IMG/VR virus record: IMGVR_UViG_3300027743_000030
Location: 1,018 to 65,017 of that record
Direction: 5' to 3' (one strand)
Length of the DNA stretch: 64,000 nucleotides
Source: a virus
Lineage: Duplodnaviria > Caudoviricetes
A program made the position numbers and the translations under genes. How positions within the stretch are numbered: the stretch's first letter is position 1; the number at the start of each line of letters is the position of its first letter. Positions 1 through 64,000 of this stretch are shown here, in pieces. The notes under the pieces are model-generated. The model worked only from the letters and a program-made list of their open reading frames with translations, ran no database searches and was not told where the DNA came from.

Positions 1-923
1 AGTGTGCGATCAGCGAGCACGCCATAGCGCCCATCGTTGAGCAGGGCACAGACCACGATCCCTACATCATCCGCGCCACCGGACGGATCGACGCCCACCG
101 TAACCAGCTCGATCTCCTCTTCCTTGATCAGCTCATGCCGCAGCCAGTCGTCCTTGAACAATGCGTTACCGGGATCGAGGATCATGCCGCCCAGCAGCTC
201 CTGCCGTCCGAGCCGCGTGCCCTCGTACAGCTCGCGCATCTTGCGCATGAACGACGCCGACAGGTGCTCGGCGTTGTCGAACGTGGTGCCGCTGGTGATC
301 CGAATGTCATCCATCCGTGTCAGCTTTTTCATGAACGGAGTTGGACGCGGTGTCGTGGCAATCAGCACGCGAGGCTTGTCGCCAAGCCGCAGCCCAAACA
401 TCATCATGTCAAAGACTTCTTGCTGGTAGCGCATGCGCCCAATCTCATCGATCACCGCCAGCTCGCACTGCGGGCCGCGCAACGAGTCCGGCTCCTCCCC
501 GGAGAACATGACGGCCATGGCACCGTTGGGCCATTCCAGCCGGCGCTTCGATGCCACCCAGCGCGGGCGAAAGCCCTGCGGGGACGTTGCCAGGATGCCG
601 CTCGATCCCTCAAGGTTGACATCGTGCACGTCGGCAGTCGTGGGGGCGATGACGTGGATGCGTTTCAGGCCCGAGCGAACCGCCATGTGCACCGCGCTCG
701 AAACCGAATGGGTCTTGCCTGTGCCGCGACCGCCCAAGAACAGCCAGCACCAGTCGAGATCACGCGGCGGCAGCTGCGCATCCCGCGCTGCAAATATCCA
801 ATCCTCTGCCATTTCGTCAGTGAGGCTGCGCGCCAGGACGGCGCGCTCGGCACTGCTCAACGCCGCCAGCCGGGCGCGGGCATCGTGCACCCGGTTGATC
901 TCCACGGCAAAGCGATCAAGCAT
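1..923 (-). CDS. terL: Terminase large subunit (5' part; runs off left edge)
   Basis: Manual translation from ATG at 923: Walker A WLFLGGRGTGKT, LRGPQ..AVIDE Walker B, ATTPRP, EGTRLGRQEL, VGVDPS nuclease start. Absent from ORF track because no stop in window. Confidence 0.95.
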   Translation of the reverse strand, partial: MLDRFAVEINRVHDARARLAALSSAERAVLARSLTDEMAEDWIFAARDAQLPPRDLDWCWLFLGGRGTGKTHSVSSAVHMAVRSGLKRIHVIAPTTADVHDVNLEGSSGILATSPQGFRPRWVASKRRLEWPNGAMAVMFSGEEPDSLRGPQCELAVIDEIGRMRYQQEVFDMMMFGLRLGDKPRVLIATTPRPTPFMKKLTRMDDIRITSGTTFDNAEHLSASFMRKMRELYEGTRLGRQELLGGMILDPGNALFKDDWLRHELIKEEEIELVTVGVDPSGGADDVGIVVCALLNDGRYGVLADRT

Positions 924-1377
924 CCTTTATGGCCTCGCCCTCGATAATCGGGCCGTCTGCCAGACGGTCCAGTGCCGCCATGATCCGGTCGGTCGAGGAG
1001 GCTTGCGCGGGCATCGCATCGTTGAGCGCAGTTTCGCCGCGCGGCTGAATGTCCAGCCCGAGATACTTGGCCCGCCGGTCCATGAAGCGCACGCACAACG
1101 CGCCAGATTCATGATCCCCTTGACGGGCCTTCTGGTAGAAAATCTGCATCAGATCATCCAGGCGATCGAGATCGATCGCCAGCGCCCGTTGCCGCATGCT
1201 CGGATTGACCCCGCCCGACATGCGGGCGACTGCCGACGCGACCTCTCCCGCATCGGGATAGCCCAACGTCTCGGCAATCTGGCGTTCCGGTACGCCGTTG
1301 AGCCTGAGACGGAAGGCTTTGCGGTCCCGCTCGAAACGTTCCGCCACGTCTTGATAGCTGACAACTTCTGCCGACAT
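916..1377 (-). CDS. terS: Probable terminase small subunit
   Basis: 153 aa with N-terminal HTH (ERQIAETLGY); overlaps terL start. Confidence 0.75.
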   Translation of the reverse strand: MSAEVVSYQDVAERFERDRKAFRLRLNGVPERQIAETLGYPDAGEVASAVARMSGGVNPSMRQRALAIDLDRLDDLMQIFYQKARQGDHESGALCVRFMDRRAKYLGLDIQPRGETALNDAMPAQASSTDRIMAALDRLADGPIIEGEAIKDA

Positions 1378-1383
1378 GGCGCG

Positions 1384-1596
1384 TTACCTGTGCTGTCTCG
1401 CCACGCGCGAGCGGCGCACCTGATCAACTCGGGGCCGTTCAACTTCGTGGCTGCTGCGAAAAACAACATGGCGTAAATGATGCGACATGGAGTGCCACAG
1501 CTCGTCGTCCTGTTCGCCCAGCCGCTTGCGCAGCTCGCGAAAATCTTCAAGGGCATGGCAGGCGTGGCGATGGATGGCGTCGTGATTGGTCCACAT
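1384..1596 (-). CDS. Hypothetical protein (70 aa)
   Basis: MWTNHDAIHRHAC...; co-oriented, ends 6 nt before terS. Confidence 0.5.
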   Translation of the reverse strand: MWTNHDAIHRHACHALEDFRELRKRLGEQDDELWHSMSHHLRHVVFRSSHEVERPRVDQVRRSRVARQHR

Positions 1597-1607
1597 CGGA
1601 TTTCCCC

Positions 1608-2357
1608 ATGGAACTCGTGACGGATAATGCCGCCGTACCGGAAAAGGTGCAATGGCGTGGCGCGGAGTCGGTTCGACTCCCGGCAACGTCGCCCCGCCTT
1701 GGCCGCAAGCTGCTGGCGCGGACGCTGGTCGAGGCGTGGTGCGAGGGCTTGGAGCTGCGCCGCATGGCCGCGCTGGCATGGCGGCCCGGCGCGATCATTG
1801 AGCTGTCGAACGCCGCCGGGGCGCTGCTGGCGATCGAGCAGGGCTATGAGCCTGATCTGCAGCTGGAAGACTTCGGCGACATTATCGTGGGCACGATCGG
1901 CAATGTGCTGCACGATCGCGGCGACGATCAGCGCGAGCCCATCACCTATACCGAGCTGGACGAAATGGCCGACGCCTATCTGGCGATGGTGCAAGCCGCG
2001 AATGAGCTGGACGAGCACAGCCCTGACGACGCCAAGTTCCTGCGCCAGACCCGCAAGCGGATCAACACCGCCGTGAGCTTGATCGTCCGCGCCCCGCTGT
2101 TCGATCGCTCGACGTTCGAAGAGTGGGCACTGGTGAAGGAGCCCGACTTTTCCATGCTCGCTGGCGTCGAGGAGCATTACCGCCAGTTTAAGATCGACTA
2201 TGACGTGAGAGACGTGGCCGACATTCTGGCCGCGCCGGTGCAGCCGATCGAGGAGTGCGCGCTCGCGCTGATCGATCAGGCCGCGATGATCCCACCGCTC
2301 GGCTTTCGCACTCTGCGCCAGCTGCTCCCGCGCGCCAGCTTCGTGCTCAACGCCTAG
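1608..2357 (+). CDS. Hypothetical protein
   Basis: 249-aa ORF with protein-like composition; start uncertain. Confidence 0.6.
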   Translation: MELVTDNAAVPEKVQWRGAESVRLPATSPRLGRKLLARTLVEAWCEGLELRRMAALAWRPGAIIELSNAAGALLAIEQGYEPDLQLEDFGDIIVGTIGNVLHDRGDDQREPITYTELDEMADAYLAMVQAANELDEHSPDDAKFLRQTRKRINTAVSLIVRAPLFDRSTFEEWALVKEPDFSMLAGVEEHYRQFKIDYDVRDVADILAAPVQPIEECALALIDQAAMIPPLGFRTLRQLLPRASFVLNA

Positions 2358-2602
2358 TCCGGTATCTCGCCCACTTCGACCATGATCGGCGGATGCTCGG
2401 TGCCGATGATCTGCACATGCACCGGCGCGCCCGCGTTGAGCGCGGCCAGCTCCATCGGCGTCGGAAACCATGCCGTGGTCATGCAGGGCGTGTTTTCGCC
2501 GACCACCTTGGCGTTAATCCGCTCGTCCCGGATCGGCAAGCCGATGAAGCCTTGCGACTTGCCGATGACGCGGGTGGTGCCTCTGATCCGGCCTACTTGC
2601 AC
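2354..2602 (-). CDS. Small phage hypothetical protein
   Basis: 82 aa, ...TAWFPTPMELAALNAG..., overlaps upstream gene. Confidence 0.65.
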   Translation of the reverse strand: MQVGRIRGTTRVIGKSQGFIGLPIRDERINAKVVGENTPCMTTAWFPTPMELAALNAGAPVHVQIIGTEHPPIMVEVGEIPD

Positions 2603-2787
2603 GACGGCAGCGACGGGTAGCGCCGGCAGACTTTGGCGTGGACCTTTGCCTTCTGCGAAGCCGAGCCGTGCTGCGATACCCGAGCCAGCGCATTGGCTGC
2701 ACGGGCGCGCGTGTCGATCGGATAAGCGCGCTTGCCGGGAAACACAAACGAGGATTTTGGCAGGCTGTTGCGCTTCGATGCTTTCAT
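2593..2787 (-). CDS. Small basic phage protein
   Basis: LPKSSFVFPG..YPI..ARAANALARV; strong SD (AGGAGAG). Confidence 0.7.
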   Translation of the reverse strand: MKASKRNSLPKSSFVFPGKRAYPIDTRARAANALARVSQHGSASQKAKVHAKVCRRYPSLPSCK

Positions 2788-2930
2788 GATCTCTCCTCCT
2801 ACGATTGAGGCCCGCGCGCCCCAGGTAAAAGGATTAAGCCCAGGACGCGCGGGCGACCGCTGTTGTTGCGGACACCGGCGGCTGGTCCGGTCGAGCCCAT
2901 GAACGGATAAGCAAACTCGACGGCGGCAGC

Positions 2931-3131
2931 TTAGCAGTCGTCGTCCACGTCGCGGAAGTCGCCTTCATCCTCGATCTTGAGCTGGCTGCTGGCGAGCAAT
3001 CGCCGCACGTCATCGGACGCAATGTCGGCGAGATACGCAACCGTATGTCCAGCCGGAATGATCAGCTTGCCGCCTCGACCGTCATCAACTTCCAAATCCT
3101 TGTCGGTAACGTTTGTGAGCATGACAGACAT
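2931..3131 (-). CDS. Hypothetical protein
   Basis: MSVMLTNVTDKDLEV...; start approximate. Confidence 0.5.
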   Translation of the reverse strand: MSVMLTNVTDKDLEVDDGRGGKLIIPAGHTVAYLADIASDDVRRLLASSQLKIEDEGDFRDVDDDC

Positions 3132-3251
3132 CGGAGCTGCCCTCCTATTCGAGCTGCAGCACAGTGCCACAAGATCAAAAAGAACGCGCAAAACTTGACT
3201 TTCCGCACTCGAAAATCGCCTAACTCCTTGTTTTGACGTGCCTTATACGGC

Positions 3252-3279
3252 TTGCGAAGCCCAGGGCAGCCGCTATAAT
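3252..3279 (+). promoter_or_regulatory. Candidate sigma70 promoter of the early operon
   Basis: TTGCGA-16 nt-TATAAT in the divergent intergenic region. Confidence 0.45.
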
Positions 3280-3488
3280 CGATTTTCGATTAAGAAGTGA
3301 GTGTTTGCTACCCTGCTGTTTGACAATTCGAGCGCCGCACGACCCGCGTCCAAAGCGACGTGCGCCCTACCCGCAGCTCGATCCATAGTCGCTCCAAGTC
3401 ATGCGCGCTTCGGCATTGCCCCCGAGGATCGAGCCCGACGCGCATAGATGTGGGAGAGACCGAAAACGACTCCATGACAGTGTGACAA

Positions 3489-3599
3489 TACTTAGGACGG
3501 CATGACGCGACTCACGTTGCGCTCGTGCCGTCTCAAAGTGTTGCCTTCGCAACACTCGCCGCGCTTGCAGCGGCGCATCTCAAAATTGGAGTCACGAAA
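3489..3599 (+). ncRNA. Structured leader motif, copy A
   Basis: Hairpin GACGGCATGA/TCGTGCCGTC; AGTGTTGC/GCAACACT; CGCCGC-gCTTGCA-GCGGCG; GGAGTCAC then ATG at 3600. Confidence 0.75.
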
Positions 3600-3797
3600 A
3601 TGAAAGTAGAATTCAGAACCCACGAATACGAGTGGTCGCACGGCAAGCAGCCGCGCGGTTACGGCTATTGGGCGTTTAGCTTTCCCGGCACGCAAGCCGA
3701 CTTCTTTTGGTTTCAAGGCTCGTACAGCGACGCCAAGAAAGCAGCCAAGGACGAAGCGCGCCGCCGCAACTTCGCAGAAGTGAAGGTGATGCCGTGA
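3600..3797 (+). CDS. Small early protein (65 aa)
   Basis: MKVEFRTHEYEWSHGKQPRGYGYWAF...; SD GGAG. Confidence 0.8.
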   Translation: MKVEFRTHEYEWSHGKQPRGYGYWAFSFPGTQADFFWFQGSYSDAKKAAKDEARRRNFAEVKVMP

Positions 3798-3997
3798 GCA
3801 CGTCAATCGATCAGATCAGATTGGCTGACGGCTCGCGCGTTCGCTGCGGGCTGATCGTTCACCGCGTTGACGATCCGTTCCACGTTGCGCGGATCGAGAA
3901 AGTTCACGGCGCAATGAAGCTGACTGTTCAATGGGAGAACGGGTGGCTTGAATTGGGCTGCGAGCCCGACGAATTCCAGCGATGGAATGGAGAGTGA
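3794..3997 (+). CDS. Small hypothetical protein
   Basis: GTGA overlap with previous stop; 67 aa. Confidence 0.65.
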   Translation: MSTSIDQIRLADGSRVRCGLIVHRVDDPFHVARIEKVHGAMKLTVQWENGWLELGCEPDEFQRWNGE

Positions 3998-4094
3998 TCA
4001 CTACAGAGCAGCGCCGCGCGCGCTGCTCGATAGTGTTCATCCTGAACACTCGCCGCCTTGCATGCGGCGTTTCTCGAAACATGAGTCACACATC
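3998..4094 (+). ncRNA. Structured intergenic motif, copy B
   Basis: CACTA..GAGCAGCG/CGCTGCTC..TAGTG; AGTGTTCA/TGAACACT; CGCCGC-CTTGCAt-GCGGCG; GAGTCAC. Confidence 0.8.
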
Positions 4095-5117
4095 ATGACA
4101 AACCACCTTACCGCCCAGGCCGAGGTTTCCATCGCAACGGCAGCCGAGATGATGGAAGATTATACCGAGGCGGGCGACAACGTGTTCCTTTGGGGTGCAC
4201 CCGGCATCGGTAAGACCGATATCGTGCACCAGCTCGGAGCGCGGAAGAAACGTTGCGTCCTCGAATTCCACGCAGCCTTGCGTGAGTCCGTTGATCTGCG
4301 CGGCGTTCCTTCCGTTGATCTCAAGACGGGGACCACCAAATGGTTCACGCCTGACGAGCTACCGCAAGCGAAGCGCGACGGCGAGGAAGGTTATCTGTTC
4401 CTCGACGAATTCAATCAAGCAAGCCCGCAGATGCAAGCGGTGCTTGCCGGGTTGGTGCTGTACGGGACGATTGGCGACTATCGCTTGCCGAAGGGCTGGC
4501 GCTGCATCGCTGCGGGCAACCGCGTCTCTGATCGTGCAGCTGCGCAGCGAATGCCCTCGCACATGCGAAACCGTTTCGCGCACATTTACTGTACGCCAGA
4601 CGTGATTGCGTGGACGAATTGGGCCAGCACGAACGGCGTCGCACCCGAGATGGTTGCTTTCATTCGCTTGCGACGCGAGTTGATCCACCGCATGCCTCGC
4701 GGTGACGAGAATGCGTTTCCCACGCCGAGGTCACTGACCAAGGCTGCGAAATACATCAACGCCGCTGATGATCGTCGCTTGCGATTGTTAGCCGGCCTGA
4801 TCGGTGACGACGTTGCAGCCGAGTTGAACGGCTTCATCCGGCTTTATCGATCGCTCGGCAGCCTGGAAGATATCGTGGCCAATCCCGACCGCGCCAAGAT
4901 ACCGACCGAGCCAAGCGAACGATGGGCAGTCTGCACCGGCCTTGCGCGTCTCGCTGACCGCAAGAATTTCCCGCAGATCATGAAGTATGCCGCACGGCTC
5001 GACGGTGAGCCCGCGACGCTGCTTGTTCATGACGCAACGATGATCAAGCCCGAGCTAAAGCAGACGGCCGCCTATTCGAAGTGGGCCGTTGAACATTCTG
5101 ACTTGATCCTACAGTGA
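4095..5117 (+). CDS. MoxR/CbbQ-like AAA+ ATPase
   Basis: Walker A GAPGIGKT, Walker B LFLDEFNQA, IAAGN sensor, NRF arginine finger, PTPRS. Confidence 0.9.
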   Translation: MTNHLTAQAEVSIATAAEMMEDYTEAGDNVFLWGAPGIGKTDIVHQLGARKKRCVLEFHAALRESVDLRGVPSVDLKTGTTKWFTPDELPQAKRDGEEGYLFLDEFNQASPQMQAVLAGLVLYGTIGDYRLPKGWRCIAAGNRVSDRAAAQRMPSHMRNRFAHIYCTPDVIAWTNWASTNGVAPEMVAFIRLRRELIHRMPRGDENAFPTPRSLTKAAKYINAADDRRLRLLAGLIGDDVAAELNGFIRLYRSLGSLEDIVANPDRAKIPTEPSERWAVCTGLARLADRKNFPQIMKYAARLDGEPATLLVHDATMIKPELKQTAAYSKWAVEHSDLILQ

Positions 5118-5213
5118 CCACTACAGAGGGCAGCGCACGCGCTGCCTTCGATAGTGTTCATGTGAACACTCGCCCCTTGCAGGGCGCTGTCAGAAGACAA
5201 GGAGTCACAAGTC
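5118..5213 (+). ncRNA. Structured intergenic motif, copy C
   Basis: CACTA/TAGTG; GGCAGCG/CGCTGCC; AGTGTTCA/TGAACACT; CGCCC-CTTGCA-GGGCG; AAGGAGTCAC. Confidence 0.8.
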
Positions 5214-6272
5214 ATGACAACGAAACTCAAAGGTGCAGCGAAGCGCGAAGCTAAGGGCTTGCCGCCGATCAAGGCGCGCAAGCCAGTAGCTCCCAAGGCT
5301 GCGATGGCGATGATCAAGCCTGCAGCTGCAGACGTGATCAACGTACCGTATCGCGAGCTAACGAAAGCGCCGAGCAAACCCAGCAAGCCGCTTGCCTCGC
5401 CGCTGTCTCGCAAGGCGACGCTTGTGTCAGTCGCTGTTGCACAGTGGACGGCCCGCAAGCTGGACCGCAAGCTGACCAACGAAGTGTTGCGCTCGAAAGG
5501 CGCGACGCCAGATGCCGGCCGGTTCAACAAGTTGCTGATCGAAGCCAAGCACCTCGAAAAAATCGGCTCACTCGTGTCGCAAGCGCGCAACGCGCACTAT
5601 CGCTACACCAAGCCGTGGTGCGATGACGGTATGCGAATTCTGCCGAACGAGCTTCACCAGAAGTTCGCCGACGAATTCCGTCGCATCAAGCGCGAGTTCC
5701 ACGAGGCGGCCGATGAATTCTGCCGCGACTATCCCTCGTTTATCGAGGAGCGCAGAACGGCGCTTGCGAAGATGTTCAACGAGGCCGACTACCCGAGCGC
5801 GCGGGACATTCGAAGCAAGTTCAAACTCGACTCGAAGTTGTTTCCCGTCCCCGACGTTGGCGACTTTCGCTCTGATACTCTCGACGCTGACACGATCGAG
5901 GATATCAAGCGCGATCTCGCCGAGACAAACGAACGCGTGTTGAGCGACGCCATGAAGCACTCGGCCGAGCAGATCATCAAAGTGGTCGGCCACATGTCGG
6001 AGAAGCTGCACGAGTACAAGCCGAGCAAGAGCAAGAAGGGCAAGAAAACATTTTTCACCAACTCGCTGGTGGAGAATGTTCGTGAGCTTGCAGACTTGCT
6101 GCCTGCGTTCAACTTCACCAACGATCCCGAGTTGAACCGCATTGCAGCTCGCATGAAGCGCGAGCTATGCCAAGACGATGCCAAGGAGCTGCGGGTGAGC
6201 GAACGCGTGCGCGTCACCGTGCAGAAGTCGGCAGACGACATCCTGAAAGATGTCAACAAGCTGCTAGGCTGA
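5214..6272 (+). CDS. DUF3150-like helical protein (AAA/VWA partner)
   Basis: LVSV...WTARKLD...GRFNKLL...TKPW.D.G.R.LP; lies between AAA and VWA genes. Confidence 0.65.
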   Translation: MTTKLKGAAKREAKGLPPIKARKPVAPKAAMAMIKPAAADVINVPYRELTKAPSKPSKPLASPLSRKATLVSVAVAQWTARKLDRKLTNEVLRSKGATPDAGRFNKLLIEAKHLEKIGSLVSQARNAHYRYTKPWCDDGMRILPNELHQKFADEFRRIKREFHEAADEFCRDYPSFIEERRTALAKMFNEADYPSARDIRSKFKLDSKLFPVPDVGDFRSDTLDADTIEDIKRDLAETNERVLSDAMKHSAEQIIKVVGHMSEKLHEYKPSKSKKGKKTFFTNSLVENVRELADLLPAFNFTNDPELNRIAARMKRELCQDDAKELRVSERVRVTVQKSADDILKDVNKLLG

Positions 6273-6366
6273 TCGGCCATAGCGTGAACGGCGAGCGCGC
6301 CTCGCCGTTTGCAGTGGGGCCGTACCTCACTCCGTCCTTGCAGACGGTCAATCAAGGAGTCACACA
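6273..6366 (+). ncRNA. Structured intergenic motif, copy D (diverged)
   Basis: GAACGGCGAG/CTCGCCGTTT; AGTGGGG/CCTCACT; CCGTC-CTTGCA-GACGG; AAGGAGTCAC. Confidence 0.75.
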
Positions 6367-7755
6367 ATGGAAAATCATGACGTGGACAAGACAGCTGCTC
6401 AACGCGTTGCAAAAGCGCGCGCCGAGCTGATCTTGTCGCAAGTGTTCTATTCCGTGCTGGTATCGAACGTTGATCCCAAGCCGTCGCGAGCCGTTCCCAC
6501 GATGGCGACCGATGGGCGCAACCACTTCTATAATCCAGACTTCATTGCGACGTTGACACAGACACAGCTGCTCGCAGTGCAAGCGCACGAAAGCGAACAC
6601 GATGCCCGCCGCCATCACAGCCGCAGAAACGGCCGTGATCCCGAGGAGTGGAACATCGCTTGCGATCTCGCAATCAATCCTGATCTGCAAGACGCAGGCT
6701 TCCAGCTCCCCGAGTGGGTGCTGCTCGATCGGAAATACCGAGGCATGTCTGCCGAGGATATCTACCGAACGCGGGAGCTTGATCGCGCCAAGCAGCAACA
6801 GCAGGACGATGATCAAGACGAGCCTTCGGAAGAGGAACTTGACGACGCCGAGGCCGAGGCGAACAAGGGCGACGCTGACGACGACGACAACGACAACGAC
6901 AACGACCACGGCGACTGCAACGAAAACGAAGACGAGGACAGCAGCGGCGACACCGGCGACGGTGACGGCGACGAGCAGTCAGAGGATGACGCCAGCCCCG
7001 GCGACGGGGAGGGTGAAGGCAAGGGCGATCCGACAAGCAGCGGCGACCCTGGCCGCATGGGCGAAGTGCTCGACGCTTCCGAGAACGTCGCCGAGCTGGC
7101 AGCTGCAGACAGTCAGTGGGAAACAATCCTGCGACAAGCTGCATTCCTTGCCGAGAAACGCGGCACGATGCCCGGCCATGTCACGCGTGAAATCAAGCGC
7201 GCTGACAACCCGCCGCAAGACTGGCGTGAGACGTTGCGAGCATACTTTGATCAAGGCTCGCTCAAGATCGAAACATGGAACCGGCCCAATCGTCGCTTTG
7301 CCGGTGCGGGCATTTACTTGCCCGGCCAGCGTCGCGACGGCATCAACCGCGCCGTGTTTCTGATCGATACCAGCGGCTCGATGGATCAAGTTGCGCTCGC
7401 TTGCATCAACAATGAAGCCCAAGCCGCGCTGGACGACGGTGTGCTTGATGAAGTTGACGTGATCTATGGCGACACGCGAGTCACTCGTGTCGACAACTAC
7501 CGCCAAGGCGACGAAATACAATTCGATCCCCGAGGCGGGGGCGGCACTGATCTCAAGCCGCTGTTCAAGCACGTAGCAGACGAAATTGAGGACGCGTCCT
7601 TGATCGTCTGTTTCTCAGACATGGAAATTGGCGATCCTGGCCCCGAGCCCGCGTGCCCCGTGCTGTTCGCAGCAACGGGGTATCCCGAGAGCGTGCGCCG
7701 TTATCTCGCCAATGCTCCGTGGGGCGCGCCCGGCATCGATGTCGGCACGCATTGA
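6367..7755 (+). CDS. DUF2201-type putative metallopeptidase + VWA domain protein
   Basis: TMATDG, HESEH (HExxH), WNIACDLAIN, long acidic linker, MIDAS DTSGS, GGGGTD. Confidence 0.9.
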   Translation: MENHDVDKTAAQRVAKARAELILSQVFYSVLVSNVDPKPSRAVPTMATDGRNHFYNPDFIATLTQTQLLAVQAHESEHDARRHHSRRNGRDPEEWNIACDLAINPDLQDAGFQLPEWVLLDRKYRGMSAEDIYRTRELDRAKQQQQDDDQDEPSEEELDDAEAEANKGDADDDDNDNDNDHGDCNENEDEDSSGDTGDGDGDEQSEDDASPGDGEGEGKGDPTSSGDPGRMGEVLDASENVAELAAADSQWETILRQAAFLAEKRGTMPGHVTREIKRADNPPQDWRETLRAYFDQGSLKIETWNRPNRRFAGAGIYLPGQRRDGINRAVFLIDTSGSMDQVALACINNEAQAALDDGVLDEVDVIYGDTRVTRVDNYRQGDEIQFDPRGGGGTDLKPLFKHVADEIEDASLIVCFSDMEIGDPGPEPACPVLFAATGYPESVRRYLANAPWGAPGIDVGTH

Positions 7756-7850
7756 TCACTAAGCGCGGCCCTGCGGGGCCGCGTCATAGTGTTCAATCGA
7801 ACACCCCGCACTTGCAGCGGGTGATCTGCAAAAGGAAAGGAAGTCACATC
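7756..7850 (+). ncRNA. Structured intergenic motif, copy E
   Basis: CACTA/TAGTG; GCGCGGCCC/GGGCCGCGT; GTGTTC/GAACAC; CCCGC-aCTTGCA-GCGGG; GGAAGTCAC. Confidence 0.8.
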
Positions 7851-8117
7851 ATGACTGCTACCAAACGTAAACCGAGCCCCGTCATGCAACGGGCCGGGCG
7901 CGACGCGCGCGTCAGCAGGGAGGTCAATGCTGCTCTGGCTCAAGTCGAACGCGAGTTGATCGCTATCATCAAAAAAATCTGCGCTCCACGCTACAAGCAG
8001 AAAGAGACGATCAGCCCCGCTCAAGCCTATCGTCTCGCCAATCAGCGTCATCGTGGACCGGGACCGACGCCAGCGCGGCTGATGTACAAGATACAAAACG
8101 GCAGCAAAGTACCGTGA
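7851..8117 (+). CDS. Small basic hypothetical protein
   Basis: ATG directly after motif E; 88 aa. Confidence 0.7.
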   Translation: MTATKRKPSPVMQRAGRDARVSREVNAALAQVERELIAIIKKICAPRYKQKETISPAQAYRLANQRHRGPGPTPARLMYKIQNGSKVP

Positions 8118-8210
8118 TCACTGCAGAGGGGCTGCAACGTGCAGCCCTTCGACAGTGCTCATCCGAGCACTCCCGCCTTGCAGCGGGTTATCTGAAAAGG
8201 AGTCACGTCA
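8118..8210 (+). ncRNA. Structured intergenic motif, copy F
   Basis: CACTG/CAGTG; GGGCTGC/GCAGCCC; AGTGCTC/GAGCACT; CCCGC-CTTGCA-GCGGG; AAGGAGTCAC. Confidence 0.8.
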
Positions 8211-8381
8211 ATGGAACCCTATACAATCTTTCTGATCGTCTGCGCTGTCTTGGGCGTTCTGCTCATTCGCTACATGGGCGGCAATAACCCATTCACCACG
8301 CGGCTTTGCAATGCGTGTCGCGAAGTCATCAATGACCGTGCGGAAATCTGCCCGCACTGCCACACCGCGACCGGGAAGTGA
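8211..8381 (+). CDS. Membrane-anchored zinc-ribbon protein (56 aa)
   Basis: Manual translation MEPYTIFLIVCAVLGVLLIRY...CNAC...CPHC; too short for ORF track. Confidence 0.75.
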   Translation: MEPYTIFLIVCAVLGVLLIRYMGGNNPFTTRLCNACREVINDRAEICPHCHTATGK

Positions 8382-9109
8382 TCGCGATGACAACGATCCC
8401 CAAATGGAAACCGCTGCGGCGCGCCGGCACCAAGCCAGCGTCTGCAGCATTGATCGGCGAGACAATGCGCATTTACAAAATCAACGCCGAGGAAGCGAAG
8501 CGCATGCTGGATGAATACGAATCGGGAAGCGAATACTGGCTCAACGATCTGTATCAAGTGCAAGTGCGTCGCTTCGACGTTGCCGGTGTGCACATCAACA
8601 TCCGGCGACGCGACGGCGGCCCGATCCTGCGTGACTGGCGACACTTCCAGCAGATCAAGAATGAGCTGCTGGGGCCAGAGTGCGAAGCGATCGAGCTGTA
8701 CCCCGCCGAGAGCCGCAAGGTGGACGAGTCGAACAAGTACCACCTATTCGGCTACAGCGACGGCCGGCGCATCCCGATCGGCTTCGAAACTCGCAACGTC
8801 AATCTGGACACGCAAGGCGATCGCAAGACCGATCGTGGAATGCGTCAGCGCGGCAAGACGATGGAATTCCCCGAGGGAGTTCCGACGCGGCGTTGCCAAA
8901 TGTGCGGAGCGATCGAGGACGAAATGCACCACGATCGATCCGCGCGCGATCGTGTCACGACGCTGAGCCAGATCACGCATGAAGACAAGCCGATGCTGGT
9001 TTGCATGTTGTGCGAGGAAGGCCACAGCGAATGGAAAGCGGCGCAATGCTGTTCCTATCACGCCAACGGCGGCGACTTGTCGCTTAGTTGTGGCGGGGAC
9101 ACGCCATGA
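8378..9109 (+). CDS. Phage protein with C-terminal Cys cluster
   Basis: DWRHFQQIKNELLGPECEAIELYPAES..VD..N.YHL motif; CQMC/CMLC. Confidence 0.75.
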   Translation: MIAMTTIPKWKPLRRAGTKPASAALIGETMRIYKINAEEAKRMLDEYESGSEYWLNDLYQVQVRRFDVAGVHINIRRRDGGPILRDWRHFQQIKNELLGPECEAIELYPAESRKVDESNKYHLFGYSDGRRIPIGFETRNVNLDTQGDRKTDRGMRQRGKTMEFPEGVPTRRCQMCGAIEDEMHHDRSARDRVTTLSQITHEDKPMLVCMLCEEGHSEWKAAQCCSYHANGGDLSLSCGGDTP

Positions 9110-9345
9110 GAACGCTCGCCATCTGCGCCGTCCTGATCGTCCTGACAGGATCGGCGACTGCCGGCTCGGCATCGTACTACCGAGCCAACGGCAGCTATGC
9201 CGGATCATCCATCACTCGCAACGGCCACACCACCTACACCAATTCCGGTGGGGCCTATGTCGGATCGTCCAGCACGCGCGGAAACACCACGACGGTCTAT
9301 GATCGCAACGGCAGCCGCGCCGGATCGATCGTGGGGAGACGCTGA
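9106..9345 (+). CDS. Small secreted repeat protein
   Basis: Signal peptide then three YxxxGxxxGS-like repeats. Confidence 0.7.
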   Translation: MRTLAICAVLIVLTGSATAGSASYYRANGSYAGSSITRNGHTTYTNSGGAYVGSSSTRGNTTTVYDRNGSRAGSIVGRR

Positions 9346-9346
9346 C

Positions 9347-9529
9347 ATGAACCGCAGCGACTTCTTTGATCAAGGTTACGAGCAGCACAAGGACGCCCCC
9401 GACATGCTGCTCGCGGAAGTCTGGCGTTTTGCTTGCATGTTCATCGATGATCAAGAGAATGCCCGCGCCTTCGTTGAAGGCTACACCGCCGCGCGCAAGC
9501 AGCGCGACGAGCACCAGAAGGAAGACTGA
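9347..9529 (+). CDS. Hypothetical protein (60 aa)
   Basis: SD GGAG, MNRSDFFDQGY... Confidence 0.65.
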   Translation: MNRSDFFDQGYEQHKDAPDMLLAEVWRFACMFIDDQENARAFVEGYTAARKQRDEHQKED

Positions 9530-9534
9530 AACTC

Positions 9535-9572
9535 AAAAGCCCCGACTGCGCGAGCAGCCGGGGCTTTTTTTT
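9535..9572. terminator. Intrinsic terminator, probably bidirectional
   Basis: AAAA-GCCCCGACTGC-GCGA-GCAGCCGGGGC-T8; the plus-strand A.C mismatch is a G.U pair on the minus strand. Confidence 0.85.
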
Positions 9573-9578
9573 GGCGTG

Positions 9579-9774
9579 CCGGTCTTGCATTCCGACAGCC
9601 CGCCGCGCGCTCTGCGAGTCACGAGCACGGCGCGCGCGATTGCGCAAACGTATCGGCTTCGCCTCGCACTCGCAACGGACCATTTGCCCAAGTCTAGCGC
9701 GTTCGTTTTCAACTTGCGGCGAGGCTGTGCGGTGACGTTTTCATCTTGCAAAAATATCCCTTGTGCAAGACCGG
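9579..9774. ncRNA. Candidate multi-stem non-coding RNA
   Basis: Terminal 11-bp inverted repeat CCGGTCTTGCA/TGCAAGACCGG; inner ACAGCCCGCCGC/GCGGCG(A)GGCTGT; TGCGAGT/ACTCGCA. Confidence 0.5.
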
Positions 9775-9823
9775 GGACTCCTCTCAACTCGCAATCGCAA
9801 ATGTGTTGCCAGCCAAATGGAGA

Positions 9824-10018
9824 ATGACCGTGTTTAACGACGAGAAACTGGCGCGCGAACCGCGCCCTTATGCGCCCTGCCTTGTGCTCGGCACCGTGAA
9901 GGCCGAGGGTCCGCGACGCATCAGCTACTACCGCGCGCACGATGGGCTGCTGATTTTCATCACGCGGCATTGGGGCGTGCACACTGTGCCCTGCCCGCAA
10001 TGCGAGGACGCATCGTGA
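9824..10018 (+). CDS. Small hypothetical protein (C-terminal CPQC)
   Basis: SD GGAG; 64 aa. Confidence 0.6.
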   Translation: MTVFNDEKLAREPRPYAPCLVLGTVKAEGPRRISYYRAHDGLLIFITRHWGVHTVPCPQCEDAS

Positions 10019-10194
10019 AGCGATCTCGCAAGCAGCCGCCCGCGCCGGTGCGCTTGAACGCAGTCGGCAAGCCGCTGTCCCCGCTGTTCGATCCCAAGTG
10101 GAAACGCAAGATGCCGCTCACGTCGATCCGGCGTCTGCTCGTGCCCTATCGTCCCGGCACGATGCGGTGGGTTCACGAACGCGAAGACGCCTGA
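10015..10194 (+). CDS. Small basic hypothetical protein
   Basis: GTGA overlap with previous gene. Confidence 0.5.
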   Translation: MKRSRKQPPAPVRLNAVGKPLSPLFDPKWKRKMPLTSIRRLLVPYRPGTMRWVHEREDA

Positions 10195-10299
10195 ACACGT
10201 TCTGCCGCCGATACACCCCCGGCGGCCGAAGGGGCCGCGTTGCGATTGGTATTCAGTCCGTGACGCAGCCCCACCTTTCTCTAACAAAAGGAGCCGCTG

Positions 10300-10662
10300 G
10301 TGAAAGCGATCTCAATCAAGCAGCCGTGGGCGCACTTGATCATTGCTGGCTTGAAGCCGATCGAGAACCGGACGTGGACGACACGCTATCGCGGGCCACT
10401 TTTGATTCATGCGTCGCGACGCATGTGCGTGGAAGTCGAAGCGATCGAGCAAGCCTTCGGCGTCGCGATCGATCGCAAGCAGCTGCATTTCGGCGCGCTG
10501 ATCGGTGTCGTTGATCTGATCGACGTGGTGAAGGAATCGGCATCGCCCTGGTTCGAAGGGCCGTTCGGTTGGGTCATGAAGAACGCGCGACCGATCAGGC
10601 CCGTCCCTTGGCGCGGCCAGCTCAGTCTTTTTGATGTCGCCCGCAAACTGGAGGAGCTGTGA
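10300..10662 (+). CDS. ASCH domain protein
   Basis: KAISIKQPWA.LI..G.K.IENRTW.T.YRGPLLIHAS signature. Confidence 0.92.
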   Translation: MKAISIKQPWAHLIIAGLKPIENRTWTTRYRGPLLIHASRRMCVEVEAIEQAFGVAIDRKQLHFGALIGVVDLIDVVKESASPWFEGPFGWVMKNARPIRPVPWRGQLSLFDVARKLEEL

Positions 10663-10835
10663 TGTTCGTTTTATTGGCATACGAGAAGGACGCGGACGGC
10701 TTCGTGCTCGCGATGGTGATTGGGCCATTCGATGACGAGGCCGACGCGTGGACATTTCACGAAGGCAACGTGAGCTGCGACCACGCCGACGTGGTGCGGC
10801 TCGTGAGCGTGCAAGAGATCAACGAGGCAAAGTGA
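10662..10835 (+). CDS. Small hypothetical protein (57 aa)
   Basis: TGATG coupling; MFVLLAYEKDADG..IGPF. Confidence 0.6.
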   Translation: MFVLLAYEKDADGFVLAMVIGPFDDEADAWTFHEGNVSCDHADVVRLVSVQEINEAK

Positions 10836-10848
10836 AAGGAAGAAAGCC

Positions 10849-11046
10849 GTGGTTAAGAAAAGCAATCCGATTTTTGAATCTGAAATGTGCCGCTCCAATC
10901 GCGTTCAAGGATTGACCGATGGGCGGCGCGATCTCAAAGCCGAACTCGATGCTGTGCACGCCCTCATGTTAGAGCGCGAGCGGCAGGGATTGGTCGAAAA
11001 TGTCGGCTGGCGGAAATGGGTCGTGCTCTATGGGGGTAAGTCATGA
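10849..11046 (+). CDS. Hypothetical protein
   Basis: 65 aa, ATGA overlap with resolvase. Confidence 0.5.
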   Translation: MVKKSNPIFESEMCRSNRVQGLTDGRRDLKAELDAVHALMLERERQGLVENVGWRKWVVLYGGKS

Positions 11047-11594
11047 CTGCCTACGGCTATGCGCGCGTTTCGACGCGCGATCAAGACTTGAGCGGCCAGC
11101 TTGCCGAGCTGACGGCCGCCGGCTGCGCTCACGTCCATCAAGAGAAACGCTCCGGGGCAAAGACCGACCGCCCAGAGCTTGCAAACGTCCTTGCCAAACT
11201 TGGCGCGGGCGACGTGCTGATGGTGACGCGGCTCGATCGGCTGGCACGATCGACGCGCGATCTGCTCAACGTCATCAATGAAGTGTCAGCGCGCGGGGCC
11301 GGCTTTCGCTCGCTCAAAGATGCGTGGGCCGACACCACCACACCGCATGGGCGGCTGATGCTGACAATCCTGGGCGGGCTCGCTGAATTCGAGCGCGAGC
11401 TGATCAGAGCACGCACCGGCGAGGGGCGGCAGCGCGCACAAGCGCGCGGCGTGCGCTTCGGCCGGCCGGGCAAGCTCACGAGCGCTGATCGCCGCGCGAT
11501 CCGCGATCGACTGCAGCGCGGCGAAACGCAAGTATCGATCGCGAAAGCTTTCGGCGTGCACGAGGCGACGATCAGCAGGAGGAAGCGAACGTGA
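11043..11594 (+). CDS. Small serine recombinase (resolvase/invertase family)
   Basis: YGYARVST, V.RLDRLARS, AEFERELIRART..G, C-terminal HTH. Confidence 0.95.
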   Translation: MTAYGYARVSTRDQDLSGQLAELTAAGCAHVHQEKRSGAKTDRPELANVLAKLGAGDVLMVTRLDRLARSTRDLLNVINEVSARGAGFRSLKDAWADTTTPHGRLMLTILGGLAEFERELIRARTGEGRQRAQARGVRFGRPGKLTSADRRAIRDRLQRGETQVSIAKAFGVHEATISRRKRT

Positions 11595-11689
11595 AAACGG
11601 TTGACGTGCTCGTGGTCGTTGTCTGCTCGCTGTTATTTTCAATCGCGGCGGTGCTCACGGCACTCGCCGTCTATGCATGGACACACTGA
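11591..11689 (+). CDS. Single-TM peptide (32 aa)
   Basis: GTGA coupling; VLVVVVCSLLFSIAAVLTALAVYAW. Confidence 0.5.
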   Translation: MKTVDVLVVVVCSLLFSIAAVLTALAVYAWTH

Positions 11690-11690
11690 T

Positions 11691-12275
11691 ATGGACGGAA
11701 TCGACGCTGACGTGGTGCCGACGCTGCCGAGCGACATCGCATCGTTCTGGCACAAGCACCCGCTCGACAAGCGCGCCGAGCGCAAGATTGCCGACGTTGG
11801 CAATGGTCAATACGTGGTCGAGATACGCGGCACGTTTGAAATCTTTCGCTTCAGCGTGCCCGAGTACGGCGAGGTCGTGTTTGACATTCGCGGCATCAAG
11901 GACGCGCTCGCTGACGGCAAGCTGCAGTTTCGAATGTACGAGATGCAGCTGATCGCGGAGATGGTCGAGCATGTGCGCAACAACAACGGCGTGGAAGTCG
12001 GACGCATGCGCGAGCTGACCGCCGCCGATCTGGAGCGGCCCGGCATCATGGCGCTGTGGCCGGACTGGCACACCACCTGCATCGACGGCAACAATCGCAT
12101 GGTGCGTCGCTGGGATGACGGGCTGCGCACGTTCCGCTTCGCGCTGATCGTGATGGACGAGACGATCCAGCCCTATGTCTGCCGGCCGGGCGAGGAAGCT
12201 GACACGTTCCTCGATCGCGAAAACGAAGCACGCGGCTTGCAGTCGATCGCACGCATGATTGTGCCGCACCAATGA
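11691..12275 (+). CDS. Hypothetical protein, possible ParB/Srx-like fold
   Basis: PGIM...CIDGNNR resembles the ParB DGHHR motif. Confidence 0.55.
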   Translation: MDGIDADVVPTLPSDIASFWHKHPLDKRAERKIADVGNGQYVVEIRGTFEIFRFSVPEYGEVVFDIRGIKDALADGKLQFRMYEMQLIAEMVEHVRNNNGVEVGRMRELTAADLERPGIMALWPDWHTTCIDGNNRMVRRWDDGLRTFRFALIVMDETIQPYVCRPGEEADTFLDRENEARGLQSIARMIVPHQ

Positions 12276-12370
12276 ACGACTGGAGCAACGAATACATCCT
12301 CGCGGTGTCGTGGGTGCTATCAATCGCGCTGTTCGCGGTGTTCTGCGCAACGCTGCATCGGGTGATCTGA
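12272..12370 (+). CDS. Single-TM peptide (32 aa)
   Basis: ATGA and TGATG coupling at both ends; hydrophobic. Confidence 0.5.
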   Translation: MNDWSNEYILAVSWVLSIALFAVFCATLHRVI

Positions 12371-12729
12371 TGCGCTTCGATCTCACTCGGCCGTGCGGCA
12401 ACTGCCCGTTCCGCAATGACATCCATTTCGGGCTGCGCCCCGAGCGCGTGCGCGGCATTCTCGGCGGCGGCAAAGGGCGCGATTGGTTTCCCGCGCCTTC
12501 GTTCCCCTGTCACAAGACGATCGAATATACCGACGACGACGGCGCGATCATTCCGGCGACAGCGCAGCAATGTGCGGGCGTGATGATCATTCTGCACCGC
12601 GAGAACAGGCACAACGACGCCATGCAGATTGCCGAGCGTCTTGGATTGTGGGACTCGTCCAAGCTCAATCTGACCGCGCCGGTGTATGCTTCGACCGCAG
12701 CTGCAATCCGGGGACAGGACTATGACTGA
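12370..12729 (+). CDS. Cys-rich metal-binding phage protein
   Basis: PCGNCPFR...FPCHKT...QCAG. Confidence 0.75.
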   Translation: MRFDLTRPCGNCPFRNDIHFGLRPERVRGILGGGKGRDWFPAPSFPCHKTIEYTDDDGAIIPATAQQCAGVMIILHRENRHNDAMQIAERLGLWDSSKLNLTAPVYASTAAAIRGQDYD

Positions 12730-13077
12730 GGAAGATCACACCAAGCTGCTGCGCTGCGTGCTCAACGGCATGGGCAAGTGCCTCGCCAACATTCCCGAGG
12801 CTTGCCTATGCCTGCAGATGCCGCCCGACGTGTTCGAGGCGGCGTGGCGCTACTTCAATGAACCGCTGCCGCTCGATAAGGATTGAACATCATGAGCATC
12901 GATTGGACAGACGTGCACGATGATTTCGATAGCGACGGCAATTTAATCGGCGACACGCAGCGGAGGAAGGTTCCCAACGGCTATCTGTACCGCACGCGCA
13001 TTTTAAACAGTGATGGATGGCAAGCCGTCGCGCTGTGCTTCGTCCCCTACGTTGATCCGAGCGACTTAATACCATGA
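12722..13077 (+). CDS. Two small hypothetical ORFs (12722-12886, ~12892-13077)
   Basis: Tightly packed, co-oriented. Confidence 0.5.
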
Positions 13078-13388
13078 CGGTCGTTTGGGAGCTGCTGCAC
13101 CCGGAAATGACCATTGGTCATCTTGGCTTTCTGCTCGACTGGCTGGACACCGACGATCCGCGCAGCGCGAGCGATCAGATCGACGCTCACTACCAGCACG
13201 GCGGCGGCTGGTTCCCGTTCAAGGGCCACCGGCTCGCTGATGACAACTCACTGCAGTATCCCGAAGACCCGCCGCTGCAGCCGCTGGCGCAAGCGCAGCT
13301 GCGAGACGAGCTGGTGGTGCTCTATCAACACTCGTGGGTGGCGATCATTCAGAAGGATCGCAGCTTTGAAGTCGCCAGGATCGACTGA
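13074..13388 (+). CDS. Phage hypothetical protein
   Basis: Y.HGGGW.PF..., YPEDPPL.P, WVAIIQ.D.SFEVARID. Confidence 0.7.
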   Translation: MTVVWELLHPEMTIGHLGFLLDWLDTDDPRSASDQIDAHYQHGGGWFPFKGHRLADDNSLQYPEDPPLQPLAQAQLRDELVVLYQHSWVAIIQKDRSFEVARID

Positions 13389-13398
13389 CGTGGTGATC

Positions 13399-13605
13399 AT
13401 GTGGACGGTGTATCACCGCCCGAAGGATCACCCCGACGCGCGCTGGGTGGCGCGGCGCTTCGAGGTCACCAACGTCGTCAAGCCCACCAATGACATGTTC
13501 GTGGCCGACTCGCTCAACGAGCTGCGCATCCTGCTGCCGCGCGGGCTGCACTGCATGCCGCGTCAACCCGACGATGATCCGACAATCGTGGAAGTGTGGC
13601 TCTGA
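13399..13605 (+). CDS. Small phage protein
   Basis: MWTVYHRPKDHP..WVARRF...LP.GL...R.P.DDP.IVEVWL. Confidence 0.7.
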   Translation: MWTVYHRPKDHPDARWVARRFEVTNVVKPTNDMFVADSLNELRILLPRGLHCMPRQPDDDPTIVEVWL

Positions 13606-13720
13606 TCGGGTGGCGGTCGTCGCTCAAAGCGCCGGATCAGCTCCTCCAACATCAGCAAGTCGGAATTCTTGAACCACACCGACGCGGCGCGGCGCAGCGC
13701 GTTGATCAGCTCGGCGTCGG

Positions 13721-13999
13721 TCATTTGTCGAGCCCCTTCCATCGCCGCAGATCAGCAATCGCGGCGTCGGCCTCCGCGAGTTCCGCCCGCAGCTGTTGGC
13801 GCAATTTCTCCTGCGCAACCATCAGCCGCGCGATCTCTGCGGTGTCCCGAAGTATCTTGGCTCGCAGCGCTTCGATGTTGCCGCGCAATTCGATGTTATG
13901 CACCCGCAGCCGCTTGATCTCGATGGAGGCCTCCCGCCGAACATCGTGATACTCATCCATATCGTCGGGATCGAGCAGCCGCTCAACGATGTCGGTCAC
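13721..13999 (-). CDS. Coiled-coil phage protein
   Basis: TDIVERL...EA..EI.RLR. Confidence 0.65.
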   Translation of the reverse strand: MTDIVERLLDPDDMDEYHDVRREASIEIKRLRVHNIELRGNIEALRAKILRDTAEIARLMVAQEKLRQQLRAELAEADAAIADLRRWKGLDK

Positions 14000-14169
14000 T
14001 TCCTTTTCTCCCGCCGCATGGCTTGGCGCAGCTTTTCCTGCGCCTCGTCGTTGACCATGCGCTCGGCGCGGTCCCGTGCTGCCAGATAACCCACGATCAT
14101 AATGAACACGATCAGAAACAACGCCAGCACGCCCACGACCAGCAAGGCGCTCATCAGGGTGTCGAGCAT
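13996..14169 (-). CDS. Small membrane protein (57 aa)
   Basis: Manual translation MLDTLMSALLVVGVLALFLIVFIMIVGY...; SD GAGGAG. Confidence 0.6.
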   Translation of the reverse strand: MLDTLMSALLVVGVLALFLIVFIMIVGYLAARDRAERMVNDEAQEKLRQAMRREKRK

Positions 14170-14594
14170 GTGTACTCCTCCCAGCTCAACGCCCGCAGAC
14201 GCGGCGACGCTGCCGGATAGCCGTTGATCTGCGTCACCAGCTGCGCCAGATCGAACGCCGTCAGCAGATCATCAAAGTGATCGTCGCCCGGCCCGTGGCA
14301 CTGCGCATAGACCGGATTGAACCGGCCGTTGAGCCGGCGCAAGGCTTGCGCAATCCTGCGCGGATCGGTCGAGCAGTACCAGCCGGCAAACGCGATCAGG
14401 TGCAGCTGCGGCGCAACCCTGGTGAGCCAGTCGCTGAAAGCGCTTTGCTGATCCCGCGACAGCCCATCGGCATCGATGCACCAGCGCAGGCGCGGACACT
14501 GATCCATCAGCGAGAGCATCAAGCCGGTGCCAGCACAGACCAGCAGCGACGGCTCGGGCCGCTCGCGGTACTCGATCGCCCCGAAGCTGTTCAC
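14154..14594 (-). CDS. Hypothetical protein
   Basis: 146 aa, overlaps both neighbours. Confidence 0.55.
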   Translation of the reverse strand: MNSFGAIEYRERPEPSLLVCAGTGLMLSLMDQCPRLRWCIDADGLSRDQQSAFSDWLTRVAPQLHLIAFAGWYCSTDPRRIAQALRRLNGRFNPVYAQCHGPGDDHFDDLLTAFDLAQLVTQINGYPAASPRLRALSWEEYTCSTP

Positions 14595-15190
14595 TCCTCG
14601 CCGCCACCAGCGATGGCCTGGATCACCGCCGCCATCGTCTCGCTGATCATGAAGGTCAACACCCCGTTGCCGGCGGCGATCGTCACCCGCACATGATCGG
14701 CATTCTCCTCGAAGGTGATCACCCGCGCCAAGTCAATCAGCACTTGCTTGCCGTCCAGCTTCTTGAGCAACAGCGGATTCATCGGATACCCCCTCGGCCT
14801 TGCGGATGCGATCGATCATGCCACAGACCGGACACTTGCGCGGCCGGAAACCGTGCGGGCAAAGCACTTGCGCCAGCAGTGCCTCGGCCTGCTCGCGATC
14901 GAGCACGATGTGGCCCTGCCCCTTGCCGGACGGCCCGCGCCAGGAAAGCTGGCGCTCGATCTCGGCAAAGATGGCCGCCAGCTGCATCACGCCCCCGTGG
15001 TGTAGCCGCCCGACTTGACCACGGTGTTGCCCTTGCGATCGCGGATCACGTCATGACGCGTGCGCGGGGTGCCAACCGTGTGCGGCTTGAACACCAGCGC
15101 CGGCTGCTTGATCAGAACCGGCCGGTGCGCTGCCGGCGCGATCGAGCCCCACGCCGTGCTGCGCAGCAATCGTTGCTTGAGGTTTATCAT
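14591..15190 (-). CDS. Three small coupled hypothetical ORFs (14591-14782, 14733-14990, 14987-15190)
   Basis: Overlapping start/stop codons in minus-strand operon. Confidence 0.5.
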
Positions 15191-15501
15191 CCGTGCTTCC
15201 GTAATGTGACGCCGTGTCGGCCCAGCACGTCACTCAAGGCGTCGACCGACATTACCCCGAGATTGGACATCCGCAACAGCTTGGTCCGGCTCAAATACGT
15301 GACCAGATCATGCACCGTCTGCAACGGCGGATGGCCGTGCTGCTCGCGTTCTTTGTTCTCATACCAAATGGCGGTGTGGAAGCGCACGTTGAGCGGGCTC
15401 CGCAGCTCGATCGATTCGAGCGGCGTGGATAGGAACTCGTTGCTCGGCGACAGCCGCCGCCACAGGATCGTGGCGTCAACAAAATCCCACGCCTGCGTCA
15501 T
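15187..15501 (-). CDS. Stand-alone RNA polymerase alpha C-terminal-domain-like protein
   Basis: LSTPLESIEL...NVR...TVHDLV..SRTKLLRMSNLG..S...L..VL..HG..L matches the alpha-CTD HhH pattern. Confidence 0.7.
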   Translation of the reverse strand: MTQAWDFVDATILWRRLSPSNEFLSTPLESIELRSPLNVRFHTAIWYENKEREQHGHPPLQTVHDLVTYLSRTKLLRMSNLGVMSVDALSDVLGRHGVTLRKHG

Positions 15502-16634
15502 ACCGGCTCCGTCAGACACACCCGCTCGGCCAGGGCGCGATCGGCCTTGGCCCCAACATATACAAAGCTGGCGGTGAAACGATCCGACGCCCGGTAGCTG
15601 CCAAGATGGGCCTTGGCCCCGGTGTCGCGGGCGGTGCGTGAGGGTGCGCGCGTCATGCGCCAGTTGGGATCATGCGCGGCACCGGCAATCTCGGCCGGAT
15701 GCCCGGTGTTGCGAAACACCCGAAAGTCCATCGCCGAGTACATGCTGGCACACGCCGTGATCAGCTTGTTGCCAATGCCGCAGCCCTGATAGTCCGGCAA
15801 CACCACTGACCTATGCCCGCGCACCGCACGCTGATGGGTCGAATGCCGCCCGACAAACGGCAAGTAGCTGTGAAACGCCACCGCGCGGCCCTCGGTGAAG
15901 GCGCAGAAACACCGGGCACCCTTGTGCAGCTCTGCCGTCAAGTAGTGGTGGCGAGAAAACAAACGCCACGCCGAACTATGCACGCGCGCAACGTCGAGCT
16001 GGATGGCCGGTCGTCGCCGAAGCAACCTCCATTGAAAATCATCGCTCGCCGGCAGGTAAATCCAGTCCGGGTCGAGCCAGTCAATCACGTCGTCATGACA
16101 GGTCACCGCAATGAACTTCTGGTTTCTTTTGCGCACGGTCTTGGCCACGGCAAGGCTGCCGATCTTTCCGACCACGCGGTCGACCACGCTGGTGAACTCG
16201 TCAAATACCAGGAGCCCGGCATGCTCGGCCAAAGCCCGCGCCAGCGTGGCGCGGAACTGCTCGCCGTTCGACAGCACACTATGCGGACGCAGCCAGCTCG
16301 GCGGTGAGCTGAAACCCACCGACGACAGCAGCATGGTGATGTCCTTGATCGACATCGCGGCGGGAAACTCGTCAATCACCGCGCGGTCGGCATGCCAATC
16401 GAGAGTGGTGGTGTAAGCTTCCGGCCAAAGTGTTTTTGCAATCGTGGTCTTGCCGCAACCGCTCGGGCCGACAATCAAGCCCACTTGCCACTCGTGCTGA
16501 TCCAGCGGCAAGCTGACACGCCACTCCAACTCGCTGCGATCGGACGGGGACACGTCAAATATCCCCTCCAGCTGCATCACCCGCGCACTGCGCACAATCG
16601 GTGAAGAGCGCTTGATGGTCGCCGATAACGTCAT
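15498..16634 (-). CDS. ABC-type ATPase fused to GNAT acetyltransferase
   Basis: GPSGCGKT, LSNGE signature, VFDEFTS, VTCH; C-terminal R.VVLPDYQGCGIG acetyl-CoA motif. Confidence 0.9.
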   Translation of the reverse strand: MTLSATIKRSSPIVRSARVMQLEGIFDVSPSDRSELEWRVSLPLDQHEWQVGLIVGPSGCGKTTIAKTLWPEAYTTTLDWHADRAVIDEFPAAMSIKDITMLLSSVGFSSPPSWLRPHSVLSNGEQFRATLARALAEHAGLLVFDEFTSVVDRVVGKIGSLAVAKTVRKRNQKFIAVTCHDDVIDWLDPDWIYLPASDDFQWRLLRRRPAIQLDVARVHSSAWRLFSRHHYLTAELHKGARCFCAFTEGRAVAFHSYLPFVGRHSTHQRAVRGHRSVVLPDYQGCGIGNKLITACASMYSAMDFRVFRNTGHPAEIAGAAHDPNWRMTRAPSRTARDTGAKAHLGSYRASDRFTASFVYVGAKADRALAERVCLTEPV

Positions 16635-17215
16635 GCAATCAACGCCCGGCAGCGAACGCCGTCAGCGGCGAGACGTGTCAGCAGCTCGGCTTGCTGCTGC
16701 TCGTCTTTGCACTCGATCAGAATTTGGAACGTCGGCGTTAGCTCCGGTGGCAGCGGCGGCTCGTCGGCGAGCAACTTCATCAGCTGCTTGTCCTCGAAGC
16801 CCAAGGCCTGGGCGTCGAAGTCGTCCTTGATCGCCAGCAATTCCTCCAGGAGAACATCGTCGTGCCAGTTGCTGGTTTCAGAGAGCCGGTTGTCGGCAAT
16901 GCCGTAAGCGCGGCATTGGGCCTCCGACCAGCCTCTGGCGATCATCACCGGAACCTCTTGCAGGTTCTCCAGCTGCGCGGCTTGGAGCCGCCCGTGGCCC
17001 GCTATCACCGTGCCGTCCTCGCGAATGAGGAGCGGAATCGTCCAGCCAAATTGTCGGAGAGATGCCCGCAGCTGATCAATCTGCGTGGAAGGATGCGCAC
17101 GCGCGTTTCTTGCGTAGGGTTTTAGTTTGGCAATCGGCCAGCGCTCGATCTGCGGCTGACGCTGCTCGGGGCCAAAGACCGGCGACTCGGTTGGCTGCGC
17201 TCGCTGCCCGCGCAT
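16631..17215 (-). CDS. ParB/Srx N-terminal domain protein
   Basis: LKPYARNARAH...SL.QFGWT.PLL...IAGHGRL.AA...ADNR. Confidence 0.9.
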   Translation of the reverse strand: MRGQRAQPTESPVFGPEQRQPQIERWPIAKLKPYARNARAHPSTQIDQLRASLRQFGWTIPLLIREDGTVIAGHGRLQAAQLENLQEVPVMIARGWSEAQCRAYGIADNRLSETSNWHDDVLLEELLAIKDDFDAQALGFEDKQLMKLLADEPPLPPELTPTFQILIECKDEQQQAELLTRLAADGVRCRALIA

Positions 17216-17218
17216 CGC

Positions 17219-17425
17219 TCATTCCGCCGCGCGCTTGGGCTGTAACTGCGCCAGAAGGGCTTGTAGCCGCTCCTCCTCGCCCTCGGTGATGCGACGCTCA
17301 TAACCAAGATTAATGGTCGCAACGTCGCCCTTGTTGACCGCATCGTAAAGCAGCCGCGCCGAGATGCCCAAACGCTTCGCAACCGCCTCGATCGTGCGCT
17401 CGGGAAGCCACGTCTTGTTGCTCAT
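17219..17425 (-). CDS. Excisionase-like HTH protein
   Basis: TIEAVAKRLGISARLLY...G...RRI. Confidence 0.65.
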   Translation of the reverse strand: MSNKTWLPERTIEAVAKRLGISARLLYDAVNKGDVATINLGYERRITEGEEERLQALLAQLQPKRAAE

Positions 17426-17625
17426 TGCCACCTCGGAGGCGGGGTGATGATCGCCGCCAGCTGCCGCATCAAGGGACAATCCGGGCCCGGCGTCTTGCCA
17501 CACCCCGGCGTGAATGGACAACGCGGTCGCTCGTCACGCTCCAACTCGCCCGCACAGTCGAAGCCCACCAGATCAAGGTCAAACCCGTGCAGGATGTGGC
17601 TGAGCGCAAAGTCCATGCCGCACAA
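17422..17625 (-). CDS. Small Cys-containing hypothetical protein
   Basis: ATGA coupling to downstream HTH gene. Confidence 0.4.
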   Translation of the reverse strand: MCGMDFALSHILHGFDLDLVGFDCAGELERDERPRCPFTPGCGKTPGPDCPLMRQLAAIITPPPRWQ

Positions 17626-17649
17626 GCTGCCACGAGTTGGGCAAGCTGG

Positions 17650-17826
17650 CTACTTGTGACCGCGCTTGCCGCCGCCGTGAACGCCGCGCTTGTAACCCTT
17701 GTTCAAGGCCGCGTTGCTGATCGCAGCCGCAGAGGATTTGTCAAACGTGCGCTTGAGGGCCTCGTAGGTCGCAGGGTTCTTGATCGACTTGCCGTGGCTG
17801 CCACCACGCTTGCCACCTGTGGGCAT
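17650..17826 (-). CDS. Small basic protein
   Basis: MPTGGKRGG..SIKNPATYEALKR...SAAAISNA; SD GGGAGAG. Confidence 0.7.
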   Translation of the reverse strand: MPTGGKRGGSHGKSIKNPATYEALKRTFDKSSAAAISNAALNKGYKRGVHGGGKRGHK

Positions 17827-18756
17827 CTCAGCTCTCCCATTGAACCTTTGTGGCAGCTCAACGATTATGGTTCCACGATCGATCCCTTGCCCCCCATCGG
17901 TCGGTCGTGCCTCACACTGTTGCTGACGACAGCAGGGCCGCCCGCCGTTCCCCCCGACACGAGCGGCCCTGTCCTTTTGCCCTCTCCCCCGCACGATCCC
18001 CACCCCCCAGGCTCAACACGCTCGCGGCTAATCTGAGGCAGCGCTGCATAAGCTGGGAACGTCAGCTGTGCGGGTTCAATGGCCGGGAGCTACTGGATAA
18101 GCCCCCAACGCAAATAGCCCACCAGCGAGCGGCTAATGAGCTTTTAGAGGGGGTCGTGTCCCGAGTGGGTGCCGCTGAGCCGCCGCCGCCGCCTCGCGCC
18201 CTGGGAAAAAAGGCGGGAGGGTGAAATGGAAACCGAAATTATTCTTCCCGATCAAGGAGGTAGGCGGAGCAAGTTTAAAACGGCAGTCATAATGTCGCAA
18301 TTTGGTTGTGCTGAATAGATAAGTAGGATCAATAGGTTAGGTGACTACATAGTAGCTATGGGGTAGTCACCGAGAGAATTCTATTCTCGGTTGGTGATCT
18401 TGCGAAACTTGTAATTATTGCAAGGACGCGACGCACTTGAGCAGGCGACGCGACGGAGCGGGGGGAGTGCAGACCATGCGTGGATCAGCACAAGATCGAG
18501 CAGATTAACGCGGTAATGCGCGCCTTACCGGCCCAACGTGACTGCCTGCAGCTGCAGCTCGTCGTCAGCTCAATCCGAGTCGAGTTGGGCGATGGAGGAT
18601 GGGGGTGGGCCAGCATGGGCGCGGGGATTTGATTCGTGTTGGGAAAATAATCCGGCGGCGCTGTGCGGGGGTGGCCCTTCGGCGGGCGGGTACGTCTCTC
18701 GGCGGCCAGTGTTCGTGGATCAAGCGCGAGCTGAGAAACGGAAACAGAAAGTGAAA

Positions 18757-18995
18757 TTGGCAGTGACACGTACCTCTTACATTAGTTTTGTATGCATGCG
18801 CATTACATAGGATAATAACCTGTCACATCTGTCACAAGTGTCACAAGCGGCATGGCACAAGGGTTTGTGTGATGACACATATGACGGGAGTGACGGGACT
18901 TTTCCTTCTACCGCAGCGCACTATCGGCGATGAATATCCAACACGTGTCACACGTGTCACATACGTCATGGCAGTGACACGTGCGAGTGACACGA
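18757..18995. repeat. Iteron-like GTCAC/GTGAC repeat cluster, putative replication origin
   Basis: About a dozen TGTCACA/GTGACAC-type repeats in both orientations; 14-nt direct repeat TGGCAGTGACACGT (18758, 18969); directly downstream of helicase gene. Confidence 0.7.
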
Positions 18996-19048
18996 GACCT
19001 TGCGGCACTTGCCGCCAGTTTTTAAACCGATGTCTTAGGATAAGGGGA

Positions 19049-20458
19049 TCAGTCGGGTCGCTCGGTGATATCGAGCAGTCTGATGCCGTCGAGGCCGCGC
19101 GCCTTAGCGGAGCGCCATCGTTTGAAGCCCTTGGCTTCCATGCGTTCGACGAAGGCTTTCTGAGTTCCGCAGCGTTCTTTGGTGGCTTCGCAGAACAGCT
19201 TCCAGGAGTTGAACAGCTCGGCAGAGGATGCGCGTGCGTTGACATCGGTTGTGAGGCAGGACTTATCGATCCATTGCTGCAGGGCGTCTTGGTTTTCGAA
19301 GTAGTCGGCGGTTGCGCCGAGGACGGCGGCGGGTGGCATCAGGCCCATGTGCTGCCATGCGACGAAGCCGTCCATGATCCAGCTCAAGATGCCGGGATAT
19401 TCCGGCACCAATTTATCGAACAGCCCGAGATCGACTTCGCTCTCGGCGATCTCGACGGTGAAGGGGATCAGCTGCAGGCGGCGGCGCATGGCGCGATCGG
19501 CATTGCGGATGACTGGCTTGTTGTTGCCGACGACGATGATTTTGTATTGCGGCAGGTACTCGAAGGAATTCTGCCGCATGAAGTTGGCGCGCACGGTATC
19601 GCCGCCGGTGAGCTGCTTCAGCTTGGCCTCATCCCAGGACTGGTTCTGTGCTGTCTCGGCGGTGAGCACCAAGCGGGTGCCGCGCAGCGATGCCAGTTCT
19701 TCCTTGTGCTGGGGATGTGTGGTGGCCTGCAGCAGCTCCAGCGACGCCTGGGCGGCATAGTCGCCGAGCACGGCCTTGACCGTGTTGAGGAACGTGCCTT
19801 TGCCGTTCTGTCCGGTGCCGTAGCAGAAGAAAAAACTTTGCTCGGACGTATACGGCGAGGCGCAATAGCCGCAGACGCGCTGGAGATAATCGATCAGCTC
19901 CTGATTGTTGTCGGTGATGCGTCGCAGGAAGGTCAGCCACGTTGGGCAGACTGTTTGCGTGGCGGTGACCGCCGTCATCTTGGAGCAGTAGTCTTCCCGC
20001 CGTTGTGGCCCGAGCTGCCAGTCGCCGGGCCGATCGAGCCGCACGCAGGTTGTTGCCATGTTGAGCACCGGGGTCTGATCGAACAGCCCCATGGGGTGCG
20101 CGGTCTCGTCCTTGATCCGCTCGGAGCAGCGTCGGACCAGGGCTGCGCTTTCGGCGGTGCGTTTGTCGCCCTTCTTTTTGAGCCCGGCGCAGATCGTGCG
20201 GCACAGCTCGGCCATGCGGCGGTTGACGGTGCGCTGCTGATCGAATTGCCAGACGTGGCCGGTCCATTCATGGAACCCGATCGCCTCCAAGAAAACGAAC
20301 CGATCGCCGTGGCGCTGCATGAACAGCCGCACCACGGCTTCATCGGTCAGCAGCCAGTTCGGCGCGAGCCAAGGATCGGGGTGCAACGGCACCACGTTGA
20401 GCGTGGGTTGCTCGTTCTCGTCTAGGCCACGATCGTCGCCCTGATCATCATCCGCCAT
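19049..20458 (-). CDS. P4/D5-family SF3 helicase (primase C-terminal module)
   Basis: D5_N-like region, YGTGQNGKGT Walker A, LRGTRLV...E, KLKQLTGGD, GNNKP, AMRRR. Confidence 0.92.
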   Translation of the reverse strand: MADDDQGDDRGLDENEQPTLNVVPLHPDPWLAPNWLLTDEAVVRLFMQRHGDRFVFLEAIGFHEWTGHVWQFDQQRTVNRRMAELCRTICAGLKKKGDKRTAESAALVRRCSERIKDETAHPMGLFDQTPVLNMATTCVRLDRPGDWQLGPQRREDYCSKMTAVTATQTVCPTWLTFLRRITDNNQELIDYLQRVCGYCASPYTSEQSFFFCYGTGQNGKGTFLNTVKAVLGDYAAQASLELLQATTHPQHKEELASLRGTRLVLTAETAQNQSWDEAKLKQLTGGDTVRANFMRQNSFEYLPQYKIIVVGNNKPVIRNADRAMRRRLQLIPFTVEIAESEVDLGLFDKLVPEYPGILSWIMDGFVAWQHMGLMPPAAVLGATADYFENQDALQQWIDKSCLTTDVNARASSAELFNSWKLFCEATKERCGTQKAFVERMEAKGFKRWRSAKARGLDGIRLLDITERPD

Positions 20459-20471
20459 GCGCCCCGTTTCC

Positions 20472-20675
20472 TCACAGCAGCCGCTCGCCGGCTGCTAATT
20501 GTTGCTGTTCGTAGTCGTGCTCGATTGCTTCCATGATGGCGATCTGCAGCGCCGCCGCGTGCGGGGTCATCTTCCCGAGCTGCACTTGGCGCTTGTAAAA
20601 AGGCCGCCGCATTTTCAGCTCGCGGCGCACCTCGTTGAGCTTTTCGGTGGCGCTAAACTCCCGCATCGGCTGCAC
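20472..20675 (-). CDS. Small phage protein
   Basis: RRELKMRR..Y.R.V..GKM...A..QIA.MEAI. Confidence 0.7.
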   Translation of the reverse strand: MQPMREFSATEKLNEVRRELKMRRPFYKRQVQLGKMTPHAAALQIAIMEAIEHDYEQQQLAAGERLL

Positions 20676-20943
20676 TTTCGTCCGATGTTTCCCGTGAAAC
20701 CTGCCCCCGGCTGCGTGCCGCTTGGCCGTAGGCCGTCACCTGATAGCGCGCCGGGGATGATCCTGATCGCTCGACCCATCGCTTGCGCAGGAGCGAGCGC
20801 AGCACACCGCGATGGAACACCGCCGGCAGCTGGCCGTCGCCGAGCAGCAGCCAGGTCAACAAGGTCCGCTGCTTGGCTGACATCGGCTCGCGCTTGGGAC
20901 GCGGCAATCGGAACAGCTCGCGCTGGAACGCCGACATGATCAC
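20653..20943 (-). CDS. Hypothetical winged-helix-like protein
   Basis: 96 aa, SLLRKRWVE...YQVTAYG. Confidence 0.5.
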   Translation of the reverse strand: MIMSAFQRELFRLPRPKREPMSAKQRTLLTWLLLGDGQLPAVFHRGVLRSLLRKRWVERSGSSPARYQVTAYGQAARSRGQVSRETSDESAADAGV

Positions 20944-21494
20944 CTCGCCGCCGATGATGAAACGATGCGCAACGTGATGGCCGCCAGATCAGGCTGCAGC
21001 TCGCGCAGCCGCGCCACCGCCGCGTCGAGTGTGCCCAGCTCGATCTGCGGCACCCACCAGCACGGCGGATCAGCCGTGGCGTGCCAGAAGTCGGCATGCT
21101 TGCAGTCGGTGCCGAGCTTGAACCCGCGCAGCCAAAAATCGGGGTAGCTCCCGACCATCATGGCAAAAATGCTGCGGTCGCTGTCCTTGTGATAGATCAG
21201 TAAATGGCCGTCCATGTGCTCGGTGTGACGGACCTCGATCACGCCGCCAACCTCGCCGCCGGATATCTCCTTGCCGCCCGGAACCCAGGCCAGATTCATG
21301 ATCTGCGAGCAGGCGATCTCGCCCATGATCCCGCCCACGCCATCGGCAATGCGCGCGTGCATCAAGCGCTTGCTCTTGCCGCCATGATCGCCTTCGCGCC
21401 CGCCGTTGTGGACCTTGCGCAGAATCTGCAACATCGTCACCTGTATGGCGCACATCGCATTCTCAGCCGTCAGTGTGCAGCGCCGCCCGATCAC
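20940..21494 (-). CDS. Phage protein, possible PD-(D/E)xK fold
   Basis: GTGA-coupled start; GIMGEIA...EVGGVIEVR.T...WWVPQ..L. Confidence 0.6.
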   Translation of the reverse strand: MIGRRCTLTAENAMCAIQVTMLQILRKVHNGGREGDHGGKSKRLMHARIADGVGGIMGEIACSQIMNLAWVPGGKEISGGEVGGVIEVRHTEHMDGHLLIYHKDSDRSIFAMMVGSYPDFWLRGFKLGTDCKHADFWHATADPPCWWVPQIELGTLDAAVARLRELQPDLAAITLRIVSSSAAR

Positions 21495-22201
21495 AGCGCG
21501 CCCTCCTGCATTTGCTGTTGCACAATGTCGGCCGCGTCCTTGCCAGTCCGATCGACCGTGAAGGCAGCCGCGCGTCGCCCGGCAGCGTGCCAGCGCGCCA
21601 ATACTGCCGCCGCCGCCCCCTCGCTGGTTCCCGATCGGCCGTGCTCGCGCTTGCCGTCGTTGTCGGCCATGACGATCAACTCGCCGACGAAAAACAGTTC
21701 CGGCAACCGCTCGATCGCTCCCGCCGAGCCGAGCGCCCAGGTTGGGGTGTAGCCGAGCTGCAACAGCGCCAATCCCGTCTCGAAGCCCTCGCACACATGC
21801 AGGCGCGGAATGAACCATGTCTGTGCGCCGGTGCAGCAGGCGCGATGGCCGATCAGCTTCATCGCCGTGCCGCGTGTCGGCCCGAGCATCATGCCGCGCC
21901 CGTCCTTGCGGTAATCCTTGGTCAGAAAAATCCGCTGCAGCGCGGTCGGGGTGTCGCCCTCGATCGAGCGCATCAGCACGATCAGCGCCGGGGCCACACC
22001 GCGCTCGCGTGGACAAGCCGGATGGAACCGGGCCTCGACTGTGCTCGGCAGCACCAACCCACGCATGGCAAGATAAATCTCGGCCGGCGAGCCAACCGTC
22101 GGCTCGCCCTGCTCCCACACCGTCAACGCATACTTGGTCTTGCGTGCCCGCTCGGCACGGTCGAGATCACGCTCCATCCGATCGCGCTCGGCGTCATTCA
22201 T
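21491..22201 (-). CDS. TOPRIM primase domain protein
   Basis: GSPAEIYL..RGL, LQRIFL, VCEGFETGL, MADND, GKDAAD. Confidence 0.85.
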   Translation of the reverse strand: MNDAERDRMERDLDRAERARKTKYALTVWEQGEPTVGSPAEIYLAMRGLVLPSTVEARFHPACPRERGVAPALIVLMRSIEGDTPTALQRIFLTKDYRKDGRGMMLGPTRGTAMKLIGHRACCTGAQTWFIPRLHVCEGFETGLALLQLGYTPTWALGSAGAIERLPELFFVGELIVMADNDGKREHGRSGTSEGAAAAVLARWHAAGRRAAAFTVDRTGKDAADIVQQQMQEGAL

Positions 22202-22370
22202 GACGCGGCTCGCAAATCTTGCAGCGCACGCGACCGCACGGCGCGACGCCAGGACGCGGCCACACCGCACGCATGAATCGGGAGCGCAACCAGCCGGGCG
22301 AGTACTGGCCCTCGATCTTGACCGTCTCGCGCTCCTGCGCTGACGGCGGCTCGCGCCGTGCGCGCTTCAT
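22194..22370 (-). CDS. Small ORF between primase halves (58 aa)
   Basis: Overlaps both neighbours; C-terminal C..R.C..C. Confidence 0.5.
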   Translation of the reverse strand: MKRARREPPSAQERETVKIEGQYSPGWLRSRFMRAVWPRPGVAPCGRVRCKICEPRHE

Positions 22371-22597
22371 GCCCGCCGCCGCTTGCGCTCGGGTTCGTCC
22401 CACAAACCGCGCGCGCGGAACGCAGCGATGATGTCCTCGGGAGCGCAGTTGCGAAAGCACTTCACCACGATCGCGGTGTGACCTTGAAAGAATGAAAGTG
22501 AGGGATCGTGATCGTCATGCGCCGGGCAGCGCGCGATGAAATACTTGCCCATGCGTTTGGCGCGGATGCGCGCCGCCAATGCTGCCGCCGTCGTCAC
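22367..22597 (-). CDS. Primase zinc-finger domain, stand-alone
   Basis: ARCPAHDD..PSLS...VKCF.NC...II.A.RARGLW. Confidence 0.85.
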   Translation of the reverse strand: MTTAAALAARIRAKRMGKYFIARCPAHDDHDPSLSFFQGHTAIVVKCFRNCAPEDIIAAFRARGLWDEPERKRRRA

Positions 22598-22695
22598 TGC
22601 TGCCTCCTCTACATAGCGCCGCCACTATGCTGCAGACCCGACCACTGTAATTTTTTCTTACATGTCACACTCCAAGACGGGCTTCGCCCTTTCGC

Positions 22696-23112
22696 TCACA
22701 CTCCGATCGAGACGCGCACCACGCGCCACGCGCGCAATGCTTCCATCACATCTTCGAACTTGTCGGTGATCAGATAACCGTGGCCGGCTTTCATCAAACG
22801 AAACGCCAGCGCCTTCTGCTCGTCGGAAGGATGCTCGCCTTTGCGCTTTAGTTCAAGGAAGCAAACCGGGCCGCCAATGTGCGCGAGCTGAAAATCCGGC
22901 CAGCCGCGCTGCACGCCCATGCGCTTGAGTTTTCCCGCCGTGGCCGGATGCCGCCACTCGCCGGCAGGGAAATGCGTCCACGCCCAATCGTTTGTGCACC
23001 AACGACGCAGCACGTCGGCAACCATCACATGCAGATTGAACTCGGGAGCCGGCGGCGGCTTCACGCCACGCTGTCGCTTGCCCTTGAACAAGTGCAGCTG
23101 TGCAGCCATCAA
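22696..23112 (-). CDS. VRR-NUC family nuclease
   Basis: KLKRMGV..GWPD...FLELK...S..Q. Confidence 0.85.
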   Translation of the reverse strand: MMAAQLHLFKGKRQRGVKPPPAPEFNLHVMVADVLRRWCTNDWAWTHFPAGEWRHPATAGKLKRMGVQRGWPDFQLAHIGGPVCFLELKRKGEHPSDEQKALAFRLMKAGHGYLITDKFEDVMEALRAWRVVRVSIGV

Positions 23113-23360
23113 CGCGCTCGCGATTGTCGCTTGCTGCCCTGGATCACGCGCTGCATGCGCTCGTCACCATGCGGGCACAACAGCCGCGCCGGTATCTCGC
23201 CCTTGGTGACGTGCTCGATCAGCAATGCCATCTCCCAGCTGGCGTGCCCGCGCCGCTTGGCCCAGTGCACCGCATTCTGCGAATAGCCGATGGCAGTGCC
23301 CAACGCAGCCTCGCTGCCGAAGCGGGCAATAGCTGCCTCCATGAGCTTGCGCGCGCTCAT
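23109..23360 (-). CDS. Cro-like (YdaS-type) HTH regulator
   Basis: FGSEAALGTAIGYSQNAVHWA...IE..T.GEI....L.P; divergent from cI. Confidence 0.85.
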   Translation of the reverse strand: MSARKLMEAAIARFGSEAALGTAIGYSQNAVHWAKRRGHASWEMALLIEHVTKGEIPARLLCPHGDERMQRVIQGSKRQSRAR

Positions 23361-23424
23361 TAATTCTCCAGATTGAACGGGGAACTTGCCGCAGAGTTAT
23401 TCAGGCACATCTTGTAGCGGAATT

Positions 23425-23475
23425 CAACAATCGACTTTGGTTGGCAAACATACGATTGTTGTGGGCTGGATTGTA
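23425..23475. promoter_or_regulatory. Putative cI/cro operator region
   Basis: Inverted repeat CAACAATCG (23425) / CGATTGTTG (23453) plus a further GATTGT half-site. Confidence 0.55.
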
Positions 23476-23489
23476 GAGGAGGACAAGCC

Positions 23490-24128
23490 ATGGCATTCCA
23501 ACAGAGCGCGCAGCCGCGTGCCGATATCAAGGACCGACGCAAGCAGCTCGGGCTGTCGCAACGCGAGCTGGCCGAGATCGTCGGCAGTCATGCCCAGACC
23601 GTAGACAAGATCGAGCGCGGGTACATCACCTTCTCGCGCTATCTCGATCCGATCGAACAGCATTTGGGCATCAAGCCGCAACTGGTCGAGGCGAAGGTCG
23701 CCGAGCAAGGCATTGATAAAATTCCTGTTTACGGTACAAGCGCCGTGACCATGCGGGCGATGTTCATGTTTCAGGAGCAAAGCGAGCCGGCACAGCTGGT
23801 GCTGCCGCCCGCCTGCTTGCGCGGCAAGCGCAGCGCCTACGGCGGCGTAGTCTCGACCGACGCCATGTCGCCGGTGTTCCAATGCGGCGATTCATTCTTC
23901 TGTGACGCCAGCCTCGCGCCGAGCGTCGGTAAATTCATCCTGTTGCGGGAGAAGCCGCCGTGGCAGCGCGGCCGGATCATTCTGTGCCAGCTCGTCTCGT
24001 TCAATGAACGAGAATGGATCGTGTCGCTGCTCAACAGCGGCGGCAAGAACCGGCGCGCCCGCGAGGAGCGCTTGTCACGCGCGGAATTCCCGATCTGCCA
24101 TCGTGTCGTCAGCAAGGATTTCTGCTGA
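23490..24128 (+). CDS. CI-like repressor (XRE HTH + degenerate S24 domain)
   Basis: RKQLGLSQRELAE..G....V..IERG; IPVYG; TDAMSP.F..GD. Confidence 0.85.
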   Translation: MAFQQSAQPRADIKDRRKQLGLSQRELAEIVGSHAQTVDKIERGYITFSRYLDPIEQHLGIKPQLVEAKVAEQGIDKIPVYGTSAVTMRAMFMFQEQSEPAQLVLPPACLRGKRSAYGGVVSTDAMSPVFQCGDSFFCDASLAPSVGKFILLREKPPWQRGRIILCQLVSFNEREWIVSLLNSGGKNRRAREERLSRAEFPICHRVVSKDFC

Positions 24129-24204
24129 CACCGTTGGCTTAATCGAAGGTCTATTGACGCCCTTTCGCCGAACCGGGTAGGCTGGCTCGGTCAAGGGGAA
24201 CTCA

Positions 24205-25026
24205 ATGGCACTGACCGCCGCCCAGCTCGCCGCGCGCGAAGGCAAGATCACCGCGTCATTCGTGCCGCAGCTGATGGCTGGCGACATCGAGAAAATTCAC
24301 AACAAGTGGCTTGAGCTGATCGGCGATCCGGGCTGGCAGCCCGAGGACATGACCAACAACTGGCCAGCGTTCCACGGCAGCTTTTCCGAGCCGCATGTCA
24401 TCGACTGGCACCAGCGCCTGACACAGCAGCCGCTGACACGGCGCGGCGAGGTCGCACACCATCCGAGCCTGCCCTATGTCTGCGCCACGCTCGATTGCTT
24501 CCGCGAGGCCGACAGCTGCGTGATCGACTGCAAGTGCCCCGGCGCGTGGATGAAGCTTGATCATGTGCTGGCGTACTACCAGCCGCAGCTGATCGTGCAA
24601 CGCCGTTGCGTCGAGTGCGACAACGTGGCCCTGCTGATCTCGCACGGCGGCGCGACGCCGGCTGAATATGCGGTGACAATCGAGCCCGACTACGAGGCCG
24701 TGGTGTGGGAGCGCATCAATCAATTCCAACGTTGCGTCGAGACGCTGACACCGCCGGTGGAGGTCATGCAGCTGCAGCCGCTGACGCCGCCCGAGCAGTG
24801 GCGCACCATCGATCTTGATCAGGAGGGCGAGCTGCCAAATTGGGCACCTGACATGAAGGCGCAGCTGATCGAATGGTATGTCACCCGCGATGCAGCGGTG
24901 GCCAACGAAGCCGCGCGCGACGAGATCAAGAAACTGTTGCCCGAGGATGTCGGCAAGTTGCGTTTTGCCGGAACGCTGGTGTCACGCAACCGCGCACGCG
25001 CCGTCTCAATCAAACGAGGGAAGTGA
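24205..25026 (+). CDS. YqaJ-like (lambda exonuclease family) protein
   Basis: R.GKITAS, HP.LP...ATLD, IDCK, YY.PQL..Q. Confidence 0.85.
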   Translation: MALTAAQLAAREGKITASFVPQLMAGDIEKIHNKWLELIGDPGWQPEDMTNNWPAFHGSFSEPHVIDWHQRLTQQPLTRRGEVAHHPSLPYVCATLDCFREADSCVIDCKCPGAWMKLDHVLAYYQPQLIVQRRCVECDNVALLISHGGATPAEYAVTIEPDYEAVVWERINQFQRCVETLTPPVEVMQLQPLTPPEQWRTIDLDQEGELPNWAPDMKAQLIEWYVTRDAAVANEAARDEIKKLLPEDVGKLRFAGTLVSRNRARAVSIKRGK

Positions 25027-25034
25027 GGAGCCAC

Positions 25035-25507
25035 ATGACCAACAAGCGACGCACGAACCTGCAACCGGCAGACACCATTGCCGACTCCGATCTGCCGGCC
25101 AATACGCAACCGGCGCGCCAGACACTGGCGGACATTCGCACCGAGGCCACCGCCCGCGTCGCTGACGCCGCCCACAGCGTCGCTCACACCATCGCCGATC
25201 TCGAAGCATGGCGCGCGGAGATTGATGCCACCATCGCGTTCCTGAAAGCGCAGCGCGGTCGATGATAAATCCGTTGCAGCACTGCTTGACTGGAGAGTCG
25301 GCGGAAATTGTTGACCGCATCTTGGGGCCGTTCCTGCACGACTGTATCGGCAAGAACGACATGAGCGTGGTCAGCGGTTTGCTGGCGTCTGCCGCAATCA
25401 TCGTCGCCACGCACTGCCAGCGCACCGGCGATGACTTCGCGGAGCTGGCCGAAATAAGCCGCCAAAACTTTGATGCAGCGCTGGTGGTCGTTGGAGAGAT
25501 CGCATGA
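25035..25507 (+). CDS. Two small hypothetical ORFs (25035-25265, 25262-25507)
   Basis: SD GAGGAG; ATGA coupling. Confidence 0.6.
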
Positions 25508-26169
25508 ACGACGGTCACAGCAAGGAATACAACATCGCCGTGCAGCGATTGAAGATGCCGCCGCGCATGCTCAAGCTGCCGGTGGACGAGCGCGGCTTTC
25601 CGGTGCCGAAGTTCGTCCAGTGGATCGACGGCAAGCCCGACTTTCGCGTGGTCAACCAATCGTTCATGGCGAACGCGGTGCGGATCAAGCTGTGCTGGCT
25701 GTGCGGCGAAGCGCTCGGCCGCTATCAGGCATTCGTCATCGGCCCCATGTGCTCGATCAATCGGGTATCGAGCGAGCCGCCGAGCCATCTGGAATGCGCG
25801 CGCTTCGCGGTGCAAGCGTGCCCGTTCCTGACGCAGCCCAATCGCGGACGCAATGAGCACGAGCTGCCCGAGCATCAAATGCCGGGCGGCATTCCGGTCC
25901 TGCACAATCCAGGCGTCACACTGGTGTGGGTGACGGAGAGCTACAAGCCGATCAGAGTTGCGCCGAAAAAGCCCCCGCTGTTCCAGATCGGCGATCCGAC
26001 CAGCGTCGAGTGGTGGGCGCGCGGTCGCACCGCGACGCGTGACGAGATCATGGACGCGATCGCGAAAGGTCTGCCGTTGCTGGTGAAGGAGGCCAAGCGC
26101 GAAGGGCCGGACGCGGAGGACGCGCTGCGCGAGATGATCTCGGTTGGGCTGGCGCTGGTTCCAACATGA
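25504..26169 (+). CDS. Cys/His-rich phage protein
   Basis: RGFPVP.FV, CWLCG, GPMC, EPPSHLECA, CPFL. Confidence 0.75.
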   Translation: MNDGHSKEYNIAVQRLKMPPRMLKLPVDERGFPVPKFVQWIDGKPDFRVVNQSFMANAVRIKLCWLCGEALGRYQAFVIGPMCSINRVSSEPPSHLECARFAVQACPFLTQPNRGRNEHELPEHQMPGGIPVLHNPGVTLVWVTESYKPIRVAPKKPPLFQIGDPTSVEWWARGRTATRDEIMDAIAKGLPLLVKEAKREGPDAEDALREMISVGLALVPT

Positions 26170-27530
26170 CCTTGCTCGATTTGCCGCGTGCCGGGTTGCG
26201 ATGGTTGCGCACGTGGTGGCGGCAGGAACTGCCGCCGCCGCAGCTGCCACACTATGAACCACCGCCGCCGGTGCCGCCGGCAGCACCCGAAGTCGAAGCC
26301 GAAGCCGACCTTGACTCCTGGCAGGATGCCGAGGAACGGCATCAGTGGCGCTTTGAGCGCGAGGCCGTTGAGCAAGCCGGCACGTTCTATTTTAAGGCTG
26401 CGATTTTGGACGAGCTGAAAGAGTATTTCGTTATCATCCGGCGACTGCGCCACGTCGATCGCGACGGTTACAATATGTTTGCCAAGCTCGGCGCTGCCAT
26501 CCTGCCGTGGCAAACGCTCAGCGTGCGCAGGGAATTTCCGGCGATCTGGCATGACCCGAAGACGCGGCCCGGCTTTGGTGCCGTCTGGTTCTTTGATCCT
26601 GACGACAAGCTGTTCCTTCCGGTCAAGCTGGCGATGTTTCAGAAGCTGGACGCCGCGCCGCGCGGTGTCGAAGCAACCCCGCATCAGGTCTATTGCGTCA
26701 CGCTGTACTATGACCGCGTAAAGGTTCAGGCCGGCGACAAAAAGTGGCTGATCAAGCGGCTGCGCAAAGCCGGCTTCGGGATGCGCTATCACGTCAGCCT
26801 CGATCGCTCCGGCGATATCAAGCTGCTGAAAGAATTGATCACCCGCCACCACAAAATCGTCCGCAAGCACAAGCGATGGGATCGAAAGCAAACCCGGCCG
26901 CACGGCCCTGCCGGTTATCTTCCGCAGCAAGTTTGGGATTATCCCGACATGCTGGTCGACGTGTGGAAGGACTTCCAAAAAGACTTCAAAAGCGTGATGG
27001 GCATCGATGAATACGTGGCTGACTTTTTCAAGATCGTGGCGCAGTTCGAACAGGGGCAGCACACCGGCATCCGCATCAACCTGCATGACGGCGACACGAC
27101 GGCCGCCTTCGCCGTGGACTTCAAACGCTCGGCATATTTTTTCCGCGATCGCGAGATCACCGCGTTGGCGCGCGACGGCAGGCGCAAGCGCATCTTTCAC
27201 ATCGTGCGCCCGCACGCTCGCCATCTTGCGACCAAGGCAACCTACGTCAGAACGCACTTCCGGGGCTTGCGCGACTTCGAATGGAACGGCTACCGCGTGC
27301 ACATCACCGTGCCGGGTTGGCATCATCCTGACTTGCTCAGGGCAACCTTCTCGGCAGTCATCATGCCGGATGACGAACCGATGCCGCCGGACATGATGAC
27401 GGTCGAGCAGGGAGTCAAACGTCTCGCCGCCGGCATCGCCGGCAAACCCCACCGATGGAGCCCACATGAAAGCGACGATCGAAGTGAAGGACAAGAAGGA
27501 AGCCGAAGCTATCCGCACCGGGTTGGTTGA
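26166..27530 (+). CDS. Phage hypothetical protein
   Basis: 454 aa with RIFHIVRPH.R...VRTHFRG motif. Confidence 0.75.
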   Translation: MTLLDLPRAGLRWLRTWWRQELPPPQLPHYEPPPPVPPAAPEVEAEADLDSWQDAEERHQWRFEREAVEQAGTFYFKAAILDELKEYFVIIRRLRHVDRDGYNMFAKLGAAILPWQTLSVRREFPAIWHDPKTRPGFGAVWFFDPDDKLFLPVKLAMFQKLDAAPRGVEATPHQVYCVTLYYDRVKVQAGDKKWLIKRLRKAGFGMRYHVSLDRSGDIKLLKELITRHHKIVRKHKRWDRKQTRPHGPAGYLPQQVWDYPDMLVDVWKDFQKDFKSVMGIDEYVADFFKIVAQFEQGQHTGIRINLHDGDTTAAFAVDFKRSAYFFRDREITALARDGRRKRIFHIVRPHARHLATKATYVRTHFRGLRDFEWNGYRVHITVPGWHHPDLLRATFSAVIMPDDEPMPPDMMTVEQGVKRLAAGIAGKPHRWSPHESDDRSEGQEGSRSYPHRVG

Positions 27531-27702
27531 TCCCAGCGTGCGCGCGTTCGTGGTGATCTTGGGCGTACTCAACGCCCTAACGCCGCGCGCCCGCGCTCGC
27601 GTTATGAACTACGTCAGCGATCGCTTGGAGGAGGAGGAAGCCGAGGCGGCCCAGAGCGCGATCAGCGGCGGCAGCAGCGGCATCAAAGAGGTCAAGGCAT
27701 GA
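27466..27702 (+). CDS. Hypothetical protein
   Basis: 78 aa, coupled to bet. Confidence 0.6.
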   Translation: MKATIEVKDKKEAEAIRTGLVDPSVRAFVVILGVLNALTPRARARVMNYVSDRLEEEEAEAAQSAISGGSSGIKEVKA

Positions 27703-28739
27703 ACGTTCCCGCACTGCGCCCAACCCGGCTGCCGATGCCGGCTGGCATAGACGATCCCGGCAAGTGGCGCGTGCTGGTCGAAGCGATCTTTCCCAATGCG
27801 CAGAGCGCGGAGTCGGTGCTGCTGGCACTCGAATACTGCAAGCAGCGCAATCTCGACGTGCTCAAGAAGCCCGTCAACATCGTGCCGATGTGGAACAACA
27901 AGCTTGGCAAGTATGTCGAGACGATCTGGGCCAGCATCAACGAGATCGAGGTCACCGCCGCGCGCACCGGACAATGGGCCGGCATGGACCCACCGCAATG
28001 GGGGCCAATCGTGCCGCGCAAGTTCACCGGCCGCAAAAAGGATCGCGGCGGCTGGGTTGATGCCAGCGTGGAGGTTGCCTATCCCGAGTGGTGCGCGGTC
28101 ACGGTGTATCGCACCATCAGCGGCATGCGCTGCGGCTTCACCGAGCCGGTGTACTGGCTCGAAGCCTATGGCCGTCTCGGCGGCAGCGAGTTGCCCAACG
28201 ACATGTGGTGCAAGCGACCGCGCGGGCAGCTGCACAAGGTGGCGAAGGCTGCCAGCTTGCGCGCGGCATTCCCCGAGGAGGGCGACTATGCCAGCGAGGA
28301 AATGGAAGGCGCAGTGATCGACGCGCCCGCGCCGCCACCGCCGCCGGCACCGACCGACAAGTGGGTGCCGCCCGAGGACATCCCAGCCGACGAGCCAGAC
28401 GGCGAGGAGAGCGTTGATCCTGAGACGGGCGAGGTCGGCCCGCGCTTGATGCCACGCGGCGATGAAGAGGAATGGCGCGAGTGGTGCCAACGCTTCCTTG
28501 CCGAGCTGCGCACGGCACACGGCGGCCCTGGCGCGCTGGTGGAAGTCGATGCATGGGAGGCAGCAAACGCCGAGATCATGGATCAGCTCAAGACCGAAGC
28601 GCCCAAGCTCCACGTCCAGCTCAAGGCGGCGATTGGCCGCCATCGTGTCTCGTGCGTCGGAGAGCAGAAGCAGGAGAAGCCGCCCGATGATCAGCAAGGA
28701 AGCACAGGAACAGCACCCGCGACTGGTGAAGCTGATTGA
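27699..28739 (+). CDS. bet: Bet/RecT-like single-strand annealing protein
   Basis: YCK..NLD.LKKPV.IVPMW, A.RTG, W.KRP.GQL.K.A.A..LR.AFPE. Confidence 0.88.
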   Translation: MNVPALRPTRLPMPAGIDDPGKWRVLVEAIFPNAQSAESVLLALEYCKQRNLDVLKKPVNIVPMWNNKLGKYVETIWASINEIEVTAARTGQWAGMDPPQWGPIVPRKFTGRKKDRGGWVDASVEVAYPEWCAVTVYRTISGMRCGFTEPVYWLEAYGRLGGSELPNDMWCKRPRGQLHKVAKAASLRAAFPEEGDYASEEMEGAVIDAPAPPPPPAPTDKWVPPEDIPADEPDGEESVDPETGEVGPRLMPRGDEEEWREWCQRFLAELRTAHGGPGALVEVDAWEAANAEIMDQLKTEAPKLHVQLKAAIGRHRVSCVGEQKQEKPPDDQQGSTGTAPATGEAD

Positions 28740-29193
28740 GGCTGCGTCAAGCTCGGTTGAGCAGATATTCGCCAAGGCCGGCAGCGTCGCGTCGATGTTT
28801 CACTACGTCAAGAACAACGGCGACCACATCGTGACGCTTGCGCCGGTTCATCTGGAGAAGGACGAGGGCTTCGAATTGATGCGCACGATATTTGCAATTG
28901 AGAATGCCGTGGCGGTGATGTTCATCGGCGAGGCGTGGACGTTCGTCGCTGACATCAACGAGGCGCGTGCACATGTCGAGAGCGGACGCAGTGCCGTTGA
29001 TCATCCCCGGCGGATCGAGATCGTAACCTTTGAAGCCGAGGACAGCACCGGCACGCTGTCCGGCCGTCGCACGATCGAGCGGCCAGCAGGCAAGCGCCCG
29101 CAGCTCGGGCCGTTGGAAATCGAGACGAGTAAATTCGCCACCGGCCGTCTGGTTGGAATGCTGCCGAAGCCGAGCAAGGCGACGTTGCAATGA
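28687..29193 (+). CDS. Hypothetical protein
   Basis: F..EAW...HP.R.E.V...E. Confidence 0.65.
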   Translation: MISKEAQEQHPRLVKLIEAASSSVEQIFAKAGSVASMFHYVKNNGDHIVTLAPVHLEKDEGFELMRTIFAIENAVAVMFIGEAWTFVADINEARAHVESGRSAVDHPRRIEIVTFEAEDSTGTLSGRRTIERPAGKRPQLGPLEIETSKFATGRLVGMLPKPSKATLQ

Positions 29194-29302
29194 TGGTCGA
29201 GCCCATTGCGTTCATGCTGATTATCTTCGCCTCGTTTGCCTGGGGTTATTCCATCGGCCATCGCAAGGGACGGGACGATGAAGCCTTCCGGCGTTCGCAA
29301 CA

Positions 29303-29782
29303 ATGAAGCGCGTCAACTATATCGTTGGCGTAGCCGCCGATGGAGACGTGCTGGTGCCTGCCGACAGCGAAGCGCGCGGGCAGCTGGTCACGCTCGAACA
29401 CGGCGAGAAAGTCTCGGTCGAGATCACGCGCCCGCGCCAATCGGAGCCGATCAAGTTCCGCGCGCACATCCATCTGACCTTGGAGCGCGTCGCTGCCGCG
29501 ATGTCACGGACGGTTGGCGTGATCTGGAGCGTGCGCGCATTGCGCGGCTGGCTGTGCATCCGCACTGGCCGCGTGGATGTTCTGACATGGCCGCCAAAAA
29601 GCACGGTGATCCCGCATGCGATCGAGGACATGAACGCGTTGGAGCTGGAGGCATTCTGGAAGGACGCTTGCCAAGTGATCATTGCTGTCGTGTTGCCGCT
29701 GTTGGCAACGGACGAAGCTGACGACATCCGCACGCGTCTCATGTCATGGAGAGAACTCAATGGCGATCACCAGAGGTTTTAA
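29303..29782 (+). CDS. Hypothetical protein (possibly NinB/DUF1367-like)
   Basis: LVPAD...R, H..L, WL.IRTG, M...E...F. Confidence 0.55.
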   Translation: MKRVNYIVGVAADGDVLVPADSEARGQLVTLEHGEKVSVEITRPRQSEPIKFRAHIHLTLERVAAAMSRTVGVIWSVRALRGWLCIRTGRVDVLTWPPKSTVIPHAIEDMNALELEAFWKDACQVIIAVVLPLLATDEADDIRTRLMSWRELNGDHQRF

Positions 29783-30196
29783 TCGGGGGCCGATTCAGCA
29801 ACGCGGCATGGCTCGCATGCCGAGCGCCAATCCACGCGCGATCGCCGCGCTCACTGCCTTTGCGCAAGCCAGCAAGACCGGCCCGATGAACTTCGACCAG
29901 CTCTACCGGCATTTGGTGGAGGGCGGGTTTCAGCCCAACGAAGCGCATCTGGCGGTGGAAAGTTTTGTGCGCAGCGCGAGGGGCAAGCGATGACGAGTTT
30001 CGATGATTTTATCCGCAGCATGAACCGGCTGGACGATGACGTGATCTGGCACATTGCCACGATGGCGGCGGCCGTTGCTGGTGAGCGCGCACAGCAGCGC
30101 GGCCATGACGACATCGAAAAGGTTTGCATTGAGTTCGTGGAAGCGATGGCCGACAAGGCGGGCACGCATGCCATGGTCTATACACTCGATGCCTGA
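29760..30196 (+). CDS. Two small hypothetical ORFs (29760-29993, 29990-30196)
   Basis: Coupled, co-oriented. Confidence 0.55.
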
Positions 30197-30283
30197 TCTC
30201 CCCCAGAGGGAGCGGCGGCGGTGTGGATTTACAGTTCCCCGATGAAGCGCCGCCGTCGTCACTCTTTAACCTGAAAGGACACC

Positions 30284-30784
30284 ATGACTATGACCAACGG
30301 ACGCAAGCCGCCGATGCCGACACCGACCATGCCGCGAGCTAACACGCTGCCGCCAACCACGCACAACATTGATCCGGTGCAGGACGAATACGCGGAGGAG
30401 GCGGGCCGCGCCGCTCAACGCTTCCACGACATGCGCACGGAGATCGGCCGCCTCACGCTTGAACTGGAGACGTGGCGCAGCCGGGCGGTCGTCGCCGAGG
30501 ATGGATTGAAGCGCGCCGATCAGCGCGAGAAGGACTTGCACTTGAAACTGGAGAACGTGGCGGCCAAATTAACGCACGAGCGGGACGTGTATCGCGATCG
30601 GCTGACAACGCTCAAAGCCGAGTTTGCTACCGCCGGCAATATCATTCTCCATTGCATCAAGGTTTCGGAAGACATGATGACGCTGGGCGAGCGCGTGGAG
30701 GCGCACGATCATCTGGAAAAGCTGGCGCAGGAGCTGGACGAGCCGTTGCCCAAGGTGGTGACGGATGGGCCAAGGGAGAGCTAA
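30284..30784 (+). CDS. Coiled-coil hypothetical protein
   Basis: SD AAGGA; 166 aa. Confidence 0.65.
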   Translation: MTMTNGRKPPMPTPTMPRANTLPPTTHNIDPVQDEYAEEAGRAAQRFHDMRTEIGRLTLELETWRSRAVVAEDGLKRADQREKDLHLKLENVAAKLTHERDVYRDRLTTLKAEFATAGNIILHCIKVSEDMMTLGERVEAHDHLEKLAQELDEPLPKVVTDGPRES

Positions 30785-30786
30785 CC

Positions 30787-31283
30787 ATGCCCGACAACAT
30801 GTTCGGTCTAAAGGAACGGATCGCGTCGAGCGACCGGTTTACGGACAGTGAAAAACTGTTCCTGCAGGAGGCGGTGAATCTCATTGCCAAGACCAATGGC
30901 GTAGTCGAGCCCGGCAACCCGACGTGGAAAACCATTCCCGCCGAAAGGGTGTTCGAGGCTGGTGCAAAGCGTTGCCCGACGTGTGGCGCGGCGGCGCTGT
31001 GAGAGCGAGCGATAAGAAGTTGTCCATGGCCTTGCGCAAAGCTGGCCTGGATGAAATGGCGACGCGTGCCGAGGCGGGCTACTACAACGAATTTTTTGGG
31101 CCACTCGACACACCCGAGCTGCAGCTGGCCGACGATCTTGCCAAGATCGGCACACCGAAAGCGATGGCGGTGCGCCGACTGGTCATCGACGGCGAGTTTG
31201 ATGCTGGCTCAGACGAGTCCGAAGAGTGGGCACAGTCGCCGGAAGGCAAAGCTGCGTTCGGCAGATTGATTTCAAAGCTGTAG
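30787..31283 (+). CDS. Two small ORFs (30787-31002 with CPTC; 30999-31283)
   Basis: GTGA coupling; RA..GYY.EF motif in the second. Confidence 0.6.
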
Positions 31284-31541
31284 CAACCACCAGATCAGCG
31301 CGCCGATGACCAGCCAGAGCGGCATCGCCAGCGACGCGCCGATGATCAGCCCGCGAAAGAACAAGCAGCACGGGCAGTCGGTGAAAACATATTGTGTAAC
31401 ACGGCTGCTCCAATGATCTTTCGACTGGCACCAGCTCGGCGTGAACGTCTTCGAGCCCCAGGCAAGGAAGTTGGACAGCCAGTTGTCAGCCCACTCAACC
31501 GGGCTGTCGGGGTGCGGATCATCTTCGGGACGAAATTTCAA
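31272..31541 (-). CDS. Small membrane protein with CPCC motif
   Basis: C-terminal TM helix; downstream end of lysis region. Confidence 0.5.
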   Translation of the reverse strand: MKFRPEDDPHPDSPVEWADNWLSNFLAWGSKTFTPSWCQSKDHWSSRVTQYVFTDCPCCLFFRGLIIGASLAMPLWLVIGALIWWLLQL

Positions 31542-31739
31542 ATGAACACACCGAAACTCTCATTCCGCGCAGGTTTTTGGGACGACGTAGCTTGGGGCGC
31601 ACCAGATAGTCCGGTGCGCCCCCTCTGTGCGAAGTGTCACGGCCCGTTGCCAGAAGTGCCGTTGATGCTATCTCGCGACGACGGCTCCATGATCCAACTG
31701 TGCAACAAGTGCACAGAGGCGTGGCTCGTTATGGTTTAG
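31542..31739 (+). CDS. Small zinc-finger-like protein
   Basis: CAKC...CNKC. Confidence 0.45.
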   Translation: MNTPKLSFRAGFWDDVAWGAPDSPVRPLCAKCHGPLPEVPLMLSRDDGSMIQLCNKCTEAWLVMV

Positions 31740-32449
31740 CCGCGCCGGCCCTTCGGCTGCGCGCCGCCAGCTTCGCCGGGCTCGGCCGGCAGCGTGTTGT
31801 CCGGCCTCAAGCCGGGCACCTGCGGCGTGACCGGAACCCACGCCCAACCATGGTTAGGGACGAAGGCAATCAGCCACGCGCCGGCCTCACCACTGTCCGG
31901 CGCGCCCGGCAAGGTATTATCGGGACGCCCACCCTGACCTCCCGGCAAACCCTGATCGGGCCTCGGCTGATCTCCCGGCAGGCCCTGATCCGGGTACGGC
32001 GGTAGGTGGATCGGATGCGACGGCCGACCGGGTTCGCCTGCGATTGGATGCGCCGGATAGACCGGCACATAGATCGGATGCGTCGGCTCGCCTGGAGCCC
32101 CCGGCGCGATCGGATGCACCGGATAGACCGGGATATAGATCGGATGCGTCGGCACGCCCGGCGGCTTCGGTAGACCCTGATCGGGACGCTCGCCGCCAGA
32201 GGGCGGTATCCATGGATGCTCCGGTGCGCCGTCTCCTGGCAGGTAGATCGGATGCGTCGGCGAGCCGGGCACGCCGCCCGGCGCGATCGGATGGGTCGGG
32301 AAGCCCGGACCCTGCGACGGATAAAGTGGGGGCTGTGGAAGCGTGTTGTCGGGACGGCCGCCGCCTGCGCCGATGCCGCCGCCCCAACCGGGATCGACGG
32401 GGCCGCCGCCGCCGACAGGAATGATCATTGCTAGAGTCGGGTTCGTCAT
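31736..32449 (-). CDS. Proline-rich repeat protein
   Basis: Repeats P(T/S/V/A)HPI, PDQGLP, PDNTLP; SD AGGAGG. Confidence 0.8.
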   Translation of the reverse strand: MTNPTLAMIIPVGGGGPVDPGWGGGIGAGGGRPDNTLPQPPLYPSQGPGFPTHPIAPGGVPGSPTHPIYLPGDGAPEHPWIPPSGGERPDQGLPKPPGVPTHPIYIPVYPVHPIAPGAPGEPTHPIYVPVYPAHPIAGEPGRPSHPIHLPPYPDQGLPGDQPRPDQGLPGGQGGRPDNTLPGAPDSGEAGAWLIAFVPNHGWAWVPVTPQVPGLRPDNTLPAEPGEAGGAQPKGRRG

Positions 32450-32466
32450 TTCAGTCCTCCTGTTGC

Positions 32467-32769
32467 TCAGTTTATGCGACGGCCTAACGTCTCGGGGATC
32501 ATGATACTCGGCGTCGGTGCCAGCTCAGCACCGATGGCCGGACCCTGGTGATGACCGATGACGCGCACCGCCGGAAGACCGAACAACAGCGCGACGATCA
32601 AGTAAAGCGCGATCAATGCCACCACCAACAGGTAAAGCCGCTGGACATTCCAGTCGATCGGCCATTGCATCCACTTTGCAAACATGACGATCACCGCGCC
32701 AACGAGCACGAGGATGGCCACGATGATCGCAACGTTGATGATGCCGAGAACAAAACCGCTGAGAGACAT
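32467..32769 (-). CDS. Two-TM membrane protein, candidate holin
   Basis: Two hydrophobic helices, SD GGAGG, within lysis module. Confidence 0.6.
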   Translation of the reverse strand: MSLSGFVLGIINVAIIVAILVLVGAVIVMFAKWMQWPIDWNVQRLYLLVVALIALYLIVALLFGLPAVRVIGHHQGPAIGAELAPTPSIMIPETLGRRIN

Positions 32770-32843
32770 GGGCTTTACCTCCACAGGAACTATAAAGTCT
32801 GCCGCCGAGTTATCTCGACACTGCCAACCATGAGGAAACGACC

Positions 32844-33068
32844 ATGGCCGAACCACGCAAGGACGAGCAAGACGAGCAGAACAAGAACCCACCACCCGGC
32901 TCGCAGCCGAACTATCCGCAGCCTGGACAGGGCGGCTTCCAGCCCGGCCAGAACAACCCGCAGAACCAGCCCGACCAAGACCAGCGCCAGGGCGGTAAAG
33001 AACAGCGCCAAGGCGGCAAAGAACAGCACCAGGGCGGTCAGAACCAAAGCGACAAGCGCGACCGCTAA
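32844..33068 (+). CDS. Gln/Gly-rich low-complexity protein
   Basis: SD GAGG; QGGKEQ repeats; opposite strand within lysis module. Confidence 0.6.
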   Translation: MAEPRKDEQDEQNKNPPPGSQPNYPQPGQGGFQPGQNNPQNQPDQDQRQGGKEQRQGGKEQHQGGQNQSDKRDR

Positions 33069-33418
33069 CCACGAGGCGTCGGGAGCGGCACGTCACACAA
33101 CGGCGGCTCCCATCGCAACGCCATTGCCCGCGATCGGATATAGGCACTGATCGCCTGTTGCGTCCCGAGCTGCGCACGCTTCGGCTGGTCAATGGGATCA
33201 GTCACAAACAGCACGAACAGCTTGGCGGTATGCTCCACGAACGCCTCATCATAGGCTCGCAACGACAGCGCACGGACGCGCTCGCGCGTCTCAGGATCAA
33301 CGCAGGCCGCCGCCGGCTGTGAACTCGACTGCCTCGCGACCAAAACTGCCACCGTGCCGATCAGCACCAGTATCGCCATAAACACAACGACGAAGGTGCC
33401 GAAGGCGAAGCGCGTCAT
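33065..33418 (-). CDS. Membrane-anchored protein (possible spanin or lysis accessory)
   Basis: N-terminal TM, two Cys, ATGA-coupled to endolysin. Confidence 0.55.
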   Translation of the reverse strand: MTRFAFGTFVVVFMAILVLIGTVAVLVARQSSSQPAAACVDPETRERVRALSLRAYDEAFVEHTAKLFVLFVTDPIDQPKRAQLGTQQAISAYIRSRAMALRWEPPLCDVPLPTPRG

Positions 33419-34992
33419 GCCGATGGAGCCATCGCCACGATCATCTCAACGGTCTGCAGCAACGTCACTGCGTCCCGCGATAACGTGACCGCCTTTTCGT
33501 TGATCGGCCCCCAATGCTTGCGGCGCATGCGCAGGCCGACTGCCGTCGTCATCACCGCAAAAGCGGGCGAGTATTTCGCCAGCCACTGATAAGCCGCGCC
33601 ATTGCCGCTGCCGTACACGTCGAGATTGCCGGTGGTCGGATTGATGGTGAGGGCGAACGTCGGCAGGAAGCCGTTGGGGTTGTCCCAATAGACCGCCATC
33701 AGCTCGCTCAGCGACTCGTCGGCGCTCTCCATGTTCCAGCTGGTCTGGAACAGGCCGGCTTCGCATGTGTCGGATTCGATATTGCTGGCCGACATGTCGC
33801 GGCCTTCGCAATACTTACCTGACGACTCGCGCATGCCTAAGCCGATCATCAGCGTGAACAGCCCGCGCAACGCCTCGACACCAGCCCGATCCACTTCGAT
33901 GCCGAGCTTGTCTAGGTCGGTTTCGTACCAAGCCAGCGCGTCGGTTTCTTCGGAACCGGGGATAACGTCGGCGGCCATGGCCTCGGCCCACGACTTGCCC
34001 TGCCCCAGCTCGATCAGCGCGAGCGCGTAGCACAGCGCCATGCCGGGGATGTAGCCGGGCGGGGCGCGGCCGCGATCCGGCCAGGAATAGAACATCAGCG
34101 GCGATGCCTTCGCCAGCAACGTGACGGCGGTGGCGATGCCGTCCGGCAGGCGCACGCTGCCGGTCATCATGCGAGCAGCGAGATCATCCAGCGAAGCCCA
34201 CGTTGCCGGCCCGACAACGCCGTCAGCGGCGAGCCCATCCGCGCGTTGGAACGCCTCGACTTGCGTTGCCGTCACTGATCCGAACGCACCGTCAGCGGGG
34301 ATGCCAAGCACGGCTTGCACCACGGCCACGTCAGGACCGCTGTCGCCCTTGCCGAGCACACGTCGATCGGTCGTTGGCGGCACCGGCTCGATCGTTTCCG
34401 GCGGCCGTGGAAATGGGAGGCTAGGATCAGGCGGTGTCGTCGCCTCTTCGTCCGCGATCGCAGCGGCGATGGCATCACAGATCACGTCGAAGTTTTCCCG
34501 GTACAGCGCGGCGTCGGCTTCGGAGTTCACGAAGCAGATTTCCAGTAGCACCGCAGGTTTTTCAGTCTGATTCAGGAATGCCAGATTGCTCGAATACTTT
34601 GGTCCGCGGTTGATGAAGTCGCCGGCATCGCTGATGGCATTGACGAGCTGCACCGCAGCTGCCTGCCCGGTGTCGGACTTGTAGAACACCTCGCAGCCGA
34701 CCGGATTGCTGGTCTGATTGCTGCCGTTGAACGTGGCACTATTGAAATGCACGCTCACGTCCAGATCGCGATCCTGGCTGTTGTGGAATGAGATTATGCG
34801 ATCCAGATTTTCGCTCTGGTCGTTGCTCACGTCATCATGGAACGTCACCACGTTGACGCCGAGCTGGCGCATGATGGTGGCGCTGGCGTTCACCACGCGC
34901 CGCGCTTCGTTGACCTCATCGAGTCCCCACGGCGACGGCCCTTCCGCGCCTCTGATGTAGAGGCCGTGGCCGGACGACATAACGATACGCAT
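33415..34992 (-). CDS. Modular endolysin: Amidase_3 + PG-binding + lysozyme-like domain
   Basis: SSGHG..E, SVHFNS, LLEICFV; ADG.FG..T..V.AFQ...GL.ADGVVGP.TW; RESSG...AGLFQ. Confidence 0.9.
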   Translation of the reverse strand: MRIVMSSGHGLYIRGAEGPSPWGLDEVNEARRVVNASATIMRQLGVNVVTFHDDVSNDQSENLDRIISFHNSQDRDLDVSVHFNSATFNGSNQTSNPVGCEVFYKSDTGQAAAVQLVNAISDAGDFINRGPKYSSNLAFLNQTEKPAVLLEICFVNSEADAALYRENFDVICDAIAAAIADEEATTPPDPSLPFPRPPETIEPVPPTTDRRVLGKGDSGPDVAVVQAVLGIPADGAFGSVTATQVEAFQRADGLAADGVVGPATWASLDDLAARMMTGSVRLPDGIATAVTLLAKASPLMFYSWPDRGRAPPGYIPGMALCYALALIELGQGKSWAEAMAADVIPGSEETDALAWYETDLDKLGIEVDRAGVEALRGLFTLMIGLGMRESSGKYCEGRDMSASNIESDTCEAGLFQTSWNMESADESLSELMAVYWDNPNGFLPTFALTINPTTGNLDVYGSGNGAAYQWLAKYSPAFAVMTTAVGLRMRRKHWGPINEKAVTLSRDAVTLLQTVEMIVAMAPSA

Positions 34993-34993
34993 A

Positions 34994-35527
34994 TCAGCCC
35001 TCGATCAGCGCCCGCTTGGCGGCCCTTGGGCGCTTGGTGATCCTGGCCGCCATCTCTTGCATGTCGTCTCTGGTGTAGAGCGCCATTTCGCGCCAGACGC
35101 TTTGCACGTCTTGCCCATCGAACAAGCCGCCAGCATCAAGCACGATGGTGACGGGATCGTCCCAGCGATACACGGTGCCGTCAGGATATTTCCACGCCGC
35201 CATCATCTTGTCCTTGTCTACCGGGTCGGCGATGGCGTTGATGATTGCATCGGCGTCAGCTTCGGTCTTGCCGTGATCGGCAAGCCACGACAAAAATTGC
35301 CGATGGCTCACTGCCACTAGCGCCGCTTGCGTCGGATCGGGCGGTGCTGGCGCGACGAATCCGCCTTCCTCGGTCCAGGTGTAATACGGCTGCACCTCCG
35401 GCCCGCACTCGATCCAAGTGCCCGGCACGGTTGCGCCGAACACCTGATCCGGCGTCACGTCCATGCCGGCCGGTGGCGTGAACACTTCGGCCACCACGCC
35501 GTCGACCACCCGCGCATAATGAGCCAT
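34994..35527 (-). CDS. Tail fibre-associated protein
   Basis: MAHYARVVDGVV...W....F.AP; follows Gly-rich fibre gene. Confidence 0.6.
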   Translation of the reverse strand: MAHYARVVDGVVAEVFTPPAGMDVTPDQVFGATVPGTWIECGPEVQPYYTWTEEGGFVAPAPPDPTQAALVAVSHRQFLSWLADHGKTEADADAIINAIADPVDKDKMMAAWKYPDGTVYRWDDPVTIVLDAGGLFDGQDVQSVWREMALYTRDDMQEMAARITKRPRAAKRALIEG

Positions 35528-35539
35528 GCCGCCCTCGCT

Positions 35540-36703
35540 TTAGTCCTGCCGGACATGCGTGATCTTCACGCGCCCATTGGCCCCGGCAAGCTGGTAGCCG
35601 TAGTAGTAATTGTCGCTTTGATTGCCCGATCCACCACCGCCCGGTGGCAAGCCGGCATTGCCTTGCATGGCGTACAAGCGCCCGCGTGCGGTGCCGCCGC
35701 CGGGCGAGCCGCCCAAGCCCCAAAACACTTGATGCGGGAAGCCACCCGAGCCGTCGATCATTTCCATCCCACCAGTGCCGCCCTGACCCGGCGTCGATCC
35801 CACTTCGCCGTCGAGGTTGCCGCCGCCGCCGCCAACGCATGACATGAGCACCGGGCCACTCTGAATCGAAATGCTGGTGGTGCCGCCGGGAAAACCGCGA
35901 TTGCCGCCGGCCTGATTGCCTTGCCCGCCAACGCCCACGATCAAGTTTAGAATCTGTCCGGTGACCACCCGCAGGTAGAGCAAGCCGTATTGTCCACCGC
36001 CACCGCCGCCGCCGCCGCCGCTACCAGTGCCAGCCGCACCGCCGCCGCCCGCGCCCCATGCCTCGATGCCGATATTGGTCACCCCGGTTGGCACCGGCCA
36101 GCTGGTCGAGGCGTTGAAAATCAGCACGGTGAGATCGAACGCATCACCGCCGAATTGCGAGGGTACTGGACCCACGACGTAGAACGATCCGCCGTAGAAA
36201 ATCGCCTCGAATGGCTTCAGCGCATATAGGTCTTGCGGCGCGAGATTCAGCCCGTCGTTGCGCACCACTGGCACCGGGCCATGGCCGTCGAGATTAACCG
36301 TCACCGGGCCGGTGTTGGTTTTCTCCGGCAGAATGCTCAACGTCATGAAGTTGTTGTAAGCGGTAGACGGTGGATCGAGCGTGGCGGTGAAGTTGTTGGG
36401 GCCGCCGACGAACACGGTGCCGCGTGGCAATCCGCGCTGGATCAGGTAGCGCGCGGCGAGTTCGAGGTTTGTCAATCGATTGGGATTGTACGGCAGCATG
36501 GCGCGGTCAATGAGCGCCTCTTGCTCGCTGATCAATGAGTTGACCACTTCCGGCCGCAAGCGCACGTCGCAGCCGTTGCCGTAGTACAGCGCAGCGGTGC
36601 CGACCGGCGCGGTGACAGGCGGGTAGGCGTGCGTCGGATTCAGCTGGTCGTTAGCATTCGGTGCCAGACCGCCATCAGCTGCAGCGGGGAAGATACCGCT
36701 CAT
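35540..36703 (-). CDS. Tail fibre/receptor-binding protein with glycine-rich domain
   Basis: N.GP.T.N.DG.G motif; W.VP.GVT....WGAGGGG; GANGRV.I. Confidence 0.8.
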   Translation of the reverse strand: MSGIFPAAADGGLAPNANDQLNPTHAYPPVTAPVGTAALYYGNGCDVRLRPEVVNSLISEQEALIDRAMLPYNPNRLTNLELAARYLIQRGLPRGTVFVGGPNNFTATLDPPSTAYNNFMTLSILPEKTNTGPVTVNLDGHGPVPVVRNDGLNLAPQDLYALKPFEAIFYGGSFYVVGPVPSQFGGDAFDLTVLIFNASTSWPVPTGVTNIGIEAWGAGGGGAAGTGSGGGGGGGGGQYGLLYLRVVTGQILNLIVGVGGQGNQAGGNRGFPGGTTSISIQSGPVLMSCVGGGGGNLDGEVGSTPGQGGTGGMEMIDGSGGFPHQVFWGLGGSPGGGTARGRLYAMQGNAGLPPGGGGSGNQSDNYYYGYQLAGANGRVKITHVRQD

Positions 36704-38730
36704 GTTTCACCCCTTTGCTGCACATGAATTCTTGATGTGAGCGTGGCGACTTGTTCTTCGAGTTGGTCAATGCGGCGCATTGCATCTTGCAATGCCTGGA
36801 TCAACGCCGGCACACATTTGGAATAGTCCACCGACCATGGCGTGAAACCCGTTTCGCCCGGTTCGCCCGTGCCCTTAACGACAGCTTGAGGCAGCACCGG
36901 CTCGAGTTCCTGCGCCATCAATCCAACGGCATGCCCACCGCCATCTTTCCAGTCGAATTCCTGCACCGCCAGCGCGTCGATGATTTCGCGGCCGCGCTCA
37001 AACGGTACGTTGTTTTCTTTCAACCGAATGTCAGAGCTTTCAGCGTACACGGTCGAATAATCGCTGATTCCGATCACGCCAACCTGGGTGCCGACGTAGT
37101 TGTTGAACGAGCACGCATAGTTGCCGGCACCGGACCCGCCGGTGGCGGATCGGCCCCAGAACGTGATGCCGATGTGGCCCCAATATGTGTTGATCTGACA
37201 TTCGGAGTTGCCGAAGAACGACACCGCGCCGGCCCCTCCGGTATAGGGGCCGATGCCGACAAGGCCATCGGTGCGACGAATGGTGAAAGAGTTCTGATTT
37301 ATTGCGCCGGCATCGCTGTAAGAGAAGATCTGAAAATCATCCCGCGCGGCGTTGCCAATGCCGCGCATTGACCAGCGCCCAACGGTGTTTTTCTTGAACA
37401 GTATTTCGCCAACGTAGGTTGCGCCCGGCGAGTCGACAACAAGTTGTGCATTGTTGGCGGCCGGCGCTTTCAGTGTGAGCGACGGCGCGTTGAACGTCGC
37501 GGTGCCGGTGGCGCGCGCAATCAACAGCGGCGTGGTGAGTTGTGAGTCGGCGTCGGAATAGGCATCGATGCGGAAATCGCTGCCGGCGTTGCTGCCGGCC
37601 TCGGCGGTGCTATCGCCCAGCACCAAACGCCACCGCCGCTTGTTGTCGATGCGATTGAACCCGCTGATGGCGGCATCGTTGCCTGGGTTCTTGTAGATGC
37701 GGAACGTCGGTGCCGGGTCGTTGATCCAAACACTTTTGAACTTGGCCACACCGGAAGCACGGTCGATCACCAGCGGCGAGTCGATGCGCGCGCCGGCATC
37801 GTCGCAACGGGTGAGGGCGTAGTTCGCACCGGCGTTCGCCCCTCCTTCCGGGTCGGCGTTCATTTCCGCCAGCCACCGGTCGGTGCCGTTGCGCTGGTAG
37901 TGCACGAACGCCGGATCGTTGGTTGCCGTGGAGCTGAGATTGAGTGCCGGCTGCAGTTTGGAGATGGTGACGTTGCCGGTAAAAACGCCGCCGGTGACTG
38001 GCATGTAGGACGGCCCGCCAGCTGAGATCGGCGTCCAGCCATTGTTCAAGCGGGCATAGGTTTGCCCGTCAGTCGGCGCGTCGCCGATCTTGGTGTCGGC
38101 GTATTGCTTCGGCACCGCCTCAAGCGGCAGCGTCGGATCGCCGTGCAGAATGAGCGGGCCGGTGAGCTGACCACCGGTGAGCTGCAGCACCTGAGTCCAC
38201 GCTGCACCCATGCGGCCATAAGCGAACGTGTCCACCGGCGCTTCCGGCATCGAGACAATAGCCGCGTCCACGTATGCCTTGCTGGCAGCATGCTCGGGCG
38301 CGCCGGGAATCACTGGCACCACCAGCGGGCCGGTCATGGTGTCGCCGGACTTGCTGACCTTGAGCGCGTCGCCGTCGTCCACGTACTGCTTGGTGGCGGC
38401 ATGGTTGGGGGCGGTTGGAGCGCCGGGCAGGATGATCGGCCCGGTCACGGCACCGCCGGCCGCGTCCAGCTTCAAGTCAAAGCGCGCGATCAGCGCGTCG
38501 CCGAGATTGGTCACCAGATTGGTGTTGAACGAGTAGCCCATACGATCGACAGCTGCCAGGAACTCGGAGCTGATCGAGTTCATCTGGCTGTCCGTGAGCA
38601 TGGTGCTGCAGTCGGACGCGATATAGAACGGCCCGCCACCGATCACCGTGTGGGCTGGGATATACCCGTTAGCAACACCCGGCCCAGGCGGCACGCCGCC
38701 CATATTTTCCGGTGGGAAGATTGCTGCCAT
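36700..38730 (-). CDS. Long tail fibre with C-terminal S74 intramolecular chaperone
   Basis: AATKQYVD/GDTMTG repeats; SSDIRLKEN...GLMAQE..VDYSK. Confidence 0.9.
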   Translation of the reverse strand: MAAIFPPENMGGVPPGPGVANGYIPAHTVIGGGPFYIASDCSTMLTDSQMNSISSEFLAAVDRMGYSFNTNLVTNLGDALIARFDLKLDAAGGAVTGPIILPGAPTAPNHAATKQYVDDGDALKVSKSGDTMTGPLVVPVIPGAPEHAASKAYVDAAIVSMPEAPVDTFAYGRMGAAWTQVLQLTGGQLTGPLILHGDPTLPLEAVPKQYADTKIGDAPTDGQTYARLNNGWTPISAGGPSYMPVTGGVFTGNVTISKLQPALNLSSTATNDPAFVHYQRNGTDRWLAEMNADPEGGANAGANYALTRCDDAGARIDSPLVIDRASGVAKFKSVWINDPAPTFRIYKNPGNDAAISGFNRIDNKRRWRLVLGDSTAEAGSNAGSDFRIDAYSDADSQLTTPLLIARATGTATFNAPSLTLKAPAANNAQLVVDSPGATYVGEILFKKNTVGRWSMRGIGNAARDDFQIFSYSDAGAINQNSFTIRRTDGLVGIGPYTGGAGAVSFFGNSECQINTYWGHIGITFWGRSATGGSGAGNYACSFNNYVGTQVGVIGISDYSTVYAESSDIRLKENNVPFERGREIIDALAVQEFDWKDGGGHAVGLMAQELEPVLPQAVVKGTGEPGETGFTPWSVDYSKCVPALIQALQDAMRRIDQLEEQVATLTSRIHVQQRGET

Positions 38731-38793
38731 TCGTCCCGCCCCGCTCGGTTTCGGCGGGATAATAGACACAAATCCGGTAAAGCGGAAACGGTA

Positions 38794-39276
38794 CTAAACG
38801 TCGAGGTAGCGGCGGCGGGCCTGGATCGCCCAGATCGTGCCCCTTGTCACACCAAACTGCGCCGCCAGGGCATCGCGGGAGAGATCGCTGGCGCGGATGG
38901 CCCGAATTTGCCTCGCGTTGAACTTGGCACGAGCCGCCCTCACGCCCTGACTGATCACGGATCGAGGCCGCCGGTTGTTGTTCTGCTCGGTCCACGTCGC
39001 CCAGCAGCAGTTGTCCGGCCCATATCCTCGGTCATTATCGATACGTTCCAGCGTGAGGCCGGCCGGCTTTTCGCCCATATCAGCGAGAAAGTTGGCGAAC
39101 GATCGCCAGCGATCGCACACCGTTATGCCGCGATCGACATAATTCGGCTCGCGACGGCAGCGCGAGCGCATGTCCTTCCACGCCTGATAGGTTGGTGTGA
39201 TCTTGCCGTTTGAGGCGTGGCCGTGCGTCACCGGCCCGACTGGCTTACATGATGCAGTCCGCTTCACTTTTTTCAT
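38794..39276 (-). CDS. HNH homing endonuclease-like protein
   Basis: TY.AW..MR.RC, RGITVC.RW.SF.NFL.DMG, TLERIDND.GY.P.NC.WAT..EQ.NN; C-terminal HTH. Confidence 0.9.
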   Translation of the reverse strand: MKKVKRTASCKPVGPVTHGHASNGKITPTYQAWKDMRSRCRREPNYVDRGITVCDRWRSFANFLADMGEKPAGLTLERIDNDRGYGPDNCCWATWTEQNNNRRPRSVISQGVRAARAKFNARQIRAIRASDLSRDALAAQFGVTRGTIWAIQARRRYLDV

Positions 39277-40156
39277 ATACGCACCAAAAAGCATTCCTCG
39301 GCAGAATCTGCGGCAGCAGCCACTTCCAGACCTCATAATACTCGGGGTCGTGGGGCTGTGGCGACGGCACGGACGGCAGCAGGCAATTGGGCGGGATCAC
39401 GCGCTGACCGGGCCACATGACGATGTTGAGCGAAAGCACCGGATGGTAGCACGTCGGCACCATCGGGATCAGCTCGCCCTTGCCAGGGATCGGATCGTCA
39501 GCGCAGTTGATCTTATCGGGGCAGGACTGCTGGTCCCGCGCCATCGTCCACCAGCCGCTGGGGTGCTCGGCCGGGCAGTCGAATTGCCCGGCATAGCGCA
39601 TCACCATTTGTGCCCCGAACAGTGCCGCGAGCTGCGTGAGGAAATCCCAATTCATCACCTTGAACTTGAGCGACCAGATCAGACAGATCAGCAGCGACAA
39701 CACCTTGTCGCTCCACTCGCCCTCGCATTCGTCGGGAAACGTGATGCCGAGCCGGCGCGCCCACAGCTTCACGGTGAGCTGTGCACGGCAAGGGTCCAGC
39801 TCGCGGAGCAAGACGCACAGCGCCTCAACAGCAGTAAAGCCCACCGCGCCGAACGAATCGATTAGCGGACTGCCGACCAGCGGCTCGTCCGTGCAGGCGA
39901 TCTGATCCTCGCAACAGCCGCCGACGATCAGCTGCTGGCAGCCCACCTTGTTGCAGCCGACAGCGGTCGCGCCGAGACTTTGCGACGGTGGAATCGGCAC
40001 CGGCTGCGTGGTGGCGTTGTAGACCTGTCCTTCCGGCGCAAACGAGCGCACCGCACAGATAAAGAAGTCCTCGTCCACATCGCACGGCGACGGCCCACAG
40101 CAGCCGTCCGGCACGCGGCATTGGATGCCCGGAAGATCGGGGCCGGATAGGTTCAT
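39245..40156 (-). CDS. Baseplate wedge protein (Mu gp48-like by position), Cys-rich
   Basis: Downstream of gp47-like gene; RELDP..A.L...W.R.LG. Confidence 0.6.
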   Translation of the reverse strand: MNLSGPDLPGIQCRVPDGCCGPSPCDVDEDFFICAVRSFAPEGQVYNATTQPVPIPPSQSLGATAVGCNKVGCQQLIVGGCCEDQIACTDEPLVGSPLIDSFGAVGFTAVEALCVLLRELDPCRAQLTVKLWARRLGITFPDECEGEWSDKVLSLLICLIWSLKFKVMNWDFLTQLAALFGAQMVMRYAGQFDCPAEHPSGWWTMARDQQSCPDKINCADDPIPGKGELIPMVPTCYHPVLSLNIVMWPGQRVIPPNCLLPSVPSPQPHDPEYYEVWKWLLPQILPRNAFWCVYEKSEADCIM

Positions 40157-41397
40157 CTTGTTGCCCGCCTCTGATCAAGCAGCTGTTGCAGCAACGGTGG
40201 TGCTGGCTGGAAGGTGGACTCACGCAGCTCAACATCCTCCAGCACAAGAAAGTGGCCGCAGTCGAGATAGGCCCAGGCGTTGTCTTCGCGGCGCAGCGAG
40301 TCATCAAATTCCAGCGTCACGTCAGCGAAGCAATTGGCGGTGCCGGATGCGTCCATGGCAGCGGCGCGGATGTGCTCCTTGCAGATTTTGCTGCCGACGC
40401 AGTACACGCCGCGAATGAAGGCGCGGAGCGCCTGGATCATCCGCTCACGGGCATCGATCGGACAGCCCTGGAAGCAGTGCGCGACCACGGTGAGCATGGT
40501 CGGAAGCGCCTGATAGTAGCGGCCGACAATGCCGACCGGGGCCAAGCCTTCGCCCTTGCCGGGATTGTGCCCCCACATCCACTCATTCATGGCGTCGATC
40601 ACTTCGCACGGCGGCACGCCGTAGGGTGCATTGTCACGATCGCCGAACGCGCCTTCCATAAAGGGATAGATGCTGACCATCTGCGGATCACAACAGCCCT
40701 CGCATTCCTCGACGCAAGCGCGCGTGACGCCGGGATAAGTCGAGGTCGTCTCGACATACCACTTGAGATTGGTCGAGATTGCATTGGCGCGCTCGGCCGC
40801 CACGATGCGTGCCCGCAGCGAGTCGCAGCTTTCATCGTCACTGCCGCCGGTCATGCCGTTGCCCACCACGATCGCATCGATATCGATGCCGGGATAAGTC
40901 GTGGTGACGATCAACGCTGTGCCGGCTGGCATGTCGAACGCGGAGCCACCGGTGACCGAGACGACACGCACCACGGCACGGCCGGTGGTGTCGATCGTGG
41001 TGGGATTGAACGCCACGCCGGGATCAAGCTTGTATTCCCGCGCATCACCGGCAAAGCGAATGTTGGCGGGGATCACTGCGCCAGCGTCACCAGTGATCGC
41101 GACATAGCCCTTGGAGCGGGTCGCGGCGCGGAGATTGATGCCGTGCTGTGCGCCATAGATCACCAGATTGTCGCAGCACATGGTGACCGGATTGTTTTCT
41201 TTCAGCGCCTGCGTGACGAAGCCGTGCATGGTGTTGACCGCGCCGGCCATCACGAAGGCGAGCACGTCCTCGACCGACATGGGCAGCACCGGCGCACCGC
41301 CGAGCAGTCGCTTGCTCAACTCGGTGGCGATCGCCGATTGCAGCTCGCCGATATCAGGACGCGGCAGCGTGCATGAAATGTCGGTGATCAGTGCCAT
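40153..41397 (-). CDS. Baseplate J / Mu gp47-like protein
   Basis: R.AT...G...ITG..G.VIP, GG.D.ES..SLRAR, PGVTRA. Confidence 0.9.
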   Translation of the reverse strand: MALITDISCTLPRPDIGELQSAIATELSKRLLGGAPVLPMSVEDVLAFVMAGAVNTMHGFVTQALKENNPVTMCCDNLVIYGAQHGINLRAATRSKGYVAITGDAGAVIPANIRFAGDAREYKLDPGVAFNPTTIDTTGRAVVRVVSVTGGSAFDMPAGTALIVTTTYPGIDIDAIVVGNGMTGGSDDESCDSLRARIVAAERANAISTNLKWYVETTSTYPGVTRACVEECEGCCDPQMVSIYPFMEGAFGDRDNAPYGVPPCEVIDAMNEWMWGHNPGKGEGLAPVGIVGRYYQALPTMLTVVAHCFQGCPIDARERMIQALRAFIRGVYCVGSKICKEHIRAAAMDASGTANCFADVTLEFDDSLRREDNAWAYLDCGHFLVLEDVELRESTFQPAPPLLQQLLDQRRATR

Positions 41398-41398
41398 G

Positions 41399-42022
41399 TC
41401 AGAAGCCTCCGAATGCCGAGCCGAACGGGCGCTTGGCCTGTCCTGGCCGATACTCTTCCCACAGCCACGTCGAGTCGGGCATGGCCATGCCTTGAAATGC
41501 CATCGTGCGGCTGATGCCGGGGCCGGTGATCTTGACGATTAGACTCATGACCTTGCGGCTGGTGTACAGCGTGGTCACGTCCAGCGTGGCGACAATGCCC
41601 CAATTGATCAGCCAGTTCAGGGCTTCGAGCGCATACCGTTTGGCGGTGATCAGCGCCTCGTTGGTGGCGTAGCTCCATTTCAACGACCATAGTTTGGAGC
41701 CAGTCGAGAACTGGTCGGTGCGAAACGAGTCGGCCCACCAGCCGCCGTCAGCTTTGCCGAGCGGATGCTCCTCGCACTCGACGCGCCCGCGCGTGAATAG
41801 CTGACGGATGATCCAGCTCTCTAGCCACTTGTCGCGATCGAGCGTGCCGAGATTGTTGACGTGCAGCGCAGGATTGCCGCCGGTGCAGTCGGTCGGACAC
41901 GGGGCCGGCGTGCACTCGGGCACGCGCCGCATGGTAATCGGCCGTTCGAATAGCGGATAATTGACGGTGCGACAGACCGGCTGCGGCGGTGCGCAGATCG
42001 CGCCAGGGCTAACTGTGGCCAT
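41399..42022 (-). CDS. Mu gp46-like baseplate protein
   Basis: LFT, GGWWAD, GSKLW.L, A..YA.EAL.WL. Confidence 0.88.
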   Translation of the reverse strand: MATVSPGAICAPPQPVCRTVNYPLFERPITMRRVPECTPAPCPTDCTGGNPALHVNNLGTLDRDKWLESWIIRQLFTRGRVECEEHPLGKADGGWWADSFRTDQFSTGSKLWSLKWSYATNEALITAKRYALEALNWLINWGIVATLDVTTLYTSRKVMSLIVKITGPGISRTMAFQGMAMPDSTWLWEEYRPGQAKRPFGSAFGGF

Positions 42023-42079
42023 GATCTATCCCCTCACTTGAATCTCGGCGCGCGGACAAGATACCACGCCGCAGCGGGT

Positions 42080-42844
42080 TCATGGATATCGATACCGCAC
42101 GATGACGATCCCCGGATTGCCGTTGTATGAGTTGCCCGCCAATGCACCGCCGCCACTCCCATAGCCTGTAGAGAAGTTGTTGATAGGACCACCGCGTGCG
42201 TAGGTCTGTGCTGTTCCGCTGATTGAACTGCTTATGCCCGCGCCAGCGACGCTATAAGCGCCAACACCTCCCGCACCACCGCCGCCCGATCCGACACCGC
42301 CGGAATAACCATTACCGCCGGGATATCCTTGACCCGCTATTCCAGCGCCGCCCGAATAGACGTTGCCGTCATTCTGAAAGCCTACGCCGCCACCGCTTCC
42401 TCCGTCGCCGCCATAATAAGAACCGTAACTGAATCCATTGAACCAACTGTACGCTCCGCGACCTCCCCCGGTCGCAACGATCGTATCGAACGCTGAGTTA
42501 CCACCGTAGCCGCCCATAGCAATTGACTGATTGCCGCCAGCGCCGTAGCTACCAACGGTGACCGCATAGCTTCCGACTCCCCGAGTCGTCGTGCCCTGCA
42601 ACAATCCACCCGCGCCACCGCCACCGCCATAAGCGCCGCCGTTGTTGTTTGCGCCGCCGCCACCGCCTCCCGCGACAACAAGATATTCAAGGGTGACAAG
42701 GCCGGGAGCCGAAACGATCTGAAGAGTCCCGCCGGCAGTGAACGTGTGAACTCGATAGCCGGCGATGTCAGTGATCACGCCGCCGACGGCAACGACTGGT
42801 GCGGCGCTAATGATGCCAAACGATGGCGGTGCGAGTGGAAACAT
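42080..42844 (-). CDS. Glycine-rich tail-associated protein
   Basis: YRVHTFT..G, EYLVVAGGGGG, G.VIVRY. Confidence 0.8.
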   Translation of the reverse strand: MFPLAPPSFGIISAAPVVAVGGVITDIAGYRVHTFTAGGTLQIVSAPGLVTLEYLVVAGGGGGGANNNGGAYGGGGGAGGLLQGTTTRGVGSYAVTVGSYGAGGNQSIAMGGYGGNSAFDTIVATGGGRGAYSWFNGFSYGSYYGGDGGSGGGVGFQNDGNVYSGGAGIAGQGYPGGNGYSGGVGSGGGGAGGVGAYSVAGAGISSSISGTAQTYARGGPINNFSTGYGSGGGALAGNSYNGNPGIVIVRYRYP

Positions 42845-43819
42845 TTATTGGTTTACGCCCTTGGCTACGCCGATTAGATCGTAGGTCGTGCCACTCCATC
42901 GAAATGTCAGGTGATCCCGCATCGTGCCGCTGACCCATGGGCTTTGCGTGTAATTTGCGAGTCCTTTGAAATTAGCGCCCCACGTAACAGCGCCAGCGGC
43001 TGTCATCGAGATCGTGATTGATGTGTAAGTCCCGACTGCTGGATTGACTGACGGATTCGCAATAGTGAATGCGCCAGCAACTGCAGCAGTGAACGCTTGC
43101 GCTGCGGAGAAGTCCGCAGCCACCCCGTTGACGAGTGCAACCGGCACTGAGGTATAGATCGGGACGCCCTTGATCGTGGTTGCGTCCACCCAGACCGCGA
43201 TTTGACCGGCGACCGGCGTACCCGAGCGCATGACATCGCCGACGCCAGCTGGCCCTTGCGGGCCAGTGTCGCCTTTCACCCCCTGCGGTCCTGTCGGCCC
43301 GGCCGGGCCGGTGGGGCCGGTGGGACCAGCGGGACCGACTGGACCGGGCACGGTGGAAGTTGGTCCGGTGGGACCGGTGGGGCCGGTGGGACCGGCGGGG
43401 CCGGCAGGACCGACTGGACCGGGCACGGTGGAATCAAGACCCGGAGGTCCAGGCGCTCCGGCGGGGATCGGCACCGGCGGCCCGACGAACCCGGCTTGGT
43501 CGGTGTATTCGAGCGCCTCGCCCGGTTGCAGGGCGAGCTTGTATAGCCGCGCGACCGTCGCGCCATCGGTGTGCAGCACCGCCACGTCGCAAGCAATCGC
43601 ATCCTTGTTGCGGATGTGCAGCGCCTTGACGTTGCGCTGCGCCGATGCCGCAGGCGCGCCGACTACGGTCGTGGTGGTCGCGGTCGTGATCGCGAGATTT
43701 GCGCGGCCGGGCGTGATCACACCAGCCAGAGTGTCCACCCAACTCGCATGCACGTCGAGCGCCGCCGCTTGGCCGCTGACGACTTGCAACGCATCCGACG
43801 TTGAGGTGAGCAGGATCAT
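42845..43819 (-). CDS. Collagen-repeat fibre protein
   Basis: GP(A/T/V) triplets; N-terminus paralogous to 43816-44778. Confidence 0.8.
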
Positions 43820-44778
43820 AGCTTGATCATCACATTCCAGAATGCGGTTGGTTGCATCACGTTGAACGGCGTGCCGCTACCGGCGGCATCAATCGTCACG
43901 GCGGTGCTTGTGCTGATAGAGTTTGAGTCCACGGCCACGAGGACATTGGGCTCGGTGCCGCCATAGGTGATGGTCGCGCCAGCCCAGGCCCAGAGATAAT
44001 TGAAAGTGGTGCGCCCGCCGTGGCCGTGCGGCACCAACTCGGCCAGCGTCTGCGTATGCCGTTCCTCACCCAACGTTTGGCCAAGCGTGCGCGCGGTCAG
44101 GCCGCCGCCTGCGCCAGCAATGGCGAGTGCGCGGCCGAGTTGCTTGGTCAAGCTCATCCGGCAATGCGCCGCCCAGGCTGACACTGCGTCGGTCTGTGCG
44201 GCGCGCGTCGTGGCAGTGCCCGTGCTGGTGAAGATCGGCGCGTTGGTATCGTTGATGTTGTTGAACAGAAGGGTAAACAGATTTTTGGTGTCGAGGTTGG
44301 CGCGCGTGGCCCCGGAGAGATCGTCGCCGATGGTGCCATCGTTCATGATGACCCAACCGGGATCGGCCACGGTCTTGAGCGTGAGCTTGGCGTCGCCAGT
44401 GGTGAAGCCTGCGCTCGACGCCGCGACGGTGACCGCAATCAGGAAGCCGTGCTCATCGATGTATTGCAGCGTGGCGGCTGGCTCCAGCGTAACCTTGTAG
44501 AGCTGCACCACAACCGCGCCATCGGCGTGTTGCACGGTGATGTCATTGGCCGCTGCGCCGCGATTGGACACCCACAGGCTTTTGAGATTGCGTTGCTTGC
44601 CGGCCGGCGGCGGCGGCACCACGTCGGTCGTCGCTGCGGTGGCAATGGCGGTGTTGGCGCGGCCGGGAGCGGTTGAGCTTGGCGGGGTGTTGTCCAGCCA
44701 ATCGGCGTGCACGTCGATCGCGCCTGCAACACTGGTAACGAGCTGCAGCTTATCGGTTGGGCTGGTGAGCAGGATCAT
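43816..44778 (-). CDS. Tail collar-type fibre protein
   Basis: TGD.K......GW...DG.TIG; LG...GEERH..T..E...H.H; N.MQPT. Confidence 0.8.
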
Positions 44779-44781
44779 GCG

Positions 44782-46011
44782 TCACCAGACGTAGAGGCTG
44801 GAGTCGAGCGGCGCGGCCATCATGCCGCCAGTCCCTGGCGGCCCCTCCGGTCCCGCTGGGCCGGTTTCGCCGGCTGGCCCTGGTGGACCTACCGGCCCCT
44901 GTGCTCCAGGCACTCCCTGGGGGCCGGGCGGGCCGGGCGGCCCCTCCGGGCCGGGGGTTCCCTCCCCGCCGCCGGTGGCGTGGCTAGTCAGGTTGCCGAG
45001 CCCGTCGAGGTACAGCGGCTCGGCGATCGCCAGCGCCAGCTCCTGATCGGCGTCGAGATAGAACGGCTTTTTATAGTGCAGGGTGATATTCGCGCCGGTG
45101 ACCTTGATCGGCGGGCTGGCCGTGGGCGGTGCGCCGCCACCGCCGCTGATGATCTGCCCCATCTGGTTCTGCAGCTGCGCGACTGCAGCGCCGACGCCGA
45201 GCAGAGAGACGACACCATCCTTGCTGGTGGCCTGCCACGGCTTGGAGCCGTCCGGCCCCTTGGCCAATCCTTTCTCGCCGCCGCCCTCGCCGTCGCCGCC
45301 GCCGCCGCCTTCGTCATAAGCATCGAACGTCACCGCGTCCTGCGCCGGTGTCACCGACGCATTGCCGCCGGCCCTGTGGTCGCGAGCGTGATGGATGGCA
45401 CCGACGTAAACGCCGCCCGACGCTTCGAGATAGACTTTACCGTCAACCTTTTGCTTGTGCTCCTTGGTGGCGAATTGCGTGCCGTTCGCCGCCTTGACGT
45501 CGAAGTTGCCTTGAGTGTTGTAGCCCTGGCCCTTGTCGGCATTGTTCTTGAAAACGTTTTTGGTGGTGCCGCTGACTTTCTGGTCCTTGCCGTCCCAGTG
45601 CATGCCGGCGACTCGACCTGAGTCTTTGGTTTGCCCCGGCTCGGGATCGTCGCTGCCGCCGCCGTTGCCGCCGCCGGCTCCGTTGCCGCCCTGCTTCTTT
45701 TCCTTCTTGTGCCGGATGAAAAGTTTCTTGTCGTCCGGTGCGTAGGCAAATGCTTCGTTCTCGTCCGGCTGCGGATGCTCCTCGCGATCGCCGATGATCC
45801 ACGCAATGACACGGCGTGAGCTGTCACCGCCCACGTCGGCGGTAAAGACTTCGTGCTTGTCGGACGGCTTGACGTGCGCGACGTAGCCAACGGGATGCAG
45901 CACGTCCAGCTTGTCGTTCTCGATCTTGCTGCCGGTGATGACGCGAGCGCGGAGCAGCTTGCCGTCGTTGTAAACCTTCTTGAGATAGCCACGCCGGATC
46001 ATGTTGCGCAC
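44782..46011 (-). CDS. Baseplate spike (Mu gp45-like) with C-terminal collagen extension
   Basis: HPVGY..H, GGD.S; position after hub; [13 protein letters not shown] repeats. Confidence 0.75.
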
Positions 46012-46061
46012 TTTGTGCGACAGATGATCGACGTGCTACCATGACCAATTGGGACCGCCCA

Positions 46062-47180
46062 TCAGCCCACGCTCCCCGAGATCGGAGACGACATGAAGCT
46101 GCCGCTACCGGCCGCGCCGCCCTCATCGCCGCCGCCGCCCTCATCGTCGCCAAAGGTGTCCTTCGGTTTCAACGTGAGCGTGGCAAAGCGCGTGTCCTTG
46201 TCCAGCTCGAAGGTGACCGTGCTGATCTGCAGGTTGTCGGCGACGCCATCGACGGGGATAACCACCATGTGCATCTTGCCGACCTTCCACAGCTGACCGC
46301 CGTCGTCGCTCCACGTTGACATGGTGAGCTGCACATCCAGGCCGTCGCCCTTGCGCCGTTTTGATTCGCCGACCGCGCGCTTTTTCAACGTCTGCTTGTC
46401 GTGGTCGCTGTCGATCAGCATGTGGAGGACACGCTTGTGCTTCACGTACTGATCCTTCGCCTCGCCCACCATTTCCTCGGCTTCCTTGCCGTACTTTTTA
46501 TCGGTCGGGATCGCGTTGCCCTTAGCCTTGACCTCCGAATAGCGCGGGGACATGTCGCGCTTGACCGACCACTGGTAAAAGTTCTGCCCCAGGATCAGCG
46601 GCTGGCCGCTGCCTTCGTCGCTGCCTTTCTTGGACAGCACCGTGTTACCCTGCTCGTTCTCGGTGAAGGTCAGATTAAACTCGCGGCAAGCGCGACGCAT
46701 GGCGCGCTCCACCGACTCGCCCTCCTGCAGAATGAACCGTTCCAGCTGCCGGCTTTCGCCCGACTTGTCCTCCAACTTTGTCTCATAGCCTTCCATCAGT
46801 TTCTTACTGATCTTGCCCGGCGACTTCTTGTTCTCCTGGCCGCTGGGATGATCGGCGTGGCTGTCCACGATCGAGGATGCCAGCCCACGGAATGAGATGT
46901 CGAGGCGGTAGGAATTCTCGTCGCCGTGCGACGTGCGGCTGTCAACGCGGAACGTGCAGGCGAGCTGGCCGTCCAGCATCAGCACGCCTTTCACGCCGTC
47001 CATGATCTCTTGCACCGGCCCGGATGTGGCGCTCATCATTTCCGCGCCGGGCCATGCCAGAGTTACGTTGCCGCTGGAGGTGGCGTCTTCCTTGTCACGC
47101 TTGAACGTGAGCTTGAGGAAGTTGCCGAAGTTGCCCCCGGCAATGCTGATGAAACACGATCCGAATTCCTCATTAGCCAT
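46062..47180 (-). CDS. Baseplate hub (Mu gpP-like)
   Basis: Q.GES....R, LILG.N, RYSEV...G, G.LW..G. Confidence 0.85.
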   Translation of the reverse strand: MANEEFGSCFISIAGGNFGNFLKLTFKRDKEDATSSGNVTLAWPGAEMMSATSGPVQEIMDGVKGVLMLDGQLACTFRVDSRTSHGDENSYRLDISFRGLASSIVDSHADHPSGQENKKSPGKISKKLMEGYETKLEDKSGESRQLERFILQEGESVERAMRRACREFNLTFTENEQGNTVLSKKGSDEGSGQPLILGQNFYQWSVKRDMSPRYSEVKAKGNAIPTDKKYGKEAEEMVGEAKDQYVKHKRVLHMLIDSDHDKQTLKKRAVGESKRRKGDGLDVQLTMSTWSDDGGQLWKVGKMHMVVIPVDGVADNLQISTVTFELDKDTRFATLTLKPKDTFGDDEGGGGDEGGAAGSGSFMSSPISGSVG

Positions 47181-47182
47181 GC

Positions 47183-48436
47183 TCAACTCGCAGGGGCGAT
47201 GATCTCGTGGCCGATCCAGAACGGCGACATATGGGCGTTATAGGCTTCGACTTGCGCCAGCCGCCGGCCATCGGCGTAGAGTTTGTGCGACACCAGCACG
47301 GACGGCCATTGACCGTGGACCTCGCGCTTGACGATGCCGGGCAGGCGAATGTTTTTCAGCAGGATCGAACGTGCGGCTTCGGCACGCGCCGCGCGGATGG
47401 CGGTGGAGAGCACGTCATAACAAACCTGCGAGGCCAGCTGCTCCTCGTCGTCATAGACCGCCATCACGAAGTCGAGGGCGAGAATGGCTTCCGAGACGGT
47501 TTGGTAGGTGGTCTGTGCTGCCGTCAAAGCATAGTCGCGAATGAGCGACAGCCGTGCGGCGACGATCAGGCTTTCCACGCTCGGCGTGCCATCCGACTGC
47601 GCCACCACGAAGGCGTTAAAGCCGTGCAGCTTTTTGAGCGCGTCGAGATGCAGCCGCCGGATGGTGGCAGTGCCCTCCGCAATCGGTGCGACCACATCGT
47701 CAAAATGGATGTAGCCGGCGCGTGTGCCGGTGACTTCGAAGGTGGCCGTGCTGTTGTCCGGCGTCTGCGCAAAGGCGAACGGCGACGGGATCGTGATCGG
47801 TTGCCGCGCTTGCAGAGTCTCGATCGTGACTGACGGCAGCGGCATGGCGCGGCCTTCGAGCACTGAGATCACGTCAAAGGACTCTTCGTCGCTCGCCGGT
47901 GCGACCAAACCGGCAAGATTGAGATCGATGGCGCGGGCCGCCTCGACCGCGTTGACATTCGGTTGCCAGATGGCGCGCAACGACACCGCGTCGATCGCCG
48001 CCGTGCCCGATGTGTACATGTTGGTGACTGACGAGCCGAGCTTGTACGGAGCCATGCTGGCGTTGGCTTCGACAAAATCGAAGTCCAGCTTCGTGCGCTT
48101 GATGTCCCTGCGATAATCGGCCGCGATTTTCAGCGTGACGCAGGCGACTTGCTGGCCACCAAACATGGGGTGCATCAGCGTGCCGGGCTGCGGGGACTCG
48201 GCCGCGCGCGCCATGCGGTTCGACTGCTCGACCTGATCGCTGCCGATCAAATAGCCGGTAACGTGGAAGCGTCTGATCTTGCGGCCCAGGTCTTTGTAGC
48301 CGGTGTCTTCCGACAGCGGATATTCATACTGATCGCCGCGTCGTCCGAATTCATCGTCGGTCGTCTCGCATAGAAACGGCACGCCCTTCCACGAGGCGTC
48401 GTTGTAAGTGGGGACTACACAGCCCGGCGCTGCCAT
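47183..48436 (-). CDS. Mu gpN-like DNA circularization protein
   Basis: ASWKGVPF, GRR...EYP, DLGR..R, PG.L.HP.FG; C-terminal LY.D..R...N. Confidence 0.9.
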   Translation of the reverse strand: MAAPGCVVPTYNDASWKGVPFLCETTDDEFGRRGDQYEYPLSEDTGYKDLGRKIRRFHVTGYLIGSDQVEQSNRMARAAESPQPGTLMHPMFGGQQVACVTLKIAADYRRDIKRTKLDFDFVEANASMAPYKLGSSVTNMYTSGTAAIDAVSLRAIWQPNVNAVEAARAIDLNLAGLVAPASDEESFDVISVLEGRAMPLPSVTIETLQARQPITIPSPFAFAQTPDNSTATFEVTGTRAGYIHFDDVVAPIAEGTATIRRLHLDALKKLHGFNAFVVAQSDGTPSVESLIVAARLSLIRDYALTAAQTTYQTVSEAILALDFVMAVYDDEEQLASQVCYDVLSTAIRAARAEAARSILLKNIRLPGIVKREVHGQWPSVLVSHKLYADGRRLAQVEAYNAHMSPFWIGHEIIAPAS

Positions 48437-48445
48437 GACCTATCC

Positions 48446-50923
48446 TCAATTGTGCCCAGCGCCCGAAGGCTTATCGGTGCCGACGCCCGGCGGCGTACCG
48501 CGACTGCCGGGAGCGGCGACTGCGCCGGGAACGTTGACGTTCACCGTGGCCTTGCTGATCGCAGCCGCAGCTGCCGCGCCGATCGCACCGCCGATCTGGC
48601 CGGGATTGATCGCACCGGCGAATGCCTTGCCGCCGGACGATCCGGCTTCGCTGATGCCTGCCTTCGCTGCGTTGCTGAATGCGTTGCCGCCAGAGGTGCC
48701 GGCGGTGGTCACACCGGACTGCACGCCGCTGGAGAACGCGGCAGCGGCATTGGTGGCGGCGGTTTGCAGATCGGTCGATGGCGCAACGGCCGGTTTCATT
48801 GCTGGCGGCTTGCCGCCGATCGGCTTCCCCTCGGTGTCCACGCGCACATTGCCCGGCGGTTGCGTCGATATCGGTGCCGGCGTCATTCGCGAGGTTACAG
48901 TTGCGGTGTCGGCGTTGACCGTGACTGCCGGCGGTTTGATTACCGGCGGAACGCCACTAAAGCGTTCATCGAATGTCGCCGCTTTCGGTCGCCCAAAATA
49001 CGCTCCCTCGCCTTCCTTCTCTATCAAACGTTGACGTTCCCGCTCGGCGTGCTGTCTGTCGGCTTCTTCCTCCTCTGGCGTTTTTGGTTGGTCGACAAGC
49101 CCCAGCTTCCTTAGATTTGCCTTCACCGATTCCCAGAATACCTTCATGTCCTTTTGAACGAATTCGAGCAGTTGCGCCGAACCTTCGCCCGATGTCATGC
49201 CCGCAATTGCTTTGGACATCATGCCGTTGAACGCCGTTTGCAATTTGGCGACGATGGTCCCTGCGGTTTCATTCTCGATGTTGAAGCCTCCCAGCGCAGC
49301 ATTTATCTGCGACGTGATATTATTCACCCAACCCGAATCGATTTTACCGACGGTAATTTTTAACAGTTGCCCGCCAAGGCTGGCCAAGCGTCCAGCAAGT
49401 TCCGATATGCCCGGCCCGATTTCCAATGCCTTGGCGTTGAGTGCGCCCAATGCTTGATTGACGCCCGGCATGGCAAACGTGCCCATGCGGTCGAACGACT
49501 CCTTGAGTTGGCTGGCGAGTTGACCGCGCAACAAGATGTTCTCTTGCGCCTGTTGCAATTGCGTTTTTTCGTCGGCCAGTCCTGCGCCGTAGGCTTGCTG
49601 AATTTTCGCTTGGTTTTCGCGGTTCTGTACCAGCGCCTTTTTGCCGAAGGCAGCCGCTGTGGTGTAACCCTCCGGTAACAGCGCGACATCTTTCCAAAAT
49701 TGGTCGAGCTTCTCTTGTGCCTTCTTCTTGGCTTTCGGCGAGGGCGCGCCGGTGACCGCCTCTTCCAGTTCCTCGCGTTTGCCGGCGAGGATTTCGCCAA
49801 TGCCGTAGGCGTCGAGTTTCTTGCCCTCCTTTTCCGCCTTTTTAATCGCCTCTTGGCTGAGCCCCAAGCGGCCCATGATTCCTTTTTCACCGGCAATGCC
49901 GCGCTTGGCACGTTGAGCCGACAACAGTTTGGGGACGCCCTTCTCCAGTTGCTCGAAACTCTTGCCGAACACAGACTCGCCGGCCGCCTGCCGTGCTTCG
50001 ATCTCGTCCACCTCCCGGCGTTTTTTCATCGCCTTGCCGGTATTCTTGACCAGATCGTCGGCCTGGGCGTTGGCAGCCTTGAAGCCGGTCGCCATGACGC
50101 CCAACGCGGCGGCCAAAGGCGCGGCCGCGATCGCCGCAGTGCCGAGGCCGCGCCCAAGCAATCCGATCGTGCCGGCACCGGCTATGTCGCCCAGCCCGGT
50201 TGCCGCCGCTGTCTTGGACAGTGCAGCCGCAGCAAAATTGGCAAAGCCGCCACCTTTCGGCCCCTTCGGCGGCGGTCGTCCTGGCCCGCCGCCCACAGCC
50301 TTGGCTGCCGCCTGTGCCACGGCAGGCTTTGCAGCCAGTGCTGCGATGCCGGATGCCGCCTGCGCGGATGTGAGCCAGCCCATGGCCGCGCCGGTCGTGT
50401 AATCCTTCTTGGTAAGCGCCTTGCTCAGAGCCGGTGGAGCACCGTAGCGCGCGCGGGCTTGCTCGGCCGTGTCGCGGATAGTGCCGTGCCCTTGCATGCG
50501 GGCAATCAGCCTGTCCGTCAGGCCGGTCGGCCCCGGCTTCTGTACCGGATAAACTTCCTTCTTGCGCGCCAGCACCTTGTCGCGAGCAGCCTGCGCCCTC
50601 GCCAAGCCGGTCAGGTTGGAGCTGCTCTTTGCCAGTGCGGCTTGTTGTGCGACCAGCGGCGCGACGATCTTGGCGGTCTGTGTGACCTGCCCCTGCAGCG
50701 GCTTGAGCATGCGGCCGGTGACGGCCTGCGACGCCATCATCTGCGTCGCAGCGCGTTTCATGGCGACGTTCTGCGCCACCATCTGCGCAGGACCGCCAAG
50801 GCCGCCGATGTGTTTGCTGCCGCTCAGTCCTTGCAGCGCCTTGATCTGCGCCGCCAGTGCTCGGATTTTGCCTTCGCCCTCGACTGTGACGATCAGTCTG
50901 GCGGTGGAGGTAACGTCGGCCAT
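48446..50923 (-). CDS. Tape measure protein
   Basis: 825 aa Ala/Gly/Lys-rich, between chaperone and gpN-like gene. Confidence 0.8.
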   Translation of the reverse strand: MADVTSTARLIVTVEGEGKIRALAAQIKALQGLSGSKHIGGLGGPAQMVAQNVAMKRAATQMMASQAVTGRMLKPLQGQVTQTAKIVAPLVAQQAALAKSSSNLTGLARAQAARDKVLARKKEVYPVQKPGPTGLTDRLIARMQGHGTIRDTAEQARARYGAPPALSKALTKKDYTTGAAMGWLTSAQAASGIAALAAKPAVAQAAAKAVGGGPGRPPPKGPKGGGFANFAAAALSKTAAATGLGDIAGAGTIGLLGRGLGTAAIAAAPLAAALGVMATGFKAANAQADDLVKNTGKAMKKRREVDEIEARQAAGESVFGKSFEQLEKGVPKLLSAQRAKRGIAGEKGIMGRLGLSQEAIKKAEKEGKKLDAYGIGEILAGKREELEEAVTGAPSPKAKKKAQEKLDQFWKDVALLPEGYTTAAAFGKKALVQNRENQAKIQQAYGAGLADEKTQLQQAQENILLRGQLASQLKESFDRMGTFAMPGVNQALGALNAKALEIGPGISELAGRLASLGGQLLKITVGKIDSGWVNNITSQINAALGGFNIENETAGTIVAKLQTAFNGMMSKAIAGMTSGEGSAQLLEFVQKDMKVFWESVKANLRKLGLVDQPKTPEEEEADRQHAERERQRLIEKEGEGAYFGRPKAATFDERFSGVPPVIKPPAVTVNADTATVTSRMTPAPISTQPPGNVRVDTEGKPIGGKPPAMKPAVAPSTDLQTAATNAAAAFSSGVQSGVTTAGTSGGNAFSNAAKAGISEAGSSGGKAFAGAINPGQIGGAIGAAAAAAISKATVNVNVPGAVAAPGSRGTPPGVGTDKPSGAGHN

Positions 50924-50932
50924 TGATCACCC

Positions 50933-51693
50933 CTAGTAATCGTCAACGTCCGACTCTGTTGCGACCTCCGGTCTTGCCTCGCTGAGTAGCGCCACCATTC
51001 GCGCTAATCGTTTGATCGTTAAATGATCCCACGATCCAGGCGGCCAGTGGTGATTGAAGGCTATGATGTTGACGTTCTTTTCCACCTCTCGCGCGATGTC
51101 ACCAACTTTCCCATAATTTTTCTCCTGATCGCGTAGTAGTCCACGAAGTCTAGCGCGTTGATGATGGCATCGCTCATTGGCAGATTGGTGCCGAGCAGCT
51201 TGCCAAACAGCCGCATGAACAACGAGAACTCCTGCCGCTCGCCGTTGCTGTCCAGAAACTCTGACAGCTCGCCGAGCGTGCGCGCGGAGAACTCAATCTG
51301 ATGAACGACCTCGCCGTCGTCCTTGCCCGGTGTCAGGTGGATTGGATGCTGCAGCGTGTAAACGATCGGCGCATTCACGCCGTCGCCGTCAGCTTCCGCC
51401 AGATTGATATCGTCGGCCTCGCGTTGCAGCGAAGTCATTAAATCAATGACCTCGACCACGTCGCCCGACGACAGCTCGGACGCTTTGAACTCCTCGGGCT
51501 TGTCGCTACCGTTCAGGGCGCGGGCGTTGATCGCCACGAACGCCTCGATCCGTTTGGCGATCGTCGTATGGGTGAGACTGTCGAACAGCATCTTCGCTGT
51601 CGGCCGATAGAAAACAACCTCGTGGGCTTTGCTGCCGCTAAGGGTGGTGACATCCTGCAGTAACGGCAGCCGCGCATACTCTTGTTGAGCCAT
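50933..51693 (-). CDS. Tail assembly chaperone (51061-51693) with -1 frameshifted extension to 50933
   Basis: Slippery G GGA AAG at 51112-51106; -1 frame gives ...IAFNHHWPPGSWDHLTI... Confidence 0.8.
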
Positions 51694-51720
51694 AAATCCT
51701 CTGCTCGATCATCCCTTCCT

Positions 51721-52095
51721 CTATGCCGCCAGCGGCAGTAGTTCGATGATCTCGTCGGTGATCAGTGTCAGCTTTTGGGTGTTCTTTTTGGCGTCATACG
51801 CATCCTCCGCGATGTTGGATGCGTGCTCGGTGGAGAACGTGCGGCCGTCGCACAACTCGACCACCAGCGGGACGTTACAAATCTCTTGGAAGTAGCGGAC
51901 GTACATGTCGATCGGCACCACGACGGTTGCTTCAATCGTTGGGTTGCGATCTTCCAGCGTCCACTCGCCGTCATAGGCTTCGGTGCGGCGCTGATTGGTC
52001 ACGATCACGGTCACGTCGCCGTCCGATTGCAAGCGGATGGCGCGGCCCTGGATCGTGAAGTTGAGCACGCCCTTACATTTAATGCAGATCGCCAT
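51721..52095 (-). CDS. Tail tube protein
   Basis: 124 aa directly after sheath; VEL.DGR. Confidence 0.75.
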   Translation of the reverse strand: MAICIKCKGVLNFTIQGRAIRLQSDGDVTVIVTNQRRTEAYDGEWTLEDRNPTIEATVVVPIDMYVRYFQEICNVPLVVELCDGRTFSTEHASNIAEDAYDAKKNTQKLTLITDEIIELLPLAA

Positions 52096-52113
52096 GGTTT
52101 AAGCCCCTTGCGT

Positions 52114-53640
52114 TTAGACCGGCGGGATGCACGAGAACTCGGGTGCCACGTCAATGCTGGTGGCAATGCGGGCGAGCTGATTGACCAGATCAAGATCAAT
52201 CATGACGTTGACGCGGTTGGGGTCGCAATTGTTGAACGTGTTTGTCCGTTCAACGCGCACCATCTTTTCCAGCGTCTCGGATGTGGGCTCGGCGGTCCAG
52301 CCGAATTGCGTGCCGCGCATCCAGGCGATGATCGACGCCTGCAGAATGCGGGGCGTGATGGCGCGCTTGCCCTGCGGAATGCGGGTGCCGTCATTCATCA
52401 GCGAGACGGACGCATAGTTGTGGCGATACCAATTGCCGAGATCGCGCACGAACTTGACCGTGGTGTAGCGACTCTCGACGCGCTGCCACGCACCGTCCGG
52501 CGCGCCAGTGTTGGGATCATACTTGTAGGTGGTCAGCGGCTCCTCAATCCACAGCTGCGTGTTGCGCAAGCCGCGCGAGTTGGCCACGTCCCAATTCATG
52601 ATGCCAGCGTCATAGAAGGCGCGTTTCTCGGGCGTCGTCCACACCGTCGAGCACTGCCGCGAGTCGAACAGGAAGCCCAGGAAGCCGTTGTCATACTGCA
52701 CCGGCCGCGATGGATCGTAGCAAGCGGTGCAGCAGACGCGCGATGTGGTAGCCGCCGCCATCACGTATCCGGGGTACTTATAACCGGTGCGCACCGGCAC
52801 CACGACTTCCTCGGGATTGTTGCGATCGCGACCGTAGGCGGCGATGGTGCCTGCGCTGGCGGTCTTGCTGTGGAAGAGATGCCCGCCTTTGAAGTTGCCT
52901 TGCACGCCGCAGCGCCAGTTCTGCCGCACGAGCTGGATGAACGCCTCAATGGCGATCTCCTCCTCGGTGCCCAAGCAGATGCAATCCCACGGACAAGCCA
53001 TCGCCGGGATCGCCGTGGTGTACTCGACCACGCCTGCGCCTTCTACGCCGGCCGCCTCGGTGACGGTGACGCCCTCGGGGAAGTCATCGCCAAACTGCGG
53101 GTTCCATACCGGCACGAACCAGTTGGATTGCTGGCCCTTGTTCTTGGCGGTGAGAGTGACGACAGCAGCCGCGCTGGTGGCCGTGAACGGCAGCATGGTA
53201 TCGGCGTTGATGGCGGTGGTGAAGCCGAGCGCAACTTCATCGGCGGTCGCTCCGATGATCACGCCGACGTTGAAAATCTTATCGATCAGCGACCATGCCA
53301 GCACGCCGCTGTTGGTGCACGGCCCGGTAAAGGTCACCGTGTACGTGGCCGCCGTGCCAGCGGGAGGGTCTTCCAATGGAGCCACGTACAGCGGCAACTC
53401 GGGACAGGTATTGAAGTGCTGCTCGGCCATCAGCGAGAGCACTGAGCCGGCCCCGAACAACTCGACCGCCTCCATCACGGAATAAATGATGTAGAACTCG
53501 CCCGCCTCGGCGGTCCCATCGCTGGTCATTTGTGCGATATAGAGCGGCCGGCACAGCTCGGCGAGCGGCATGTAACCCGTGACGCACCAAGTGAGGAAAT
53601 TGCCGCGAGCCTGCGCCAGAGAGATGCGGTTCTGAGCCAT
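52114..53640 (-). CDS. Tail sheath protein (Mu gpL-like)
   Basis: A..LFG.GS.L..M, TLTAKNKG, TTY....G..D, TP, PNRV.V....DLVNQL. Confidence 0.92.
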   Translation of the reverse strand: MAQNRISLAQARGNFLTWCVTGYMPLAELCRPLYIAQMTSDGTAEAGEFYIIYSVMEAVELFGAGSVLSLMAEQHFNTCPELPLYVAPLEDPPAGTAATYTVTFTGPCTNSGVLAWSLIDKIFNVGVIIGATADEVALGFTTAINADTMLPFTATSAAAVVTLTAKNKGQQSNWFVPVWNPQFGDDFPEGVTVTEAAGVEGAGVVEYTTAIPAMACPWDCICLGTEEEIAIEAFIQLVRQNWRCGVQGNFKGGHLFHSKTASAGTIAAYGRDRNNPEEVVVPVRTGYKYPGYVMAAATTSRVCCTACYDPSRPVQYDNGFLGFLFDSRQCSTVWTTPEKRAFYDAGIMNWDVANSRGLRNTQLWIEEPLTTYKYDPNTGAPDGAWQRVESRYTTVKFVRDLGNWYRHNYASVSLMNDGTRIPQGKRAITPRILQASIIAWMRGTQFGWTAEPTSETLEKMVRVERTNTFNNCDPNRVNVMIDLDLVNQLARIATSIDVAPEFSCIPPV

Positions 53641-53713
53641 AGTCGGCCTCCCCAATCGATGCGGCAACCCGAAACGGTTGCGGCAAGTTACCGGAACTTA
53701 TGGGCGACGGCAA

Positions 53714-54148
53714 TCAGCTGCCGCTTTGCCGGTCCTCTTGCCGTCGCTCCTCCTGCCGCTGCGGATAGGCCGCTCGTGCCTGCGACTGCGGCTTGGGCTG
53801 ATCTTTCTGCTGCTTGTCATCCTCGCGCTTGCGGCGACCTTGCTGCCTGCCACCGAACTCGGCCGGCATCTTCCCCGGCTCCAAACCGGGCGTGACTTCG
53901 CTCTCAATCAGATCACCGGCCTTGATCGCCAGAACAAGGTTGGCGGTAAGCGGTGTCACCACGAAACGATCATGCGGAATGGGCATATCGTTGATGTCAT
54001 AGACCACGCGGGGCGATTCATAATCGTTCCCCTCCTTGTCCTGAAACGTGTCCGTGGCTGCTTTTACCGACAGCATAAGGGCCTCGGTTTCGGCCAGGGT
54101 TTCCTTGGTGGCGGGGCGCTGGTTCAGCGTCGGGGCGTTGCGAGCCAT
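53714..54148 (-). CDS. Hypothetical protein upstream of sheath
   Basis: SD AGGAG; 144 aa. Confidence 0.6.
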   Translation of the reverse strand: MARNAPTLNQRPATKETLAETEALMLSVKAATDTFQDKEGNDYESPRVVYDINDMPIPHDRFVVTPLTANLVLAIKAGDLIESEVTPGLEPGKMPAEFGGRQQGRRKREDDKQQKDQPKPQSQARAAYPQRQEERRQEDRQSGS

Positions 54149-54151
54149 GGG

Positions 54152-54868
54152 CTATCTCCTGCTGTTGGGGCGCGGCGCGCCGCCGAGATTGGGCCAGTAT
54201 GCACCCGGCGGCTCGGGTTCAGTCGCCGAATTGGGAGGGTCTAACACAAAAATGGTGGGATCGCCCGGCGCACACGGTGCGCAGGGATCGCACGGCGGCG
54301 GCCCGCAATCGTTGTGCAGCCTGATCTTTATGTCGCCCAGCTCGCTGCACTGCGGAGCTTGATCGCCGATCTCGGGCTCGCAATCGAACCTGATCTGCTC
54401 GAAGAAGACGAACACGAAGGCGACCTTGACCTGGGGAATCTGCGTGCCCTCGATCCGCATGCCGGCGTAACCGGTCGGCTTGTAGTGCTCATTCGGCCGC
54501 CAGTTCACCAGCGCATTGATCAGCTGCTTTTCCACCAGCTCGATATCGTCGGCCGCCATCCACTCGTTTTCGCTGCCGCGCCCGTCCAGCTGTGCCAGGA
54601 AGGTGATCGAGCGCGGATTGGTAATGTCCTCCGTCTCAATCTCATCGGCCTTGAGGGTCGGGATACGAACCACGGTGGGCACCACCAGCAGGTAGGGCGG
54701 CTTGAGCAGCGCCCAATGTTCCTGATCGAGCTGGCGCAGCACCAGCTTAATGTTGTCGCCAAAGATGGTGTTGGCGTTGCGCAGCCGGCGCACCACGGCG
54801 TTGAACAGGCTCTCGCTGTAGCCGAATTGAGCACGCAGGAGCGCAGCGGTGCTAGTCTGATCGTCCAC
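54152..54868 (-). CDS. Probable tail terminator/completion protein
   Basis: V.RLR...F, ALVNW.P; position; Cys/Pro-rich tail. Confidence 0.6.
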   Translation of the reverse strand: MDDQTSTAALLRAQFGYSESLFNAVVRRLRNANTIFGDNIKLVLRQLDQEHWALLKPPYLLVVPTVVRIPTLKADEIETEDITNPRSITFLAQLDGRGSENEWMAADDIELVEKQLINALVNWRPNEHYKPTGYAGMRIEGTQIPQVKVAFVFVFFEQIRFDCEPEIGDQAPQCSELGDIKIRLHNDCGPPPCDPCAPCAPGDPTIFVLDPPNSATEPEPPGAYWPNLGGAPRPNSRR

Positions 54869-55028
54869 GTTTCCGGTCCCGTTCCAAGTCCCGAATGATT
54901 AAAAGTTCGGGCATGTTCTGCGCCACCCATTCGAGCGCGCGTGCCTTGCGCTCGGCTTCGGCCTTGCGTTTCGTTTCCGCGTTGAGCTTGTCGGCGATCG
55001 GTTGCTGTTCTGGAGTGAGCTTTGCCAT
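54852..55028 (-). CDS. Small hypothetical protein (58 aa)
   Basis: SD GGAGGAGG, TAATG coupling; MAKLTPEQQP... Confidence 0.55.
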   Translation of the reverse strand: MAKLTPEQQPIADKLNAETKRKAEAERKARALEWVAQNMPELLIIRDLERDRKRGRSD

Positions 55029-55408
55029 TAGCCTCCTCCGGTAAACTTCACCGCTGATGCCAGCTCAGCCTTCTCGGGCCGCGCCGATAGCGACTCGTCC
55101 AGCGCGTCCGGCAGCATCTTGCGCGCTGCCATTTTGGATGTGCCCGTGGTCAGGTAGCCGGCATAATCGACCTCCGAGAACAGCTCGCCCTCGCGGCCGG
55201 ATGCCTGATAGTCGATTGACCCAATCAGCGCGCCGCTGATCACGCCCGGCCAAGCACCCGGCGCGGATGGCGATGCGCCGCTTGCGTTGCTGACGAAATG
55301 ATTGCGCGCATCGTTGAGCCGACCTTCAATCCAAGCGGTTATGATTGCCTCGTTGACCTCGCACTTCGGCGCGTTCTCTACCTTCACGTCAATGCGGATG
55401 GTGATCAT
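55028..55408 (-). CDS. HK97 gp10-like neck protein
   Basis: SAPG..P...SG.L..SI, YA.YL..GTSKMAAR. Confidence 0.8.
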   Translation of the reverse strand: MITIRIDVKVENAPKCEVNEAIITAWIEGRLNDARNHFVSNASGASPSAPGAWPGVISGALIGSIDYQASGREGELFSEVDYAGYLTTGTSKMAARKMLPDALDESLSARPEKAELASAVKFTGGG

Positions 55409-55905
55409 ATGCGATCCACCACATTCGGCAGCCCGCCGCCCATCGGCGAATCCCAGCTCGGCGGCGACTCTTGCGTGGCGGGATCGGTGCGCACGTCCAG
55501 TACCGTCTCGATCGAGCACAGCAGCACCAGAAACCGGCGCACGCCGCCCATGTCCTTGGTCATGCGCACGCGATACCAAGTCGCTGTGTACTTGTCGGCG
55601 TGATAGACCCAATGATTCATGTCGATCTTAACGTCGGGCGGCGTGCGGATGACGATCTCGTGGCTCGGCGGCTTAAGCTGCCCGCCGCCCTGGCCCTTGC
55701 CCAACCCCGGCCAGACCGCCTGATAGTCCAGTATCTGCGTGGCCTCCATCGGCCGCACGCGACCGTGAACGCGGATCACGCCCGGCCGATCGACGACCGT
55801 GGATACGTTATCGTCAGGACGCTCGATCGTGGTGCAGATCACAACCACGTCACGCAGATCGCCGATCTGCGGCACACTTTCGCGGCGTTGATCAATGCGC
55901 GGCAT
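55405..55905 (-). CDS. Head-tail adaptor / head closure protein
   Basis: IG.LR..V.I, H.I.IR, RFL.L.C. Confidence 0.75.
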   Translation of the reverse strand: MPRIDQRRESVPQIGDLRDVVVICTTIERPDDNVSTVVDRPGVIRVHGRVRPMEATQILDYQAVWPGLGKGQGGGQLKPPSHEIVIRTPPDVKIDMNHWVYHADKYTATWYRVRMTKDMGGVRRFLVLLCSIETVLDVRTDPATQESPPSWDSPMGGGLPNVVDRI

Positions 55906-55909
55906 GGCG

Positions 55910-56473
55910 TCACGCGATATAGGTCATGTGGGGCGCGAGGAAGCCTTTAGCCCCGCTGTTGGTCAGCACCTGATCGTCAATCTTTACGTCGCCCCGGTTC
56001 TCGACCATGTAGGCGAACAGCCGCGCCACCGCTTGCACGAACGATGGCGAGAACTGATCGCGGCAGGGATCGATCCGCTGGCCCACGTCGTAGACCGCCT
56101 GCAGGTAGCAGTAGCAGCATAGGCTCGGCGAGCAGCGCAGCTGCCAGCTCCAGTCGGAATTATGCGCGTAGGGATTGGGGAGATTGCGATGGCCAGTCAG
56201 AGTTGGTGCATTGGGCGGCAGCACAGCCACCAGCGCCCCATTCGAGTACAGCTTAACGTCGCTGGTCGGCTTGCCGGTCAGCGACACGGTGCCATCAGGG
56301 TTGACCGGCGCGATCTCATTGACTTGCCGCGCGGGGTAAACCAGCCCGATCGCCTCGCAGCACAGCTGCCACGCTGCCTCAAACCAGTGCCGGGTTAGGC
56401 GCTCGTCAAAAGCACCATCGGTCGCCGCGTGGAGCTTGGCGATCTCATAAGCCGCCTCGAAATGGTCATCCAT
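55910..56473 (-). CDS. Head-tail connector (gp6-like)
   Basis: AKLH, AA...CE, QAV.RL.AY..ENRGD. Confidence 0.75.
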   Translation of the reverse strand: MDDHFEAAYEIAKLHAATDGAFDERLTRHWFEAAWQLCCEAIGLVYPARQVNEIAPVNPDGTVSLTGKPTSDVKLYSNGALVAVLPPNAPTLTGHRNLPNPYAHNSDWSWQLRCSPSLCCYCYLQAVYDVGQRIDPCRDQFSPSFVQAVARLFAYMVENRGDVKIDDQVLTNSGAKGFLAPHMTYIA

Positions 56474-56487
56474 TCCACGACCATCGG

Positions 56488-56907
56488 TTAGTGCCCGGCG
56501 TGCACGCTGATCGACACGCAATCGTTGATGATGATCTTACGGCCGTTGCAGTCCACCAAGCCGAGCGAGATGTCGAAGCGGAAGACCTTGCCCACCGGCA
56601 CGTCGCCGGTCTTGATCATGTTCACGGTGACGCGATTGTCGCCGGTGATGACAGTGTTGCCCGGCCACGCATTGCTCGGCGGCGTGACGTGACCCGACAC
56701 CAGCTCGATCTCAGCGATGTCGGCCGGCGCGGGCGGGTTGACCATCATATTGGTCAACGATGCTGCCTCGATCGATGCGAGCGTGAAGCCATCCACGCTG
56801 GCAAGCAGCCCGGTCCAGTCGATCTGCATTGGCACGGTTTCATTCGGCCGCACGTCCCAAACCATGCAAGTGCAGGCCGGATAGGGTGCGCACTGGAACG
56901 TCTGCAT
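56488..56907 (-). CDS. Virion-associated hypothetical protein (Cys-rich)
   Basis: P.E.V...IDW; located in head-neck cluster. Confidence 0.6.
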   Translation of the reverse strand: MQTFQCAPYPACTCMVWDVRPNETVPMQIDWTGLLASVDGFTLASIEAASLTNMMVNPPAPADIAEIELVSGHVTPPSNAWPGNTVITGDNRVTVNMIKTGDVPVGKVFRFDISLGLVDCNGRKIIINDCVSISVHAGH

Positions 56908-56910
56908 AGG

Positions 56911-57276
56911 TCACCGCCGGCAGGGCGCGATCAGCTTGGAGATGCGCCGTTGACTGTAGAGCGTGCGGATGCGGCGCTGTGAGATCAGCACAGCGCCGGG
57001 ACAACCGGGAACGGCAAACGCGACTGAGGAGGAAGACGTTTGCCGCCCGCCATAGGCAACGGTGCGCATTGGCGACGGCACCGGCCAGACCTTCAACATT
57101 TATTACCGCCGAGTCTCGGCTTGCTGACGCCGCTGCTGACCCTCAACGCCCTGGCCCTGAATGCCGCCGAACGTCGTGGTCCCCGTGGTCGTGCACATGC
57201 ACGGCGACGGGAAATACTCGGTCACGCACGGAGCCGCCGGCCCGGCGCAGAGCATCATGCATCGATTCACCATCAT
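56911..57276 (-). CDS. Two small ORFs (56911-57099; 57103-57276, Cys-rich)
   Basis: SD AGGAGG before 57276; manual translation MMVNRCMMLCAGPAAPC...CMC. Confidence 0.5.
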
Positions 57277-57279
57277 GGC

Positions 57280-57521
57280 TCAGTCCTCCTGTTTCCGTTT
57301 GCGCTTACCGTCGTCAACTTTTCGCAGCGACGATAGGTCCACCTCAAGTTGATTAGCCTCGTCCACGTCCTTCAAGTCATCGGCCGTGAGCTGCCGCGCC
57401 CAGCCGCGCTTGATCATGCTGGCGGCGGCCCAGTCCGGCACTTCGTAAACCTCTCCCGGTGCATACTCCATCAAGCTCACACCGTTGTTGAGCGAATAAC
57501 GAACCGGCTCGTTGGCGATCA
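57280..57521 (-). CDS. Small head-associated protein
   Basis: Y.PGEVYEVPD..A..MI..GWA; start approximate. Confidence 0.6.
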
Positions 57522-57530
57522 TGCGAACGA

Positions 57531-57908
57531 TCACCGCACGCTCTCCATGCTGACGACATAGCCGCCGCACTCTTGCTCGCTGGCCTCGTCTTCATCTTCG
57601 AACGGTACGACTCGCAGCCAGTCGGCGATGTGACGGCGGTACAGAAACTCGGCCTCGCCCTCAACCTTGTCGACCAGAAAGCCGCCGCGCACTGTGCCGG
57701 CCACCTTGTCGACCAGCTTGTCGGGATCGTGACGGCCGTTCGACAGGTTGGAAACTTCGCACCAGCACAGATCATCCGGTACGCCGCCGCGATCGTAGGT
57801 GTGCTGCAGACGAAAGCGCGCGGAGCCTTCCCCGCGAAAAACTATGCGGGCTGCTTTGCCGGTAACCGGCTGCGGCGTGACGGTGCCATGATCAAACAGA
57901 ACATGCAT
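57531..57908 (-). CDS. Hypothetical protein
   Basis: MHVLFDHG...ADWLRVV. Confidence 0.55.
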   Translation of the reverse strand: MHVLFDHGTVTPQPVTGKAARIVFRGEGSARFRLQHTYDRGGVPDDLCWCEVSNLSNGRHDPDKLVDKVAGTVRGGFLVDKVEGEAEFLYRRHIADWLRVVPFEDEDEASEQECGGYVVSMESVR

Positions 57909-57913
57909 CCGGC

Positions 57914-58555
57914 TCACATACCTGTGCGTCGAAGTCTTGTCACTGCCACCAGCAATTCCAGATTGGTCGCCCCTTGCGAAAAGATGCGCACGAACTGCTT
58001 GGGGCATGCCACGGCAACCTGACAGATCGAGTGCGCCTTGATCGGGTTCTGTGCCGAGAGCGTGATGGAGGCGTCGCCCACATCAACCCAGGTGAGGTTG
58101 AACGTCGAGCCGACGCCAGGACCGTTGCTGGAAACCTGCGGCCGTGGATTGGCTGGCGGCGTCCCGACAAGGCTGCCACCATCGGTCAGTGTGACGGCGC
58201 TGATCACGCCAGCGTTCACTGTTGCAACAGTCAACACGACACCATTGCCGAGTGAAATTCTATTCCCGACCGCATGGCCCGTACCGCCAGAGACGATCGC
58301 CGCCGCATTGACGCGCTTGCTGGCCACAGCCGGGACCGGCGAGCACTCGGGGAGAATTTGCAACGGCCCCCAAGTGCCCGGCACGCAGGGGTCACCGGGC
58401 GAAGAGTCGGCTCCCTGGAACGTGAACGTTCCGGTGGTAACGTCAGCGGCGGTCTGGTTGGCGAGCAGAAAAACGTAGGCAAGGCCGGGGCTGATGTCGG
58501 CGAACTTCGGCGACAACACGTTGAACGCGAGCGCAGACCCGGCCCCTGAGATCAT
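57914..58555 (-). CDS. Putative capsid decoration protein, paralog 2 (with insertion)
   Basis: Closely similar to 58557-58955 plus a ~80-aa insert. Confidence 0.65.
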   Translation of the reverse strand: MISGAGSALAFNVLSPKFADISPGLAYVFLLANQTAADVTTGTFTFQGADSSPGDPCVPGTWGPLQILPECSPVPAVASKRVNAAAIVSGGTGHAVGNRISLGNGVVLTVATVNAGVISAVTLTDGGSLVGTPPANPRPQVSSNGPGVGSTFNLTWVDVGDASITLSAQNPIKAHSICQVAVACPKQFVRIFSQGATNLELLVAVTRLRRTGM

Positions 58556-58556
58556 C

Positions 58557-58955
58557 TTACATTCCAGTCCGACGAAGCCGCGTCACCACCGCCAGGATGT
58601 CGAGCGTGCCGGCGGTGCCGGCGACGCGGATGAACTGCTTGGGACAGGCCACGGCGATATGGCACTGCGACATGGCCTTGATTGGATGCTGCGCGTCCAC
58701 GACCACGATCGCATCCGGTGCAGCTGCGCCGAGCGGCGGCGAGCATTCCGGCTGCACGTCGAGCGGGGCGAAGGTGCCCGGCACGCAGGGATCGTTCGCC
58801 GAAGCGTCCGCGCCCTCGATCGTGAACGTGCCCGTGGTCACGTCAGCCCCCGTCTGGTTGGACAGCACGATCTCATAGGCATAGCCCGCGCTGAGATCGG
58901 CATATTTCGGCGACGCCACATTGAAGGCGAGGACCGTTCCGGCCGCTGAAAACAT
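58557..58955 (-). CDS. Putative capsid decoration protein, paralog 1
   Basis: Directly after major capsid gene; SD AGGAG. Confidence 0.65.
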   Translation of the reverse strand: MFSAAGTVLAFNVASPKYADLSAGYAYEIVLSNQTGADVTTGTFTIEGADASANDPCVPGTFAPLDVQPECSPPLGAAAPDAIVVVDAQHPIKAMSQCHIAVACPKQFIRVAGTAGTLDILAVVTRLRRTGM

Positions 58956-58986
58956 GGTTGCGATCTCCTGTTTCGGGACTAGCCCC

Positions 58987-60339
58987 TTACTGAATGCGCA
59001 GCAAGCGACCGGCGTTGACGCAAAGCGGCGCGCCGCCGATGCGTGCCTCAAACTTGAACAGCACGCAGAAGCCCGCCGAGTAGGGGTCTTGCTGCATGGT
59101 GACCGCCTTACGATTGACGACCATGTACAGCTGCTTCCAATTGGCGAACGCCACCGGCGTTGCTCCCGGCACCGCGTCCGGCATCTGGTTGGCGATCACC
59201 ACCGGCGAGCCGGCAATGATGTACTGGCCGGCGACCAGCGGCGACGCGAGCATGATCGGACGGCCCATCGCATCCGACATGGTGAGCGTGAGTCCGAAGG
59301 TGTTGCCGTTCATCAAATAGCTGGTGCCCGGCCCCTGGAACGTGGTCGGCACCTGATACTTGAGCAGCACCAAATCCTGCCAGCCGAATTGCCCGGCCGG
59401 TGTCAGCGATCCGGTGTCACAGATCGGCATGCCCGAGCGCAGAATGCCGAGTGGCTTGCCGATACCGTCACCCGAGACGATGGACGAGCTGATCTGGTTG
59501 CGGAAGGCACGGTTGACCTTGCCGAGCAGCCAGGACTCGATGTTGACGTTTGCGTCCTCCAGCAGATCGCGGCTGGTGCAGACGATATAGCGCAGCGACT
59601 CGGGCTTTAGCTCGACCTCGCCCAAGCCATCGCCGATTTGCTGCGTCGGGTTGTTGGCGAAGCATTGCGACTCGCAAGCCCATGCCGCCGTGTCCCAAAT
59701 CTCGTTGTCGACCATGAACTTTACCGATGGCCCGCTGATGGTGATGTTTGCCATCAGGCCGGTGAGATCGGTCACGTCCTCGATGCAGGACAGGATCGTG
59801 GCTGACATTTCCGGTGCCATCAGGAAGCCGGACGCACCGAGATTGAAGGTTGAGAGCGCCTTGCGTTGATCATCCGGCAGCGCCGCAATGTTGGTGCAGT
59901 GCATCAACGAGCGCACCGCTTTGACCGCCACCTGGGCAATGGCCAGCTCGTCCTCGGTGTAGCTAAAGGGATGATCGCCGCTGTCCGATCGCTTGGTGAC
60001 GCGGTGGAAGTGCTTGGCTTCGAGCAGCCCAACCGCCGATTCTTTCACCGTCTCGTTATTGTCGGTGCCGCCGCCGGGCCGGCTGACCTTTTTGGAGAGC
60101 GTGTTGATCGTCTCCTGCAACGACTGCAAGGTGGTCGCCTTTTCGGCTTCCTCCTTCACGATCCGATCCAGCTTGGCCTGGATGTCCGCGACCGTCTTGG
60201 AGCCGGCCTCTACGCCGTCCTTCAGCTCCTTGAAGGTGTCGATGCGGGCCGCCTCGGCCTTCTGCATCTCCTCGCCTTGTTTCTTGACCTCGGCCTGGAC
60301 GGACTTGATCAGATCGGCAACCGTGTCGGCTACGGTCAT
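58987..60339 (-). CDS. Major capsid protein (HK97 fold)
   Basis: Coiled-coil delta domain, GFL..PE, S.DLLED, G.G.GKP.GI, G.PV, R.GG. Confidence 0.95.
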   Translation of the reverse strand: MTVADTVADLIKSVQAEVKKQGEEMQKAEAARIDTFKELKDGVEAGSKTVADIQAKLDRIVKEEAEKATTLQSLQETINTLSKKVSRPGGGTDNNETVKESAVGLLEAKHFHRVTKRSDSGDHPFSYTEDELAIAQVAVKAVRSLMHCTNIAALPDDQRKALSTFNLGASGFLMAPEMSATILSCIEDVTDLTGLMANITISGPSVKFMVDNEIWDTAAWACESQCFANNPTQQIGDGLGEVELKPESLRYIVCTSRDLLEDANVNIESWLLGKVNRAFRNQISSSIVSGDGIGKPLGILRSGMPICDTGSLTPAGQFGWQDLVLLKYQVPTTFQGPGTSYLMNGNTFGLTLTMSDAMGRPIMLASPLVAGQYIIAGSPVVIANQMPDAVPGATPVAFANWKQLYMVVNRKAVTMQQDPYSAGFCVLFKFEARIGGAPLCVNAGRLLRIQ

Positions 60340-61034
60340 GGCAAGCGCCTTTCCTTGACAGTATCAAAAAGTGCCTGGACCTCTGCGGCCAGCGCGGTGA
60401 ATTTGTCGTCATCCTTCGCCGAGAAGCCATCGATCTCGGAAATGCCGATGCGGCCCGGTTGCGCCAGCAGCGCGTCGAAGCCCTTCTTCATCACCACATC
60501 AATGTCATCGTCGGTTAGCCCGTTGTCGCGCAGCCATTGCCACGTATCGTCACGCGACAAGCTCTTGACCGCGCTGATCCGCGCGCCCTTGTTGCAGGGC
60601 ATGGAGCAGACGCTGCACTCCATCAGCTCGGCTTTTTTGATGTGGCGGATTCGCTTTTCGTGATCCCAGCTGGCACCGCCGGGCTCGATCAGATAGCCGA
60701 CCGACAGGCCGGTGAGGAAGCGTTGCTTCATCAGCGCGTGGGTTTCGCGGCCCTTCTCGGTGAGCAGCGATATCTGTCCCTCGACTTCGAGGCGGTCGCC
60801 CTTCTGTTCGAACTTGGTGTAACCGCCGATCAGGTAGTCGCGATTGTGATCGCGGTACATCTTAACTTCTTTGGGATCGATGGTGCCGAACGCGCCCGGC
60901 ACAATGATGTCTCGCACGCGATCGGGGTGCGCTGTCGAGGCAGTGCCGGTGAAAGTCGCGATGTCCGCGCCTTCATTTAGGGCCTTGGTTTCTAAACCGC
61001 CCTCGCCGGTCCACGCCAAGTCTTGATACAGCAT
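60336..61034 (-). CDS. HK97-family prohead protease
   Basis: DII.PGAF, H....IG, GLSVGY, L.E.SV..P.N..A.I. Confidence 0.92.
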   Translation of the reverse strand: MLYQDLAWTGEGGLETKALNEGADIATFTGTASTAHPDRVRDIIVPGAFGTIDPKEVKMYRDHNRDYLIGGYTKFEQKGDRLEVEGQISLLTEKGRETHALMKQRFLTGLSVGYLIEPGGASWDHEKRIRHIKKAELMECSVCSMPCNKGARISAVKSLSRDDTWQWLRDNGLTDDDIDVVMKKGFDALLAQPGRIGISEIDGFSAKDDDKFTALAAEVQALFDTVKERRLP

Positions 61035-61134
61035 GTGTGCCCCGCGCTCGCGGCGACGCAGCCGCCACGGCTCGGGACCATAAGGCAATTACCGGAACCG
61101 TGCAATTCCCACCTGAAACGGGAAGGGGGGTGGG

Positions 61135-62298
61135 TCAAAGGCGCGGCAGCGTCAGGATGCGCATGCGGATTCTGCCTTTGCCCAGGAAGTACGCCGCCGT
61201 CGCCCGATGCGTCCCGTCCCACAGATAGGTCTTGCCCCGGTACAGAAACGCCAGCGGCTTGTCGTCGCCTTCGCCCGCCGCATAGTCGCGAATGACAGCT
61301 TCCACCTTTCGCATGCCAACGCTCGGTTGGATGGCAGTCAATTCAGCCAGCTCAATGTCTTCCTCTGGTAGGTTTGCGCGTCTCGAAGGGATCGCTGCCG
61401 TGGCCTTGGCGATCTCGTCTGCGCTCGCTTGCGCAAATGGAACACGAACGCCGCCACCGCCCTTTTTAGGCTCGCCATCGACGCCGACTTCCTCTTGGCT
61501 GCGTAACAGACGGACAGCCTCATCCACATTGCGTTCGCCGCCGGCCGCAGCGACTGGCGGCGGGACCGCCGACTTGGGTTTTGTCTCATAAAGTACGCTG
61601 CAGCGGCAATTGACGATCTCCTCCGGGCCAGCACCCAAGCTGCTGTCGCCCGGCCGCATCAGCTGCGCACCGCCTACCGAGAACGGTTCATTGAACGGCA
61701 CCGACTGGCCGTTGGCGGCACGGTGCGTCGGCCGCGTCTTGCGGTCCCCGACCGCGAGCCACGTCTTGCTGGCAATGGTGATGTTTTTGGATTTCATTGA
61801 CGCTTCGATCGCTGCCATGGCCGCATTGTGCGTCTCGGTGCGCGCGATCGCTGCCGCCCGACCGCGTGCCAGGGCCGGCGCTTGCTTTCTGATCTCCCGC
61901 GCGATCGCGTCCGGTCCTTTGCCTTGACGCATCTTGTCGGAGACGATGGTCGCGATCTGATCCTGCACCGACTGTGCAATGCCGTTGATCTGATCAGCGG
62001 CGTGGGCGTCGAGCCAGAATAGTTGCTCCTCCATGAACCGGGTGATCGTCATCGGCACCCCGGCCTTTTCCTCCAGCTTGGTCACAGCGGCATACTGGTC
62101 ACGATAGATGCGACGATAAAACAGTGCCAGCAACGGCCGCCCGCGCTGGCGGATGTACTCCTGCGCCTGATTGAAGCTGCGCGTGACCAGCAACCGGATC
62201 GCTGCCGCAATGATTGCCGCCAGCCGGACGTGGAGCTGTTGCTCGATCCTGTCGAGGTAGGCTTGGAACTCGCGATCGTCCTTAACGTCGATCAGCAT
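61135..62298 (-). CDS. MuF / SPP1 gp7 head morphogenesis protein with C-terminal ParB/Srx-like domain
   Basis: RA..IARTE, K.W...D..TR.TH...NG, PGD...NCRC; C-terminal L...Q..V, Y.WDGTHRA.A. Confidence 0.88.
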   Translation of the reverse strand: MLIDVKDDREFQAYLDRIEQQLHVRLAAIIAAAIRLLVTRSFNQAQEYIRQRGRPLLALFYRRIYRDQYAAVTKLEEKAGVPMTITRFMEEQLFWLDAHAADQINGIAQSVQDQIATIVSDKMRQGKGPDAIAREIRKQAPALARGRAAAIARTETHNAAMAAIEASMKSKNITIASKTWLAVGDRKTRPTHRAANGQSVPFNEPFSVGGAQLMRPGDSSLGAGPEEIVNCRCSVLYETKPKSAVPPPVAAAGGERNVDEAVRLLRSQEEVGVDGEPKKGGGGVRVPFAQASADEIAKATAAIPSRRANLPEEDIELAELTAIQPSVGMRKVEAVIRDYAAGEGDDKPLAFLYRGKTYLWDGTHRATAAYFLGKGRIRMRILTLPRL

Positions 62299-62612
62299 TT
62301 GGTCAGCCGATAGAAACCATCATAGCCGCCGATGCGATAGCCCGCCTGCGTGATGGCATCGTTGATCTGCCAGACATGAGCCTTGAGCGTGGCGCGCGAC
62401 TTCTCGCCATTCTCGTAAACGATGCCGAACAGATCGCGAGCTGAAATGCCGTCCGGCCCGGCCCTCATCACCACATCGAAGATGCGCGCCTTTAACGGCG
62501 TGAAGCGCACGCCCATCCGCGTCTCGGGTAATGATTGGCCGCAGTAGCTGCAGCAACGGGGCCTGATCGAAACTATTTTCGCCGCATTCGAAACCGCACG
62601 CCCACCGGCCAT
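62292..62612 (-). CDS. Zn-finger + winged-helix protein
   Basis: CCSYCG; TLKAHV.QI...G.Y.L, OmpR-like C-terminus; start uncertain. Confidence 0.6.
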   Translation of the reverse strand: MAGGRAVSNAAKIVSIRPRCCSYCGQSLPETRMGVRFTPLKARIFDVVMRAGPDGISARDLFGIVYENGEKSRATLKAHVWQINDAITQAGYRIGGYDGFYRLTKC

Positions 62613-62791
62613 GGCAGATCAACTCCTACGAAGCTCTCGCCGCGCTGCTTGGTTTCGATGAACGTCGTGAATTCCGCTTCATGCTTCAAGCCGCAATCGC
62701 AACACTCCAGCTCAAAGCCCTTCATCTTTGGCGTGAACCACTTCGACCACTTGCTGGCCCGCGCGGTCATGCCTTTGCGGTCCCGCCTCAT
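62573..62791 (-). CDS. Small protein with CCDCGL motif
   Basis: ATGA-coupled to portal stop. Confidence 0.6.
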   Translation of the reverse strand: MRRDRKGMTARASKWSKWFTPKMKGFELECCDCGLKHEAEFTTFIETKQRGESFVGVDLPWPVGVRFRMRRK

Positions 62792-64000
62792 CCCGCCTCG
62801 TTCTCCAGCTCCTTGCCCACATTGCTGGCCATGATCTCAACCTGCAGCCGTTGCCGGTTCAAAATCTCGGTCTGGATCGGCATGTTCGACATCGGGTCTT
62901 CGTTCGGCGGATAGCCGAGCAGGGCGCGCTGTTCGTTCACCGTCAACATGGTGGCATTGCGAGCGATATCTACCAGCTGCAGCCGCGCCTGCGCCATAGC
63001 TGGGATGTGAGTCACATCGACGCGGATTTCCGACCCGCTCTGATGCATCAAGGCATGGTTCAACGCGGCCACGTACAGGTTGATATAGCCGGGCAGCACC
63101 GTGTCAGTCAGAAAGCCGACGCGGGCGTTGATCAGGTTGTTATAGGTGTCGGTGCCGGGGATGCCGACGAGCTGCGTCGGCACGCCGAACGTCATGCAGA
63201 CATCCCGCGCCAGACTGTCCTTGATCTCGACCGACAGCGCCGACGCCGGGTCTTCGGACAAGCGTGTCAGCGACCACTTGGCATTGGCGGCGATCATGGT
63301 GCCGCCCGACTCCTTGCCGGTAAGCTTGAAGCGATCGAGCTGGGCGCGAACCTCGTCCAAAACTTTCTGGTGCAGCTCCTTCTCCGTGGACAGCAGGCCG
63401 GTGATGTTGGAGCTGTTGCTGACGATATCGGCGCACCGTTGCAGGATGCGCGTGAACACTTCGGCCGGTGCCGCCGCGATTGCTGCCGGCGACTTGTCGG
63501 TTTGATGATTGAGCGCCGGCCGGTTAATGTGGATCAGCTCGCAGTCGCCGGTTTCGGGATCAACCGGATAAGTCTCGACACCCTTGGTCGTTGTGCGCTT
63601 GAAGGCAGCGATCACTTTCGAGTTGTCATAATAATCGATCGTCACCTCATTGGAGTTGATCGGCCACAACTCCAGAATGACCGGGCTATTGCCGCTCACG
63701 CCGCGCACTTGCTTGAGGAACGCGCGATTGGCCACCGCAAGCGAAGCCGCCACGAAATACTGCAGCGCCGCGCCGGTCCATTGTGGATTGGGCCGCGCCA
63801 GGACGTTGGCCACACCTTGCTGACGTGAATCAAGCCCGCCGCCTTCGTCGCCGTTGTGAACTTCCAGCGCGACTGACGATGACATTTGCCCAATCATGTC
63901 CACGCAGCGCCACAGGTAGATCGACCGCACATATTGAGTCAGCATTTCGCTCGAAGCACGATCGAGCGAGACTTGGGTGTGAACTGCCGACGTGACGGTG
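62788..64000 (-). CDS. Portal protein (HK97-like); N-terminus probably beyond window
   Basis: L.RPNP, FGVP.QLVG, TYNN, T.NE.R.LLGY; frame open up to the window edge. Confidence 0.92.
   Translation of the reverse strand, partial: TVTSAVHTQVSLDRASSEMLTQYVRSIYLWRCVDMIGQMSSSVALEVHNGDEGGGLDSRQQGVANVLARPNPQWTGAALQYFVAASLAVANRAFLKQVRGVSGNSPVILELWPINSNEVTIDYYDNSKVIAAFKRTTTKGVETYPVDPETGDCELIHINRPALNHQTDKSPAAIAAAPAEVFTRILQRCADIVSNSSNITGLLSTEKELHQKVLDEVRAQLDRFKLTGKESGGTMIAANAKWSLTRLSEDPASALSVEIKDSLARDVCMTFGVPTQLVGIPGTDTYNNLINARVGFLTDTVLPGYINLYVAALNHALMHQSGSEIRVDVTHIPAMAQARLQLVDIARNATMLTVNEQRALLGYPPNEDPMSNMPIQTEILNRQRLQVEIMASNVGKELENEAG

Follow-up and report, generated by a model that had tools for sequence, protein, structure and literature searches.

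Several kinds of signal bear on the locus described here. The early genes of phage T7 carry RNase III signals at operon gene junctions; each is an interrupted hairpin that spans about two helical turns and contains an internal loop. In translational coupling, known from RNA phages and from certain ribosomal-protein operons, the ribosome opens a helix that masks the downstream start site. The integron attC site is one long imperfect hairpin of single-stranded DNA, having its own conserved R/L boxes and lying beside an integron integrase. To our knowledge, structured RNAs punctuating phage operons are known from a few model phages only, and boxes repeated at start sites, SAS among them, have lacked an explanation for more than a decade. 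The SAS of Cluster K mycobacteriophages is a 13-bp box, GGGATAGGAGCCC, located 3-7 bp before start codons; its function is given as unknown and is thought to concern translation initiation (PMC3203893). For the ESAS repeats the authors found that departures from the inverted repeat do not support RNA pairing, and favoured DNA-binding proteins (PMC3203893).

The junction element in the window

A 64-kb window of a 65-kb tailed-phage contig was analysed and all positions given here are window positions. An element of about 95-120 nt was found to span the junctions from stop codon to start codon among the first seven genes of an operon (Table 1). Each unit comprises a P0+P1 rod, P2, P3 with a CUUGCA loop, a linker that is first pyrimidine-rich and then A-rich, the SD box GGAGUC(AC) and the ATG. 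Direct inspection and covariance models placed six copies on the plus strand at the sites claimed in the earlier note, with all non-overlapping junctions from 3.48 to 8.21 kb occupied; the spacers of copies B-F, claimed to be 93-97 nt, measured 97, 96, 94, 95 and 93 nt. The 65-aa and 67-aa genes share a GTGA overlap and the element is absent between them, and the genes 3' of the 56-aa gene overlap one another without it. The promoter candidate of Table 1 was the sole promoter-like site within 3100-9700, and ARAGORN detected no tRNA or tmRNA gene in the window.

Table 1. Features of the operon and of the six element copies (P0 and P2 values are ensemble probabilities)
Feature	Position	Strand	Details
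Sigma-70-like promoter candidate	3252..3279	+	TTGCGA, 16 nt, TATAAT; 10/12 consensus positions; consensus match only
Leader anti-SD GACUCCA	3468..3474	+	predicted 7-bp helix with UGGAGUC 3587-3593, enclosing copy A
Copy A, operon leader	3483..3602	+	long P1, P2, P3 loop GCUUGCA, SD box GGAGUCAC, ATG 3600
Gene, 65 aa	3600-3797	+	without Pfam or PHROG family
Gene, 67 aa	3794-3997	+	without Pfam or PHROG family
Copy B	3995..4097	+	UGA and P0 5' strand 3995-4003; P1 4006-4028; shared middle strand 4031-4039; P2 4032-4050; P3 4051-4069 (loop 4057-4063); SD box 4082-4089; ATG 4095; P0 0.94, P2 0.06
AAA_5 (MoxR-type) ATPase gene	4095..5117	+	Pfam PF07728 E 3.7e-7; phrog_1297 ATPase E 7.9e-79
Copy C	5115..5216	+	P0 0.72, P2 0.28
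DUF3150 gene	5214..6272	+	Pfam PF11348 E 5.6e-7
Copy D, variant	6270..6369	+	P2 GUGGGG/CCUCAC including a G.U pair; 5' strand divergent; stop 6 nt 5' of modelled element start; P0 0.01, P2 0.98
DUF2201_N + DUF2201 (VWA-like) gene	6367..7755	+	Pfam PF13203 E 4.4e-37; PF09967 E 1.1e-13
Copy E	7753..7853	+	SD box GGAAGUCAC; P0 0.66, P2 0.34
Gene, 88 aa	7851..8117	+	without Pfam or PHROG family
Copy F	8115..8213	+	P2 GUGCUC/GAGCAC, compensated; P0 0.69, P2 0.31
Gene, 56 aa	8211..8381	+	weak zinc-ribbon matches below Pfam cut-off
Intrinsic terminator ending the operon	9538..9572	+	G+C stem then eight U; -36.3 kcal/mol, z -3.6

In the window the anchor CTTGCA-gap-AGTCAC gave 7 matches, where shuffles lead one to expect 0.19. 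The copies account for six of these; the seventh, at 9584-9622, is not a copy. Over the 64 kb, model R1 recovered all six at E <= 4.7e-8, with the next match antisense at E 0.0013, and model R2 at E <= 5.3e-14; the models gave no further copies elsewhere in the 64 kb. The fold energy compared with shuffles had z values from -3.4 to -4.9 in five of the six copies and -1.8 in copy D. The pair cells of the window copies were paired in 125 of 126 cases, with 6 G.U and 0 A.C. The stop codon UGA belongs to the element in copies B, C, E and F. The rod-forming strand of copy A differs in sequence (CAAUACUU with AAGUGUUG) and its rod folded alone has 25 bp. A search of Rfam 15, including hammerhead, twister, pistol, hatchet and phage motifs, gave 0 matches in the 64 kb at gathering scores, in accordance with the earlier note, which did not recognise a named RNA family; at E <= 1 over 3200-8400 only mir-4018 and sR1 appeared, both weak and irrelevant. 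Two other readings of the copies were rejected: no copy has a sigma-70 promoter site with hexamers 16-18 nt apart, the spacing of CTTGCA and box being 15-25 nt, and no terminator-like site is present on the plus strand at the copies, where the tail after P3 is merely pyrimidine-rich.

Conservation across loci and two exclusive pairings

The element was found in 24 groups of viral and metagenome loci as 80 distinct copies, mostly several per contig and at most seven, and in every copy its orientation is that of the genes. It accompanies the AAA/DUF3150/DUF2201 operon in many contigs, which agrees with the tie to that operon proposed earlier. It precedes the three core genes and 31 unrelated singleton ORFs (31 of the 43 downstream-protein clusters are singletons) and therefore works as a junction module of general use. 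In 42 of the 69 copies having an upstream ORF the first triplet of the element is the upstream stop, and in 23 of these 69 the stop lies 2-14 nt 5' of the element.

The conservation of stem pairing, which the earlier note wanted examined, was evident in the family alignment (A6), where 97.0% of 1679 pair cells were paired and 20 of 21 pairs had changed on both sides, against 69.3% paired in shuffled and 35-54% in slid controls; this alignment was fitted to the model structure, so that its paired-cell counts are inflated, and the shuffle counts are not probabilities because many copies are related. A structure-free MAFFT alignment revealed compensatory changes in 10 of 12 predicted pairs. The claimed preference of G.U pairs for the plus strand was also present (G.U + U.G 97, A.C + C.A 9), and therefore the fold belongs to that strand. 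The covariation, this bias, the fixed gene orientation and the stop-to-start placement together bear out the claim of a structured RNA on the sense strand. All five P3 pairs are compensated, the loop reads exactly CTTGCA in 71 of 80 copies and the start codon is ATG in 79 of 80. The AGUCAC box of the earlier note is present in the window copies, but across the family it is reduced to GGAGUC (GAGTC in 63/80, GAGTCAC in 37/80). A distant relative has the box retained with a single hairpin at its junctions.

The base of P1 (CACUR/YAGUG) and P2 (AGUGUUC/GAACACU) had been listed side by side as parts of the element. Each of these pairings is kept, but they are mutually exclusive because both use the same AGUG. 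P0 and P1 together make up an interrupted rod of about 18 bp. The 5' strand of this rod coincides with the upstream stop codon or lies directly next to it, and P0 competes with P2. Folded alone, the rod measures 18.4 +/- 1.8 bp in 79 of 80 copies (17-20 bp in 65 of the 79) and carries a conserved 2x2 internal loop and a 1x1 mismatch; the first copies of arrays have an equal or longer rod through a longer P1 of 22-25 bp. Family-wide, P0 is paired in 90.3% of its outer part and 79.9% of its inner part, and pair 10-72 is AU in 37 and GC in 37. The ensemble of 78 copies has a mean P0 of 0.61 and a mean P2 of 0.33, and P2 rises to 0.96 when the first 14 nt are blocked. Off-consensus shared strands bind their own 5' strand better than a foreign one (-9.83 vs -6.32 kcal/mol; 0 of 2000 permutations as low), and the same holds for the competing core alone (-6.86 vs -4.54; 0 of 5000 permutations as low). 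P2 likewise tracks the shared strand in these copies.

The array-first copy is predicted to be closed by a conserved leader sequence, GACUCC(A), which pairs with the SD box GGAGUC. In copy A the closing helix 3468-3474/3587-3593 appears in both the MFE and centroid folds. The motif GACTCC occurs 15-21 nt 5' of 6 of the 80 copies, every one being the 5'-most copy of its array, at a background of 0.23 per kb. This predicted leader anti-SD and the mutual exclusion of P0 and P2 are new anatomy, absent from the earlier note.

Possible modes of action

The element probably coordinates expression of the operon genes. The reading tentatively preferred, although its chance is judged to be less than even, is that of a new family of cis-acting sense-strand mRNA elements, a junction module that the terminating ribosome would refold. 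The rod would be favoured as long as the upstream gene is not translated. A terminating ribosome on the 5' strand would melt P0 and the freed strand would snap into P2; the P2+P3 form with its standard SD box would be the state that allows expression of the next cistron or recognition by a shared factor, and expression would be handed on from gene to gene. At the leader, which has no preceding gene, the first SD box would be held shut by the dedicated anti-SD. We infer both the role of the ribosome as driver and the nature of the output that the switch may control. The role of the CUUGCA loop is left unexplained by this model.

The geometry is that of coupling, in that the end of the upstream cistron forms part of the helix and a 14-nt block removes P0, which is a result on geometry only. 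P0 would be only partly melted by the terminating ribosome in 27 of 69 copies because the stop is not at position 1. At internal copies no masking of the SD was predicted in silico, the SD being unpaired at 0.476 in the free RNA and at 0.490 after blocking of the 5' strand (p 0.15), and at 0.379 and 0.394 in a second comparison. The freed 3' strand of P2 was predicted to pair with the SD at merely 0.034, and in silico masking was found only at the first copy, through the leader anti-SD. A termination-sensing toggle, in which the ribosome finishing one gene flips the rod to P2 and the standard start site of the next gene is used only after this flip, is considered unlikely. If true, translation of the operon would run as a relay, unrelated genes could be plugged into it by means of the self-contained stop-to-start module, and the element would be a bacterial-virus counterpart, modular and repeated, of termination-dependent reinitiation elements.

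The main rival is processing or stability punctuation of the RNase III type, for which the chance is somewhat higher than for the toggle, though still on the unlikely side. The P0+P1 rod would then be an intercistronic site for double-strand-specific cleavage, and the cut would free the shared strand to form P2, leaving a P2-P3 cap at the 5' end of the downstream mRNA and a hairpin at the 3' end of the upstream mRNA. The near-uniform length of the rod with its internal loop and mismatch, the equal or longer rod of the first copies and the intercistronic position in a phage operon all fit, and the rod agrees with a T7-type site, for which an irregular intercistronic hairpin that contains an internal loop and measures about 20 bp would be expected. 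The retention of both P0 and P2 would be explained without ribosomes. Rod occupancy, however, averages 0.61 and falls to about 0 in certain copies, A and D among them, the rod length is at the short end for the enzyme, and the invariant CUUGCA loop, the SD box, the ATG preference and the leader anti-SD are unaccounted for. Another idea is a common operator on which a phage or host RNA-binding protein would recognise the P3 loop and the GGAGUC box next to the start codon to regulate or cut all cistrons; its chance is put lower again. Such a binder, acting like a translational repressor or an SD-cutting nuclease, could repress, activate or cut. The loop is constant while the P3 stem varies freely, GGAGTC is not the general ribosome site of the phage (16 in 64 kb vs 29 expected) and is seen before a start codon in element copies only, and the distant relative keeps the box. 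Against this, no candidate binding protein was found, the small operon proteins have no Pfam or PHROG family, and the P0/P2 competition and stop-codon placement are unaccounted for; the operator is also compatible with the other models and not exclusive of them. The earlier note had allowed for a small-RNA target, but apart from the copies neither window strand has a complement of the SD-box 8-mer, a result that speaks against an antisense RNA encoded by the phage and carrying that 8-mer.

A DNA-level element, namely a recombination boundary for cassette shuffling, a promoter or a single-stranded DNA hairpin site with an incidental RNA fold, is improbable. The repeat-flanked singletons among the downstream-protein clusters speak for it, as do long near-identical stretches between copies of the same genome (L123 5784/6286, L182 4092/8319), which suggest that duplication or conversion has taken place at the repeat. 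Among the window copies, however, the distance between CTTGCA and the box differs by 10 nt, their plus strand has no promoter-like or terminator-like site, stem changes are compensated inside a single genome with the sense-strand G.U excess, and the element terminates in SD and ATG. Most improbable of all is a self-cleaving ribozyme of an undescribed class between genes. Conserved unpaired nucleotides beside helices and multi-copy intergenic placement in phage DNA would suit it, no other function being proven, but the hairpins stand in a row and not around a junction or pseudoknot core, and the candidate UGCAG/P3-loop pairing exists only in some copies and needs a base already covarying within P0. 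No Rfam 15 ribozyme family matched at gathering score or E <= 1, which speaks against the ribozyme option of the earlier note.

With 80 distinct, richly covarying copies, two exclusive pairings each of which follows the shared strand, a fixed position relative to the stop and start codons and a dedicated leader lock, the family lends itself to the study of how translation, processing and mRNA folding are coupled from one cistron to the next. A module of this kind, if portable, could also be used as the standard junction of synthetic operons.

Comparison with known systems

The element resembles the T7 signals in having a rod-type hairpin repeated at junctions on the sense RNA, and goes beyond them in that two more hairpins, a loop of invariant sequence and a competing pairing are present and an SD box is built in. 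It shares with coupling systems a helix at the end of the upstream cistron that the upstream ribosome would disrupt. Those systems mask the downstream start, whereas the nearest-neighbour model predicts no masking for internal copies, and unlike them the element is a repeated module of about 95 nt. Like attC, it comprises repeats conserved in shape and variable in sequence which bound unrelated small genes and fold in a strand-specific manner; attC is a single hairpin, whereas the element has three hairpins ending in SD and ATG.

With SAS/ESAS the element shares an asymmetric conserved box with an SD core a few bases before the start, many non-structural genes, one orientation and a strong ATG preference (PMC3203893). 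An inverted repeat upstream of the box is often present in SAS and is present in the element too (PMC3203893). The box and host differ, being GGGATAGGAGCCC in the former and GGAGUC(AC) in the latter, and SAS sites are dispersed over half a genome while the element is confined to one operon (PMC3203893). RNA pairing is not supported for ESAS and SAS has no stop-codon-linked alternative helix, whereas the element has 97% of its cells paired, 20 of 21 pairs compensated and such a helix (PMC3203893).

Distribution of the element and its operon

The occurrence of the element in the window was analysed with two covariance models. Over the 64 kb, R1 returned six copies, all with E <= 4.7e-8, and its next match was antisense (E 0.0013), while R2 returned the six with E <= 5.3e-14. 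These are exactly the six copies proposed in an earlier note, and its length of 93-97 nt for spacers B-F was reproduced. The anchor pattern occurred 7 times, compared to 0.19 expected, and the sole junction of the copy-bearing stretch lacking the element is a GTGA overlap. G008, a complete relative of 64,226 bp that has terminal repeats, carries seven sense copies, all of them inside 32.8-38.3 kb. The confinement in the window and the clustering in G008 therefore tie the element to the AAA/DUF3150/VWA operon rather than to the whole genome.

The source IMG/VR virus record (65,017 bp, of which bases 1018-65017 form the window) was judged complete; the G+C content of the window is 61.8%, and PHROG matches to major head, baseplate, tail-fibre and endolysin proteins showed a tailed phage. 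Overlapping genes without spacers lie 3' of the seven operon genes. The VWA-like/DUF2201 product matched PHROG 1314 (E 8.2e-88), whose label 'HNH endonuclease' is also carried by GenBank phage records; this label looks doubtful because Pfam shows a metallopeptidase-like plus VWA-like architecture. Directly 3' of the operon terminator, and likewise 3' of the terminator in the related loci L123 and L124, both conserved words of the element recur, yet in the window neither covariance model calls a copy there; this site may be promoter-like or unrelated.

Coordinates of features in the window and in related loci
Feature	Sequence	Position	Strand	Remark
Sigma-70-like site	window	3252-3279	+	sole such site in 3100-9700
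Operon leader	window		+	about 310 nt, after sigma-70-like site
Leader segment	window	about 3405-3445		GGCATTGCC, short gap, GGATCGAGCCCGACGCG
Leader anti-SD	window	3468-3474		GACUCCA
Leader mini-ORF	window	3474-3485		ATG ACA GTG TGA
SD box, predicted partner of leader anti-SD	window	3587-3593		UGGAGUC
GTGA overlap	window	3794-3797		junction without element
Seven operon genes, in order	window		+	65 aa, 67 aa, AAA_5 ATPase, DUF3150, DUF2201_N+DUF2201 (VWA-like), 88 aa, 56 aa
VWA-like/DUF2201 gene	window	6367-7755
Insert in DUF2201 protein	window	6790-7030		long, acidic, low-complexity, D/E/N/G-rich, separating the two Pfam domains
Strong intrinsic terminator	window	9538-9572	+	end of operon
Conserved-word site	window	9584-9622		CTTGCA, 27 nt, AGTCAC
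Near-identical copy pair	L123	5784-5884, 6286-6382
Near-identical copy pair	L182	4092-4189, 8319-8417
Shortened-form junctions	L125	1971-2036, 2295-2414, 4397-4456, 5959-6022

The genes directly after the element were AAA in 12 loci, DUF3150-like in 11 and DUF2201-like in 10, the Pfam assignment covering the window members; the element also stands ahead of 31 singleton ORFs out of 43 clusters. In two loci, L123 and L182, a pair of copies is near-identical over most of its length with unrelated genes between, which suggests recent duplication or gene conversion at the repeat. Cassette turnover would therefore be a likely consequence of the repeat.

Fold of the sense-strand RNA and its family

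Relatives were gathered by pattern scans and protein-guided searches of viral and metagenome contigs, followed by R2, which gave 93 matches in 28 loci. After removal of one antisense artefact the remainder comprised 80 distinct copies, one to seven per locus and every one in gene orientation; joining loci with an identical copy in common left 24 groups. MAFFT alone misaligned P1 and P3, and the covariance models were therefore seeded from four well-aligned copies.

The element opens with UGA at positions 1-3, then nCA. P1, a G+C hairpin of 9 bp, is free in sequence; outward of it come a 2x2 internal loop, in which A residues are conserved, and then pair 10-72 (AU 37, GC 37). P2 joins (A)GUGUUC to GAACAC(U), its GUG/CAC being near-invariant and its inner pairs compensated, and P3 has 4-6 bp of free sequence closed by the loop CUUGCA (exact in 71/80 copies). 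A linker, pyrimidine-rich and then A-rich, leads to the SD box (GAGUC in 63/80, GAGUCAC in 37/80) and to the start codon, ATG in 79/80. GGAGTC is not the usual ribosome site of this phage; it occurs 16 times in 64 kb compared to 29 expected, and those seen ahead of a start codon belong to copies.

In A6, the model-fitted alignment, 97.0% of 1679 pair cells held standard pairs, and both sides had changed in 20 of 21 pairs (377 cells), counts that are flattered by the fitting; column shuffles gave 69.3% paired and sliding the partner by 1-3 columns gave 35-54%. Compensation was already present in 10 of 12 predicted pairs when 23 copies were aligned by MAFFT without such fitting. G.U plus U.G numbered 97 against 9 for A.C plus C.A in the family, and 6 against 0 in the window alone, so the opposite strand could not form the fold. 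Both the compensation in the stems and the excess of G.U on the sense strand show, as read from these substitutions, that selection acts on the RNA itself, in accordance with the structured RNA that had been claimed.

The distant relative L125 (DUF2201 58% identity) carries a shortened element at each of five junctions, in which one G+C hairpin is followed by a linker rich in A and C and then by AAGGAGUCC ahead of ATG; the full three-hairpin form stands at only one. Cultured phages yielded no real copy; among them blastn gave no relative and tblastn only distant DUF2201 homologues (~34% identity); in Vibrio phage D520 the ATPase and VWA genes are 9 nt apart without the element, the best model match having E 0.015. 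In prokaryotes, at one genome per species, the pattern gave 4 stretches, none a copy by model, and thus bacterial genomes gave no host clue. Literature searches found no paper on DUF3150 together with DUF2201 in phage, none on a CUUGCA loop in phage, and in broader form nothing relevant among the papers listed. The view that no named RNA family is involved also held, as Rfam 15 gave no relevant match at gathering scores or at E <= 1. The element is, with high confidence, a real feature and a new RNA family.

Two competing pairings and their relation to translation

The shared strand YAGUGUUCA can pair upstream with UGAnCACUR, forming the helix P0 that encloses P1, or downstream with GAACACU as P2. 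P0 was paired in 90.3% of its outer and 79.9% of its inner part. Most copies carry the consensus shared strand, so the informative ones are those which do not, and in these both partners are altered to match, for example AGUCCAGCG with CGCUGCACU in the copy L183:1826, CGAUGCACUA with UAGUGUACCG in L182:5774 and CAAUACUU with AAGUGUUG in copy A. Own compared to foreign partners gave -9.83 and -6.32 kcal/mol for P0 (24 non-consensus copies; 0/2000 permutations as low), -6.86 and -4.54 kcal/mol for its competing core only (20 copies; 0/5000), and -8.75 and -4.90 kcal/mol for P2 (24 copies; 0/2000), these counts not being probabilities, since copies related to each other cannot be treated as independent. 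Averaged over 78 copies, the thermodynamic ensemble gave P0 a probability of 0.61 and P2 one of 0.33, and both exceeded 0.1 in 36% of copies. When the P2 3' strand was omitted from the fold, 79/80 copies folded into a single rod, 18.4 +/- 1.8 bp long.

The position of the upstream stop codon was scored wherever an open frame of 45 codons or more precedes the element, which was the case for 69 copies. The stop was the first triplet of the element in 42, lay 2-14 nt before it in 23 and 30-41 nt before it in 3, and fell 21 nt inside in 1. By this placement, translation stops at the P0 5' strand or shortly ahead of it and hardly ever runs into the fold. A terminating ribosome would block the first 14 nt and shift the element from P0 to P2; blocking these 14 nt as its mimic raised P2 to 0.96 in the ensemble. 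The expected change in SD accessibility was not seen (0.476 free, 0.490 with the 5' strand blocked, p 0.15). Masking of the SD by the freed P2 3' strand (ACUC with GAGU) was rejected, with a predicted pairing of 0.034 and unchanged SD accessibility. The putative ribosome-driven switch nevertheless remains the favoured mechanism.

GACUCC stands 15-21 nt upstream of 6/80 copies, each the 5'-most of its array (window, L123, L207, L198, L102 and L020); its background on the gene strand is 0.23 per kb. In the window this leader anti-SD pairs with the SD box in MFE and centroid folds alike, in a predicted helix that closes around all hairpins and leaves the SD of gene 1 masked; by reading of the sequences the helix would have 6-9 bp in the other five arrays. 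The modelled helix shows SD masking in use in this system, at the sole place without an upstream gene. Directly after the anti-SD lies a three-codon mini-ORF whose final TGA aligns with element position 1; it is kept in the window, L123, L207 and L198, is missing from L102 and L020, and has no well-spaced SD ahead. A further leader segment of the window is found again ahead of the first copy in L123 and L207, and even L183, which is divergent, has it there.

Competing explanations and the closest published concept

A translation-linked switch at the junctions is held tentatively, at somewhat less than an even chance. RNase III-type processing with refolding is doubtful, and an operator shared by the copies for one protein is improbable; these three readings are mutually compatible. 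An element acting at the DNA level is unlikely: the stems of copies within one genome differ with compensation, which is evidence against a double-stranded protein-binding site. A ribozyme is likewise unlikely, the Rfam search having returned no relevant match.

Promoter and terminator readings of the element were rejected, and no tRNA or tmRNA was found. No complement of GGAGTCAC lies on either window strand outside the copies, against a phage-encoded antisense to the SD box. At the level of sequence comparison, kissing via the partly self-complementary loop (UUGCAR) was without support, as was pairing of the P3 loop with UGCAG of the 5' strand, which needs a base already covarying in P0. A conceivable interaction between the 16S rRNA 3' tail and the shared strand is disfavoured by those copies in which the latter has another sequence.

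Among published concepts, SAS/ESAS of the Cluster K mycobacteriophages come closest (PMC3203893). They differ from the present element in sequence and in distribution, and lack its RNA-type compensation (PMC3203893).

Follow-up and report, generated by a model that had tools for sequence, protein, structure and literature searches.

Why should an intergenic stretch behind the terminator of an early phage operon carry, in the same order, the two sequence words that precede every cistron of that operon? The stretch in question lies in a 64,000-nt segment of DNA (hereafter the window), which corresponds to positions 1,018 to 65,017 of the record IMGVR_UViG_3300027743_000030 (Duplodnaviria; Caudoviricetes). 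The window comes from a tailed phage; among its genes are those for a major head protein, baseplate and tail-fibre proteins, an endolysin and a RecE/RecT-like pair. The phage has no close relative in culture: no near DNA match to the window was found in the phage collection searched, and the best protein match in 50,697 phage records shows 34% identity. A search for tRNA and tmRNA genes detected none. A first scan of genome contigs yielded no match, and the sole genome match, obtained in a second scan, is one short contig of a metagenome-assembled Alphaproteobacteria genome.

The early operon extends on the + strand from 3600 to 9529 and includes the genes for an AAA_5 ATPase, a DUF3150 protein and a DUF2201 metallopeptidase/VWA protein. 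It is headed by TTGCGA-16-TATAAT at 3252-3279, the only strict sigma-70-type promoter match within 3000-11000, and is closed by a strong hairpin (Table 1). One composite leader precedes each of its six cistrons and consists of hairpin 1 (AGTGTTC..GAACACT), hairpin 2, 14-23 nt of open sequence, a site word at the ribosome-binding position, 3-5 nt and the ATG codon. Hairpin 2 has the fixed loop CTTGCA on stems that vary between copies, and the site word, which sits in A-rich open sequence, is G(G/A)AGTCAC in all leaders except leader 2. There are eight copies of GAGTCAC in the 64-kb window, where about four would be expected, and seven of the eight lie within 3589-9616; GTGACTC does not occur in the window at all. 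In the leaders of related phages, hairpin 1 contains U-G pairs on the + strand. Because the stems co-vary around a fixed, non-palindromic loop and hairpin 1 contains such U-G pairs, the aligned sequences argue that the leaders act at the RNA level. A role of the leaders as promoters was ruled out because their spacing is variable and no -10 element is present.

Using the DUF2201 protein as a query, we collected relatives of the phage, and found that 9523-9768 aligns at 75-77% to lineages L001 (which also comprises L002, L065, L071 and L072) and L068, with different genes on both flanks in each lineage. Pairwise identity is 28-44% to the left of 9523, in the upstream coding end, 86-88% over the core at 9523-9641 (three phage lineages) and 57-68% over 9642-9744, and is high again in the last block of the module (Table 1). 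Indels of 1 and 2 nt between relatives indicate that 9523-9768 is non-coding, and a small ORF within the element was thereby ruled out. The core comprises 12 nt including the upstream stop codon, the terminator, a CTTGCA-loop hairpin and a GC-rich hairpin with GAGTCAC at its tip. It thus represents an orphan leader that has neither hairpin 1 nor a start codon, and in which the gap between CTTGCA and the site word is 26 nt, compared with 14-23 nt in the leaders. The terminator stem has undergone compensatory changes in the relatives (CG to UA and GC to AU), and the terminator should be usable on both strands because an A-run precedes it and a T-run follows it, as the preliminary description of this locus had anticipated.

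Pattern scans of viral contigs led back to the two contigs already known. A 16-mer pattern gave 24 matches, all of which, except those two contigs, were due to chance or coding sequence; the block G pattern and the SL1 pattern retrieved only the two known contigs; and GTCTTGCA-N6-CAGCCCGCC gave 39 stretches, all but the two known being unrelated and mostly from one conserved protein-coding gene. Rfam returned no match at gathering thresholds in the whole window, and with permissive thresholds only sub-threshold matches in 9400-9900, the best of which, to sar, covers the terminator hairpin alone (25.9 versus 43 bits). The candidate RNA described below belongs to no curated RNA family.

We tentatively propose that the core is the gene for a trans-acting antisense RNA of ~112 nt, which would be read on the minus strand from 9641 to ~9528 and would target all six leaders. 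This is the reading that we prefer on the alignments and structure models at hand, and we regard it as a good possibility rather than a probability. Transcription, the strand, the RNA ends and the regulatory effect are what we infer; the anatomy (Table 1), conservation, co-variation and predicted pairing are described as observed. Identity drops sharply at both edges of the core, on one side at the predicted RNA start and on the other at the predicted 3' tail.

Table 1. Features of the leader array, the conserved module and its right-hand neighbourhood (window coordinates)
Feature	Position	Strand	Description
Leader 1	3537-3602	+	CTTGCA at 3564, GGAGTCAC at 3588, ATG at 3600
Leader 2	4032-4097	+	CTTGCA at 4057, TGAGTCAC at 4082, ATG at 4095 (AAA_5 ATPase gene)
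Leader 3	5153-5216	+	CTTGCA at 5176, GGAGTCAC at 5201, ATG at 5214 (DUF3150 gene)
Leader 4	6312-6369	+	CTTGCA at 6337, GGAGTCAC at 6356, ATG at 6367 (DUF2201/VWA gene)
Leader 5	7788-7853	+	CTTGCA at 7811, GAAGTCAC at 7840, ATG at 7851
Leader 6	8154-8213	+	CTTGCA at 8177, GGAGTCAC at 8199, ATG at 8211
Predicted U-rich 3' tail UUUUGAGUUUCAGUCU	9523-9534	-	Spans the TGA stop (9527-9529) of the upstream + strand gene; conserved in L001 and L068
Intrinsic terminator, two-way	9535-9568	both	15-nt arms, 93% complementary; A8 5' of the stem, T8 3'
SL2, orphan copy of leader hairpin 2	9573-9600	-	Minimum-energy fold; loop GAAUGCAAG holds UGCAAG, the complement of CUUGCA
SL1, GC-rich hairpin	9601-9638	-	Loop UCGUGACUC holds GUGACUC, the complement of GAGUCAC (9616-9622)
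Predicted transcription start (AAUCGCG...)	9640-9641	-	Inferred, ~6 nt past the -10; high conservation ends here
Predicted promoter	9647-9675	-	-35 TTGCGA (9675-9670), 17-nt spacer, -10 TACGTT (9652-9647); p = 0.034 versus shuffles of the same stretch
Less conserved spacer	9676-9744		57-65% identity; window-specific repeats CGTTTTCAnCTTGC twice, 32 nt apart
Conserved block CTTGCAAAAATATCCCTTGTGCAA	9745-9768	+	79-92% identity; probably operator and -35 (TTGTGC) of the next operon
Right arm of the 11-bp repeat (9764-9774) and GACTCCT (9776-9782)	9764-9782	+	Window-specific, outside the conserved element

The orphan leader, defined as the hairpin plus the site word without an ORF, lies directly 3' of the early-operon terminator in 12 of the 12 lineages counted (the window, L072, L068, L067, L078, L082, L073, L074, L098, L086, L084 and L083); the count is restricted to loci that show the end of the early operon with its terminator, and the lineages are not independent because the window, L072 and L068 are kin. 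Outside the count are loci without CTTGCA-type leaders (L085, L087, L088, L091, L089/90, L092-94, L099 and L070) and contigs that end before the operon does (L066/L076, L075, L003, L096, L069, L097 and L100); in L095, no orphan was seen in 12150-12900. The hairpin at the orphan carries the loop word of the phage's own leaders in 11 of the 12 lineages, on stems that differ in each: seven lineages have the loop CTTGCA(A), L073, L074 and L084 have CTGCAAA or GTGCAAA, and L083 has CTAGCAA. The exception is L086, the orphan loop of which mismatches its leaders. The site words of the orphans also follow the respective leaders, and their kinds include GGAGTCC, GGAGTCG and GAGTCTACAAT (the L086 type). 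The orphan word is GGAGTCCG in L067, GGAGTCG..AAAAT in L098, GGAGTCACC in both L078 and L084 and GAGTCTACAATG in L086, the last being a 12-nt match to its own leaders, and has drifted to GGAGCC in L074. No lineage has an ORF behind the orphan word, the sole downstream start codon in L086 opening a frame of seven codons. In the orphan the site word is often at a hairpin tip or unpaired, unlike in the leaders, where it lies in open sequence.

This agreement between orphans and leaders is equally expected from gene conversion among + sense leader copies. An alternative, which we consider unlikely but not negligible, is that the orphan is the terminal (n+1th) leader repeat of a cassette array on the sense strand, maintained by gene conversion and marking a recombination boundary, with no role as an RNA regulator, the remainder of the module being the promoter/operator of the next operon. 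The orphan words are identical, not complementary, to those of the leaders and follow the leader type of each phage as gene conversion predicts. Start regions are strikingly uniform within a genome (GGAGTCTACAATG, for example, is found in eight of the eight listed hairpin-preceded leader copies of L086), and the order of genes between leader copies varies, the gene at 9346-9510 of the window being located at 5603-5767 in L001, upstream of its position here. T4-type phages have been described as carrying repeated regulatory cassettes through which shuffling takes place (PMC2839356), and the XRE-like genes, palindromes and, in L082, strong promoter found downstream (see below) agree with a promoter/operator role for the remainder. 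A neutral scar, however, should decay or vanish somewhere, yet all 12 lineages have the orphan, and in the clade of the window it is better conserved (86-92%) than its surroundings. It also has traits foreign to a leader: it is without hairpin 1, is without a start codon in every lineage and, in several, shows the site word at the apex of a GC-rich hairpin. Moreover, the left edge of conservation is not at the leader copy but 12 nt beyond the terminator, at the position of a minus-strand tail.

The proposed antisense RNA would account for that edge, as the 12 conserved nt to the left of the terminator fit a minus-strand tail rich in U, UUUUGAGUUUC, and are kept in spite of different upstream genes. 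Inspected by eye, the 10 nt past the stem on the minus strand contain 6-8 U in the window, L072, L068 and L067; the tail is long and U-rich in L083, has moderate U in L078, L073, L074 and L098, and has little U in L082. In L086, a separate minus-oriented terminator is located just to the left of the orphan, and there is no minus-strand gene for it to serve. At the other end of the core, the putative -10 element TACGTT is followed on the minus strand by TGCGC and then AATCGCG; the window, L072, L068, L067 and L086 share a -10 that starts with TA, 5-7 nt and then AATCGC, with TTG at -35 in four of the five, and TTGGCC-17-TATATA was recognized by eye in L083. When promoter-like scores to the right of the word were compared with shuffles of the same 100 nt in 10 lineages, the combined Fisher p was ~1e-4 for the minus strand and ~0.08 for the plus strand. 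The predicted minus-strand promoters are nevertheless weak (the -10 of L072 is TACCAC), being no better than shuffles in 4 of the 10 lineages (L072, L074, L086 and L082), and a strict promoter scan of 9570-9830 gave no match.

A covariance model built from the minus-strand RNA of the three close lineages recovered the entire L067 element (39 bits, E = 3e-8). Weaker minus-strand matches (E = 1.8e-4 to 0.012), part of whose score comes from the terminator, were obtained at or beside the orphans of L086, L078, L098 and L082. The minus strand from 9640 to 9526 folds into three hairpins at -62.6 kcal/mol (z = -4.05, terminator included), the third (SL3) being the terminator; the RNA body alone is about as stable as its shuffles (z = -1.16 for the window). 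SL1 is the most conserved stretch of the module, and the 2-nt insertion of L001 falls in its loop. Strand asymmetry in folding is equivocal, the minus strand being more stable in 6 of 10 lineages, and the G-U evidence is split between L078, where it supports the minus strand, and L067, where it supports the plus strand; each strand is fitted by one substitution in SL1. Taken together, the promoter layout, the conservation edges, the L086 terminator and the covariance model favour the minus strand in these sequence comparisons.

We searched for pairing between this RNA and the leaders using gap-free helices weighted by accessibility, since duplexfold on full-length RNAs gave unrealistic whole-length duplexes. 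For all six leaders, the best accessible helix was predicted to be formed by one of two seeds, at -5.9 to -10.7 kcal/mol, the lowest total being that of leader 1 (GAGUCACGA:UCGUGACUC). At the 42 other start regions of the window used as controls, no helix reached -5.9 kcal/mol, and the values for the sense RNA against the leaders were -0.4 to -5.5 kcal/mol. Among 120 dinucleotide shuffles of the RNA body, none matched the weakest-of-six value and one matched the summed energy; the test is, however, circular in part, since it was these very words that drew attention to the element. Within the limits of such modelling, the results do show that the seed words are exposed and specific. At 6-9 nt the seeds are short, and in silico both lie in 9-nt apical loops, one of them facing the ribosome-binding site. 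Their order on the minus strand, GUGACUC, 26 nt and UGCAAG, allows colinear antiparallel pairing with CUUGCA...GAGUCAC. The preliminary description had suggested an RNA that acts in trans on the repeated leader motif, and this general idea gains comparative support here, but with a different strand, length and set of seed copies: it is the minus-strand RNA that surpasses the shuffled controls, whereas a + strand RNA pairs only weakly with the leaders.

From these data, the following mechanism may be envisaged. The RNA would be transcribed leftward from a weak sigma-70-type promoter, starting near 9641, and would end at the two-way terminator at 9535-9568 that it shares with the early operon. 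The UGCAAG of SL2 would then kiss the loop of leader hairpin 2 (a loop-loop contact), and the GUGACUC of SL1 would pair over the Shine-Dalgarno region, so that translation of all six early cistrons may be blocked, or their message may decay, at once; the outcome would be operon-wide shut-off or immunity. A broader form of this proposal, in which a clade of uncultured Alphaproteobacteria phages governs its entire early operon through one small antisense RNA, encoded back-to-back with the terminator, that reads a two-part signature of hairpin loop and extended site word before every cistron and co-evolves with its 6-9 targets, is likewise a fair possibility, if a slightly more tentative one. If it is true, start regions would be near-identical within a genome and different between genomes because regulator and targets co-evolve.

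Another possibility, which we judge improbable, is that the orphan acts on the + strand, as a read-through decoy, as a further site at which a phage RNA-binding protein would bind or an RNase would process the transcript, or in reloading an antiterminator for the next operon; the signature recognized would be the hairpin-2 loop plus GGAGUC at every leader. The hairpin-2 stems co-vary around a fixed loop as in protein-bound RNA, hairpin 1 has its U-G pairs on the + strand, and the orphan retains both elements in leader order and spacing. A location between two co-directional operons would suit a read-through signal, and the G-U evidence from L067 favours the + strand as well. On the other hand, + strand copies of the orphan would be rare, and so poor as a decoy, because the orphan lies behind the strong T8 terminator. 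In L082, the orphan is outside the primary transcript of the next operon because the next promoter is ~170 nt further on. In addition, no candidate RNA-binding protein was identified, and the conserved minus-strand tail and the promoter-like layout would be left unexplained.

To the right of the core, the next rightward operon has its first gene starting at 9830. Rightward promoter-like sites are present as TTGTGC-17-TCAACT in the window and TTGTGC-17-CACGAT in L068, and L082 has a strong TTGCCA-17-TATATT promoter ~170 nt beyond its orphan. An XRE-like gene with its own palindrome directly follows in L001 and L068, and XRE-like genes lie downstream in L078 and L067 as well. The region at 9642-9768 may therefore be regarded, under the proposed antisense RNA, as a divergent promoter/operator region shared with this operon, an arrangement that, if correctly interpreted, resembles a divergent switch region. 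A sigma-54 promoter at TGGCGTGCCGGTCTTGCA was ruled out by eye because the GG-to-GC spacing is 14, not 12.

The weakest explanation is the one first suggested for this locus, namely a + strand RNA of ~200 nt (9579-9774), closed by an 11-bp stem, whose seeds TGCAAG (9764) and GACUCCU (9776) would recognize the leader loop and AGGAGUC; it now appears very improbable. The words CTTGCA (9584 and 9745), GAGTCAC (9616), TGCAAG (9764) and GACTCCT (9776) are all located where they had been reported, and so is the 11-bp inverted repeat, CCGGTCTTGCA at 9579-9589 and TGCAAGACCGG at 9764-9774 with 174 nt between the arms. Both the stem and the two seed words thus exist in the window, and TGCAAG followed by GACTCCT within 12 nt is expected only ~0.04 times per window (a composition estimate from counts). 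However, such a repeat is neither unusual nor conserved: 18 pairs of inverted 11-mers separated by loops of 20-300 nt occur in the window, against 8.8 +/- 4.3 in 30 mononucleotide shuffles, an abundance near the chance rate, and only TTGCA/TGCAA is left of it in both element-bearing relatives. The conserved block ends near 9768 and does not include GACTCCT, which is missing from both relatives; this speaks against its use as a seed. The description of the element as highly paired holds with the terminator included (z = -2.99 for the + strand and -4.26 for the minus strand) but not for the + strand without it: in 9569-9775, the + strand gives z = -1.10, 29 of 200 shuffles folding as well, and the minus strand gives z = -2.56, with two of 200 doing so. 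The 11-bp closure is absent from the relatives and at chance level, and the + strand fold is similar to that of shuffles; therefore, the closed ~200-nt structure and GACTCCT are specific to this sequence, and the ~200-nt element does not persist as a unit. Furthermore, the seed order is inverted relative to colinear antisense pairing, and no + strand promoter was found. What is co-conserved with the motif in related phages is the orphan leader, not the 11-bp stem or GACTCCT; as judged from the alignments, the true signal is CTTGCA at 9584 and GAGTCAC at 9616, which form invariant blocks in leader order.

An inverton was also considered, as a small serine recombinase gene, retained in L001 and L068, is located nearby at 11043-11594; this candidate was rejected, the 11-bp repeat being absent from L001 and L068 and within chance. 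Contigs from four DNA runs that cover 9300-10000 are identical in sequence and contain no joints, but contigs cannot reveal rare forms and therefore give no information on inversion. One 330-nt contig from the DNA runs represents an L068-type variant.

If the proposed antisense RNA is real, it would be a compact, testable case of multi-target antisense control in a phage, with one regulator and many identical docking sites, and would explain through selection why translation-start regions within a genome evolve in concert. It would also offer a portable two-seed RNA switch, for which the natural variants (three loop words and several site words) form a specificity panel. If it is not real, the locus still reveals, in a phage group that has not been studied before, a leader array that is widespread, unusually regular and always accompanied by an orphan copy.

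Several known systems share parts of this arrangement. PeSLs consist of a strong sigma-70 promoter and a terminator stem-loop, and we know of no described orphan copy of a PeSL that serves as an antisense gene. In T4-type phages, PeSL cassettes stand before early genes, and their copies have been linked to gene shuffling between relatives (PMC2839356). The leaders are similar in that a short composite motif is repeated before many early genes. They differ, however, in having no -35/-10 at a fixed spacing; instead of a strong sigma-70 promoter in each repeat, there is the single promoter at 3252-3279, and the repeats look like RNA-level hairpins joined to a ribosome site.

The sar RNA of P22, which Rfam lists as an antisense gene, and the OOP RNA of lambda are short leftward RNAs that end at terminators and pair with the ribosome-binding or coding region of an early message. 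The RNA predicted here would likewise be a short, leftward, terminator-ended RNA directed against an early message; sar and OOP, however, overlap their targets and are fully complementary to them, whereas the candidate would act in trans via seeds of 6-9 nt. CopA/CopT and RNAI/RNAII, which serve in replication control, use apical-loop seeds of 6-7 nt and are cis-encoded and fully complementary. As in these pairs, seeds displayed in the apical loops of stable hairpins would meet a complementary target loop, but here only the loops and the site word are complementary.

The c4 RNA has two seeds and is cut from the same transcript as its single target region, upstream of and co-directional with it. 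The candidate resembles c4 of P1/P7 (the immI operon) in being a small phage RNA with short complementary stretches, one of them over a ribosome-binding region, in what may be an immunity or timing circuit; C4 is described as an antisense RNA without which ant is not fully repressed (PMC8198154, citing Citron & Schuster 1990). In contrast to a c4-type RNA, which is upstream of its target, co-transcribed with it and released by processing, the present element is downstream of the terminator and its complement is the minus strand. The candidate RNA gene would thus differ from c4 in being convergent, in lying behind the operon terminator with its own predicted promoter, and in addressing 6-9 dispersed targets.

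The sequences around the translation starts are nearly identical within one genome but diverge from genome to genome. In the window, the start regions of the early operon (3537-8213) read GGAGTCAC, and in the related phage L086 (4953-11480) GGAGTCTACAATG is found at all eight of the listed leader copies that are preceded by a hairpin. The corresponding sequence is GGAGCAAGCCA(A)ATG in L091, and GGAGTCACC occurs at the start regions of several operons in L084. The start-region bases 3' of GGAG do not appear to lengthen the pairing with the 3' end of 16S rRNA.

Each intergenic leader is additionally preceded by a GC-rich hairpin, located immediately 3' of the preceding stop codon (for example, GGCAGCGCACGCGCTGCC) and lacking a T-run; the full repeat unit therefore contains three hairpins. 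The loop word of the leaders and of the orphan, the gene-less leader copy behind the early-operon terminator, is CUUGCAA in L078, L082, L098 and L066. Because this word includes the palindrome UUGCAA, identical hairpins could in principle kiss one another; in the window-type loop, CUUGCAG, the self-complementary part is UGCA only.

An untranslated leader of ~310 nt (within 3280-3599) separates the first early gene, whose ATG is at 3600, from the early promoter at 3252-3279, and the divergent ORF of the window listed in the table has no family match. The final gene of the early operon encodes 60 amino acids (9346-9510) and is located further upstream in L001-type phage (5603-5767; 88% identity between the two copies), an arrangement that would be consistent with the shuffling of cassettes between leader copies. 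Within the same operon, the DUF2201/VWA protein (6367-7755) has its metallopeptidase-like and VWA-like parts separated by a long insert of low complexity that is highly acidic, abounds in D, E, Q and G, and differs in length from relative to relative.

Features located in the window
Feature	Position	Strand
Small divergent ORF	2931-3131	minus
Extra GC-rich hairpin	4010-4030, 5130-5150, 8128-8148; equivalent positions in relatives	
Small serine recombinase (Resolvase + HTH, 183 aa)	11043-11594	
ABC/AAA ATPase fused to GNAT acetyltransferase domain (378 aa), together with adjacent ParB_N-domain protein (194 aa)	15498-17215	minus

To the right of the orphan, the next-operon promoter region of L082 (12650-12740) contains several TTGGCC-containing repeats and palindromes, which surround a strong promoter (TTGCCA-17-TATATT) and are probably operators. 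The serine recombinase gene, 1.2 kb to the right of the non-coding element behind the early-operon terminator in the window, is retained in L001 and L068. The ATPase-GNAT fusion is adjoined on the minus strand by a ParB_N-domain protein (194 aa), an unusual pairing.
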